From Octopus sinensis (lineage: Eukaryota): a stretch of 64,000 nucleotides of DNA. The notes under the pieces were generated by a model. It saw nothing but the letters and a program-made list of their open reading frames with translations. It was not told the DNA's origin and did not search any database. Both the position numbers and the translations under genes were made by a program. Below, piece by piece: positions 1 through 64,000 of this stretch. The DNA lies in the NCBI RefSeq assembly GCF_006345805.1, contig NC_043001.1, positions 110,050,001-110,114,000 of the forward strand. Direction: 5' to 3'. Within the stretch, counting starts at the first letter, position 1, and every line of letters starts with the position of its first letter.

Positions 1-227
1 TCATTGACTCGAAAATGGCAGCAGTTTTATGATTGTATCCAGACAGATAGTAAGAAATTCCATTAATGAGCATCCCAGGAGAAGGTAAGGACAACCTTCT
101 TAATATGACCGAATTGTTAGCCAACCGTACTAAGTCATCAGATGTGATCTGTGTGTGTGTGTGTGTGTGTGTGTTTGCGTGTGTTCGTGTATGCGTGCAG
201 TTGTGAGTGTATATATGTAATTATTTA

Positions 228-759
228 TCTAAAGAATGTATCTGGTGGACGCGTCTGAAAGGATTGCAGACAAACACTTTCCTCTCTGGTCAATCTCTTA
301 TCAACTTCTTCAAATATCACTTGAAACGGAAAGTGAGAGTAGAAAGGCTAGTTTAAAAAAAATATGTGTGAATGTAGCAAGGATGGCAAGTATAAATGAC
401 GAAGCCACCTTGAGCATAATCCTATGAACCCGGAAAACTTTAAAAGAGAAAGTTACTTGCAAATAAATGTGTTAACATGTAACATTATTGACCGAGGTTA
501 CGGTGGTTTTTCCGTAGGCTTTCCTTTCCACGGATAAACCTTATCTGCTTCCCCTTTTACACTTTACATCATGACATTTCTTTGATACACGAACCTTATT
601 GATCGTTTTTTTCTGTCATTTTACGATCGCTTTTGAACGAAAACCTACCCCTTTTTCTTTTTTTCTTTTTCTTTTTCTTTTCTTTTTTCTCCCAAAAGAA
701 AAGCTCTACTTTGTAATTTGTCCCTCTGTGTTCAGCCCTATGTGGCTAATAAAGAAACA

Positions 760-760
<1 letters not shown>
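228..760 (+). mobile_element. Tx1/L1-clade LINE, 3' end of ORF2 plus 3' UTR (frameshifted remnant)
   Basis: Reads KECIWWTRLKGLQTNTFLSGQSLINFFKYHLKRKVRVER, then after a frameshift CVNVARMASINDEATLSIIL*. This resembles the Tx1 ORF2 C-terminus. A pyrimidine-rich UTR, AATAAA near 748 and (ATCT)n follow. Confidence 0.7.

Positions 761-815
<55 letters not shown>
760..815. repeat. (ATCT)n microsatellite
   Basis: Direct tetranucleotide run. Confidence 0.95.
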
Positions 816-1170
816 AAACTCTTTCACTCCACTTCACACTTTTGATCGCCATCCAGCTCGATCCGAAGCAAGGGTTTCTATGGCCTTTGGATCCATTCCA
901 AATGACTCCACGGTAGTCTTTATGTCATCCGTAAACGTCAATTTACGTTTACACCGATAGCGTTTGCCCTTTGCTAGCTCACCATAACGTAGATATCTGG
1001 GTGTGCGTTCACTCGCCATTCGAGCAGTATGACCAGACGATCGCATTTGACGCCTGCAGACGCAAAGACATCTTTCTCCGGAGTAAAGATGCCCAATTTA
1101 ATGTTTATAATGCGGGGAAGACATTTGTGGTCAATCGTTCTAATAATTTGAAATGTCACTCTAACACGCC
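816..1170 (-). mobile_element. RTE-clade LINE, C-terminal ORF remnant
   Basis: Minus frames give DHKCLPRIINIK..FTPEKDVFASAG and SGHTARMASERTPRYLRYGELAKGKR..RKLTFTDDIK....DRAGWRSKV. These match the RTE post-RT motifs (RWSGHV.RM...R.P..L.YGEL..G.R). Confidence 0.85.
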
Positions 1171-1175
1171 CTTGT

Positions 1176-1178
1176 ATG

Positions 1179-1209
<31 letters not shown>

Positions 1210-1210
1210 G

Positions 1211-1242
<32 letters not shown>

Positions 1243-1253
1243 TAATATATATA

Positions 1254-1297
<44 letters not shown>

Positions 1298-1300
1298 ATA
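1176..1300. repeat. (TA)n microsatellite
   Basis: Direct. Confidence 0.95.
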
Positions 1301-1301
1301 T

Positions 1302-1660
1302 AGACGCAGGCACAGCTGTGTAGTAAGAAAGTTACTTCCCAACCCCAGGTTTGGGTTTCAGGCCCGCTGCGTGAGTGACAGAGGGCAAGTGTCTTCAGGC
1401 CGATCAAATTCTTGCGTGTGGATTCGGTGCATGGAAACTGGAAGAAGCTTGTGCTTGCCCTAGCACCACCACCACCACCACCACCTAACCCCTTGACAAC
1501 CGGCGTTGATGTTTTGTTCCCGTAACTTACGGGTTCGACAAAAGATACCGATAGATTAATACGAAGCTTTTAAAACATAAGATAAATACTGCAGTCGATA
1601 CATTCGACCAAATATTCTCCAAGACGATGACCTAGCACGGCCATAGATTCATGAGTGAAA
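1302..1660 (+). mobile_element. tRNA-derived SINE group A, decayed
   Basis: GCAGGCACAGCTGTGTAGTAAGAA head, GGGCAAGTGTCTTC core and CCCGTAACTT..GGTTCG body. Homologous to the copy at 35870-36290. Confidence 0.75.
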
Positions 1661-1699
1661 CAACAACAATATATAAAAGAAATTTATGTATGTATGTAA

Positions 1700-1783
1700 T
1701 GTATATATCTATCTATCTATGTTTCCTCTCTCTCTCTCTCTCTCTCTAAATATATATATATATATACATATATAAATACATGT

Positions 1784-1879
<96 letters not shown>

Positions 1880-2286
1880 AGATATAGAAAGAGAGAGAGG
1901 AGAGAGAGAGATTTATATAAATAAGGATAAAATCGTTAATTTAAATATCGATCTTATCAAGTGGACAGCATGGGAATAAAAACCTTCAAAGGTAATAATT
2001 ATTATTAAAATTATAATTTTGGGTATCGAAGAGATAACACCACAATAGTAGCCAAAACTTGACTCTAAAACCACATTTAATGTTCATACAGCGCAATGTC
2101 ATGTTTTGGCTACTATTTCTAGCGTGGTGGTATCTCTTAGATCCCCTAAATTATAATTTATATATATATATACATATATATATATATACACATATATATG
2201 TATGTACATCATATAATATATGTGTATACATGAATATAGGTATGTATATATATATAATGCATAAACATATATTCGCATACATATAC

Positions 2287-2329
<43 letters not shown>

Positions 2330-2370
2330 CATGTATAAACACACGCATAAACACACACACATACATATGC
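1700..2370. repeat. Compound (CT)n/(TA)n/(CA)n microsatellite region
   Basis: Direct. Confidence 0.9.
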
Positions 2371-3261
2371 ACACATGAATGGTAGCTTTTCTTTTCGGTT
2401 ATAATTAAACACATTTTACATTAGTCTAATGGGTAACTCCACGAGTATGTTAGTATAATTTTTTTAAGTCTTTAACAAGAATGTTATGAACAGTAACTTC
2501 GAAATTTCGGCCAGCTATGTCGTCATCGGACTGAGAAGCATTCAAATTAATTTATACAAGCATACATTTGTGTGTGTAAATATGTGTGAGTATTTGTGCG
2601 TGTGTATATGCGTATGTATGTGTATGCGTATGTGTACGTATTGATTTGTATACGTATATATGTTTGTTTATGCTATAGATAGTTAGATAGATAGATAGTG
2701 AGCGAGACTTTTCTATTTAGTAGACGAAAATTGAAATTGTTGCATAAATTTGGCTTTCGTCCCGGTTTCCATGCATAGCTGACCCCTGTATATAGGTCAG
2801 GCATACAGAATGACTCACTGTCTTCGAGTATGTTAAATATTAGATTATCGAAAGAAGTGGAAAAAATAGAGAAGAGGAAATTGCTGACAAATCGTGCATA
2901 TAAAGATATGTACGAACTCGTATACAAATAAATGGGAAATTTAATAGCAGATTCTCTTATGATATAATATTGATGGAGAGACGATTTCGAATGTTAGAAT
3001 GAATAGTGATGTGCTTTCTCAATCAATTTGTTCTGAGTTCAATGAACATTGAGGTCGGTGTTCCATTTTACTTATTCGGAGTCGAGGAAAACGGTTGCAG
3101 TTTTCGTTATACATTTTCTGTCCCAGTTTCCATCAGTCTTCACATCAGGGCTGGGGAAATATGGCCTTCCCTGTTTTAAAACGCCGTCTTTTGCGGTGTT
3201 GCCTTTACGATTTGATAAGGTATTAAATGCCGTATTCAGTTACGTTTACCAAAAAATGAGG

Positions 3262-3563
3262 AGACCTCCTTCGGTCATGAATGACCATGGGATTGCACCT
3301 AGAAAGTTATCCTCAGGGGCACAAATCCGAGCAAGGTTGTTTGTAGAAGGCCAGCAGTCGCCCATGTATACCAGCCTCTCCTCTCCATACCACCGATGTT
3401 ATCCAAGGCAAAAGCAAAGGGGCTGATACAGCTTCGCTCCAGTGATGTTGCAACTCATTTCTACAGCTGCTCAAGAACACACCACGCAGCCCAGTCCGGG
3501 AATCGAACTCACAGCCTCACGATCGTAAGCTCGACGTTCTAACCACTGAGCCATGCGCCTTCA
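3262..3563 (-). mobile_element. tRNA-derived SINE group D
   Basis: Minus strand begins GGCGCATGGCTCAGTGGTTAG (A box) ... GAGTTCGATTCCC (B box). The body is shared with 6418-6632. Confidence 0.85.
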
Positions 3564-4752
3564 GACAAACAAATACAAACATATTAAAACCATACACACA
3601 CATACATATATGAGTTATTTTGTTTGTGTTTATAGATCTGTGTGTGTTGGGGGATGAAGCTCTGTTGTACGTAGCCACGGCTTATGCCCTTCCGAACGCC
3701 AGTCACATTAGAAAGTGTATTGGATGCTTTTTACGAGCCACCGGCATTATTACTTTACACAGTGTTCTTTTGCCGTGCCAGCTACACTCAGATATTATTC
3801 CTCATTTTCTCTCTCATGCACATCACGTTTCCATCCTTTTTCAACCGAATAGCTAAGAAAGCAGACTATCTATTTAAAGAAGCATGTGTTATATTACCCA
3901 TATACACATAAAATTACTGCTTGGCAAAGCCCGATTTGTGTGATACGGTTTGTTTTTCATAATTTACTTAATGAATTACTGACATAATGTCTATGAGGGA
4001 AATTTGGGAAGATCTACATCCCCAAATTCGTAAAACAGGTGTATTACTTCAATCATGTGTTAGCACACGGGTCATGGTTTCTAGATTTTATATGTAAGTA
4101 TAGAAATTTCGTATGAAATTAGAGTCATGCACAATTTTGTAGAACAAAAATACCACAATTTTATATGATTAAAGACTGAATTCTAACTGAATATTTAGTA
4201 TCGAACTGAATGTAAGTCCCAGGACTCTTATTATTGTTATATAGTCTTTCAAATGATAAAAGAATATCTGCCATACTTAGCTGTTAATTCATATTGGAAT
4301 ACACATCAAAGAAAATATATATTCTAACTGGCATATGATTGTTCATATTTAAAAGTTACAGACTGCTTAGTTACTGTTCAAGCGAACCTCACAAAGATAC
4401 AATAGTGTTTAGTATAGTAACATGTAGTGAAACGTGAGAGACACAATATAGCATTCAAATATTACGATTCTTATCAGTCATTCACAATTCAGACACTATA
4501 AAATCTTCGTTTAATTAACAAGACCTATAATGTATAATTGTTGACAACCGGTCTATCAGTTCTGAGCTGTTGAATTTTTATCAGATTGCAGCGCGTAAAG
4601 ACAAAAGCTTTCGTAACATAGAACAGAGTATTAAGAAGGAAAGAGGGAAAAGCATAATGAGGAAAGTGTTGATGGTTTGAGTGGGTAAAATTTGAATAGT
4701 AATATTGAATGGTTGTGATATAATACAATTTGGTAAAGTTTTACCTACATCG

Positions 4753-4756
<4 letters not shown>

Positions 4757-4823
<67 letters not shown>
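4757..4823. repeat. (GA)n microsatellite
   Basis: Direct. Confidence 0.95.
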
Positions 4824-4824
<1 letters not shown>

Positions 4825-5396
4825 GGAGGTGGAGACGCAGAGAAGGCATTTAGACAGAGAGAAAGACGTCTGATTCTGTTCTTTCGCAAGAGAATTCTTG
4901 GAATTGAAGAAATATATTGCTTTTGAATATTTGAAATTAGACACGAGTCAGATGAGAAATTATTGTTGAATGCTATTGATGGGAAGGAATGAGGTGATTT
5001 CGTAATACCGAAATTGTAACAATGAGGTAGTGCTATGATTAAGTTATGCTGTGGGAATATTCACAACCAGAAATACAAAAACTATTCATGGAATTACATT
5101 ATTTACAAATTGTAAGCCTGTATATTGTCTATACATTTGATAGAAATAACATTAAATCTCACTCATATCATTGACTGTTGTCCCAAATAAAGCGGGAAAC
5201 CCTATAAATAAATAGATCAAGACGACGTATTGAAAAATCACAATAGTAAGTAAATATTTAAGTATACAATAATAACTAAATAAATAAATAAATATAAAAA
5301 GGAATGTAGGATATGTCGCACAACCTTTTGCAGATAAAACTTGATAAATAGGAATAAAAACTAGAGGTTATATATTTAAAAAAATATTTATCTCTT

Positions 5397-5553
5397 TCTA
5401 GCCCACAGGGGGCTAAACATAGAGGGAACAATGACATACAAAAAGGATTACGTCGATTACATCGACTCCAGTGCATAATTGGTACTTATTCAATCGACCC
5501 CAAAATGATGAAAGGCTAAGTCGATCTTGGCGGATATTGAACTCAGAACGTAG
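5397..5553 (-). mobile_element. SINE group B fragment
   Basis: Diverged GTCGATTACATCGAC-CCAGTGC..GGTACTTAT..ATCGACCCC block. Confidence 0.8.
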
Positions 5554-6266
5554 TACATTTTGAATATTTGATCCCGCTCTTCACAAGCGCAACAAGAGAC
5601 GGTAGTTTTCTTCTTTTTTTTACACGCCGGGATAGAATTTTTTTCTGTTTTATGTGTTTATTATTTTATGTATATTGTTACAATTTGATATAATTCTTTT
5701 AGCGCATTTTCTTATATCTATAAAAATTTTTAACAATTCAAAATTAATTCTAAAATATTAAAAAAATTTTAGCAAAATATTTTTAACAAGAATTTATATT
5801 CTTAATTTTTTATATCTGAAATTTGTATTCAATATTTCTTAAAGAAATCCGAAATTGAATTTTATCTAGAGACATTTTAACGTTTAATGTTTTTCAATTG
5901 TGAGATTTTTTAATTTTATATTTTTTATTAATTAATATTAATTCTTTAAATCAATTTAAAAAATTTTATCATTTTTTAATTTTCAATTTTCAACATTTTA
6001 ATTTTTCAGTTTTTAAAGTCTCTGCTATTATGCTTTATTTTTTAATTGTATTTAATATATTTTTTATATTCATTTCTTTTCTATTTTACCCTTTGAATTT
6101 TAATAGTAATTCTTTTAAAGACATTTTTCTCTCATTTCTTTTCTTTTTCTTTTTCACTAGCTTAAGTTTCACTTTACTGACTTTTCCCTTAATGATGTTG
6201 CGTATTTTCACTTTCGAATTTTGTAATCTTCCATTTCACACGGAATTTGCATATATGGATATATAT

Positions 6267-6350
<84 letters not shown>

Positions 6351-6417
6351 GTATGTGTGTGTGTGTGTATGTATACACACATACCTATATATATATATGA
6401 GTGTGCTTGTGTATAGA

Positions 6418-6632
6418 AAAGATACCTTCCTTTCGGCCATGACTGACAATAAAATTGCTCCTAGAAAGTTACCCTCCGAGGCACAAGTGCGGGCAAGCTT
6501 GTTTATGGAAGACCAGCTGTCGCCCATGTATAACAGCCTCCCCTCTCCCCGTCACCGACGTCATTCAAAGGAAAGGCAAAAACCGATAGTTTTGCACCAG
6601 TGATGTTGCAACGCACTTCTACAGCTTAGTGA
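6418..6632 (-). mobile_element. SINE group D, 5'-truncated
   Basis: CCTAGAAAGTTACCCTCCGAGGCACAAG..TCGCCCATGTATA shared with 3262-3563. Confidence 0.8.
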
Positions 6633-6802
6633 CCCGGAATAACATAAATTAAAATATCTTACTACAGAAACAAGACACAACACAGTTGTGGTGCATCTTT
6701 CGGTGCAGATGTGTCTCATAGAGTGAATTTTCAAAGGGTACCTCTTTCAATAAACTTGGTGTGGCTTGGTTCTATATATATATATATATTATATATATAT
6801 AT

Positions 6803-7202
6803 ATACTCTTTACTCTTTTACTTGTTTCAGTCATTTGACTGCGGTCATGCTGGAGCACCGCCTTTAGTCGAGTAAATCGACCCTGGGACTTATTCTTTGT
6901 AAGCCCAGTACTTATTCTATCGTCTCTTTTGCCGAACCGCTAAGTGACGGGGACGTAAACACAGTAGCATCGGTTGTCATGCAATGCTAGAGGGACAAAC
7001 ACAAACACACAAACATATACACACACATACATATATATATATACATACATACGACAGGCTTCTGTCAGTTTCCGTCTACCGAATCCACTTACAAGGCATT
7101 GGTCGGCCCGAGGCTATAGCAGAAGACACTTGCCCAAGATGCCACGCAGTAGGACTGAACCATGTGGTTGGTAGGCAAGCTACTTACCACAGAGTCACTC
7201 GT
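6803..7202 (-). mobile_element. SINE group A, near full length
   Basis: Tail TACTCTTTTACTTGTTTCAGTCATTTGACTGCGG through head ACTTGCCCAAG..CCACGCAG. Confidence 0.9.
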
Positions 7203-8040
7203 ATGTACCTAAGTATATATGTATGCATGTAACTATGTATGTTTGGATGTAAATATCAGCTAATCAGATCTTTGAATTACCTTCGCCTGTAAATAGATTG
7301 ATAGATATATTGATAAAGACAAATCAAAGAGTGAAGAAAGATATCTTTTCCTAAGAATATATGCGTATCCCTGTGCATTCCGGCGTAATTCACCGTGTGA
7401 AGTTTTTGTCTGTTGTGTTGATACTAATGTGTGTGTGCGTGTGGTTGGGTTGTGTGCATGCAATTTCTGCAATTTTTATAACGGATTTTATAAATGGAAT
7501 TATAAAAATAGTACTCGCTAACTGGATGTTTGAAAAATGCGCAGAAACTATTCCGAAGTTTTCTACTTCTATCACGAGAATCCCTTTCTTCATTTGGAAG
7601 AATTATTCATATATCTTTATATGAAGCCATAAATATCATCGAACATGAATGAACCAAAAGGATAATCTGTGAGAAGGCAGTAATCCTGGCGAAGGAAATA
7701 AAAAAAAAGACATTGAATAAAGCTTTCAAAGACCAAAATACGAACAAGAATGAAGAACCAATCAAAAGAAGTTTAGACACTTCATATCATATTCGTAAAC
7801 TCTATGGAATAGGGATATCAAAAGAAAATATCATTATTCGTATATGAAATGACGTCAAAACCATGGAAAACCAATACAAAATAAAATTGGTTTCCCCGCA
7901 TTTTGAAAAACAAGAAACCAAACAGCAAAGACTGATTAGATTGTATGCATACATACATACATTCATATATATTTATATTTATATCAGTGTGTGTATAATT
8001 GTACGTGTGTATATGTATACATATTCATATATATATGTAA

Positions 8041-8113
<73 letters not shown>

Positions 8114-8536
8114 GTATATATATATGTATATATATGTATATATATATATATACATATATATGTATATATATATGTGTGGGTGTGTGTATGTATGTATCTA
8201 TGTAAGCATATATATGTATGCGTGTGTGCGTACATGTTTGTTAATGCCTGCATTCATTTATGTTAGACCAGTAGGAGCTGATGGGTTTTTTTTTTATTCT
8301 TTGCACAGTATTTGAAGCAGTCACAGATTTACGATATGCCAGACGTGTTGTTATATGTATGCTACGTAATCTAGCTTCGAAACTAAGATAGAAGAATCCT
8401 ACAATGATCCTATGATAATATTCTTGTACTTATATACCGGACTAGCCTAACAAACTATTTAATCACTGTATGTATGTGTGTGCCCATGTATGTATTTCTA
8501 CCTACTTTTTAAATGTCTGTGTGCATGTATATATAT

Positions 8537-8946
8537 ATTCTTTTACTCTTTTACTTGTTTCAGTCATTTGACTGCGGCCATGTTGGAGCACCGCCTTTAG
8601 TCGAGCAAATCGACCCCGGGACTTATTCTTTGTAAGCTCAGAACTTATTATATCGGTCTCTTTTACCGAACCGCTAAGTGACGTGGACGTAAACACACCA
8701 GCATCGGTTCTCAAGCAATGCTAGGGGGACAAACACAGACACACAAACACACACACACACATATATATATATATTATATATATATATACGACAGGCTTCT
8801 TTCAGTTTCCGTCTACCAAATCCACTAACAAGGCATTGGTCGGCCCGGGGCCATAGCAGAAGATACTTGCCCAAGATGCCACGCAGTGGGACTGAACCCG
8901 GAACCATGTGTTTGGCTAGCAAGCTATTTACCACACAACCACTCGT
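8537..8946 (-). mobile_element. SINE group A, near full length
   Basis: Colinear with 6803-7202. Confidence 0.9.
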
Positions 8947-9279
8947 CTATATGAACATGTTTATTAAAGCATACAGTAGTATAGATCCATTACAACCAGT
9001 TTTACCAGTCGGTTTCACATCGGTTATTGGGTCACTTGGTAGTTTTTCTTGTACATGTGCTCTTCGGCATGCATAGATGCCACCCTGATGAACACATGTG
9101 TTATACAACCACCTAGTTACATAGCACCCAGGGCAAAACTGATCTTTACAGCGAACATTAGTGAATCTATAACACCGTGCATTTTTATTGATATACCCAC
9201 TCTACTGACAAACACGAGTCTATTTTTTCTGAATTTATTTATAGTCACAAATATACTCCATTTGTTGTACTTACATTCC

Positions 9280-9500
9280 CACTCGTTCCTCAGTCAATGA
9301 TACATCCCATAGGAACGCATTCCCACGCAATTCGTAAGCCCTTGACACGATAGTTTTCCGGACTGTGGCCTCAGTCCCTCACGCCGACTTTGCTCTTCTC
9401 ATTTCTGCTGATGAAGGATTGATGTCCGAAACTTTGACACATATTCCTTTTCTTTTAAGCGTTAACTTAATGCTGTCAGTGCTAAATGTTATGTCTCATG
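9280..9500 (+). mobile_element. Decayed Penelope-like terminal repeat with hammerhead-core remnant
   Basis: CTGATGA-AGGA-TTGATG-TCC-GAAAC at 9408-9432. Stems I and III are degenerate. Confidence 0.45.
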
Positions 9501-9661
9501 TGTTGATCTTTTCTTAAGTATGTACACATATAAATGTATGTACACGCACACACAAACACACACACACACATACACATATATATGTTTATATATGCCTATA
9601 TACGGTGGTCGTCTACTTTTGTGCAGAATCTGACCACCTCTTGTACCTACACCTTAAATCC

Positions 9662-9695
<34 letters not shown>

Positions 9696-9701
<6 letters not shown>

Positions 9702-9904
9702 ATCCAAACAAGAAAACACAAAAAAACAAAAAATACAACAACGCGAGGACATGGAACAAATAAAGTATTATTGGACGCTCAGGAAAGGAGCGAAGAAGGA
9801 GGGTTTAACGTTTCGAGCGGAGCTCTTCGTCGGAAACATAGGAGAAGGAAAGATCCCGAGAAGGGAAGACAGAGGAAAAAGAATCGTCGGCGGCACTCAC
9901 GAGG

Positions 9905-9905
<1 letters not shown>
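9696..9905 (-). mobile_element. Penelope-like element terminus (family 1) abutting (TA)n
   Basis: Shares CTGAGCGTCCAATAA..TTGTTCCA.GTCCTCGC.TTGTTG..TTGGATTAACT with 41063-41250. Related to 63680-63872. Contains a minimal hammerhead motif. Confidence 0.7.
9803..9837 (-). ncRNA. Minimal type-I hammerhead-ribozyme-like motif (U4C variant)
   Basis: GTTT-CCGACGA-A-GAGC(TCC)GCTC-GAAAC-GTT-AAAC. Stem I is GTTT/AAAC, stem II is GAGC/GCTC and stem III is the palindrome AACGTT. Confidence 0.55.
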
Positions 9906-9941
<36 letters not shown>

Positions 9942-10187
9942 TATATATATATATATAAGTATAATAATAAAGGCTAAATTTAACTTAACTAATTAATTAA
10001 TAATAGATAATTTTACCAAGTAGTTCGGTATGTTAAAAGAAGTTGAGTTGCGTGAGTTGCTGAGTATTGCTGCCTGGGAGATCTCTTATGGTAGTAAAAT
10101 AGTAGTTTAACTGCTATTTCTAAATTTCGGTATGTGGTGAAGCAAATTTTGCTGAACCCTAATTATAATTATACACATAATTATAGA

Positions 10188-10252
<65 letters not shown>

Positions 10253-11057
10253 TATATGCATATACATTTGCAGATTAAGCAGCCTGTGTCATCGTACAAC
10301 ATGTAATTGAAACTTAAGTAGTTAATCTGTATTCATATTCGTGCTAGATGAAAGTGTGGAAAATAATTCAGCTACTAACCACGGTTTGTTGTATTTAAGC
10401 AATGTTAATTGCTTTACATACTAAGTGGTATCTTAAATCTATTAGTTTATTCTGCAGTATTATTTGTTATCATGCATTTTATGTGGTGTACTATAGCGAA
10501 GTAATTCTCTTTCAAATGTGCGTATATGTGTATCTATACGTGAGAGAATTTACGTGTGCAAGTTTTGGCATTTCAGTGTATGTTTGTGTAAGTGTATGAG
10601 TCTGTGTGCATGTACGTGCGTGCTTGTTTGTGTGCACAACCGTGAAAGAACTTCTATTATTTTCTGGTAGACGTCTATAATTTGGTTTAAAGAATTTGGT
10701 AAAGGATATTTTGTACCTTAACATATCAGCTTGCCTCGTGAGAGACGCAGAGAGAGATTATGTAAATATAGAAATAAATCTTATTTAAGTTAACTACAAA
10801 CATTTGAAAACAGACAGCGAGGGCAGGCGACAGAGGGACTAATACAGGCAGGGGTGGAGGGAGTCGGTGATGTTGAGAAATAGACTGTGGGAGTGATGAA
10901 TGAATAGGATAGAGAAAAAGATTAAGCATAAAAAAGATGAAAGACTATAATGCATTTATAGACGACAAATAAGATAGCATGAAAATGCAATCTATTTGGA
11001 AAGGAATAGAAAAATATAGTTACACTACAATACCAAAGACATATAAAGACGAGCGAA

Positions 11058-11241
11058 ATAGGCGACGTCGTTGCTGTCGTGTAAGAAGCTTGCTTCCCAA
11101 CCACACATTTCCGAGTTCAGTTCCATCTCGTGGCACGTGAGAAAATTTCTTCTACTATACCTTCGGACCGAGCAGGGTAGTCGTGTGTGTATATATATAT
11201 ATATATATAATATATATATGCAGAGGGGGGCTATTTGTGTC

Positions 11242-11275
<34 letters not shown>

Positions 11276-11535
11276 GCTCTTTGTGTGTTTGTCTCTCTCT
11301 GTCTCTATATATACAGGGAGCTCTTTGTGTTTCTGACCCCCAGCATCGCTTGATATTGGCGTTTTGGTGAGTTTACATCCCTATAACTTAGCGGTTAGCT
11401 TAAGTAACCGAAAGAATAAGTACCTGACTTAAAAAAAATAAAAGGGCTGGAGTCGATTCATTCAACCAAAAATTCTTCAAGGCAGAGCCCCAGTATAGTA
11501 GTAGTCTAGTTAATGACTGAAACGTGTGAAAGATA
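11058..11535 (+). mobile_element. SINE group A, decayed, with expanded internal microsatellite
   Basis: GTAAGAAGCTTGCTTCCCAACCAC head and AACTTAGCGGTT..GAATAAGTAC..GACTGAAAC tail. Confidence 0.7.
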
Positions 11536-12342
11536 AAAACTAAAAGAAATATGGCGATGAGGTTTAGAAATAATAATTGTATTTATTTCCTCTATCATTT
11601 CCCCCCTTACATGATCTTCTGTTGCTTCTACTTTTCTATGACTTCCGTGTCTAAATCTGTATATAAAATATTGTTATATTTGTTATCACATTATGAGGGA
11701 TAAAAAAATATTAAAAATAGGAAAAATATATTGAATATGATATAAAAATAACAATAACGTGTAGGCGGCTGTAGTTGAAGTTGCTAATTCATACGAAAAT
11801 GAGGTTTTTCAGTTATTCTATTAGTTTAATCATTTGCGCAAAAATACATATACGCGCAAATATATATTTGTATTTCAGTTTGGAGAGAGATATAGAACCC
11901 GCAGCTATCCACTCGTACATACACACTGGTCATAAAGTATTCGATCGACGCTGAAAAAGACATCTCAAACCGTTACTCAGATTTATACGTAAGCGTTCAT
12001 GAGACAGTTGCATGAATTCTGAATTTGCATCTCTTCATAAACGTAGTATCTTAATCTTCTGGTATATAGTAACAGTCTTTTCCGCCTTACTTTGCATTTT
12101 AACTAACTTGTATATTTATCGATTTCTTTCCCCTCTCTATCTCTCATACACACACACTTACACACACACACACACATATATATATATAATCACAAATTAC
12201 CAGAAGTACAAATCAAGGTAAAGACATTACTCCAATACCAGCGATATATATATATACAACGGTTTTGCTAAGGAATGGTGAAACTATTTTTTCGTTCTCT
12301 GGCAAAGCAACGTTTTGGACTCACGACACTTTGGTATAATAG

Positions 12343-12427
<85 letters not shown>

Positions 12428-12446
12428 TATATATATATAAATATAT

Positions 12447-13190
12447 ATAGGTTGGACCAAAATTAATGCCCCAATTTAAGCTTTTGAAAACAAATATATG
12501 AAATGTAATGAAAATGAAAAAAAGAGACATGTAATATACAAATTTTACATGAAACACGAAGAGAACATTAATTTGAAAAGTCATTCTAAGAGACGGCCAT
12601 TCGTTGCTATGCACGACATTTATTCGGAAAGATGACTGAGACATACAGTTGCTTCCAATTCGTTCCAATTATGGATCTTTTCCTTCCAGATTTGATTGCT
12701 GAGATGTCCCAAGACAAAAAAGTTGCACTTAGTTAAATCCGGAGATGTTGCTGGATATTCACAAAAGCTGCCGCGATATCCAATCCAACGATTTCGTTGG
12801 TGCTTATCGAGGAAATTTCTTAGACTTTTGTCATAATAAGCAGGTTCTCTATCTTGCACAAAGACTTTGGAATGACGGTATCGAAAACACGACCAGATGA
12901 TGTTTTAACACAACGCCAGGTAACGATCACCATTCATCGTCCCTCGTTGAATATGGAAGGCACAAATTTCTAAAGACGATATCGCCGCTAAATGACAAGA
13001 GAAGATGAATTGACGTGCTTTTCCCAAACCGCTTCTGAATAATAGAAGCAGTTATGGCGGTTGATGGGACCGGAAACATGGAAGATCGCTTTATCAGCGA
13101 AAATGAGTCGATCAAAAACTCTGGAATCTCTGGCTTCTGCCAGCATTCTTTCACAAAATTCGACACGTCGAATAGTGATTCAAGAAATTA
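12447..13190 (-). pseudogene. Tc1/mariner transposase remnant (DD41D/rosa-like), C-terminal half with one terminal inverted repeat
   Basis: RRVEFCERML..RLIFADKAIFHVSGPINRHNC (first catalytic D region). QDREPAY..RNFLDKH..RWIGYRG..YPATSPDLTKCNFFVLGHL (42 residues between second D and third catalytic position). CIATNGRLLE*. Terminus AGGTTGGACCAAAATTAATGCCCC joins (TA)n. Confidence 0.85.
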
Positions 13191-13199
13191 CTGAACTCA

Positions 13200-13432
13200 T
13201 AGACATGTGTGTGTATGTATTTGTGTGTCTGTGTCTTTGTACCACAACCATTGCTTGACAGTCGATGTTGGTGTATTAACGCCCCCGCAACTTAGCGGTT
13301 CGGCAAAAAAAAAACGGATAGAATAAGTACTAGTCTGGCAAAAAAATCAGTCCTGGGGTCGGGGTCGATTTGTTCGACGAAGTGCAGAGCTCTAGCATGG
13401 CCGCAGAAAAATGACTGAAACAAATAAAAAAT
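13200..13432 (+). mobile_element. SINE group A, 3' half
   Basis: AACTTAGCGGTTCGGC..GAATAAGTACTAG..GGGGTCGATTTG..AGCATGGCCGCAG..GACTGAAAC. Confidence 0.8.
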
Positions 13433-13687
13433 ATCTATCTATCTATCTATCTATCTATTTATTCTTGGCTTTGCTGCTGACGCGAGCTTCGCCAAGTAAA
13501 ATATTTTATTTGCTGAAGATAGTTTGAAACCATAGTATCGGGAATAGAGTGTAAATGTTTTTTTTTTATTTTTCATTCCCTTTCGAATTTACCCCTAATA
13601 ATGGTTTGGAATTTAACTACTCCTTCTAGCGGGTAGGATGTCCTGTTATGGCCATCTCTTATGTGTTTAAATGTACACTGTATTTTT

Positions 13688-13688
13688 A

Positions 13689-13762
<74 letters not shown>

Positions 13763-13765
13763 CCT
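13688..13765. repeat. (TATC)n microsatellite
   Basis: Direct. Confidence 0.95.
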
Positions 13766-14736
13766 ATATGTATATATATAATGCATACATTCTGTGACTT
13801 GACTTTGACACATTCCTGAGAGTGTGACAGTTTACTTGATGTAGGCTTTCAGTCATCTGTAATAAGAACAGTGGTGATGATGGAGATGATATCAACTCCG
13901 ATAATGACGGGAACCGGATGTAATAAAGGTTTATATATGGGTGATGTTATGTGCAATTAGATTCAGATAATGATGCTGGTGATATAATTAATGATACAAC
14001 TATTTTCACGTGGAAGATAAACACCAAAACATCGATGACACAGAAGATAATGACGACGATGACGATGACGATGACGTCTACGACGGCGGCCATTGGCTTT
14101 ACAACTACCATGGAACCAATGGCGTGACGATGGTACGTTTTTCTACCGACTAATTGTATCCAAACAAACAGTCACCTGTTTATAAATGTTTCGGTGGACA
14201 GTAACAATAGACATGTCGCCTATCCCAAACACAAAAGCCGGATATTCTTCTGTCAACCAATCCCGTTATCTCTTTCTTGTCATCTCTGACAACAAAATCG
14301 ATATCAGATTCTGTAGAGCTTTCAATAGCCTAATGCAATCTACTTTATATTCACCGATCATCATTTAAACATTTCATGTGTCCCCTAATTTCTTCCTTTC
14401 TTTCTTTTCCTTATTGTGACTGTGTGCTGGTGTGCTTATATATGTATGTGACTGTGTGTGATTATGTATGTGAATATATATATATGTATGTATAATTTTC
14501 ATTTTCTTTTTCTTCCTGTATATACACACTTCAGCTCTCAAAACTTGTTTACATTTCGCATGTCTTTGATCAAGAACACAAACGTTTATTTATACATACT
14601 GATGCACACGCATATACACAGGTTCAAACGCACAGACACCCACGCTCAAGAATATGTAATTTTCATCAAGTTTGCGAATCTATTTGGTTTTAATCAGTCT
14701 CTCAGTGCACCGATCCTTGACTCTGTCTGTCCATCC

Positions 14737-14801
<65 letters not shown>

Positions 14802-14918
14802 CCTACCTACCTATGATGTATGTATGTATGTATGTATATATCTATCTATCTATCTATCTATCTAACAGCCTATCTATATGTGTGTGGAAAGATATATAAG
14901 TAGACACACACATATAGA

Positions 14919-14971
<53 letters not shown>

Positions 14972-14973
14972 TA

Positions 14974-15211
14974 TATCTGTAAATGTAATATGTGACAATT
15001 ATTCGGTAGCCATGATAAAACTCCACGCCGCCATCTCTTCAGTTATCTGGCCATCGGAGAAAATGCCATGGAAAAGAGATGGCGGTGTGGATTTCCACCC
15101 CGGCATCCGAAACTCGGAGTTTTATTATGGCTACCGAAAAATTGTCACATATTACATTTACAGATAAATCGAGGTCTCTTTCATTCTTTTATTGCCTTAC
15201 CCTTTCTATCA
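14974..15211. mobile_element. Fold-back Penelope-like terminus (family 2) inside (TA)n
   Basis: 51-bp inverted arms 14974-15024/15116-15166 (2 mismatches) plus inner 17-bp arms 15023-15039/15074-15090. Hammerhead parts are split between the arms. Confidence 0.65.
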
Positions 15212-15290
<79 letters not shown>

Positions 15291-15814
15291 GAGAGAGAGG
15301 GAGAGAGAGAGATCCACAAACCGACAGACCGACAGATCGATCGATAGATAAATAGATAGGCTGATGGGAACGAACATGATACGTAGTAAAAGTTTTGAAT
15401 TTAACTCAAAGTCTGATAGATTCATGCAGTGAGCTCATCAGTCTGATAAGCCACGCACTAAACTCCAGATTTTAAAGCTACTTTTAAGCCATTTTGCCGT
15501 TTACTTGCATTCTTATTTTCGTCTCTTCAGTAATAAGCAACTTAAGATCAAATGCTCGACCAGAATGTCTTCAAATCCATATAAACAGTGAGTAAACTGT
15601 TCATGGCACTAAACCAACAAGTGCAGGTTTAGTTGGCGGTACAAACACATGGCTGTGTAGCTGAGAGTCTCGCTTTACAACCACTTGGTTTACGTTTCAG
15701 TCTCAATTCGTGATATCGTGGTCAAGTCTCTAGACCTGGCGAATGAATGTTGGTGAATGGATAGCCCATGCTATATGCATATATATATGTGTGTAAGTTT
15801 GACTTATGTCCTGG

Positions 15815-16039
15815 CGTTTGTATGTCCTTGTTTGTCCTCTCTGTGTTTAGCCACTTGTGGGTAGTAAAAAATTGGTATTTCGTCTGTCTTTACGTTCAGA
15901 GTTCAAATTCTTCCGAGGTTGACTTTGCCTTTCATCCTTTCGGGGTCGATAAATTAAGGACCAGTTGTGTACTGGGGTCGATCTAATCGACTGGTGTCCT
16001 CCCCCAAAATTTCTGGCCTTGTGCTTAGAGTAGAAAAGA
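15815..16039 (+). mobile_element. SINE group B, partial
   Basis: GAGTTCAAATTC..GACTTTGCCTTTCATCCTTTCGGGGTCGATAAATTAAG. Confidence 0.85.
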
Positions 16040-16452
16040 ATATCATGCTGTTTTTATTAGTCGCATCCAAAAGTTAATTCAAAAATACTCATCGATTATT
16101 CTTCGAGAAAATACAACGGAAGATTCAAGTAGCAGCCCTGACAACTGGCCCTTATTTAAACAATTATATATCTGAAGGAAATTCCTGACATACCTAAACA
16201 AATACCGCGGTATGGTTCGCTCTGTTATTTATTTTACGTATAGGAAATATTACTGGGTGTACACATTTTTGTTAATATTATCATTATTATTATTATCATC
16301 ATCATCATGGTCATCATCATCGCTATCGTCGTGATTATGCTATCTGGAAATCTGAAATATTTCTCTACTAAATACTAGTAATATATACTTTTAATTTCAC
16401 TTACGTTTCATGTCTCTCTCTCTATATATATACGTATATATATATATATAAT

Positions 16453-16509
<57 letters not shown>

Positions 16510-16860
16510 TTACATACTTGGGAGCGTGTGTGTGTGTATGTGTGCATATATGTGTGCCTACGTGTCTATAAATATATAGAACATTCGTAGTTACATACAC
16601 ACACACACATATTCAATATTTGCCTATTTGTTCCACCTGAAAACACTTGTATGTCTTTCCCTCTCTCAGTTGACTAACTGTCTAATTGACTCGAACGCGA
16701 TCGTTTCCAGGGTCACTTTATGATTTACAATCAAAGTTATTTTATTACTTATTCTTTTGCTGAAATGTTACGTACTATCTTTTCAGGAATTTGTTCGTGT
16801 TTTCTTTACACCACACTCAACCTATATTTCTATTGTGCTTTTAAATTAGTCGATACTTAC

Positions 16861-16994
16861 GCATCAGAGACACTCAATACAATTGGCTCACGACTTTCAC
16901 CCGGACACTGCGCCATGGCAAACGCCGTTGTTATAATATGCAGACTCATTGTATTTTCAAACTTTATAATCCTTTCAGATGTTATCCTATATCG
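16861..16994 (-). CDS. Candidate exon of unknown protein (RYRITSERIIKFENTMSLHIITTAFAMAQCPGESREPIVLSVSDA)
   Basis: Acceptor ctttcgtgttgcatag, donor GC|GTAAGT and a 134-nt open frame with an in-frame GCCATGG. No recognisable homology. Confidence 0.3.
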
Positions 16995-17712
16995 CTATGC
17001 AACACGAAAGCTCTCCCCATACAAATATTTCAGAATAAACATAAATATTATATATATATATTTGGATATAACCAAAAGAATGTATTATCAAGTTATGTAG
17101 AAGAGTTTCTGTTGTGTCTGGGGAGAGTCTTTTCTTTCTGTGCCTTATTATGTAACACATTCACCGGTAAAATTTCCACTTTTTTCTTATTTTTATTTTC
17201 CTAAAACTTTCGTTGCGTCTTGCAACCTTTCCAATAGTCTTGACTCTCGACGAAAATTTTAGGAAAATGAAAATAAGAAATAAGTGGAAATTTTACCAGT
17301 GAGTGTGTTACATTATAAGGCACAAAAAGAAATTGAATCTCCCCAGACACAATAGAATATGCTTCAACACACGAACTCATATAAAGTACCTTGTGAACCA
17401 AATCCAAAAACGAAATACAAGAGTTTCTATATATCAAAATATATCTTGAAATTCACTCCTTTGCGACATATATTGCAGACTGATGCTGTAGGTAAAGTAA
17501 TGACAAGCTCCATGAGTTTCCCTGAGGAATTGCACACGGTACATTATGAAGCAAATCTGTTATTTCTTCTAATACCATAATATAAAGATATATGTATATA
17601 TTATGGACTCAACCGTGTTCTAAAGTAAGTCGAAAGGTAAGCTAGTATAAATCGGCACGAACTTTCCGGACAACCCAATATATATAAATATATATATGTA
17701 TATATATATATA

Positions 17713-17885
17713 CTTTATTTAAAGCAGCAGTAAATTCAGCAAAACCTGTTACTCTGAGTTTCGCGAAACTCAGAGTAACAGGTTTTGTTGAATTTTCTGC
17801 TGCTTTAAATAAAGCATATTACTCTACCACTGGTATTTGAGTACTCCTTTTTCCACCTTGTTTCACATTTATGTGTTTACTCCGG
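17713..17885. mobile_element. Loop-less 102-bp palindrome plus tail; probable Penelope-like terminus (family 3)
   Basis: 51-bp arms 17713-17763/17764-17814 with 2 mismatches. GAAACTC-A-GAGTA lies immediately right of the centre. Flanked by (TA)n on both sides. Confidence 0.65.
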
Positions 17886-17899
17886 TATATATATATATA

Positions 17900-18428
17900 T
17901 TAATTAATAATAATAATAAAAATATTAGGGAGTAAATCCAAACTTACAGGGAATAATTAGATTTAGGATTAAATCTAATTTTATAGTATAAATATATATT
18001 ATATTAAATTAGAGATAAAACCACTATTAGGCAAATCAAACAGTGAAAATCATAAGTCAATACATAGAAATAAAATTAATTAAAAAATATAAAAAATATA
18101 AAATATAAAATATAAAAATCCAATTAAAATATTTAAATTAAAGATAAAATTTTTAAAACTTATTTAAATTAATAAATTAAACTTATAAATTTTAAATATA
18201 TATATATATATTTATTATTATTTTATTTATTTATTTATTTATTTTTAATATTTTTTTAAATTTTAAACTATCAAAAAGTATTAAAAGTTAAATATTTTAA
18301 TTGGATTTTTATATTTTATATTTTATATTTTTTATATTTTTTAATTAATTTTATTTCTATGTATTGGCCTATGATTTTCACTGTTTGATTTGCCTAATAG
18401 TGGTTTTATCTCTAATTTAATATAATAT

Positions 18429-18430
<2 letters not shown>
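17900..18430. repeat. AT-rich inverted repeat (about 145-bp arms, about 150-bp spacer); probable inverted Penelope-like tail
   Basis: About 17990-18135 (AAATTAGAGATAAAACCACTATTAGGCAAATCAAACAGTGAAAATCAT...) is the reverse complement of about 18288-18430, nearly identical. (TA)n flanks. Confidence 0.8.
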
Positions 18431-18473
<43 letters not shown>

Positions 18474-18888
18474 GCTTTGAGCTATTTAAGTAAATGGTGA
18501 TAAATGTAGTTTGGTGTATATAATATTTAGAAACGCATATCAGAAGTTTTTCCCATGAGAAACTAAACAAAGAACGTTGAAATTTATCCCCGTAGATATC
18601 GATTCAAAGCAACCATCTTACCAATAATTATTATTGCAGGAAAATAAAGTATATTCAACATATAAGAATTATATTTAGGTCAGAGTTCCTCTGGTGAATT
18701 TCTGTGAAGACAAGTCATTTTGATGATATGAATCGTGTCATCGTTGTTGATTCTGATGCAATTATTATCGCCATTTTGTTTGTTATTTATCTTTTTTATA
18801 AAAAAAGAACTTTTACTGTTTTGACTGCTTTTGCTTAATCCCCAATGTTCTAACAAGGAGGCAACTTTTGTACTACCAAATTGTGATA

Positions 18889-19292
18889 TATTTCTTTACC
18901 ACCAACAGAGAGGACAAACAAGGACAGACAAACGGATTAAGTCGATTATATCGACCCCAGTGCGTAACTGGTACTTATTTAATCGACCCCGAACGGATGA
19001 AAGGCAAAGTTGACCTCGGTGGAATTCGACCTCACAACGTAGCGGCAGACGAAATACCTATTTCTTTACTAACCACAAGGGGCTAAACATAGAGGGGACA
19101 AACAAGGACAGACAAACGGATTAAGTCGATTATATCGACCCCAGTGCGTAATTGATACTTATTTAATCGACCCCGAAAGGATGAAAGGCAAAGTCGACCT
19201 CGGCGGAATTTGAACTCAGAACGTAACGGCAGACGAAACACCGCTAAGCATTTCGCCCGGCGTGCTAACATTTCTGCCAGCTCGCTGCCTTA
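18889..19292 (-). mobile_element. SINE group B: one head plus two tandem body units
   Basis: Head GGCAGCGAGCTGGCAGAAATGTTAGCACGCCGGGCG and a duplicated body. Confidence 0.9.
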
Positions 19293-19694
19293 TAATACAA
19301 TTGTATAGTCTGCACTTTTTTAGAAATTTTGACGAGTGATGCATCATAAGCAGGCAAGATGATCATGGGCGAAGTGTGACAGTTATTCTATTCGCATCAT
19401 TTACATATGCCAGGCCCTGCCTCCTGCAACAATATCTGGTTATTAGTTTTTAGTACGTCAAATTTAATTATTTGCGTAATTGGTATTTTAAATATAGTGT
19501 TACTTTACGAGACTGATACAATATTTTCCATGCTTTGAAATACTCGGTACTGGGGTGGATTTGTTCGACTAACCTCTTCAGGGCGGTGCTCCAGTATGGG
19601 GACAGTCTAATGACTGAAACAAATATAGATAAAACATAAAAACATGTGTATGTATGTATGTGTATACGTACGTACATATTATATATATATATAT

Positions 19695-20098
19695 ACTCTT
19701 TTACTCTTTTACTTGTTCCAGTCATTTGACTGGGGCAATGCTGCAGCACCGCCTTTAGTTGAACACATCGACCCCAGGACTTATTCTTTGTAAGCCTAGT
19801 ACTTATTCTATCGGTCTCTTTTGCCGAACCGCTACATTACGGGTACGTAAACACACCAGCATCACTTGTCAAGTGATGTTGGAGGACACACACAAATACA
19901 CACACATACGCACATATATATATATACATATATACGACGGTCTTCTTTCAGTTTCCGCTGTCTACCAAATCCACTCACAAGGCTTCGGTCGTCCCGAGGC
20001 TATAGTACAAGACACTTGCCGAAGGTTCCACGCAGTGGGACTGAACCCGGAACCATGTGGTTGGTAAGCAAGCTGCTTACCACACAGCCACTTCTGTG
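19695..20098 (-). mobile_element. SINE group A, full length
   Basis: Colinear with the other group A copies. Confidence 0.9.
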
Positions 20099-20157
20099 CA
20101 TATATATATGTAAGTGTCTATGTATGTATGTGTGCGCGTGTTTGTATTGGTATGGTG

Positions 20158-20194
<37 letters not shown>

Positions 20195-21219
20195 ATATAT
20201 ATATATGTATGTATGCATGTATATATGTATTTGTGTGTGTGTGTTTGTAAAGCTACTTATTAGCATATAATCTTTCATTTAATCACCTGTGTGTACAAAT
20301 TATGAATCAGATACTATAAATAGAAACGTATCCGCCCTCATAATCTTTTATCTCCTCCATCATTTCTTGTTTCTCTTTCAGCATCATACTTTTGTATTTC
20401 TTTTGTTTTTCTTTTTTCATTTCTTTTTGTTTTTGGCTTTCTTTGTTTTTTTCTTACTAAGCGTCTAGTTTCGCTTTCTTGTTTTATCGAATCACGTCAC
20501 GATCAACATCAACACTGTCCCCGCCACCTCCTCCACTACCAACACAACTATCACCACCATCATTAGCATTATCCTTATCGTCGTCATCGTCATCGTCATC
20601 ACCCTCCCTATCATCATCATCTTTATCCTTCCCATCACCAATATCAGTAGTAGTATTTTTGTTATTTTGTTAATATTATTTCTTGTTAAATTGTATTATA
20701 GAAATCAAATGTTTCTCAGGTCGGATTAAGGAATTACTGAAGAGATGAATTACTAAAGAATTTATTAATAATGTGCCTTGTGTCTCTCTGAAAATGAAAA
20801 ATTAGATCAAAATCTGTCAGTTTCAGCAAATTTGTAGCAATAATGGAGACTAGATAAACAGATGAGATTGTCAACCGATTACTCTACGCGAAGATAAAAG
20901 GCATTGGTTGGGACATAGTGGAATGAGAATGGCCCTCAATCACATCATCGATAAGAAGCAGAAAATCAGCTATTTTCGATAAAGGAGGCGTACTGATGTC
21001 ATGAAATCCGTTTGATGGTATTGGACTGCAAATGGGAATCTTGGCAACACGGCCACGCTTCGAATTTTAATGTAAACCATTGGTCGTATACTACACCATT
21101 CGAGTAGATGCGCCTGAGATGTTTGCAAATAAGGATAAACATGAGACGGTGAGTCTTGAGGCTTACTCGCCGAGCTAATGCGCTTCTAGGCCGAGACACA
21201 CCTGCTGTTACATTCTTAC

Positions 21220-21351
21220 CTTCGTGGAAAGCTTAATTGCATTGGAAATAAAACCGAACTTTTTCGGGATGCATGCAATTCGATGAATCTTCTCGTGGGA
21301 TTCTTTAATTATACGTGCATTGCATATGATTTGCAAGTTTATGTCGAACGG
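21220..21351 (-). CDS. Weak candidate exon (PFDINLQIICNARIIKESHEKIHRIACIPKKFGFISNAIKLSTK)
   Basis: Strong donor AAG|GTAAGA, weak acceptor catgctag, 44 open codons. Phase-compatible with 16861-16994. Confidence 0.18.
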
Positions 21352-21961
21352 CTAGCATGCTTATGGGGCAGTTATTATTTGGTTATTATTCGGATAATCG
21401 TGAAGATTGCCTCACAATAAGGAACAATTAGAATTCCTCTGACACTCGGCAATGGAGAAGGAAGTTGTATCATAAACGCGGCTAAAACTTATGCGGACTA
21501 GCGTTTTCATCGAAGCCCAAACGGATACCAAGCTTTTGTATGAGGTGAAGAGATAGGTGAGGGTAAAGAGGCTGCCATACAGGAATATTGATGAAAGGTA
21601 GTTCAGAGTGCCGAAAGTGTCGCAGCCCAATGAGGCGACTGCTAACTATGTAGCGGTTGACTCAATACAAAAACCATGTGTTGCTATTTCCCCAATTCCA
21701 AACATCGTAGGTTTTTATGGCTAATAAAATATCGTTGGCGCGTCGGAAAAAGTGATTCGAGGCGATTTCTTCTGATTCTTTGCGTTCTAAGTTCGAATCA
21801 CGCCGATGTTAACTCTGCGTTTCATCACTACGAGATATATAAAATAAAATACCAGTAAAATTCTGGACATCGATGTAACCAACTACCAACTAACTCTAAA
21901 CTACTACTTGCCGTGCGACAAAATTGGAAAACATTATTATTATTATTATTATTATTATTAT

Positions 21962-22260
21962 AGAAGACATCGCATAGAATCGAATACTGTGATGTAGATT
22001 GAAGATATTCCATGTAACGAAGATTTGTACTTTCAGTCAAGTCACAACAGGACCTCAAACAGATGGGACTTTCCGCAGTATGCGTGTAGTTCCAAGTGAA
22101 GCCTATCTTTTTCAAGGCACCAAGATTGTAGTGTATTGGTTGGTATTGAACCAAATGCTCCATGACAACAGGAACGAACATTGTTTGATACTCGCAGCTG
22201 CCACGTCTCGGCGATTTCAATTTTGAGGTCTCCACATCTGTTGACCTTTACTTTTTTTTC
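21962..22260 (-). mobile_element. R4/Dong-type (restriction-like endonuclease) LINE 3' remnant with (TAA)n tail
   Basis: NRCGDLKIEIAETWQL..MFVPVV(I)GAFGSIP after small frameshifts. Ends in TAATAATAA at 21935-21961. Confidence 0.7.
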
Positions 22261-22635
22261 ATAAAATGTTCATCTCCTAACACTGCCACGTCGATAATTA
22301 GGCAATCTTGCTTGTCCTTCCTAAAGGTTACTATATCCGACCTTTAGTGTTCTAACAGCCTGTCTATCTGGAAGTCAAATTGCCAGTAGATCTTTCCCTT
22401 CCCGTTTTGGTCCATTATACATTGGTCCCAAGAACCCGTTACCTCACGCCGTCAAAAAAATGCTTAGCGGCATTTCGACCGTTTTAACGTTGATTTCAAA
22501 TTCCGACGAGTTCGATAATGTCTTTCATCCTTTAGGAATTGATAACATACCTACCAGTTGAACACGGGAGTCGATAACTTCGACTGGCCCCACTCACCCG
22601 TAATTGTTGGTCTCGTGCCATAATTGGAAAACATT

Positions 22636-22707
22636 ATTATTATCCTTATCATTATTATTATCATTATCATTGTTATTTTTATTATTATTATTATATTATT
22701 ATTATTA

Positions 22708-22772
<65 letters not shown>

Positions 22773-22855
22773 TATTATTTTATTACTATTATTATTATCA
22801 TCCTCATCATCATCATCATCAGCATCAGCATCCTCATCATCATTATTATTATTGA
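22636..22855. repeat. (ATT)n/(ATC)n microsatellite
   Basis: Direct. Confidence 0.95.
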
Positions 22856-23661
22856 GTTGTTGGTGCTATTAATATTGTTACTCCCATCTTTTTCAATTAT
22901 ATCATTTGTTGTTTTTGATTGGTTTTGGTATTGTCTTTATTGTTTTACTTTCCTTCTATTAACGTGTACTTGCGTTATAATATCATTGAAATTGGCGTCA
23001 CCTTCAATGTTTTCATTGGCTTCGGACGGTATTAGTCTGCCATCGCTTTTTCTGTTATCTTTCCCATCGATCTATTTCGATTGAAGATTAAGACTTCTTG
23101 TTGTTCTTCATGTTGACATTAATATTCTCGTGCGTGTGAGTTTGTGCGTAGACGCTTATATGTGCGAGGTTATGAGTAGCTATTACGGGTTTTGTATGGT
23201 AGTGTGTAGCGATGAATAGTTATGTGTGAGTATCAGTAAAATGAAGGATTTCCAGATAGCTATATCATATGTTCGGACAATATAAAATATATATATAACA
23301 TATATATTGATAAAAGATATAAAAAAATGAACAGAAGTAATTGTGAACATAGAAAATGTACCAGATGAGAACAAATGATAAACCAAAAGAAAACAAGATA
23401 AAACGAGAGACAAATTCTTGTATAGTCACTTATAAACATTTTAAAAACGAATGGAACCAACAGAAATGCCATTCATATATATATGAAGGCTATTTCTTGT
23501 GGTTCCAATATACATATATATATATATATATATGAAAAGAGCTCGTCGTATATATTTGTACATATACATATATGTGGGTGTGTCTGTGTATCTGTGTATC
23601 ACTTTACAACAGATGCTGGTGTCTTTACATATTTATGTATGTATGTATATATATGTACGTA

Positions 23662-23770
<109 letters not shown>

Positions 23771-25452
23771 AGTGGATGTATTTATTACTAAATACAGTTG
23801 TTTAAGAACTATAACTAAAGTAATGCTTTAAAACTTCTTCATGTGTTACCAAAGAAACTGGTATAAATGTATACGAATAAATTACTTTGCAAGTATTTAC
23901 AAGTATTTCATTTAGTATTATATAAGTTTGCTTCAAAAACATGCATTTGCGCTGCCAGACTGTTTGAGAAGGAGACTTCTGTTATAAGCCCCGACTCGCC
24001 AATGCCTTTATAATATACTTGGTTGGCTGAAACTGTGGAAATCCGCCAGGTGTATACATTTACAGATATGTGTGTATGTGTCTGTGTTTGAGTGTGTTGT
24101 GTGTGTGTATATGTGTGTGTGTGTGTTTGCGGGCACGCGCGTAATACAAAAGTTATAATTAATACGAAGACGAGATAAGAGAACTAACACAAATATTCCA
24201 TTAGGCTAAGCCAAGATTGAAGGAAAAGCATTTCATGTTACGAGTATAAGTTCGTCAATTGAATGAATCGACCAGCAGAGAGAAAAAAAGTGGAGCGATG
24301 ACAAAAATGTGTCTCTATTAGACGGTCCCCGCATGCTGAAATGACTGGAAGTAGTAAGAGGTCACTTGAGGCTTTGGTGTTAAGGGAGACAACTACTAAT
24401 ATGACATGGAAATGTATATGTCAGCACACGTGTGTGTGTGCATGTAGCTAATGTACGAGGTCATATTCTTTGTTTCTACGTCTGTATATGTACATTTACG
24501 TTTATGTATGAGCAAACGTGTGTGTCATTGTTTCTGCTTTTGTGTGTGTATGAGGATACTGACATATATGCGCATGTAGGTGCATACATGTGTGTGTGTG
24601 TATGAAGCCACTATGTGTTTGTACATGCGTGCTTCTGTGTGCCCTTGTGTGTTTGCCTATTAGTATATATATGTGTATGCATGTATGCGTAGATGTGTCC
24701 ACTCGTTTTTGTCTCTTACCAATTGAAAACACGTATCAGTTTGCTTTCGAAATCACAGCCGGACGGTGCAGCAAAAAAAAAAACCACAGCCGAACGGTAC
24801 AAGAGAAAGTGCTCCAAAAAAATAAGAAAGTCCGTAACATAAAAGAAGTACTTTGATTTGTCTCATCCACTAAAACCAATTGACGCCGTGCTGTACCATC
24901 ATCATATTCCAGTGAGTGAAACAAATAAAAGAAATTATTACCTTAAATGAATCGTAAGTACATGTTAAGAATCCTTCTCTCCTGCATGGAATTCAGCATT
25001 CCACATACAGGCGTATGTTAACTTAAAAGAGTTAAGTTAACATCAATATAATATATACAACAAGGTTTCAAAAACTAACCGTAGCTAAACGACTTTGAGG
25101 AAGAAAACAGTTAGAGTTTCCTGGTTTCTCTGGTGTATATATTCCTCCCTAGATGGGACCCAAGTCCATCACAGGATTATTAACTGTTTAATTATATCGC
25201 CAACTCCGGGAGAAATGCAGAATATGTATGCATCTTTGTTATCATTATTCCAACCATACATTTCAAAGAATTTCTTTTGAAATATGTTGATGAAATTCAA
25301 AATAAAATACAATAATTTACAAAAGAGAGTAAAATCAAGTAGCCTGGATGCCATAGACACGGTGGTATATTGTGTTCTTGGGCAAAACTTCATTTCAGGT
25401 TACGTCAGTTCACTATTATTGTAAATGAATAATTCTTCAATAGATTGCAGTC

Positions 25453-25880
25453 TTGTTCAGACGGAATGATTTGAACTTGATCAGTCACACGCAATGGAAG
25501 CCGACTAACCATTCATACGATTACTATGACTCGAGATTGGAATGTCAAGGAGATCATGCTAGTTTACCTGCAGAAAAGATAAGCGTGTTTGCATTTTGGT
25601 ACATACATACATATGTTACACTATCCAGATTACAAGTTTAGATCTGTACCTGTAATTATTGGGGCCCTGGGATATGTAACACACAGCCTAAGGCCCAATC
25701 TTGAGAAATTATGCTTCTCAAAATTAGAAAGGAGAAAGCTAATTCGAGGACTACAGATCCAATACATCAGGGGAACTGTAAAGATCTGTAAAACCTTCCA
25801 CAAGTTTATCATTTAAATATATATGAGCATGTCTAGATATGCAACTATATGCATGAGAAGCCATACATAAAGCATCCAAA
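25453..25880 (+). mobile_element. RLE-type (R4/Dong-like) LINE 3' remnant followed by (TACA)n
   Basis: HYPDYKFRSVPVIIGALGYVTHSLRPNLEKLCFSKLERRKLIRGLQIQYIRGTVKICKTFHKFII*. Confidence 0.75.
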
Positions 25881-26019
25881 TCTGCACACACATATATATA
25901 TATATACATACATACATACATACATACATACATACATACATACATGCACACATACATACATGCACACATACATGCATACATACATACAAACAATCAAAAA
26001 TATCCTGTTGCTAATGTTA

Positions 26020-26112
26020 AAATTCCAATGAAAGTGCATTGGATCTAGGTTAGAAACCGGTTCTTTCTCTATTGGCAAGAAATCTTGAAAAAAACTGAAT
26101 AATGACATCATG
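26020..26112 (+). mobile_element. Probable LINE 3' UTR fragment ending in (CATA)n
   Basis: GGTTAGAAACCGGTTCTTTCTCTATTGGCAAGAAATCTTG..AATAATGACAT joins directly to CATA repeats. Resembles 26420-26500. Confidence 0.5.
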
Positions 26113-26178
26113 CATACATACATGCATACATAAATACATACATGCATACATACATACATACATACATACATACATACA

Positions 26179-26212
<34 letters not shown>

Positions 26213-26231
26213 CATACATACATACATACAT

Positions 26232-26500
26232 AGGTTTTGTTAGTAAATGCTTAAAGGAGAATCTGGATAAACTGCGATTTTCAGAAACTAAAATTGAAGG
26301 CTGATTCGTACATTACAAGTGCAGTCTGTGAGTGCAACAGTAAAAATATTCAAGACTATTTTCAAGTTCCAAACGTGAAATTTTCTGCGTTAACTACATC
26401 TCAAAGATGGAGCCTTGTATCTGTGTTGGAAACCGGCTTCCGCTTGGTTAGAAGATTTATAATAATTTAAAAAAGAGAAGCGTCATGCAGGTTTTCCTTT
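26232..26500 (+). mobile_element. Second RLE-type LINE 3' remnant of the same lineage as 25453-25880
   Basis: GFVSKCLKENLDKLRFSETKIE/LIRTLQVQSVSATVKIFKTIFKFQT* (one frameshift). 5' flank is (CATA)n. Confidence 0.7.
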
Positions 26501-26684
26501 ATCAACTTCTGAAAATACATTCTGAAATCACTCGTAGCAAATCTCACTTGACCATTAGCTCTGGTGTTTGGTAAGAACAGAGGTTTCCTTAAATCATTAC
26601 TCTGCATTTGGCTTGACTATCATTAACGTTCTTAAATTGTCATTCAACTAGATATGGCTCACTATACCTTGTTGCTTTTGATTA

Positions 26685-27066
26685 TGGAAGCTCTCCGTCG
26701 GTTACGACGAAGAGGATTCCGGTTGATCCGATCAACGGAACAGTCTGCTCGTGAAATTAACGTGTAAGTGGCTGAGCACTCCACAAACACGTGTACCCTT
26801 AACGTAGTTCTCGGGGATATTCAGCGTGACACAGAGAGTGACAAGGCCGGCCCTTTGAAATACAGTTACAACAGAAACAGGAAGTAAGAGTGAGAGAAAG
26901 TTATGGTGAAAGAGTACACCAGGGATCACCACCCCCTGCCGGAGCCTCGTGGAGGTTTAGGTGTTTTCGCTCAATAAACACTCACAACACCCGGTCTGGA
27001 AATCGAAACCGCGATCCTACGACCGCGAGTCCGTTGCCCTAACCACTGGGCCATTGCGCCTCCACG
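26685..27066 (-). mobile_element. tRNA-derived SINE group C, full length
   Basis: GTGGAGGCGCAATGGCCCAGTGGTTAGGGCAACGGACTCGCGGTCGTAGGATCGCGGTTTCGATTTCC head with A and B boxes. Confidence 0.9.
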
Positions 27067-27904
27067 CTTTTGATTAACACCGTGTTTCAATGCTATGCCT
27101 GTCTTCTCAAAGCAGGTTCAATGAAAACTAATCTTTTTTTCAACGCATAAGGATATCGGCTGTGAAATTTAATTTTCAGCTCGTTTTTATTTTCACTTTG
27201 AAATTAGTTCAATCAGTCCCAATGCTGAGCAGTCTGCTATTTCTTTCGAACTCTTTTCAAAGTGTTTAAATTATACACCATATCTCACTACTAAAAGACG
27301 GAAGAGTTCCATTGCGAACTTTGAAACTAACCGTTTTATTTTTAATTGTAACAAAATAATTGCAAATGTAACAAAGTTTGTGTGATGGTAAGCATTCAAG
27401 TTTTTTTTTTGATCGTTTGTTGATTTGAACAAAAATGAAAGAAAGAGATTAATACAGTTCGTTAATCAGCCATGTATTAAGTTAACGAAGTCTTTTCATA
27501 AACTTTGCTTGGCATGCCTTGGAACGATTCTGTGATTTTCAAACAGAATTAAAACTCAGCTAAAGTAATTACGCACTGACACTTGAAGAAATAACTGTAT
27601 TTGAGATCCGTAATTATTTCAACATATCACCAAAGAAACGTTACCATTACAAGCAAAAACAACGGATGATGTTATATAGACTTAACTGTAAACAAATGCA
27701 CTTACACAGGAACGAAAATACATGTGTGTATGCGTGAATTATTTATGTGAGTAACTGTGTGTTCGTGTTTATATATATATATATCTATCTCACATTTGCA
27801 CATCCTTCACTGTTCCTCTTCCCTTCTCCCTTACTGTCCCTCTGTCTCACCCCTTCTCTTTCTCTCTCTCTCTTTCTCTCTCTCTCTATATATATATATG
27901 TCTG

Positions 27905-27938
<34 letters not shown>

Positions 27939-28000
27939 TATTATATATATACACACACATCCATATATATATATAATATATATATATATAATATATATAT

Positions 28001-28035
<35 letters not shown>

Positions 28036-28979
28036 CCTACGTACAGATATAGATGGATAAATATAGACATGGAAAATACATATATATATTTACAGACACA
28101 TGGACAGATGCATGCACACATACACACATGCACGCAAACGCATAGACAATTAGTTGGATACGGACACATATATAGAAACCAGTATTTATATATTGATAGG
28201 GTATCTACAATCTCTACTGTCTACCGTTTTACTCTCCTTGACCCTCATTGCTAATTGTGAATCTGTTATATTTGGCATGAGTTTGTTGGTTATGACAGCT
28301 GTCTGACGATTGCACGGCGTTTGCAGATCAATTGCAGAGCGATTTATCAACACGCCATTTTGCTCCAATCTTCTCTATCATTCTTTTTCCCTTCCTTCCT
28401 TTCGTTCTTTCTTTCTTTGCTACTTCATAATTTTTATTTTGTTCTGAATTTATACGTTTGTAATTTGTAGATTTATATATTTATTTTTCGCGTACGTTTG
28501 TGTATTTCGATTAAGTTCAGTTCTGGCAAAATATAGCAGCTATTTTATCCTCATAAGTAGAATCGGATACACGTATGAAAAATACATCATCAATGACTTC
28601 ACTGTTTTAAATATAAACAAATTATTTTTGCTTGAATAATCTTAGAAAAAAATTCATGATGTAATTATTAACAGGTGTTGATATCTGGTATCTTTCTAAC
28701 GCATCAACTGTGTGATGTGATTTAGTTGCCTGCTGGGAAGCGCGAATCTCGCTAGCGTTTAGACAGCATGCATGATACACAGTAATTCTTAATTCTGTTC
28801 ACCAATAACCATTTATACACTGTGTAATCTTCAGACTTATACGTTCAGAGTTCAAACGCCGCCGATGTATATTTCGCCTTTCATTCAAACGGGGTCGATA
28901 AGATTAACAGTGAACAACTGTGTCGATGAATGCGAATAAACATTCGTCTTTTTACTCAAATTAGAAGCTATCACAACAA

Positions 28980-28981
28980 CA

Positions 28982-29035
<54 letters not shown>

Positions 29036-29258
29036 ACTACTATTACTACTACTACTACTACTAACAGTAGTTGTACTTGTAGTAACAACAACAGTATTGT
29101 TATTATTAGTGTAGTAGCGTTGTTCTTTGCACTATTATTATCATCATTATTATTATCATTATTATTATCATTATTATTATTATCTTTATTATTATTATCA
29201 ATATTAATATTCATCATCTTCTTCTTCTTCTTCTTCTTCACATTATTATTATTATTTA
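28980..29258. repeat. Compound (ACT)n/(ATT)n/(CTT)n trinucleotide repeats
   Basis: Direct. Confidence 0.9.
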
Positions 29259-29259
29259 A

Positions 29260-29697
29260 TTTAGTCAGCAGGTTTGTTAGAATCACTCGCTCGCCGAGAC
29301 ACACCCAGCGTCCTGGGGCGAGTGAAGGATAAGAGATGTTATAGTATAGCTGAAAGCCTGGAGATCGGGAATTTCAGCAGCAGCAGTAGCAAAATATTTT
29401 CATGTAATACAACACAAACATTTAAATTGATAGTTTTTCAAACTATTTGGGCTCTACTTGTCTGTACAATCTTTTGTATTTCTCTGAAACATGGTTCTCC
29501 TGGGATGTTATATAGATGTTTCTGAAATCCCATTTTTAATCATACTTAGGACGCCTACAATAACAGGAACAGCTCTCGCTTTAAGATGCCACAACTTTTG
29601 TATCTCAATGTCCAGGTCCTTATATTTACTTAATTTCTCAACTTACTTTACAGATGTAGTTATACAAGTGGGAACATTTACATCTATTAGTGAACAC
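29260..29697 (-). mobile_element. R4/Dong-type LINE 3' remnant embedded in (TAA)n
   Basis: CSLIDVNVPT..EKLSKYKDLDIEIQKLWHLKARAVPVIVGVL..NIPGEPCFREIQKIV. TAA repeats on both sides. Confidence 0.85.
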
Positions 29698-29759
29698 GTA
29701 ATATTATTATTATTATTAATATTATTATTATTATTATTGCTGTTGTTGTTATTATTATT

Positions 29760-29968
29760 CGAGCTGGCAGAATCGTTAGCACGTCGGACAAAGTGCTTAG
29801 CGTCATTTTGTCTGTTCTTACGCTGTGTGTTCAAAATCTTGTGTGGTCGACTTTGCTATTCATCATTTCGGGGTTGAGAAAGAGATTACCAGTTACGGAC
29901 TGGAGTGAGTGTAATCGACTAGTCCACTTGCCCCAAAATTTCAGACCTTGTGCTTTTTGTAGAAAGGA
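29760..29968 (+). mobile_element. SINE group B monomer, diverged
   Basis: CGAGCTGGCAGAATCGTTAGCACG head. Confidence 0.8.
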
Positions 29969-29990
29969 TAATAATAATAAAATTGATAAA

Positions 29991-30050
<60 letters not shown>

Positions 30051-30083
30051 GTTGATAATAATAATAATAATAATAATAATAAT

Positions 30084-30118
<35 letters not shown>

Positions 30119-30154
30119 GAAGAAGAAGAAAAGAAGAAGAAGAAGAAGAAGAAA

Positions 30155-30676
30155 TTCCCTGGTGCAGTACTGATTGGAAGTGTTACCATATACGTTGTTT
30201 TGTCTTGGTATAAAAGATGGGCTACAGCAAATATTCTGCTCAATACCACAGATTATCTTGTCAGTTGTTTGACCTTAACCAGTTGACCATGTTCCTTGGT
30301 GGTTGATGATATGTTTACCTCAGATCACGACCAGAATTAATGGGGGAGCATCATAGCGATGTATTGTGGGGAATTCTTTGGGGTTTGGATAATCCACCTA
30401 TGGAAACATGGGTGTTTCATCAAACATCCTTAAACAATCCTTATTCAGGGACCTTTTGAGCGGGATGGGCTACTCGACCTGAAGAAAATTCTAACTGGGC
30501 TCCACCTGCAAGGTCATGCGCTGTTTATCTTGATATGAAATCACCATATGAGGCAAGTATGTTTATGATGCAAGTGCCTGGTGTAGCCTTGTCAGACGTG
30601 TAGTCATGATGGGTATACTGGGCTTCGCATATTTTACCCTAGTATCACTTTGATGGCGTGCACTGCTCTCTCACTC

Positions 30677-30678
<2 letters not shown>
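30155..30678 (+). mobile_element. Non-coding retroposon-like repeat with (TAA)n tail
   Basis: Complex sequence with no ORF, bounded by (AAT)n/(AAG)n upstream and ending CTCTCTCACTC-AATAATAAT. Recalled as an abundant octopus repeat (not verified). Confidence 0.55.
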
Positions 30679-30726
<48 letters not shown>

Positions 30727-30753
30727 CGATGATGATCATTATTATTATTATTA

Positions 30754-30792
<39 letters not shown>

Positions 30793-31499
30793 ATAATCAT
30801 ATTGTTCGTTTGCTGTTTGTATACTGATAATATCTTGAACATGCGGAACTTTAGCTTTGCCATAAAAATACAATATAGCCAGTCGTTATATTGATCATGG
30901 TTGCGTGTGTATGTTTGTATGTGTGTGTGTATTTCTGTGTGTATGTGCGTGTGTATGTGCCTTCTTGTGTGTGTGCATAAGTATGTGCCTGTCTGTGAAT
31001 GTGTGTCTGTGTGCACGCACACACACGTTTTAAGGATGAGTGGTGTGATATTTCAGAGCAACAGACACTCCACATGTCTTACAACCTTGTCGTCTTAAAT
31101 TTCACACATGCTTATTTTCAAATGGATGTTAAAGAAACATTTTGATGAAACATACAGAAGTAGATATGCAGTTCTAAAGATGTGTTAATAAATTCACAAT
31201 GATTCAGTAACGTAGTATTCAATGAAATCCGCAGCAAAACCTTCTCGCATTAGACTGCAGTTTTCGTTTTCATGAAAGATAATGCGTCACTCTTTTAGTC
31301 TTTTATTATATACTGTTAAACTATGATGATTCCGATATTTTAGTTTCTTGTTTCATAAAAGTTTTATGCGCATCGGCATTTCGGATAAGCTAAGCAGAAA
31401 GGTGAGGCTATGTGGTAAGAATGTTCGTTCCTAATTGCATCGTTTCTGGAACGTCTAGCTCCCCATTTTAGAATTAAAAGCTATGCCAACCACCGATCT

Positions 31500-31846
31500 G
31501 GACGGCACTGCATAATACCAAAGATACCGTCTTCGTCATTTCAGACAAGGACCCAGTATTGCAACAGATTCGGTTTCTGAGGTCGTCGACTGTTTAACAC
31601 CCTGGTAAGGAACCTAAGAGATCTACAAAGTGTAGATGTGGAAGCGTTCAAAATACACATGGACAAATTTCTCTCTGAAATCCCAGATGGCCCCAGATCG
31701 TAACAGGAGGCACGAAAGAAAAATGGAGCAGTTTTGTCTAACATGCTTCTTCACCAAAACAGTACCGAAAAGAGAACTCAAAACACTGAAATGTGGTGCT
31801 CCAGTATGGTCTTAATCTCTGGTTGACGCCAGTAAAAAATAAAAGA
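31500..31846 (+). mobile_element. CR1-group LINE 3' remnant
   Basis: GRHCIIPKIP..YCNRFGF*GRRLFNTL..LRDLQSVDVEAFKIHMDKFLSEIPDGP..SNMLLHQ. Tail GGTGCTCCAGTATGG..AGTAAAAAATAAAAGAATAAAAG. Confidence 0.8.
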
Positions 31847-32005
31847 ATAAAAGTACTCTGATCGATCTGTCCAATTTAACCCTTTAAGTCTGTGCCCCAG
31901 CATGACAGCAGCCCAGTGACTGAGAGAAGTTAAAGTTAAAACATAGAACAGATCAATGTCAATATATATTAAGTCGAAGATGTTGAGTAGTAATGTAGGA
32001 TACTG

Positions 32006-32376
32006 TTTCGTAGCTCTATTTCGTAGCTCTTATCGTAGATCTAATCGTAGTTCTATTCGTAGATGTATTCGAAGCTCTATTCGTAGATGTATTCGAAGCT
32101 CTATTCGAAGCTCTATTTCATAGCTCTAATCGTAGCTCTATTCGTAGCTCTATTTCGTAACTCTATTTGTAACTCTGTTCGAAGCTCTATTTGTAGCTCT
32201 AATTCATAGATCTATTTCGTAGCTCTATTCGTAGTTCTAATCGTAGCTCTATACGTAGGTCTATTTCGTAGCTCAATTCGTAGCTCTATTTCGTAGCGCT
32301 AATCGTAGCTCTAATCGTAGCGCTATTCATAGCACTATCTGTAGCTCTATTCGTAGTTATATACGTAGCTCTGTTC
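32006..32376. repeat. 12/13-bp minisatellite, consensus TCGTAGCTCTAT(T), about 30 copies
   Basis: Direct tandem array with scattered substitutions. Confidence 0.95.
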
Positions 32377-32769
32377 TAAGTACAAGCTGTATGCCTCGTT
32401 AGAGAGGCATAGCATACACTGGATGACTCGTTTAGTCCTGTATTATTCATTTTACAATCGACGGTGGTCATCGCAGCCATATTATACACAGCGTCTTACT
32501 AGGTTTACGTTAGCTAATGTCTTTCTCGGTCAAAGGTTATATCGTAGTCTGTGAAGGAGATTGGGTTGATAAATCTGGTTTGAAGTGGATCTAAACACGA
32601 ACAGGCCGCAACTACAACAGCAGTAAATGAAATATTGAAAAACAGATAAAAGCTTACAAAAAAAACGTAAAATAAACCGTTTTCAACAGGCTGGAGTAGC
32701 TGCAATAGCATCGACAATAACGGGACAGAAATAAGAACAAGACGACGACAAGGCAACAACAACAACAGC

Positions 32770-32773
32770 ATCG

Positions 32774-32828
<55 letters not shown>

Positions 32829-32974
32829 GTACTACTACTATGAGACAATGCAAATAAAAATTGCAGCAAGAGCAGGAGCGGCAACGAGAGCAGAATATAT
32901 ATATATATAATATATATATATATATATAAATTACGTCGAGGACAACAAAATAGAAAATAACAACAACAACAGCA

Positions 32975-33039
<65 letters not shown>

Positions 33040-33180
33040 TAATAATAATGATAGTAATGATAATAATAATAATAATGATAATAATAATAATAATATAATA
33101 ATAATAATAATATAATAATAATAATAATGATAGTAATGATAATAATAATAATAATAATGATAATAATAATAATAATAATA
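32770..33180. repeat. (ACT)n, (TA)n and (AAT)n arrays
   Basis: Direct. Confidence 0.9.
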
Positions 33181-33604
33181 AGCAAAAAAAAAATACCAAG
33201 CGTAGAATGACTCTGAGAACAATAATGAGAGAACCAGAAAATAGCTTGAAAATATACGAAGTCATTATGGCGTTTTATTTTTAAGATTACAACTTTCAAT
33301 TTTTCTTCTTTTTAACAAAGCTTCTTCTATTTGAGTTGTGTATTTTTTCTCATTTCCATTCTATTTATATTGAGAATTGTTGTTTCTTTCTAGGGTTGCT
33401 TTAAACTATATTTTTCCTATTGCTCTTGTTTAGGCTCTTCTTGTTACAGTCTATATATTTTGTCATTTTATTATTTGCTCAATTCTAAACTTATCTTTTT
33501 TTTTACTTTCGTGTGTATGTGCGAACGTATGTATACGTACACACACTGACACGCGCATATACATATGTATTTCACTATGTATGTGCGTATATGTGTATAT
33601 ATAA

Positions 33605-33686
<82 letters not shown>

Positions 33687-33769
33687 ATGTGTGTGCATAT
33701 ATATTTGTGTGCATGCTTCTGTGTGTCTATGTATCTATCTATCTACATATGTGTATATGTATATATATG

Positions 33770-33818
<49 letters not shown>

Positions 33819-33898
33819 CTATGTATCTATATATCTATATGTGTATATGTATATATATATGTGTATATATATATATATATATATTTATACACACACAC

Positions 33899-33967
<69 letters not shown>

Positions 33968-34501
33968 TGTTTATTATTTCTCTCAGCTGTTAGATTCTTC
34001 TCGTCTTTCAAGTCTGAGAAAAATGAGAAAACACAAATACACACACACAGACACACAACACACACATACAAACATATACACATACACACACACACACACG
34101 CATTGTATATGCACACACATTTTCTCTTTATCTATATGAAGTGAATGCATATGCGTATGAAAATAATTGCATATATAGCCTGCACATGGCTTGTGTAGAC
34201 ATTGTTTCCAAATATGTCAGGAGAATGTACGACTGTATGTGTATGTGTGAGAGAGAGTGTATGTGTCTGTGTGTGTGTGTAAGGAAGCGTGTATGTACAA
34301 GTGTGTATATGCAAGTGTGATTGACTACAAGTATTTGTTTTTGTGGATGTATGTTAATGTTTCGTGTAAGATATTCTGTATTGACGCTTGAATTTGTTTA
34401 TTTTATTTAATAAAACGTCTAATAATATTAGGCACAAACACATGCATATATAATGCATACACAGACACAGAAATGCACACGCACTGACATACACGTTCAC
34501 A

Positions 34502-34555
<54 letters not shown>

Positions 34556-34879
34556 TACACATATATATATACATACATATACATATATATATATTATATA
34601 TATATTATATTATATATATGTGTGTGTGTGTATATATATATTGACATATATATATTTATGTATGTATATATGTATTTGAGACGGCTTGAAAGTGTAAGAA
34701 TGTAGTCGAGTAGCCTCTGAGTATGCGAGTGAGTGCTTACACATGGCTACGATTAGATTTTAGAGTATATATACTTATATGCTCGCGTGCACACGCACAA
34801 ATATATATACATATGTGTGTGTGTGTGAGCACGTCTCTGTGCGTTTGTGCGTGTGTATGTATGTATGTATTTCTCTCTC

Positions 34880-34915
<36 letters not shown>

Positions 34916-35869
34916 CAGTAAGATAGATAGATAGAAAGATAGATATATGAAGAAAGTTAAATCATATTCAAATTTCTATTTGTTATGAAAGCAAATCGTA
35001 ACCGACAGCACCACATAGCGCAGGACGTTTACTCTGATTCGCAACAGCCTCTCCTAGCGTCATTTCTGCTTCCCTACGATGTGTGGACAACGCCTATGAT
35101 GAAACTGGTGCCAAATTGCATTAGCTATCGACTTTCTCTAGGGATATATATCTGGCATGGATTGGGGAGACTTTCATGTATGTGCAAATGTTGGCCTGCC
35201 GCTTATTGGGGAACATTTCAGTTTGAAATACACCTTATCGTCCGAAGTATTATTTTGATGAGTAAATTAAACGTAAATTATAAATGATGCACATGCTTTC
35301 GATTGATTGTTCATTAATCCCGAAGTAGACCACGAGATGGACCTAAATTACATATATACTGAGTGTAAGGGTTAAATTTGATGAATTTCTTAAAGACTCC
35401 TTTTTTATTTACGGACAGCTTGCGCCAATGGTAAACATTCAGTGGCGTTGGAAAGCATAAAAATTATGGTTGTAATTAACAAAAAAATGTTAGCTGACGT
35501 GGATGACTAGAAGCCAAATGAATAGTGGGAAAGAGTGACACAAATCTTATTGATACGCGCCGGGTGTCAAAATGCCGACATTATGATTTGTTACGTGGAC
35601 ATTGAAAGGGCTGTAAAATGTGACGTGAGCAGCTGCAACGGAGGCTATGAAGCAGTGGTCAGCAAGAACTGACACAGCAGGCGTTCTGGATGCCTCTGCA
35701 CGCATTAAGGGGTGTCTGAGGCGCAGTTTGCCGGGTGTGTGAAGCTGCTGGGGACAGTGCTCAAACTTTGGCTAGAGAAGGTTCCTCTATGGCGGCACGA
35801 TTCAGTTTCTGGTCATAACTCCAGAGAGGAGTTAGAAGTCGTTGCCGGAGAATTACTTACGATTTTACC

Positions 35870-36290
35870 AGGCGTATGAGTGGCTCTGTGGTAAGTAGTT
35901 TGCTTCCGAACCACGTGGATCCGGGTTCAGTCCCACTGCGTGGCACCTTGGGCAAGTGTCTTCTACTATAGCCTCGGGACGACCAAAGCCTTGTGAGTGA
36001 GATTTGGTAGGCGGAAACTGAAAGAAACCCGTCGTATATATGTATATATATGTATTATGTGTGTGTGTATATGTTTCGGTGTCTGTGTTTGTTGCCCCAA
36101 CATCGCTTTTCAGCCGATGGTGGTGTGTTTGCGTCCCCGTAACTTAGCGGTTCGGCAAATGAAACCGATACAATAAGTACAATAAGACCGATACAATAGG
36201 CTTACAAAGAATAAGTCCTGGGGTCGATTTGCTCGACTAAAAGGCAGTGCTTCAGCGTGGCCTTAGTCAAACGACTGAAACAAGTAAAAG
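35870..36290 (+). mobile_element. SINE group A, full length
   Basis: GTGGCTCTGTGGTAAG (A box), GGTTCAGTCCC (B box), CACCTTGGGCAAGTGTCTT core and ACTGAAACAAGTAAAAG tail. Probably one of the described octopus OK/OR1/OR2 SINEs (unverified). Confidence 0.92.
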
Positions 36291-36505
36291 CCCCAATTTT
36301 TGGCCTCCTTACTCACCCAATTCGAATTCTATGGATTGCTGTGCGTCAAAGACATCAACTGCTCTGCCTGCAACACCAATGCTGAGCTGGCGATCAGGAT
36401 CAGGTATGGGTGTTGAATGATCTTTCAAGGAACACAGTCAGGAACGCATTCACCACGTTCTGGATTCAGGCCGTGGTGGAAGATGGGGTCGACATGTTCA
36501 CTAAT
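36291..36505 (+). pseudogene. Tc1/mariner (maT/DD37D-like) transposase C-terminal remnant
   Basis: PNFWPPYSPNSNSMD (from WPPNSPDLNPMD), then after a frameshift KDINCSACNTNAEL..QAVVEDG. Confidence 0.7.
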
Positions 36506-36999
36506 TTTTTCTCTCGTTTATAATACATATATATTTTTCTTTTCCTTTAGTCCGAACATTCTGGAATCATCGGGAATACATGTGTTCTGGAATCATGTGT
36601 TCTGGAATCATCGGGAATACATAATGAAATGACATGAACAATGTTATGAAGTCAGCTTAGGTAAACCAAGATGTCTGTGCAACAGGTAGTTTGACCCCTA
36701 GAAGGCATAGCACTTCATGAACTAACGCTAACTGGACACAAATCGGGTATATGATTGTTAAAAAACTCTGTTAACATAATGACCCCGTAAAACAGTGAGG
36801 GTTCCAGAAAACATTGAGAGTTCCTTCTCACATAATAGTACTTAAATTATTGAAAATACACTCTAAATCGAATGTCGTTTACATTTTTTTTCAGTTGTGA
36901 ATTCTAATTTAAATAAATCTACTTCTTTAATTTAACCGGTTTTATATCATTATTATTATTATTAATAATAATATTGTTATTGTCACTATTTATTATTAA

Positions 37000-37037
<38 letters not shown>

Positions 37038-37059
37038 TATTATTATTATTATTATTATC

Positions 37060-37260
37060 AACATCGTTAGCACGCTGGATGAAATGCTTAGCGGTATTTC
37101 GCCTGTTGCTACATTCTGAGTTGAAATTTCACCGAGGTCGCTTTTAGCTTTCATTCCTTAGGGGGTCGATAAACTAAGTACCTGTTCAATACTGGGGTCG
37201 ATGTAATCGACTAATCCCTTCCCCCAAAATTGCATCCCTTGTAGCCAAATTTGGAACCAT
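37060..37260 (+). mobile_element. SINE group B monomer inside (ATT)n
   Basis: CGTTAGCACGCTGGATGAAATGCTTAGCGGTATTTCG...TACTGGGGTCGATGTAATCGAC. Confidence 0.85.
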
Positions 37261-37298
37261 AATAATAATAATAATTGTTATTATTATTATTATTATTA

Positions 37299-37337
<39 letters not shown>

Positions 37338-38757
37338 CATCATTATTATTATTATATGTGATATGATGTAGCCGTGCGTGCTTCTATTGATTGACATTAT
37401 TTTCTATTGACACTACATAGAATTATATCAATAGAGATTTTCTAACGAGAGGAGATAAGAGTTTATTTATTTGCAATTATTGTTCCTTGTGTGGAATAAA
37501 AAAGTACACATTAGCAAAGAAAAATGTTCGTTCCCACCTATCATGTAAAATATAATTGCTACAGCTTTAAAAAAAATACACCCCCGCAAAAAAATTGTAA
37601 CAAAGGCATTCACGTCTTTGGAGACCGTAGACAACAAAAATATAACTAATTTAACTCCACAAAGAAATGTAGTTATTTCTTGAGAAAAAATAATGATTTT
37701 TATGATAGAAAATACAAAAATTAAAATAGACATTCGTCGCGATAAGCCAAACAATAACAAAAACAAGAATATGAATAACAATACAGAGTCAAAGAAGCGC
37801 TCCCTTTGCCAAACGACAATTACACAATCACACCCACACAAGCACATACACACAAACACATACAGATACACATATATACGCGCACATACACATACATGCA
37901 CACGCACGCATATGCACACATACTCATAAACACCTCCGCTTAGAGTCGTCTCAGCAAGAAATGGAATGACTGAGAAACTGGCAAAAAAAAATAACAAGCA
38001 AAAAACAGAATAACCCTTTCTAAACTTCCATTTTAACGAACTAACTTAATCGGGTGTATCTTAGGAATTATATGGTGGTGAAAAAGTCTGACTGGAAGGA
38101 TTGCGTAATAAAGACAAGTGCATCAGTATATTAGTCCCATATCTTGAAGGATATCGAATATGTTTTCGTGCCCGCAAGAGAAACCGTAGGCAAGTTCAGT
38201 CAAATTTGAGAATACTATATCCTTAAATAATTGAAGAAGTTTTTATAGATCTGTATGAGTTATATTCAAACTCGGGGACGAGTTAGTGCCTTACATTCTT
38301 ATCCTAAAACTCATAGGCCATGACAACGGGCGGTGATGCTAGCCCTTAGATTGTCAGTATTGTGATGTAGGAAGTGAAGGCAGCAACAATTGAAGTGACC
38401 AACACTATATGCACTCTGCTGGAATATATACGAATATGCAATGTCCGATTAGCTATGAAGACCATAGAGAAATTCTATAGGTATTACATGCCATGGATGC
38501 AGCAAAATTAGGCCAGTGATGTGTGTATGTGTGTTTGTAAGTGTCTATATGCATGCGAGTGTCTGTGAGAGTGTACATGTATATGTATATGGTAGTTGAA
38601 TTCCAAATGATATATTTTAACTATAATTTGATTTTCAAAATTCTAGAAAAAGCGATGACATCTTCTTGGGAAAGAATGAATACGTGTTCAGGTCGCCATT
38701 ACATGACTGAAACCGGTAAAAGAATAAGTAGATGCACACAGACTCTCTCTCTCACAG

Positions 38758-38796
<39 letters not shown>

Positions 38797-38884
38797 ATAT
38801 ATATATATAGATATATGTAAATTTGTATATGCATATATATATATGTACATATTTACATGCATGTATGCATATGTATATATATAT

Positions 38885-39110
38885 TTCGTTACTACCCACA
38901 AGGGCTAAACATAGAGGGGACAAACAAACAAGGACAGACAAAGGGATTAAGTCGATTACATCGACCCCAGTGTGAAACTGGTACTTTATTTATCGACCCC
39001 GAAAGGATGAAAGGCAAAGTCGACCTCGGCAGAATTTGAACTCAGACTGACGAAATACCGCTAAGCATTTCACCCGGCGCGCTACCGTTTCTGCCAGCTC
39101 GTCGCCTTCA
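38885..39110 (-). mobile_element. SINE group B monomer
   Basis: Colinear with the other group B copies. Confidence 0.9.
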
Positions 39111-39170
39111 TGCATATGTATATATATATATATCCCCTTGTAACTTTACTCACGTGAGTGAGTGTTTACC

Positions 39171-39310
39171 TTAGGTATGGGTTTCATAAAGGAAGTAATT
39201 ACTGTGTTGACAATAGAAACGAGCAAGCTGCAATATGAAAGCTATTGATTTCATTTTCTTAAAGACTTGGGATGAAACGATTCCAATATTGAGTTGCGTC
39301 CATTGAAAAC
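39171..39310 (-). CDS. Candidate second coding exon of the secreted-protein gene (GFQWTQLNIGIVSSQVFKKMKSIAFILQLARFYCQHSNYFLYETHT*)
   Basis: Strong acceptor gtgttttctttcag. Open in the phase-1 frame required by the exon at 39591-39717. TAA lies 1 nt before a possible donor G|GTAAAC. Confidence 0.4.
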
Positions 39311-39590
39311 CTGAAAGAAAACACGATCGCATTGGAGAATACACGTTCTTTGGCTTGAAGTTATACAATCCTCTGTGTGGTGAGTGGGCGAGTCATCGAG
39401 AACACGTTCTATGAGTTCATGGTAAAATGCGATCAGTGAGTTAACCATAATAATTTAACAATAAATTGAAACCACATGATAATCACAGCTTTTAGATTGG
39501 CGTTTGAAAACGACTCTGAAGTAGACGAACAGTGAGTATTAGCCGTTGCTTAAAAGGGATATGTGACAAAACATGAAACTTTGCACTCAC

Positions 39591-39717
39591 CTTCGGGGAA
39601 CGCGGGATCTTCGTAACTTTTGAAAGGAAATTCCTCGTAGTCGATATATCGTCCCCCGGTAGTAGCGCAAAGCATATGGAATATGCAGCACCAGAAAATT
39701 ACCAACAAGTGTCGCAT
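39591..39717 (-). CDS. First coding exon of an unidentified secreted or membrane protein: signal peptide plus acidic segment
   Basis: Acceptor tcttttttttcttcgtttccag|AT-ATG and donor GAAG|GTGAGT (phase 1). Encodes MRHLLVIFWCCIFHMLCATTGGRYIDYEEFPFKSYEDPAFPE. GC-richer than the flanks. Confidence 0.75.
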
Positions 39718-39904
39718 ATCTGGAAACGAAGAAAAAAAGATTTTTAAAAACTAATAACGACAATGCTTAATTGCGGTGTTCTACCTCAGTAATACCTGAA
39801 GCTTTAAAGACATTAATTTGCGTGTTATAATCATTTCAGTTTGTTTTAGAATAGAAATTCAACGAAAACCTTAAGTGACACTGATGTTAAATGTTTAGGA
39901 GTGA

Positions 39905-40132
39905 TTTAATTACGTGACCAGCCCGACTGAAACCGGCTCTGGCTCTGTAGTACAAATGACTTGTTTTCATAAGTTCTGAATTAAAATCGTTCACCAAACC
40001 ATAGTCAAAATTGATGTTCCTAACACTAGCTTAATGATAACTAAGTTATTTTACTAAATTCTTTGTTATATTTAAAATTACTTGAAAGGAACACAGAGCT
40101 TCTCAAAAGAAATATGGTCACAAAAGGGTTAA
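39905..40132. mobile_element. piggyBac-type MITE remnant
   Basis: Ends AAAAGGG|TTAA (piggyBac-like terminus and target site). The other end is degenerate. Confidence 0.45.
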
Positions 40133-40994
40133 AATATATGATAGAGAAACAATTCTTTAAAAAGTGAAGTTAGTGCATGTGAAGACTGTTTAAGTTGATA
40201 AAATGTCATTACTAAAATACTTCCAAGAAGGACGTATTGAACCCATCAACGCTATGCTAGGAATCACAAGAAGAGGACAAGCAATTCCAGCATCGACCGG
40301 GAACCCTATTATTTCAATGTTGAGGTCACTTAATGACTTGCCTTCATATTCGATGAAGTGAAGATACATGTTTAGGCTACTATATTTGGTAATCCCTTTT
40401 AGAACCACAACTTGCCCTCTATTTCTGTAGATATTAATCATATCTGATCTGCAATCTGCCTTGAATATGTATCATTAATTAGGTCTGACATGTTCGATTC
40501 ATGTTTGTTGCTTTCACCAGTTCTTATTATCCAAAACACTCATGGCTAACTGCGTTGTTTTGACAACAACAAAAATAAATGAAAGAGAGAAACGAAAGAG
40601 ATGTTATTGAGTTAAATTCCCTTGTTTATCACAATTTATATTTTACACAGTTTACAAGGTGCTTTTATCTATTAATTGCGATTTTAATCTCACTTAATCG
40701 AACTGCGTCGAACTAAGCTGGTACACGCATTGTGACGCCCTACTACACATACATACATATATACATACATACATACATTCATACATACATTCATACATAC
40801 ACGCATACATACATACACACATACATACATACACCCATACATACACACATACATACACACACAGATACACACACACACCTCTACACACACATATACACAC
40901 ACACACATACACACACACATACACACATGCATACATACATACATACATACACACATATATATATATACATACATACATATACATATATACATAC

Positions 40995-41062
<68 letters not shown>

Positions 41063-41067
<5 letters not shown>

Positions 41068-41250
41068 TAATCCAAACTTGAAAACACAACAATGCGAGGA
41101 CGTGGAACAAGTATAGTGTTATTGGACGCTCAGGAAGAAAAGAAAGAAGGATGCCTTAACGTTTCGAGCGGAGCTCTTCGTCAGAAACATAGGAAAAGGA
41201 AAGATCCAAGGAAGGGAAAACGGAGAAAGAAAATCGCCAACGATACACAC
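41063..41250 (-). mobile_element. Penelope-like terminus (family 1) abutting (TA)n
   Basis: Colinear with 9696-9905. Confidence 0.7.
41154..41188 (-). ncRNA. Minimal type-I hammerhead-ribozyme-like motif with canonical core
   Basis: GTTT-CTGACGA-A-GAGC(TCC)GCTC-GAAAC-GTT-AAGG. The CUGANGA and GAAA cores are intact and stem I is weakened. Confidence 0.55.
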
Positions 41251-42229
41251 GCGACACGCACATATATACACGTGTGTTTCTTTGTGTATATATACGTATA
41301 TGTATGTGTCCGTGCGTGTGTGTGTATGTGTGTCTGTGTGTTAGTACACACTTAATCACATATAAGCTTATCAGCCTATTGAGAAAGAATGATTTTCCTT
41401 TTGTCTACCTTTTTATCAAAATGCTGTTTACTTATATTGCAAAACTAAATAATAAGCAACGCGATAAACATTACTTAGTATGAAGATTAGCAGAAAGAAC
41501 CGGCTCAAACTGTGTATAGACACGCTCTAAAATATCTAGGAAATCTGCAGAATTATGATTAGCAAATAATCTTTGTATTTTTTAATGTCTCGTTAATGCT
41601 CTCAACATTAAAATGAAGATTCGTTGCCATCACATCATTTAATCAGAATGGTCAAGAGATTCATTTTCTTTTATCTCTAAATTTAAAAGAGAGTTAGCAG
41701 CATCTCAAAAATATTTGAGTTTCTTCACTTTGAATATCTCTTAAAATTTGCATGCAGACTTATTTTGCAATGGATTAAAAAAAGAATTCCATTTTTCTGT
41801 TAAATGTTAGAGATCTATTTTTTGGTATTTTCAGATTTCTATTTTAAGCTCAATTGTCTTGAGTAACGTAAAAATAAAGAGAACACTTGTCATCTTCCCG
41901 CAAAGAAAATACTTTTTATACACTACACAATGAGAACTAGAGTTACAGCATTCTAAAAAACACGGAATTTAAACATTTCATTAACTCTCGCATACCTAAT
42001 AATAATGATATTAATGTATCGATATGTGCATATGTAGTCAACAATCTTTACTTCTATCAATCTCATCACTTAGCAGCTCAAAAATCAGTGCCCATTAAAG
42101 GCAACAGTTTCATTCGTGTAATAATCTAGCTCAACAGTTAACGAAGGTCAAATATAAAGAATAGTTGAAATGGGAAGTATAAATCAATGGAAAAGAAAAC
42201 GACAGGTGGTTGTATAATCTTTTCTACTC

Positions 42230-42750
42230 TAGGCACAAGGCCCGTAATTTTCGGGGGTGGGGGCCAGTCGATTAGATCGACCACAGTACGCAACTGGTAC
42301 GTAATTCATCGACCACGAAAGGTTGAAAGGCAAAGTCGACCTTGGCGGTATTTGAACTTACTTCTTTACTGCCCACAAGGGGCTACACACAGAGGGGACA
42401 AACAAGGACAGACAAACGGATTAAGTCGATTATATCGATCCCAGTACGCAACTGGTATGTAATTCATCGACCACGAACGGTTGAAAGGCAAAGTCGACCT
42501 TGGCGGAATTTGAACTTAATTCTTTACTGCCCACAAGGTGCTACACACAGAGGGGACAAACAAGGACAGACAAACGGATTAAGTCGATTATATAGACTCC
42601 AGTGCGTAACTGGTACTTATTTAATCGACCCCGAAAGGATGACACGCAAAGTCGACCTCAGCGGAATTTGAACTCAGAACGTAGCGGCTGACGAAATACC
42701 CCAAAGCATTTCGCCCGGCGTGCTAACGTTTCTGCCAACTCGCCGCCTTC
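42230..42750 (-). mobile_element. SINE group B with tandem, internally deleted 158-bp units
   Basis: TCTTTACTGCCCACAAG recurs at 42363 and 42521. Single head at the 42750 end. Confidence 0.9.
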
Positions 42751-42871
42751 AGATAGTTGTATAATGAACAGATAAGAATGCCCATCAGGAACCTGGTGCG
42801 CAGTGCACAACGTGCAGAAAATTAGCAAACAAAATTTCCTACAAATCATACAATGTATAGACAACAGATCA

Positions 42872-42905
42872 AACTAATATGAATGGGAAACCATTCATAT
42901 TAGTT
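42872..42905. other. Perfect 15-bp hairpin with GAAA loop
   Basis: AACTAATATGAATGG-GAAA-CCATTCATATTAGTT. Confidence 0.9.
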
Positions 42906-43712
42906 CTGAAACACTCTCTTGAATTAAACAGGAAGTTAAAACAGGGTATATAAATACCTCAACGTGTCACCATAGTAAATGATATAAATAATTTAGGAAA
43001 GGTTGAAGAATTGAAAACTTTTCTATACCCGTTATACATGTTTCTGGTTAATTTTTGTATTTATATTATTGTCGAGGTACACAACATTTCAGTAATGCAC
43101 AAAAGCTTCGTGCGAGGCTTCAAATTCAAGACAATTCGTCGCCATTAGTGTGTAGATCGAAAGATCTTGTTTCTATATTCTAATTAAATCCAACTCAGCC
43201 CTGCTGTAGCAATCTCTTTATGAACGAACTAGAACACATTTATCTATTTATTTAGAGCAGAAATGTCTTACCATGAACTAAATTACCGAATGTTTCTAGA
43301 TAAAACATGAAATATGAGTTTGTGAGAGATTTAACTTGCATTTCTTGAAGGGCACACGACAACATGAACTTTAATTTCTTGGCAGATACCTGGTGACCCC
43401 TGTCATCCACCACTCTCGTAGCTAAATACTACCTATGTTATTTACTGCTCTTGTACACCATAAATGACATTATCATATGTTGGGCCCTGAGGCTATAGTA
43501 GAAGACACTTGCCCAAAGTGCCACGCAGTGGGAATGGACTGTATATGTAGCTGTACATATCTGTATAAATAGCTGTATATATCTGTTAGAAATTTACTCC
43601 TTCCGTAGAGGAAGAATTTAAATAAAACCATGCATATATAATATCTATGTGTGTGTGTAAAATCATGTTTGTGTGTGTGCGAGCGCGTATGTGTGCATGT
43701 GTTTGTATGTGT

Positions 43713-43756
<44 letters not shown>

Positions 43757-43820
43757 GCGTGTGTGTGCGTGTGTGTGTGTGTCTGTACATGTTTATGATT
43801 GAACTTTAGTTTCTGTGCGT

Positions 43821-43920
43821 NNNNNNNNNNNNNNNNNNNNNNNNNNNNNNNNNNNNNNNNNNNNNNNNNNNNNNNNNNNNNNNNNNNNNNNNNNNNNNNN
43901 NNNNNNNNNNNNNNNNNNNN
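43821..43920. other. Assembly gap (100 N)
   Basis: Run of n. Confidence 1.
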
Positions 43921-44189
43921 ACAGTGGTTTCAAACTTTGGCATAGGGCTAGCAGTTATTAAGGGAAGGGGAATTTGGTTCCATCACCTCCAGTGCTCAAC
44001 TGGTACTTATTTTGTGAACTCTGAAAGGATTTAAAGCAAAGTCGACATCAGGCGGAAGTTGAACTCAGAACGAGAAAATGGACGAAATGCCGTAGACTTC
44101 CATTAAGTAAATGAAAAAGAAAAAATGTGGGGTCTGCTTGAGAGGAGTTAGTGCAGGATAAACCGAAATAAAGCTTAAATGCTGGTCTT

Positions 44190-44750
44190 AAACTTTTTGA
44201 CAGGGCCAGCGGTTTTTGAGAGGAGAGGGAATTCGATTTTACCTACCAGAGTTCTTGACCCCGAAAGGATGAAAAGCAAAGTCGATATCGGCGGAATTTG
44301 AACTCAGGACGTAAAGACAGACGAGATACCTATTTCTTTACTACCCACAAGGGGCTAAACACAGAAAGGACAAACAACGACAGACAAACGGATTAAGTCG
44401 ATTATATCGACCCCAGTACGCTACTGGTACTTTATTTATCGACCCCGAAAGGATGAAAGGCAAAGTCGACCTCTGCGGAATTTGAACTAAGAACGTAAAG
44501 ACAGACGAAATACCTATTTCTTTACTACCCACAAGGGGCTAAACACAGAGGAGACAAACAAGGACAGACATAGGTATTAAGTCGATTACATCGACCCCAG
44601 TGCGTAACTGGTACTTAATTTATCGACCACGAAAGGATGAATGACAAAGTCGACCCCGGCGGAATTTGAACTCAGAACGTAAAAGCAGACGAAATACCGC
44701 TTAGCATTTCGCCCGGCGTGCTTAACGTTTCTGCCAGCTCGCGGACTTAA
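44190..44750 (-). mobile_element. SINE group B: one head plus about three tandem 184-bp units
   Basis: TATTTCTTTACTACCCACAAGGGG at 44331 and 44515. Confidence 0.92.
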
Positions 44751-45239
44751 ACACCTTAAAACATTTCTGCGATGATGATGATGCATTCAGGAATAACTCG
44801 GGGTTAAACAAAAATGTTATGAATGACTGTAATTCCCAAAATATTTACAAACCAATAGCAATAACTCCTCGCAATAGGAACTCTGTCTTGTTTTTTTTTG
44901 TTTTTTTCTTCTTTAAACCAACCACAAACTAAATGCGCTAATCACAAAAATTTATTAGATAAGCTGGGGAAAAAAATAAAGAAAGGAAAAAGCTGAAAAT
45001 TCCCACAAACTTCCGAAAACGACGCAAAAAAAAAAACTAAACAAGAACCGAAAAAGAATATAAGAATATAAAGGAAAACAAATTACAAAAGAATTATAAT
45101 CCTAAATATTCTTCTTCCTCCCTCTCAGCATTCTTATCTTCTTTTCATTCCTCCATTGTTGCGCATAGTTTCTTCCGAACTCGTCTCTATGTAGGTGCGT
45201 GTGTGTGTGTGTTATGGCGTGTTTACATAACGATGTAGT

Positions 45240-45356
45240 CGGTGTTGGTGGTGATGGTGGTGGTGGTGGTGGTGGTGATGGTGTTGGTGGTGGTGGTGAT
45301 GGTGTTGGTGGTGGTGGTGATGGTGGTGGTGGTGGTGGTGATAGTGTTGACGTTGC

Positions 45357-45393
<37 letters not shown>

Positions 45394-45420
45394 GATGTTG
45401 AAGTTGTCATTGCTGTTTCA
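45240..45420. repeat. (GGT)n/(GTT)n repeats
   Basis: Direct. Confidence 0.9.
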
Positions 45421-46797
45421 GTTTAAATCCAGGTCATATCTGATAGAGCAGGCACACATGCACATACGAGTACACGCACACGCACACTCACACACACACA
45501 CAAACAAACAAATACAAGCACGCAAACACAAACACAAACACACGCGCACACACAAACACACACACATACACGCACACACAGACACACGCGCGCACACACA
45601 CAAATACGCAAACACGAACACACACATGCACACACGCACACAAACATATACATATTCACACACACACACAAACACACACAAACGCATATGTAAGATTGTC
45701 AGTAAGTATGCAACTACATATATATATATGTGTGCATGCTAGGAGTCCGTTGCGGAGTCAGTGTGTGTGTGTGTATGTGTGTATATGTTTATGTGTGTGT
45801 GTGTGGTGTACGCGTGAATATATCAATATGTGTATGTGTGTGCGTGTGTATACACTCACTCACACACACATGTGTACCATTATGACACACATTGAGAATT
45901 AGTGAGAGACAGATAGGGAGGAGAGATTGATTGATGGATGCGCACCCACACACATATATAAACACAGACATACATACAAACATAATTACATAGGTGAGTG
46001 CGCGTAGCCAAAAACCTTTTAGCCGTGACCACCCCAGAAAATTTCCGCTATTATGAAAAAGCTCAGGGCCTCCTCGAACAGTGCGTGCAGTATAAAAACC
46101 GCACAGAGGGACTGAAGTAAATTTTGTCCACTAGGTTTAACAGGCAGGAAGGAAGGTCCCGTAAGGGTTGGCTCTATTATCGCATATTTTCAATACTTAG
46201 CCACAAATCAAGCAAACATAGGATCGCAAGTTTTCCGGTCATGCCCATCCCGTCATAGTGCTATAGATTAAGGATAAAATATCCACCATATGATTCGCTA
46301 TTCACGAGAGCAGGATGTGATTCGAGGTACAATTAGCTGCGGCATCTGGCGGGTCAAGAGATAATAAAGAGAGGTGTCTCAGATTCGATAGCGTGTAGGA
46401 TCGTGAGAATTTGCGGATATGAGTGAAATCGGTCCCGTTTGTGTGCATATTCCCCTCTTTTTCTTTAGCACTCATCCCAAATACAAAAACACACACACAT
46501 ACACACATGTTCTCTCTCTCACTTTCTCCTCATCCATCACCCTCTTGTACTGTCTTATATTCCTCCCCACCACTACAAACTCAATACCACTATAAAATGG
46601 TCAAACTCCTCAAACAGAAACTTAGTTTGATTTGAAGACCCCACTAGAATGGGAGAAAGCGCTAATACATGATCTAAGTTATATGATGTATAAAAAATAT
46701 AATATACAAATAAATATCTGTAAATATAAACCATCCGATTTTCTGAGTACCTCATTTCTTCTAATATAAAATACCTGTACATCATCTCCAAACATTT

Positions 46798-46844
<47 letters not shown>

Positions 46845-46889
46845 TTCACACATACACACACACACGTATACATTATATATCTTTATTTC

Positions 46890-47090
46890 TTTATTACCTA
46901 CAGGGGGATAAACATAGAGTGGACAAACAAGGACAGACGAAGGGATTAAGCTGATTATATCTACCCCAGTGCGTAACTGGTACTTATTTAATCGACCCCG
47001 AAATTATGAAAGGCAAAGTCGACCTCGGCAGAATTTAAACTCAGAACGTAACGGCAGACGAAATACCTCTAAGCATTTCGCCCAGCGTAC
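46890..47090 (-). mobile_element. SINE group B
   Basis: Group B body. Confidence 0.85.
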
Positions 47091-47094
47091 TATG

Positions 47095-47212
47095 TATATA
47101 TACAAACTGAGACAAGAACGTGAAACATTTAGAAGACGACACAAGAAGCACGGACGGGACATTCGAAGCCCTCAATCATCAGTCAAGAACCGGATCATCT
47201 TCGCAATTTCGG
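47095..47212 (-). mobile_element. Probable Penelope-like terminal remnant
   Basis: TA-flanked. Minus strand has CTGATGA..TTCGAATGTC (degenerate hammerhead core). Confidence 0.35.
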
Positions 47213-47599
47213 CTGATATATATATATACACACACTCGTGTGCACAGGCGTACTCATGCAGCTTCTTTCATATAAAACTTCATTGAAAAGGACGCAGGAA
47301 ATCATGCTACGCCACCAGAGAGATTTCACTGAGTGGTTGCCCCGGTTTAAAGAAGCAGAAGCCGAATCTCCCTGAGGCCACACACTGTAATCTTAAACAA
47401 AAGCATGATGCTAAGTGTTGGACAGGGGAATGCTAGTCGACAATATTGAGCCGACACTTGAGTGTTATTAGATGTTATCGACCGTTCGAAAGTATTAGAT
47501 GCAAAAATGATCTCGGCAAGATTTCATCTCAGATTTGAAGGTGTGAAAAGAGATGACGCGCTGAGTATTTCTAACGTGCCCGCCACACTAACGAGGTTT

Positions 47600-47691
47600 A
47601 GAAGAAGAAGAAGAAGAAGAAGAAGAAGAAGAAGAAGAAGAAGAAGAAGAAGAAGAAGAAGAAGAAGGAGAAGAAGAAGGTGAAGAAGATC

Positions 47692-47723
<32 letters not shown>

Positions 47724-47740
47724 AATGATGATAATGATAT
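47600..47740. repeat. (AGA)n/(GAT)n repeats
   Basis: Direct. Confidence 0.95.
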
Positions 47741-48236
47741 GATTAATCGCAACCACCATAACAAAGCAACAACAAAGAGAAGAAAGAATAAGCAGCGATG
47801 GGCACGATTGTAACGCTTTTGATGACAGATCTGCGCAATTAAGGTTCGGCACGAAACTAAACCACACGACAGCATCAGCGGCAACAAAAACGCAAACGTA
47901 CGCATAGCAACATCTATTTAACACATAAAAACACACTAACTTCATATCATATGCATCCATACACATTCTCCCCCTCGCTGGCCTACTCTTATAATATGCT
48001 TAATACTTAGTCTCCCAGTCTTCCAGATTACAGAGCACTTCTAGTATCTTGTTAAGAATATAGCTCCTATCCTACTTTAGTTCTTATTGTCTTCAGTTCC
48101 TTATATAATTTCTTGTAGTCTTTCACCGCCTCTCAAGTATGTGCGCGCCAAAACATGCGCGAATGATCGCGCCACCTGTTTATTTATATAATATTTTATG
48201 TATGTGTATGTTCATATCTGTATGACAAAGAGTTTG

Positions 48237-48280
<44 letters not shown>

Positions 48281-48390
48281 CATATATATATTTGTATATA
48301 TATATATATATAATATATATATATAATATATATATGTATATACATATATATGTATATATATATATATATGTGTACACATATATATGTATA

Positions 48391-48435
<45 letters not shown>

Positions 48436-48454
48436 AAAATATATATATTCACTA

Positions 48455-48511
<57 letters not shown>

Positions 48512-48926
48512 TATTTGCATATACGTACAGAATACATATTCATATAGAGCCGAATGCATATGCACGCGCACATTGACAGACACCTATTCGCAAACAGATA
48601 TGTCATACAGACTAATATATGTGTGGGTGGGTGTACCTGTGCGTGCGTGTGTAAGTGTGTGTGTGTGTGTGTATGTTAGTGTGCGAATGTTCACAGAAAC
48701 ACCCACGCTGGTAGAAGAGCCGAGACATATAAGCATGTGTGGGTGGGTATATGAACACACTTATTCAAACACACTCACACACACATATTCATGCATTATT
48801 TCTATATCCATACCTATATATATATATGCACATACATATATATATACACTATATATATATATATATACATATATATGTATATATGTATATATATATCTAT
48901 ATACATATATTACATATTATTATATG

Positions 48927-48985
<59 letters not shown>

Positions 48986-49679
48986 ATATATATGCATATA
49001 TATGATAGATGTATAGATGTATGTATGGAGGGGTCTGAGGGTGCGTCATTATGTGCTTTAGGTATGCATATATGTATATAATATATACATATATCAATGT
49101 ATACATACATGTATGTGTATGTGCTCGTGTGTGTACAGAAATGCATTTATGAATGCCTTGCGTTTATGAACGCCATTTCATTGGGATGTTTTATTTCTCA
49201 TATCTCTTTACAAATTCATGCTTCTGGCCGTCATCAAACTCTAACTTCCTGTCTCTCAAACTCCCAAAACTCATGTCGAACGATCCTCCCTGTTTTAATT
49301 AGATACCAACCCACCTTAGAAGCCTAAACACTCGTAAAATTAATTACTAGCAACACACACACACACACACACACATTCATATATATACACATACATATTC
49401 ACACACCTATCTCTTGATACACGAAATTAAAACTGCGTTGACCTTGTTTCTTTAATCCAAACCCTCTCCAAACTTGACAGAAATAACAGTATGAAGAATA
49501 GAGTAGTTCATCACCATCCCCACCCATTTCTTTGGATTTAAAAATAATCTTTTCTTCTCTAGGCAGAAGGCCCGCAATTTTGGAGGAGGGAGCCAATCAT
49601 TAGATCGACCCCAGCACGCAACTGGTACTTAACTTATCGACTCCGAAAGAATTAAAGGTAAAGTCGACTTTACAGAGAT

Positions 49680-49777
49680 TTTCGCTCGTACTTCAAGACA
49701 AAATTTCGCACGAGTCTCAGCTCGTACAGCAAATTACTCGTACAACGGAGCACTCGTACTGTTAGGTTCTACTGTAC
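49680..49777. mobile_element. pogo/Tigger-like MITE 3' end
   Basis: GCACGAGTCT..GCTCGTACAGCAAATTACT shared with about 58310-58365. Terminates GGTTCTACTG|TA. Confidence 0.5.
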
Positions 49778-49879
49778 ATACACAAATCCTGTACTGTACA
49801 TACAGGAATGCACATCTTTTTACGCACATATATAAAGGTCATAGGGAGTACTGTACTGTTCTATCTTCACCCCCTTTCC

Positions 49880-50318
49880 GTCCTTTCTATTCTAGGCACA
49901 AGGTCCGACATTTTTGGCGGGTGCAGGGGCCCGTCGATTGGATCGACCTCAGTACTCAAATAGTACATAATTTATCGACCCCGAAGAGATGAAAATCAAA
50001 GTCGACCTCGACGGAATTTCAGCTTAGAACGTATAGACAGACGAAATACCTCAAAACATTTCGCCTGGCCTTCCTAACGTTTCTTACTTCTTTATTGCCA
50101 ACAAGGAGCTAAACACAGAGAGAACAAACAAGGACAGACAAAGAGACTAAGTCGAGTACATCGACCCCAGTACGCAACTGGTACTTAATTTATCGACCCC
50201 GAAAGGATGAAAGGTAAAGTCGACCTCGGCGGAATTTGAACTCAGAACGTAAAGACAGATGAAATATCGCTAAGCATTTCGCCCGGCCTTTCTAACGTTT
50301 CTGCCAGCTCGCCGCTTT
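49880..50318 (-). mobile_element. SINE group B dimer or composite
   Basis: Two group B bodies and a head. Confidence 0.85.
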
Positions 50319-50904
50319 GGGATTTGAAAACAACACGTGTATGTATATGTACATAAAGACATACACACGTACCTGTCTACATATATACATACATACACAC
50401 TCATACATACACATTCACACACACTCACATTCATACCACACACCCACGCTTGAACCTAATATGTGTGTGTGTGTGTGTGCGTGTGTGTGTGTGTATGTGT
50501 GTATACACGCGCATACACATAAATATACATGATGTGCAAGTTGAAAGAGATATGCGCGCTTGTGCATGTGTGAATTTCCAATGGTTTCTGACTATGACGT
50601 TACGTCCATTGAAGCATTTCCACTTCTTCGCTGTTTCGTTGTAGATAGTGATCTCTCCGATAGCAAAGATATTTAATCAAGCTATTCCCACGTGTACACT
50701 TAAATGACATTCATTTGTACGGATGTGTATTTCTATATTTCTATATCACATATTGTGTTACTCGTCCATTAAAAACGTCATCGTGTAATTTTAGTGCTTT
50801 TTGAGTGAGATTTGTTTGCGATTATCAAAAGATTGTCTAGCCACGTAGGTGATTGCTTGCTGGCTTCTTATTCTTTATTTGCAGCATTTTTGAGGTACGC
50901 ATAT

Positions 50905-50964
<60 letters not shown>

Positions 50965-51232
50965 GTACATGTATATATATACGTGTCAGTGGACAAGAAA
51001 GTAAAAAGAAAAAAAGGGGTACTCGAATCATTATATAGAATTACATGTACTCTTATTTTTGATAGCATATGAATTTTGCTCCATGCATTTCAAGAGTCTT
51101 GTATGCTGGTCATTCGATCACCCATACCTGACGAGCTAGGTTCGTATGACGAGCTTACGAAACTTTAAGTTGTAATGACCCTGATCAAACTTACTAAAAA
51201 GTAATATATATACATACATACATATATATATA

Positions 51233-51271
<39 letters not shown>

Positions 51272-51364
51272 TGTTGTGTGGTGTGTGTGTGTGTGTGTGT
51301 GTGGGTGTGTGTGGTGAGTGTATCGTGTGTGTGTTGTGCGTGTGTATGTACGCATGTATGCATT

Positions 51365-51720
51365 AGTCTTTTACTTGTTTCACTCACTTGAGTGCGACCA
51401 TGTTGGATCACTGCTTTTAGTCGAACAAATCAATACCAGGATTTATTCGTTGTAAGCCTAGTACTTATTCTATCGGTTCCTTTTCCGGAACCGCTAAGAT
51501 ACGGGGACGTAAACACACCAACACCAATTGTCAAGCGATGGTGCGAGGATGAGGGACAAACACAAACACACGACGGGCTTCTTTCAGTTTCCTTCTACTA
51601 TATCCGTTTACAAGACTTTGGTCAGTCCGAGACTATAGTTGAAGACGTTCGCCCAAGGTACCACTCAGTGGGAATGAACTCGGAACCATGTGTTTGGTAT
51701 GCAAACTTCTTAACACGTTA
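51365..51720 (-). mobile_element. SINE group A
   Basis: Colinear with group A. Confidence 0.85.
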
Positions 51721-51764
51721 CTCCAAAATTTGTTGCAATCAAGTGAATTTCCAAATACCTAAGA

Positions 51765-51922
51765 GATTATATCGACCCCTGTGCTTAACTGGTACTTATT
51801 TAATCGACCCCGAAATAATGAAAGGCAAAGTCGACCTCGGCGGAATTTGAACTTAGAACGTAGCGACAGACGAAATACCGCAAAGTACTTCGCCCGGCGT
51901 GCTAACGTTTCTGCCAGCTCGT
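51765..51922 (-). mobile_element. SINE group B, head and partial body
   Basis: AAAGGCAAAGTCGACCTCGGCGGAATTTGAAC..CTGCCAGCTCG. Confidence 0.88.
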
Positions 51923-52397
51923 CTCAATAATAATAATAATAATAATAATAATAATCTGATGTACCACTAACAGCATTACCACCACCAACAACGACATCAT
52001 CATCGTCACCGGTAGACGTCGTCGTCGTCATCACCACTATCCTCACATCACCGTCCTCTTTGTCGTCATCATCATCATCATCAACATCATCATCATCACT
52101 ACCTTCATCATCATGAACCATAGTTTTCACGATCACCGATCTTATAAATAAGTAATGCAAATATTTGCATAAAATGTCGTGTCTCTTCACTAAGTCCTAC
52201 TGACTCCCTCCCCGTACAGACAACGCATACTAAATGATAAAAATCTGACTTCAGGCGTTGACAGCCTACGTCACCAATATTTAAAGACAAAGAATCTAAT
52301 AATAACTAGAGTGAAAAACTTCGCTGTTGTTCATGAAAATCGGTTGTCGATATATTTAAACTGTCTGAATAATAATTTCACATCGTACTCTCGTTGT

Positions 52398-52612
52398 TCG
52401 TCAGAAACGCTAGCACGTCGGGTGAAAGGATCTCGTCTGCTGCTACGTTCTGAGTTCAAATTCCGCCGAGGTCGATTTTGCTTTTCATCCTTTCGGGGTC
52501 GATTAAATAAGTACCAGTTACGCACTGGAGTCGATATAATCGACTTAATCCGTTTGTCTTGTCCTTGTTTCTCCTCTCTGTGTTTAACCCCCTGTGGGTA
52601 GTAAAGAAATAG
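52398..52612 (+). mobile_element. SINE group B monomer
   Basis: Group B body. Confidence 0.85.
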
Positions 52613-52702
52613 GATCGATCTGAACTCGTGTAACTATTGATAAAATTTATTGTAACATAGCCACGAGGTAGCAAAGCCTTGCTGATGAAATTGTTTTCGT
52701 TA

Positions 52703-53050
52703 GTTAGTTAGTTAGTTAGTTAATTTGGCTCAAAAGCAAATAGCAAGGCCATGTAGGGGGACATGGAGTTAAGTACAGGGTGGTGTTCATGTAAAGAGTT
52801 CAGGCCACTTGAGGTCAAGGGAGGCCTTGAACAAAGCGGTCGTCGGCATCTTCACCATCTCGTCTGGCAGCTTGTTCCACGGATCCGCAACCCGGACGGA
52901 GAAAGCTCCTCTCCTTCGATTGAGATGAAATCGTCGCAGGTAGAGCTTTTCGGAATGACCCCGTAGCCGACGAACAGCTCTTTCAAGAGGTTACACTTTC
53001 CGCTTATGATGCTGTGGGCGAGAATGAGACGCAGACTGTGCAACAGATCC
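52703..53050 (-). mobile_element. CR1 LINE 3' end with (AACT)n tail
   Basis: RLRGHSEKLYLRRFHLNRRRGAFSVRVADPWNKLPDEMVKMPTTALFKASLDLKWPELFT*, the classic CR1 C-terminus. Confidence 0.9.
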
Positions 53051-53872
53051 TCTAAGTGACCTTTTTCTGATTTTCTTTTCTGTGTCTCGGAGTAGAAACT
53101 GATGAATAAAGAAATCAAGCTACGTAAACAAACAGCAGCAAAACTGTTCAGAAATTAAATAATAAACTTAAATTTATCCTCGACAATTTCTAGTTTTTTC
53201 AATTTTGAATATTTCGCTCCAGTTTAAAACATCTTATCTACTTGATGATTGCATTTCTAGCTCTGCCTTGATGGAAACTTTACTTCTTGGACTCACATTT
53301 TCGTGCGTAACGACGTTGTTAAACCTCCGTTGTTAAACCTCCGTATGCAGGTTCTTTACCTTTTCTTCCACGCACGGATAAATTTTCCACTATAAACCTT
53401 AATGGTCGTACAGACACTAGACTAAAAAAGGCCTTCATAGAGGATAATGTCCTTGTTCCCACTACAGGCGACACACACAAACACATAAAATTACAAATAC
53501 GGCCCGCACACCCATTTTCACATTCCATGACTACTATTGCGAATGATCAGGTACCGGATACGGATTCTGTATTATTTTCCGGGTTTTCTTTTTCTTTTTT
53601 TTCACTGAATTTTTGATAGCGGTGGGGTTCATGTTTAGCATTCTCGTTTGTGAGAGCAGTCAAGTATATTTCAGATATTCTCATTTTAAAAATCATTTCC
53701 GGCTAATCGTTGAGAAGACGTTCTTGTTGCCTTGGCGGATGTCTTCTTCTTCTTCTTCTTCTTATTATTATTATTATTATCATTATTATTATTATTATTA
53801 TTATTATCAATAATAATAATAATAATAATAATGATAATAATAATAATAATAATAATAGTAATAATAATAATA

Positions 53873-54150
53873 AAGGGATATCCGAAACATCTAGATAGGC
53901 TCCCAGGAGAACCATGTCTCAGAGAAATCCAAAAGATTATGCTGTGAAGTACTGTACACATTCTTAGAAAAAAACCAATACATTTAAATGTCTGTGTTGT
54001 ATTACATGAAGATATTTCGCTTCTGGCCCTACCACTTCCCCTCCCCAAGCTTTCAGTCATACTTTAACATCTCTTATCCTTTACTCGCCCTAAGACTTTG
54101 GGCGTGTCTCGGCAAATGATTGTAACAAACATGCAGATTAAAAATAAATA
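53873..54150 (+). mobile_element. R4/Dong-type LINE 3' remnant between two (TAA)n arrays
   Basis: KGYPKHLDRLPGEPCLREIQKIM..HILRK. The UTR is homologous to 29260-29500. Confidence 0.85.
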
Positions 54151-54160
54151 AATGATAATG

Positions 54161-54242
<82 letters not shown>

Positions 54243-54434
54243 CAGTGTTTTCTACTATAAGCAGAAGGCCTGAAAATTTGAAGGGAGGTTTAAGTCGATT
54301 AGATCGACTTCAGTACTCAACTGGTACTTAATTTATTGATCCCGAAAGCATAAAAGGCAAACCCGATGAAATTGACTTTACACCCTCCATCTACGTTGCT
54401 GGCCTTGTGCCAAAATTTACATACACACACACAC

Positions 54435-54467
<33 letters not shown>

Positions 54468-55034
54468 GAGGAGAGATGACCAAACTGGTCATACTGTTCT
54501 GGGCTCCCACTACGTCCACTAGGACTTACTCCATTTCATCTTTGCGCAACCTCCTCACTAAGTTTGTTCGATAGTTGCAAAGCTCCTTCTGTTGTATTTG
54601 TAATATATGTATAATTATCATATTCTTCTTCTGTTGTATACAGCCGTAAGGTTTCCTGCTGTTATATATATGCATAATTCATTGTGTGTTGTATTTATAT
54701 AATTTATATAATGATTTCTTTGTTTCTGTCTTAGCTAGCTTTTCCTCCAGTAGCTTAATAACAACAGTGGCACCTCCAAAACTGAGTGAAACTTCTATGA
54801 TACTTTAGGTCATTGACCGACGAGGAAAAGTGGGCTGCGAATGTTCCGTGTATCGTGTCTTTTAAATTTCCTGTCTGTTAAGCTTTCGTCTAACATTTTG
54901 TCTTCGTTGTGTTCGTTCTGTTCAACCGCTATACATACATACATACATACATACATACATACATACATACACATACATACATACATACACACATACATGC
55001 ACACATACATACTTACATACATACATGCATACAT

Positions 55035-55128
55035 ACATGCACCTTGGACAAGTGTCTTCTACCATAGCCTCGGGTCGACCAAAGCCTTATGAGTGGATTT
55101 GTTAGACGGAAACTGAAAGAAGACCGTC

Positions 55129-55179
<51 letters not shown>

Positions 55180-55380
55180 TGTGTGCATATTTGTGTGTGT
55201 GTCCCCAACATTGCAGGTGTGTTTACGTCCCCGTAATTTTGCGGTTCGGCAAAAGAAACCGATATAATAAGTACTAGGCTTACAAAGAATAAGTCCTTGG
55301 GTCGATTTGCTCGACTAAAGGCGGTGCTCCAGCTTGGCCGCAGTCAAATGACTGAAACAAGTAAAAGAGTAAAAGAGTAT
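55035..55380 (+). mobile_element. SINE group A, 5'-truncated
   Basis: CACCTTGGACAAGTGTCTTC through GACTGAAACAAGTAAAAGAGTAAAAGAGT. Confidence 0.9.
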
Positions 55381-56074
55381 ATATATATACACGAAGATCT
55401 TAAAACAAGTGTATATGAGGGGATACTTGCACATAGTCGCTTAAAACACCTCACCGTTTTAATATATTGAAGGACACAATACACACGCAAAATCATTTCT
55501 CTCTCACACACGCACATGCACACGCGCACACACACACATGCACGCACGCACACGAATCCTTTCTGCTGTCGGCACAAATCCTGAAATCTTGAGGCAGGAT
55601 TCTAGACGATTACAACAGCTCCGGGGCTCAACTGGTTGTTTATTCATCGGGTGGAAAGAGATGATAGACAGAGCCGACTTCGGTGGATTTGAACTCAGAA
55701 CTCAAAACCAGAAGAATTGCTGTTAAGCCAAGTGCCAGCTGTGCATTGGATTCGATGCAATCGACTAGACCATGCCACTCAAATTTGAGGTTTCTTGCCT
55801 TTTGTAGAATGTATAATGTACACCGAACAAGATTGTGTACATCAGTTTTTAGTGTCATCATACATATGTCGACTAATCATAGGTGTGTCATAAATTTTAA
55901 ATGCCAAGGAAATCATGTTTACAAATATATGCCAAGTTCAGGGTTACCAGACCTGTGACCAACAACATCATAATCCGGATTAATGTTGAAAACATGATAA
56001 CCATGACAAATGTATAGATAGATACATACATGCTTACATATATACCTACTTACACATACACACAAACATGTATA

Positions 56075-56200
56075 TATAGGGAAGACGAAGACAGGTGGTG
56101 TAGACAACAAAAGACGAAGACAGGTGGTGTAGACAACAAACAGATGTATTAGTATAACGTTCGGTAAGTGAAAAAAGTCTTTAAGTTTTCGAGCCTTAGA
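56075..56200 (-). mobile_element. Probable Penelope-like terminal remnant with a local duplication of about 29 bp
   Basis: AAGACGAAGACAGGTGGTGTAGACAACAA occurs twice. Related to 63590-63650. Minus strand has GCTCGAAAACTTAAAG. Confidence 0.45.
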
Positions 56201-56255
56201 AAGGAGAGAAGGAGAGAAAGTAAAGATATATGTATATAACAAGGAGAGAAAGTAA

Positions 56256-56320
<65 letters not shown>

Positions 56321-56378
56321 TTTATTGCGTTTCTGGTAATTCAGAGGCATATGTGGAAAATAGAAAAGATAGAAAAGA

Positions 56379-56424
<46 letters not shown>

Positions 56425-56859
56425 GGAGAAGAAGTGTAATGAAACAGAGGCAAAGAGCAATAGGAGAAACAGCGAGTATGTGTGTTTGAGAAAAAGGCAG
56501 ATAAAACAAGAGAAGAGAAATTTGAAAGGTATCGCTTTCATTGCGATACAAAATGCTCACAGTGAACTTACATGACTCTAATATTAGCCATCACTTACTA
56601 CTGCCAAGACAACATAGAATTTGTTTTTTTCCTTATTAGTATCTCGGTTTATGTTTTTTTTCTGTTTTGGTAACACGCTTAAAAGCCATAATCGGTCTCT
56701 TAGAGATGCTGCATCTATTCACGTTGATACCGTTGATTAAACCCAAGAATTACCGTTATCCAGACCTATAACCATTACGCTCCAACCCCATATTTTTGTC
56801 GAGGAAACCCAATCGTGGACCTTATTATCAAATAAAAGATTTGTGTTCTTGCTACTGTG

Positions 56860-57290
56860 GCTAAAGGCGACGAACTGGCAAAATCGTTAGCTCGCCGGGC
56901 AAAATCCTTAGCGTTATTTCGTCTACCGTTACGTTCTGAGTTCAAATTCCGCCGAGGTCGACTTTGCCTTTCAACCTTCGGGGTCGATAAATAAAGTACC
57001 AGTTTCGCACTGGGGTCGATGTAACCGACTTAATCCATTTGTCTTTCCTTGTTTGTCCCCTCTATGTTTAGCCTCTTGTGGGTAGTACAGAAATAGGTAT
57101 TTCGTCTGCCGCTACGTTCTGAGTTCAAATTCCGCCGAGGTCGACTTTGCCTTCCATCCTTTCGGGGTCGATTATATAAGAAACAAGTAACGCATAGGGT
57201 CGATATAATCGACTTAATCCTTTTGTCTGTCCTTGTTTGTCCTCTGTGTTTAGCCTCTTGTCGGTAGTAAAGAAATAGGTATTTCATTTC
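56860..57290 (+). mobile_element. SINE group B: head plus tandem units of about 183 bp
   Basis: TATTTC junction at 56915, 57098 and 57280. Confidence 0.92.
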
Positions 57291-58008
57291 GCATTACGTT
57301 TTGAATTTAAATCCCGGCCATATTTTATAATTCTTCGGCTTATAATTCTTTCGGAGGTTGATCAAATGCGTCCTAATTGAGACCTGGCGGTCGATGTAAT
57401 TCATTTGACCTGTCCAAACTAAATATCCGGTCTTGTACCTAGAGTAGAAAATGATAAATTCTTACAAAAACATAGAGTTGGGACTCTATGAACACTGAAT
57501 GAAAGCCACGTTAAAGGTACATGTGTCTGTAGACTCCCCAGTCACTTCCACGTTAATTTTATAAACACACTGCATCATTGATTGGTTCCTCTGGAACCCT
57601 CCTCGTTATAACCAACGGAATGCTATTTTTATGATTGTGTGATGTATTTTGAGGAAAATTTAGCCATATCATTTAGGTGTTCTAATTTGTTTTAGGTTGT
57701 AATGTTTCATTTTTAAAATTGGGGTAAATTAACTAGGCTGTGATGAAGCACATATTACTATATAAATATGTAGGTATTGTGTAAATAACTGTGTTCATTC
57801 ATACAATAATTATCAGAAAGAACTGACCTAAAAATGGCGAAGAAAAAATATACATTCACATGCATTCACAGACACACACGAACACACATGCTCAGGCAAA
57901 CACGCACACATGCACGCGCGCGCCTACACTACAGTACACACACAAATATGTATACGTTAACACATATACACAGACACACAAACACACATAAATATATTTA
58001 TATATATA

Positions 58009-58365
58009 CAGAGATACCTCGCAGTACGAGTTTAATTTGTTCCCTGACCGAGCTCGTCTTACGATTTACTCGTTTTATAAATTAATTTCCCTCATTGAAA
58101 TTAACTAAATAATAATTAATCCGTTCCAGCACCCCCAAAAACACTCAAAAATAATTTTTCATTGGTTTTAAAACAGAAAGGGTGTAGTTACAAGAAAAAT
58201 GACAATTATAAAACAAAAAATGCAGAAGAAATACATAAACTGGTTTTATTATCTTAAAGATTTGCCTGCTCGTACTGTGGATTTCTGCACGTAATTCAAG
58301 TTAAAAATTTGCACGAGTCTTGGCTCGTACAGCAAATTACTGGTACAATGGTGTACTCGTACTGA
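58009..58365. mobile_element. pogo/Tigger-like MITE; 3' inverted repeat interrupted by a SINE
   Basis: TA|CAGAGATACCTCGCAGTACGAG at the left and CTCGTACTG at the right, cut by a group B head. Confidence 0.55.
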
Positions 58366-58550
58366 AGGCAGCGAGCTGGCAGAAGCGTTAGCACGGTGGG
58401 CGAAATGCTTACCAGCATTTCGTCTGCCTTTACGTTCTGAGCTCAAATTCCGCCGAGGTTGACTTTGCTTTCCATCAGTCTGGGAATCGAAAACACAACC
58501 CTACGACCGCGAGTCCTGTGCCCTAACCACTGGGCCATTGTGCCTCCACA
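58366..58550. mobile_element. Tail-to-tail junction of a group B SINE head (+) and a group C SINE head (-)
   Basis: AAGGCAGCGAGCTGGCAGAAGCGTTAG at 58366 and CCCTAACCACTGGGCCATTGTGCCTCCAC ending near 58550. Confidence 0.85.
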
Positions 58551-58591
<41 letters not shown>

Positions 58592-58690
58592 TACACACAT
58601 ATACATATATATATATATTTATGTATACATACATAAGTGTGTGTGTGTGTGTATGCATAAGTGTATGATCTTGTGTGTGGAAGGGAGAGA

Positions 58691-58744
<54 letters not shown>

Positions 58745-58854
58745 AGTGGTGTGATTGACAACGAGTGACAGTGCGAGGAGGAAAAATGTATTTGGAAAAG
58801 GAACAAAAATAGTGTGAGTTTGGATTAATTTGAAAATTCGGATTATTAAAATAT

Positions 58855-58885
58855 CACCGAGTCGTCTCCGACGTGCGTTTATATA
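58855..58885 (-). promoter_or_regulatory. Candidate TATA plus initiator core promoter
   Basis: Minus-strand TATATAAA (58885-58878) with TCGGT about 27 nt downstream. Lies in a CpG-rich patch with an upstream CACGTG and a downstream (CT)n tract. Confidence 0.22.
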
Positions 58886-60077
58886 GAAGACGCCATCCAC
58901 GTGTGCTATGGACATCCTTTGTTATCACAATATCCACGGCGCAAGTAGACGGCGAATCCTACATCATTTTCGGATTGAGCACTCCTACCCTCATCACATT
59001 CTGTTGCTTGTTATCATTCCTGGAATTGCATGTCACCATTCATTGAACCATAAATGCGCCTCTTCATTTTCTAAGTAGTAACTTGAGATTTTTACATCTA
59101 CATCATTTCCTTTTCCTAATTCCTCGTTTATAATCCATCAAATTTTTATGACTAAGTTTCGTGGCGTTTAATATGTCTCCATGTTGACGAAGGACTAAAT
59201 ATAATTTAAAATTTATAATCGAAATTTCCTCATATTTCTTTTTAAAGAGAATTACCCATAAAACTGTTTCTTTGTCATACCATTAAAAAAAAAAAAAACA
59301 TAGCTGACAAACGGTTTAAAGTTGTGTTTTCTTTTCTTGTCTGCCTGTCTGTGTCACGTGATGTGTCGCCTGCACTTTTCCTTTCGATGCGTTTTATGCT
59401 GTGTGTCATCATGATACCGTTAGTCTTTCCTTCCTTCCATATCTGGCGTATATGCTTGTCTGTTTATCTATTCTTCATTCTGTCTGTCAGTTTGACTATC
59501 TCACTCTGTCCATCTGTCTTTCTATCTGTCTGACCCCCCCACCAACCCCCACTTTATTCTCTGCCTCTCTCGTTCTTTTACTCTCTCTCTCTCTCTATCT
59601 ATCTATCTCTCTCCTCTCTCTCTCTCTCTCTCTCTTGCTTGCTTTATAACTTTAGCATAAACATTAGCATCATCAAAAATTGATGGTGTGGTTGATGACG
59701 GGTTGACGGCGATGATGATGAGAGAGACGAAAAAGAGAAGGATAAAAATGATGATGGTGGTGGCGATGATGATGATAATGATGATGGTAGGGAGAAGAAA
59801 CAAGAGAAAGTGGAATAGATAATGATGAAAATGACGACGACGAAGACTTTTGATGATCGGGGTGGTAACGATGTTGAGGAGGATGAAGAGATGAAGGTTA
59901 TGAAAGTATTGAGAAGGAGGAGGGGTTATCATAATGAAGAAGAGGAAAAGGAGGATTAGACGATTATTATGATGACGACGACGATGGCGGCGATTGTGAT
60001 GGTCGAGGTGAGGTTGATGCTCATATTAACCCTACTGATGGCCACAAAACGATAATCACGAAGACTACAGATATTAT

Positions 60078-60380
60078 GTGGAGGCACATAGCCTAGTGGT
60101 TAGAGCAGCGAACTCGCGGTCGAGGGATCACGGGTTCGAATCTCAGACCGGGCGATGTGTGTGTTCATGAGCGAAACACCTAAGTTCCACGCGGCTCCAG
60201 CAGAAGGTCATGGTGAACCTCTGCTGACGCTTTTGCCACAACTTTCTCTCTCTTGCATCTTGCAGCCCACCTGCGACGGACCGGCGTACCGCCCAGGTGG
60301 GGAACCTATACGCCAAGGAAACCGGGAAACCGGCCCTTATGAGCCAGGTGTGGCTCGAGAAGGAACTAACAACAACAACA
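60078..60380 (+). mobile_element. SINE with group C head and core but a different 3' tail
   Basis: GTGGAGGCACATAGCCTAGTGGTTAG..GAGCGAAACACCTAAG..CCACAACTTTCTCTC shared with 26685-27066. Tail GGAAACCGGCCCTTATGAGCC..GGCTCGAGAAGGAAC-(AAC)n. Confidence 0.85.
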
Positions 60381-60659
60381 GATATAGCGTCGACAATGGC
60401 GACCACGACCACAGCTACTATTCTTAGAACGACAAGAATTATGATGAGGACACCAATGACGATGATGATGATGTTAATAATGACGGTGTCGATAATATGG
60501 AAATAGATTAGACATAGTAAGAACGTTATTTCAGGCGGTGGATTGTCAGAAGTGTAAGAGAATCGGAAAAATTGTTTTCAGTTCTGCGTTGAAAGACAAC
60601 CGACGGCCATTTTGTCTTTCACCGCCGTGGAGTCCAGAAGATATCATTTTAAATATAGC

Positions 60660-61030
60660 TTTTATCTTTTACTTATTTCAGTCAATAGATTATAGCCATG
60701 CTGGGCCACCGACTTAAAGAATTTTTAGTTGAATGTGTTGACCACATTATTTATTGTTATTTTAAGCCTATATCTCTCTTTGTCGAAGCTAGGCGGACGT
60801 AAAAACACTAACACCGGTTTTCAAGCGTTGGTAGGAGACAAACATAGATACAAAAACACGCACTCACATATGTATACGACTACTTTATTTCGGTTTATTT
60901 CTTTCAGTTTCAATTTCCAAATCTACTAAAAGTGCTTTAGTAGAAGACACATGCCTAACATGCCACGCAGTGAGACTGAACCCGGAACTATGTGGCTGGA
61001 ATCCAAGTTTCTTACCACATGGTCACGCCT
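60660..61030 (-). mobile_element. SINE group A, decayed
   Basis: Group A tail and head. Confidence 0.75.
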
Positions 61031-62104
61031 GCGCCTACTTTATAACATTTCAAAACAAAAGAACCAAGATTAAGAATGTTAGCATTCAGGAAAGGAAATA
61101 GACATATTCGGTGACATAGTAGCTGATCAATCTCGTTATGAATTCACGTGTATTTGTCATCGCTAGAGCGTATTTGAGGATCGGTCTACTCGATCAGATG
61201 TAACGTGGAGCTAAATATCCACAAGATCACGAAGAGAGACGCAACGACAGCCACAACAACAACAAAAAATCTACTACAACGGAAACAAGAACCGTGACTG
61301 TACTGACAAAGGCAACAAAACAAATTGCATGTGAAGTAAATTACTAGAAATAAGAGCTGTTGCTCTTTAATTACATAGAGCCCTGTTCGGGGAGACCACT
61401 GTTGAAAGACTTTCCAGCAGGGAACAGCTATTCGTTTTTATCATATTCCCAGGAAACCCAGAAGCACGTTAATCAATACATTTTTCCCCCGTTTTTTGTA
61501 AGGCAAATTTGCTTGTTGTTTTTAGTTTCTTTCTTCGGACAACTCAACACTTATTTATCTTTCATCTGACAACTTAATATCTATCAATATGAAATGATAT
61601 AAAAGTCATGAAATCAGATCAGCTATCGTGTATCGCATCATGTATGAATAGATTCTTCTGAAAGGACCTGTGTGTGAGTGTGCTTCTATGTGAGTGTATT
61701 TAAGTATAAGAGCACTATACGATTACACAGTTGAAAATTACTAGAAAATCCGTTGGTTTAATGATAATATGTATTAAGGGAGCGAGATGAGCGAGAATAA
61801 TGAGAATGACAGATAGAATGCTTTGCAGTTTTTCTTGTCGCTCTTCAGGCGTCTTTGATTTTCAGTAGACATGTTTCAATTTAATAAGGTACTAACCAAG
61901 AACTGGGGTCGACAGAATCGGCTAGCATTTTCCTTCTCGAAATTGATGACGTTCTGCTTTAATAAGAAACCATTATTTAAGGTTGTAGATCGTCAGAACT
62001 GTAAGAAAATTCAAAAAATTGCTTCTGGTTCTGCGTTCAAAGAAACCTGATGTCTACTTTGTCTTTCACCAATGTGGAATCGAGAAAATAGAGAATAACA
62101 GCCT

Positions 62105-62330
62105 ATCTTTTATCATTTGCTTCTTTCAGTCATTAGACTGCGACCATGCTGCTGGCACCGCCTTGAAGAATCGACCCGGTTACTTGCATAAAACCTAGTA
62201 CTTATTCCATCGTTTTCTTTTGCCGAACCACTAAGATACGGAGACATAAACGAACCAACACCGGTTGTCAAGCAATGGAGGAGGGACAGAGATAGCAAAA
62301 TACACACACACACACACACACGCAAACACA
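62105..62330 (-). mobile_element. SINE group A, 3' half
   Basis: Group A tail. Confidence 0.8.
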
Positions 62331-63249
62331 CAGGAATACTTTTGATTTATATCTGAATGTCAGTATCCTGACATGCAGTATCATATTGTGTGCACATGCG
62401 TTGCAGTTTCCCCTAATGTTGTTGTTGCCACTGTTGTCGTTAGCGACAATTCTACTGTTGTTAGTGTCAGGCTTGTTTGTGTTTAGCCTTTGCCTTTCAT
62501 CCTTTCGGGGTCGATAAATTAAGTACCAGTTACGCACTGGGGTCGATCTAATCGACTAGGTCCCTCCCCACACATTTCGAGCCTTGTGCCTAGAATAGAA
62601 TAGATAACTAATTTCTTTTACTCTATCCACGAAACATCTTCTGAACCCTCTTTCCATTTTCGAAACGACAGAATTTAATATGACGGCGCTTCGGCTGCTT
62701 CACCTAACCAGTAAAATATTAGCTCGTGTGTGTATACATTTCTATGAAAGTGTGCCTCGAGATTTTGCGACATTTTCTGAATTTTAAGTCGACATTCCAG
62801 ACGCCACCATCAATTATACGCTCCCTTCCCAACCCATGTTTTCTATTTATATCTTCCTATTTTCTTTCATATATATTTTATATTTTCTCATATGTGTTAT
62901 GTTCTCTATTCATGTCTACGTTTTGTTAACAAGTGAAGCCTGTAGGAAGTTAAATATGCATTGTCTATATGACATAAGGTTATATCGCTTTATCGCTCCA
63001 TCGCTCTTTCTTTCTCTATCTGACTATTTCTTTATCTATCAATCTTATTCTGTTCACATATATACATACAGACCGTGCCCCAGCATGGCACAGTCTACTG
63101 ACTGAATTGAGTCAAAGATTATTAAACACACACACACACACACACACAACTCCCTCGCACCCCCCACACACATATCGTCGGTAAGACATAAATCCGGGAA
63201 AAAAAGCACACCCTAAGTTACAGAATAGTATATAATATAAAAAAAGTTA

Positions 63250-63525
63250 CATAGAGACGGTTCATGGGATTACTCTGGGTTTCACTTAATAAAACACTTC
63301 GCTTTCCGGCGTATCATAAGATCCCAAAACCTGTTGGCTTAATATCTCTCTAGCGAGTGGCCTCTCGCTAGACCGCCATTACGCTTAATGCACCTCGAAG
63401 CTTGACGCCTGTCTAGCTACAGGCCACTCGCTAGGGAGGCATTAAGCCAACAGGTTTTGGGATCTGATGATACCTTTATGGACTTTGTGAACGCGTAAAC
63501 CAAGGTAATCCCATAAACCGGCCTT
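63250..63525. mobile_element. MITE-like element with nested inverted repeats
   Basis: Outer GGTTCATGGGATTAC / GTAATCCCATAAACC. Inner arms of about 52 bp at 63311-63363/63421-63473. TA-flanked. Confidence 0.7.
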
Positions 63526-63679
63526 ATATATTTTTATTTATGTCATGTATATATATATATTATATATATATATGGAGAGTTTACGAAAAAAAAAACAACA
63601 AAAGACGAAGAGAGCTGGTGTACAAAACAACAGATGTATTAGTATATATATATATATTATATATATATATATATATAAT

Positions 63680-63872
63680 GTAACCACATGTGAATCGTTG
63701 GCGATTTTCTTCCCCCGTCTTCTCTTCTATTGGAATTTGCTCTGTTTCCGAAGAAGAGCGTCTGTTCGAAACGTTAAACCAACTTTCTTCTCCTGAGCGT
63801 CTGCTAATACATTATATGTACCACATCATCGCGTTGTTGTTTTTTTGCGTTTGTTCTTTCTTTAGATTTACT
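63680..63872 (+). mobile_element. Penelope-like terminus (family 1 relative) ending in (TA)n, with hammerhead-like motif at 63744-63779
   Basis: GTTT-CCGAAGA-A-GAGC(GTCT)GTTC-GAAAC-GTT-AAAC followed by CTGAGCGTC..TAATAC. Confidence 0.65.
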
Positions 63873-64000
63873 ATATATATATACTTATATATATGTGTTT
63901 GTGTGTGCGTACACACGCACGCCCACACATGTATTTATGGAGAAGTCTGTATCCTACTGTGTGCACCCCTAAATAACAGAGATTATCCATAGAAGAGTAG

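Follow-up and report, generated by a model that had tools for sequence, protein, structure and literature searches.

A predicted signal-peptide exon of LOC115212419, an annotated but functionally uncharacterised EF-hand gene, in Octopus sinensis

The exon at 39591-39719 and its gene

The window analyzed here is a stretch of 64,000 nucleotides of Octopus sinensis DNA (NC_043001.1, positions 110,050,001 to 110,114,000), in which position x corresponds to position 110,050,000 + x of CM016863.1 (GCA_006345805.1). An exon of the annotated gene LOC115212419, referred to below as exon 1, was located on its minus strand together with the flanking splice signals. Its features are as follows (a slash marks a splice junction or, in the protein, a cleavage site):

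39720-39740, minus strand: acceptor, a polypyrimidine tract plus AG (tctttttttcttcgtttccag); the exon begins at 39719
39591-39719, minus strand: signal-peptide exon of LOC115212419, consisting of a 2 nt leader, 42 codons and 1 base
39715-39717, minus strand: start codon ATG with G at -3, the annotated CDS start in O. sinensis, O. vulgaris and Argonauta hians
39652-39717, minus strand: codons 1-22, MRHLLVIFWCCIFHMLCATTGG, predicted cleavable signal peptide, 100% identical in nucleotide sequence to Argonauta
39591-39651, minus strand: codons 23-42 and the first base of codon 43, RYIDYEEFPFKSYEDPAFPE(G), acidic Tyr/Phe/Pro-rich N-terminal tail of the predicted mature protein
39582-39590, minus strand: donor of intron 1, GTGAGTGCA, phase 1 (GAAG/GTGAGT); the intron runs from 39590

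The minus strand across the exon reads tctttttttcttcgtttccag/AT ATG CGA ... CCC GAA G/GTGAGT, and the 42 codons translate as MRHLLVIFWCCIFHMLCATTGGRYIDYEEFPFKSYEDPAFPE, with a single extra base G at 39591. Read through without splicing, the frame reaches a stop after 55 codons; an exact database look-up of this 55-aa frame returned no record. The acceptor, the ATG 2 nt into the exon, the 42 codons, the donor at 39591/39590 and the 55-codon read-through had all been given in an earlier note on this DNA, and each proved exact to the base.

The 43 residues of the exon are exactly residues 1-43 of XP_029637188.1 ("uncharacterized protein LOC115212419", 114 aa), confirming the proposal of a genuine minus-strand coding exon; the product is longer than the 82-88 aa that had been claimed. 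In O. sinensis, 39591-39719 is coding exon 1 and maps to 10001-10127 of the O. sinensis locus that was used for comparison (L003). The reverse complement of window positions 1-43820 is identical to positions 5898-49717 of that locus, the exact match being compared over 1-43820; a run of 100 N, an assembly gap, occupies 43821-43920. We put the probability at roughly 95% that 39591-39719 is the signal-peptide exon of annotated LOC115212419 of O. sinensis and O. vulgaris, the product of which is most likely a secreted or luminal Ca2+-binding protein. The O. bimaculoides orthologue is LOC106884362 (XP_052824099.1, isoform X1).

A set of 1.84 billion representative proteins was scanned exhaustively by HMMER, with exon 1 joined to the second exon proposed in the earlier note as query. 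One significant relative was returned (E 3.3e-13), which aligned to query residues 1-44 only. This protein was GAB1598987.1, "uncharacterized protein LOC115212419 [Argonauta hians]", of 113 aa, and its use as query recovered XP_029637188.1. The scan found the family through exon 1 and left the presumed second exon unmatched. The second HMMER match, P0002 (E 6e-4), a 1085-aa repeat protein with repeated "EADFPQDWA"-type segments, was judged compositional. The 90%-identity cluster of XP_029637188.1 also holds XP_036358890.1 and XP_036358891.1 (identical protein), CAI9723411.1 and CAI9723412.1 of O. vulgaris, XP_052824099.1 of O. bimaculoides and the UniRef entry A0A0L8IHQ1. A word-indexed protein search with the 43-aa exon as query gave a false "no candidate" despite the presence of an exact 43/43 entry in the same collection, short queries being unreliable with this tool.

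The gene had been described as hidden, and is present in RefSeq, GenBank and UniRef: it is already annotated in three Octopus genomes and in Argonauta, and functionally uncharacterised. Its exon therefore carries little weight as a discovery. The LOC115212419 and LOC106884362 records are all named 'uncharacterized protein' and carry neither function nor expression data, and EF-hand domain matches are already on record for the gene. A literature search with the peptide and the accession numbers found no paper naming these records.

The structure of the gene was analyzed in the loci of A. hians (L001), O. vulgaris (L002), O. sinensis (L003) and O. bimaculoides (L004). Sets of GT-AG exons that could yield the annotated proteins were enumerated by brute force; a single set resulted for each of A. 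hians, O. vulgaris and O. sinensis, and each reproduced the annotated protein exactly. The coding exons are of 127, 144 and 74 nt in Octopus and of 124, 144 and 74 nt in Argonauta, and both introns are in phase 1 in O. sinensis, O. vulgaris and A. hians. This reconstruction agrees with the phase-1 intron that the earlier note had placed after a signal-peptide-like N-terminus, and the same gene structure is kept in O. vulgaris, O. bimaculoides and A. hians. Intron 1 measures 40,968 nt in O. sinensis, 42,587 nt in O. vulgaris and 10,905 nt in A. hians; pattern matching in the O. bimaculoides locus gave about 40.8 kb. Intron 2 is 2.3 kb long. Relative to the window, the remainder of the gene is placed as follows:

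1-39590, minus strand: the first 39,590 nt of the 40,968 nt of intron 1, with many SINEs and microsatellites and without a recognisable coding exon
-1521 to -1378, minus strand: exon 2 (144 nt), 1.4 kb past the left edge of the window (51096-51239 in the O. sinensis locus)
-3861 to -3788, minus strand: exon 3 (74 nt), 3.8 kb past the left edge

No further exon was found in the window because exons 2 and 3 lie just off its left edge. Filtered reading-frame segments of the minus strand between 39750 and 1, assembled as 9 pseudo-proteins, were scanned against Pfam; the sole match was PTEN_C2 at E 0.68, which is noise. Exon 1 alone was matched when the Argonauta protein was searched against the window by tblastn.

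At least one exon further upstream of exon 1, as claimed in the earlier note, is supported by the gene models. The O. bimaculoides isoform X1 protein starts with MKD followed by MRHLL..., and its first exon (ATGAAAG/gtcagt), 38.3 kb upstream, is joined to exactly the acceptor of exon 1, completing the codon G/AT. The three RefSeq accessions of O. sinensis (XP_029637188.1, XP_036358890.1 and XP_036358891.1) represent one identical protein, indicating transcript variants that differ outside the coding region. In Argonauta an AG is present at the matching position and alignable sequence starts exactly there, the upstream intron being unalignable. The O. bimaculoides upstream exon had no match within the window, and its O. 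sinensis counterpart is probably past the right edge. A search for an upstream exon or promoter, in which 24 kb upstream of the exon in Octopus was compared with 10 kb in Argonauta, found no unique conserved block.

The predicted protein

The N-terminus has the layout of a signal peptide, with an n-region MRH, a 14-residue hydrophobic core LLVIFWCCIFHMLC and a c-region ATTGG/R. The Kyte-Doolittle mean is 2.49 over 15 residues from residue 4, and small residues stand at -1 and -3 of G22/R23. A positive n-region, a hydrophobic core of 7-15 residues and small residues at -1 and -3, the features by which signal peptides are judged, were thus all found in residues 1-22. A crude signal-peptide rule lets through 10 of the window's 456 open stretches that start with ATG and have at least 42 codons, exon 1 included. 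Cleavage is predicted at G22/R23, and cleavage and export would be expected from this layout.

The 20 residues of the tail that follows include 6 D+E, 2 K+R and 6 Y+F. The Argonauta tail has a like make-up in another sequence, with 64% nucleotide identity from codon 27 on. The mature chain would have about 92 residues and ends in VRWNF, without an HDEL-type signal. The hint at a neuropeptide precursor or toxin in the earlier note was not borne out, as the mature chain has no cysteine, no GKR/GRR motif and no repeated peptide; R49-K50 is the sole basic pair that is conserved, and an EF-hand domain takes up the C-terminal two thirds.

The earlier note had recognised no family. The full protein is over the Pfam thresholds for EF-hand_1 (PF00036, 30.0 bits vs a cut-off of 25.4) and EF-hand_6 (PF13405, 28.3 vs 25) at residues 80-108 in Octopus, the Argonauta orthologue being just under both cut-offs (22.1 and 22.7 bits, respectively). 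In the loop D88-V-N-R-N-Q-M-I-S-K-S-E99, positions 1 (D), 3 (N), 5 (N), 8 (I), 9 (S) and 12 (E) fit the consensus; position 6 is Gln, not the usual Gly, in both Octopus and Argonauta. The score for an EF-hand pair (PF13499, EF-hand_7) was 23.3 bits, below the cut-off of 30. In the alignment with calmodulin the place of a partner hand is taken by residues 51-62 (NLEGPVLNRFSQ). This segment is degenerate (Pro at position 5, Asn at 8, Gln at 12), and its sequence is not kept in Argonauta. The top solved relatives were GCAP1, calmodulin and centrin at E 3e-5 and weaker (3e-5 to 1e-4 for GCAP1 and calmodulin), a generic similarity. An AlphaFold2 model built from a two-sequence alignment had a mean pLDDT of 62, too poor to judge packing, and its comparison with the PDB by Foldseek gave nothing under E = 2.8.

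Taken as a whole, the product is most likely a small Ca2+-binding protein, either secreted or residing in the secretory-pathway lumen. Residues 1-22 would act as a cleavable signal peptide directing the protein into the secretory pathway, and the acidic Tyr/Phe/Pro-rich tail looks like a substrate for tyrosine sulfation. After the tail would come a helical domain made up of one degenerate EF-hand-like segment (about residues 51-64) and the near-canonical EF-hand with the loop D88-E99, and pairing of molecules through the single good EF-hand would be possible. Signal-peptide cleavage, secretion, sulfation and calcium binding are all predictions of this model.

The gene could be real and its N-terminus be something other than a cleaved signal, either a membrane anchor or, with a start at Met15, the leader of a cytosolic EF-hand protein. 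The public models disagree at this end: O. vulgaris CAI9723412.1 begins at Met15 (100 aa) and would be without a working signal peptide, and the older O. bimaculoides model A0A0L8IHQ1 (78 aa) is without exon 1 and has another short first exon (MVLFFS...). Most EF-hand proteins, moreover, are cytosolic. We nevertheless regard this reading as unlikely, since a core of about 14 residues would be short for a transmembrane segment and is of the length usual in cleaved signals, no part of the gene is better conserved than the first 26 codons, a pattern that would be odd for an untranslated leader, and the RefSeq models of two species begin at or before Met1.

The secreted or luminal EF-hand protein that we prefer was compared with known systems. 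Residues 52-108 align with the end of the second EF-hand, the linker and the third EF-hand of calmodulin; GCAP1 is the best match, over a shorter stretch (residues 76-107). Proteins of the calmodulin/GCAP/centrin type have four EF-hands, whereas LOC115212419 has one that is near-canonical, with Gln for Gly at loop position 6, and they lack its signal peptide and acidic tail; the similarity, of about 27 bits, is generic. MCFD2 and the CREC proteins (reticulocalbin, calumenin, Cab45) share the layout of LOC115212419, a signal peptide followed by one or more EF-hands, and are luminal or extracellular. MCFD2 is small (146 aa) and has 2 canonical EF-hands, and the CREC proteins have 6-7 and an HDEL-type retention ending. 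LOC115212419, in contrast, has one near-canonical EF-hand and ends in RWNF, which sets it outside both groups, and no MCFD2 or CREC chain was among the best 60 PDB sequence matches, no specific similarity being found.

Octopods are without a shell. In molluscs more widely, the EF-hand is one of the domain types among shell-matrix proteins (PMC6641155). The acidic tail together with a calcium motif would suit a mineral-associated role, but no sequence relationship of LOC115212419 to shell-matrix or extrapallial EF-hand proteins was found, and a link to statoliths, stylets or the argonaut egg case is speculative.

A side observation concerns the segment GRYIDYEEF (39625-39651, minus strand, about residues 23-31), which looks like the latter half of an EF-hand loop with the beginning of the exit helix; calmodulin has GTIDFPEF. 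The segment may be a relic of an ancestral EF-hand, the first half of which was replaced by the signal peptide. The string "YEDPAFP" was considered as a calpain FxDxxFP motif and dropped, the downstream Pfam scans being empty.

Conservation and constraint

Between O. sinensis and O. bimaculoides the exon is identical at 129 of 129 nucleotides, and the acceptor tract and the donor are identical too. The next 400 bases of the intron have 33 mismatches (about 8%), and the 220 bases upstream of the exon have 27 mismatches and 8 gapped positions. At the rate of the intron about 11 differences would be expected in the exon, and 0 were observed. The splicing of exon 1 is predicted from the gene models plus this conservation.

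Octopus and Argonauta share an intact frame that differs by a single in-frame codon indel. The A. hians annotation takes its name from the Octopus gene and may have been derived by homology, in which case it would not be independent evidence; the conservation of the sequence does not depend on it. The dN/dS ratio between Octopus and Argonauta is 0.65 overall, 0.87 in the tail, 0.98 in exon 2 and 0.17 in exon 3, where most of the EF-hand loop and the exit helix are encoded. Constraint thus appears weak over much of the protein, with the ratio about 1 in exon 2.

These ratios bear on the possibility that LOC115212419 is a young, octopod-only gene under little protein constraint, drifting or decaying and without an important calcium-binding function. 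Such a history would account for the values overall, in the tail and in exon 2, and would agree with the Gln for Gly at loop position 6 and with the presence of members in octopods only. It is hard to reconcile with a frame, exon sizes and splice phases that are intact in four genomes, with the ratio of 0.17 in the EF-hand exon, where the loop, DVNRNQMISK(S/T)E, differs between Octopus and Argonauta at one non-ligand position, or with a tail that keeps its acidic and aromatic make-up though its sequence changes. We give this account perhaps one chance in ten.

The part of the gene that changes least is the coding sequence of the predicted signal peptide. Octopus and Argonauta are 100% identical over an 82-nt stretch made up of the acceptor AG, the 2 leader bases and the first 78 coding bases. 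This block is located as follows:

about 39638-39721, minus strand: frozen block of identity between Octopus and Argonauta hians (9997-10078 in the A. hians locus, L001)

Identity falls to 79% (pS 0.28) over the other 88 codons, and the adjoining upstream intron is unalignable. Zero synonymous change over the approximately 16 synonymous sites of these 26 codons has a probability of about 0.005 at the rate of the remainder of the gene. An RNA structure behind the frozen 80 nt or so was sought, and the z-scores, of -1.3 to -2.1, were not exceptional.

It is conceivable, if rather improbable, that the signal-peptide coding sequence carries a second function at the nucleotide level. The block may be the substrate structure of RNA editing, a translational or ER-targeting RNA element, or a conotoxin-like frozen signal joined to a fast-changing mature end. 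RNA-editing substrate structures are known to freeze neighbouring sites in coleoid cephalopods. If the block does have a second function of one of these kinds, the octopod-only, secreted EF-hand protein would offer a compact example of it.

A profile search with both orthologues against 5.8 billion proteins recovered these two clusters only, and no further protein with an N-terminus of this kind came out of the exhaustive HMMER scan, which was run with exon 1 and the presumed second exon; more distant relatives of the EF-hand part were sought with the word-indexed tool only. On these data the family appears restricted to octopods in the databases searched, as the lineage restriction of the earlier note had it. 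The interest for cephalopod biology is that of an octopod-only, uncharacterised family in which a single EF-hand follows a predicted signal peptide and an acidic tail that may be sulfated, and in which the signal-peptide coding sequence is unusually frozen, synonymous sites included.

Splice signals, the open frame at 39172-39310 and repeats

Splice sites were scored on both strands (128 kb) by weight matrices of metazoan frequencies, the scores being approximate, and were compared with an order-3 Markov null, with 40 simulated windows for the pair test. The donor of exon 1, at 12.5 bits, is the top donor of the 128 kb, where the null expectation is 0.7 equally good; the acceptor, at 11.4 bits, is within the top 7 on both strands, vs a null expectation of 8.4. 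Each is thus unremarkable singly. The window has one acceptor and donor pair of this quality that is spaced by 50-400 nt and encloses an open frame, and the 40 simulated windows have none. The exon region has a single copy within the window. CpG was uninformative as a promoter or exon signal, the window having an observed/expected ratio of 0.97 and the exon being just in the top 3.6% of windows.

Downstream of exon 1 a second splice-like signal is followed by an open frame:

39172-39310, minus strand: decoy exon with a 10.8-bit acceptor at 39310 and a phase-compatible open frame of 46 codons

The earlier note had joined exon 1 to this segment through a 280-nt intron, with 39310-39172 as terminal exon, giving a stand-alone secreted protein of 82-88 aa. 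The acceptor, the 46 codons open in O. sinensis and an AATAAA at 38990 speak for such a gene, which seemed plausible from the signals by themselves; comparison with relatives makes it very improbable. Codon 15 of the decoy frame is TAA in O. vulgaris and O. bimaculoides and CAA in O. sinensis, so the frame is open in O. sinensis only; a stop in orthologous octopus sequences is what the earlier note itself had named as speaking against its gene, and the finding applies to the second exon. The segment diverges at the rate of the surrounding intron, and no counterpart was found in Argonauta. None of the five models of the cluster ends in the decoy's frame, all five having the EF-hand C-terminus, and the annotated, conserved splice partner of exon 1, which completes the EF-hand domain, is 41 kb off: the true exon 2 lies 40,968 nt downstream, outside the window. 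On these comparisons 39172-39310 is to be placed outside the gene. The case calibrates the reading of raw sequence by eye, which was right about the short first coding exon, about its phase and about there being an exon upstream; the nearest good acceptor with an open frame was a decoy, and the true partner was 41 kb away.

That no gene is present, and exon 1 is a chance open frame between chance splice-like signals, we consider next to impossible: AT-rich DNA does yield many hydrophobic open frames and T-rich tracts, and donor and acceptor are singly at about the frequency of the null model, but the combination of the two is missing from the null windows, the match to an annotated protein is exact, the exon is identical in two Octopus species beside an intron that differs by about 8%, and homologous exons with the same boundaries are present in Argonauta.

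The window and related loci contain many copies of a SINE family, with 82-93% identity (for example 18905-19292 and 42266-42755). One copy, at 38882-39108, lies about 60 nt past the stop codon of the decoy and supplies the AATAAA at 38990.

A GC-rich patch at about 60,100-60,400 was considered as a promoter and holds a tRNA-like SINE head instead. Rfam and tRNA (ARAGORN) scans of the window called nothing, the tRNA-like sequence included. This sequence, GGAGGCACATAGCCTAGTGGTTAGAGC...GGTTCGAATCTCAGACC, lies inside the patch at about 60100-60180 on the plus strand and is probably the head of a tRNA-derived SINE.
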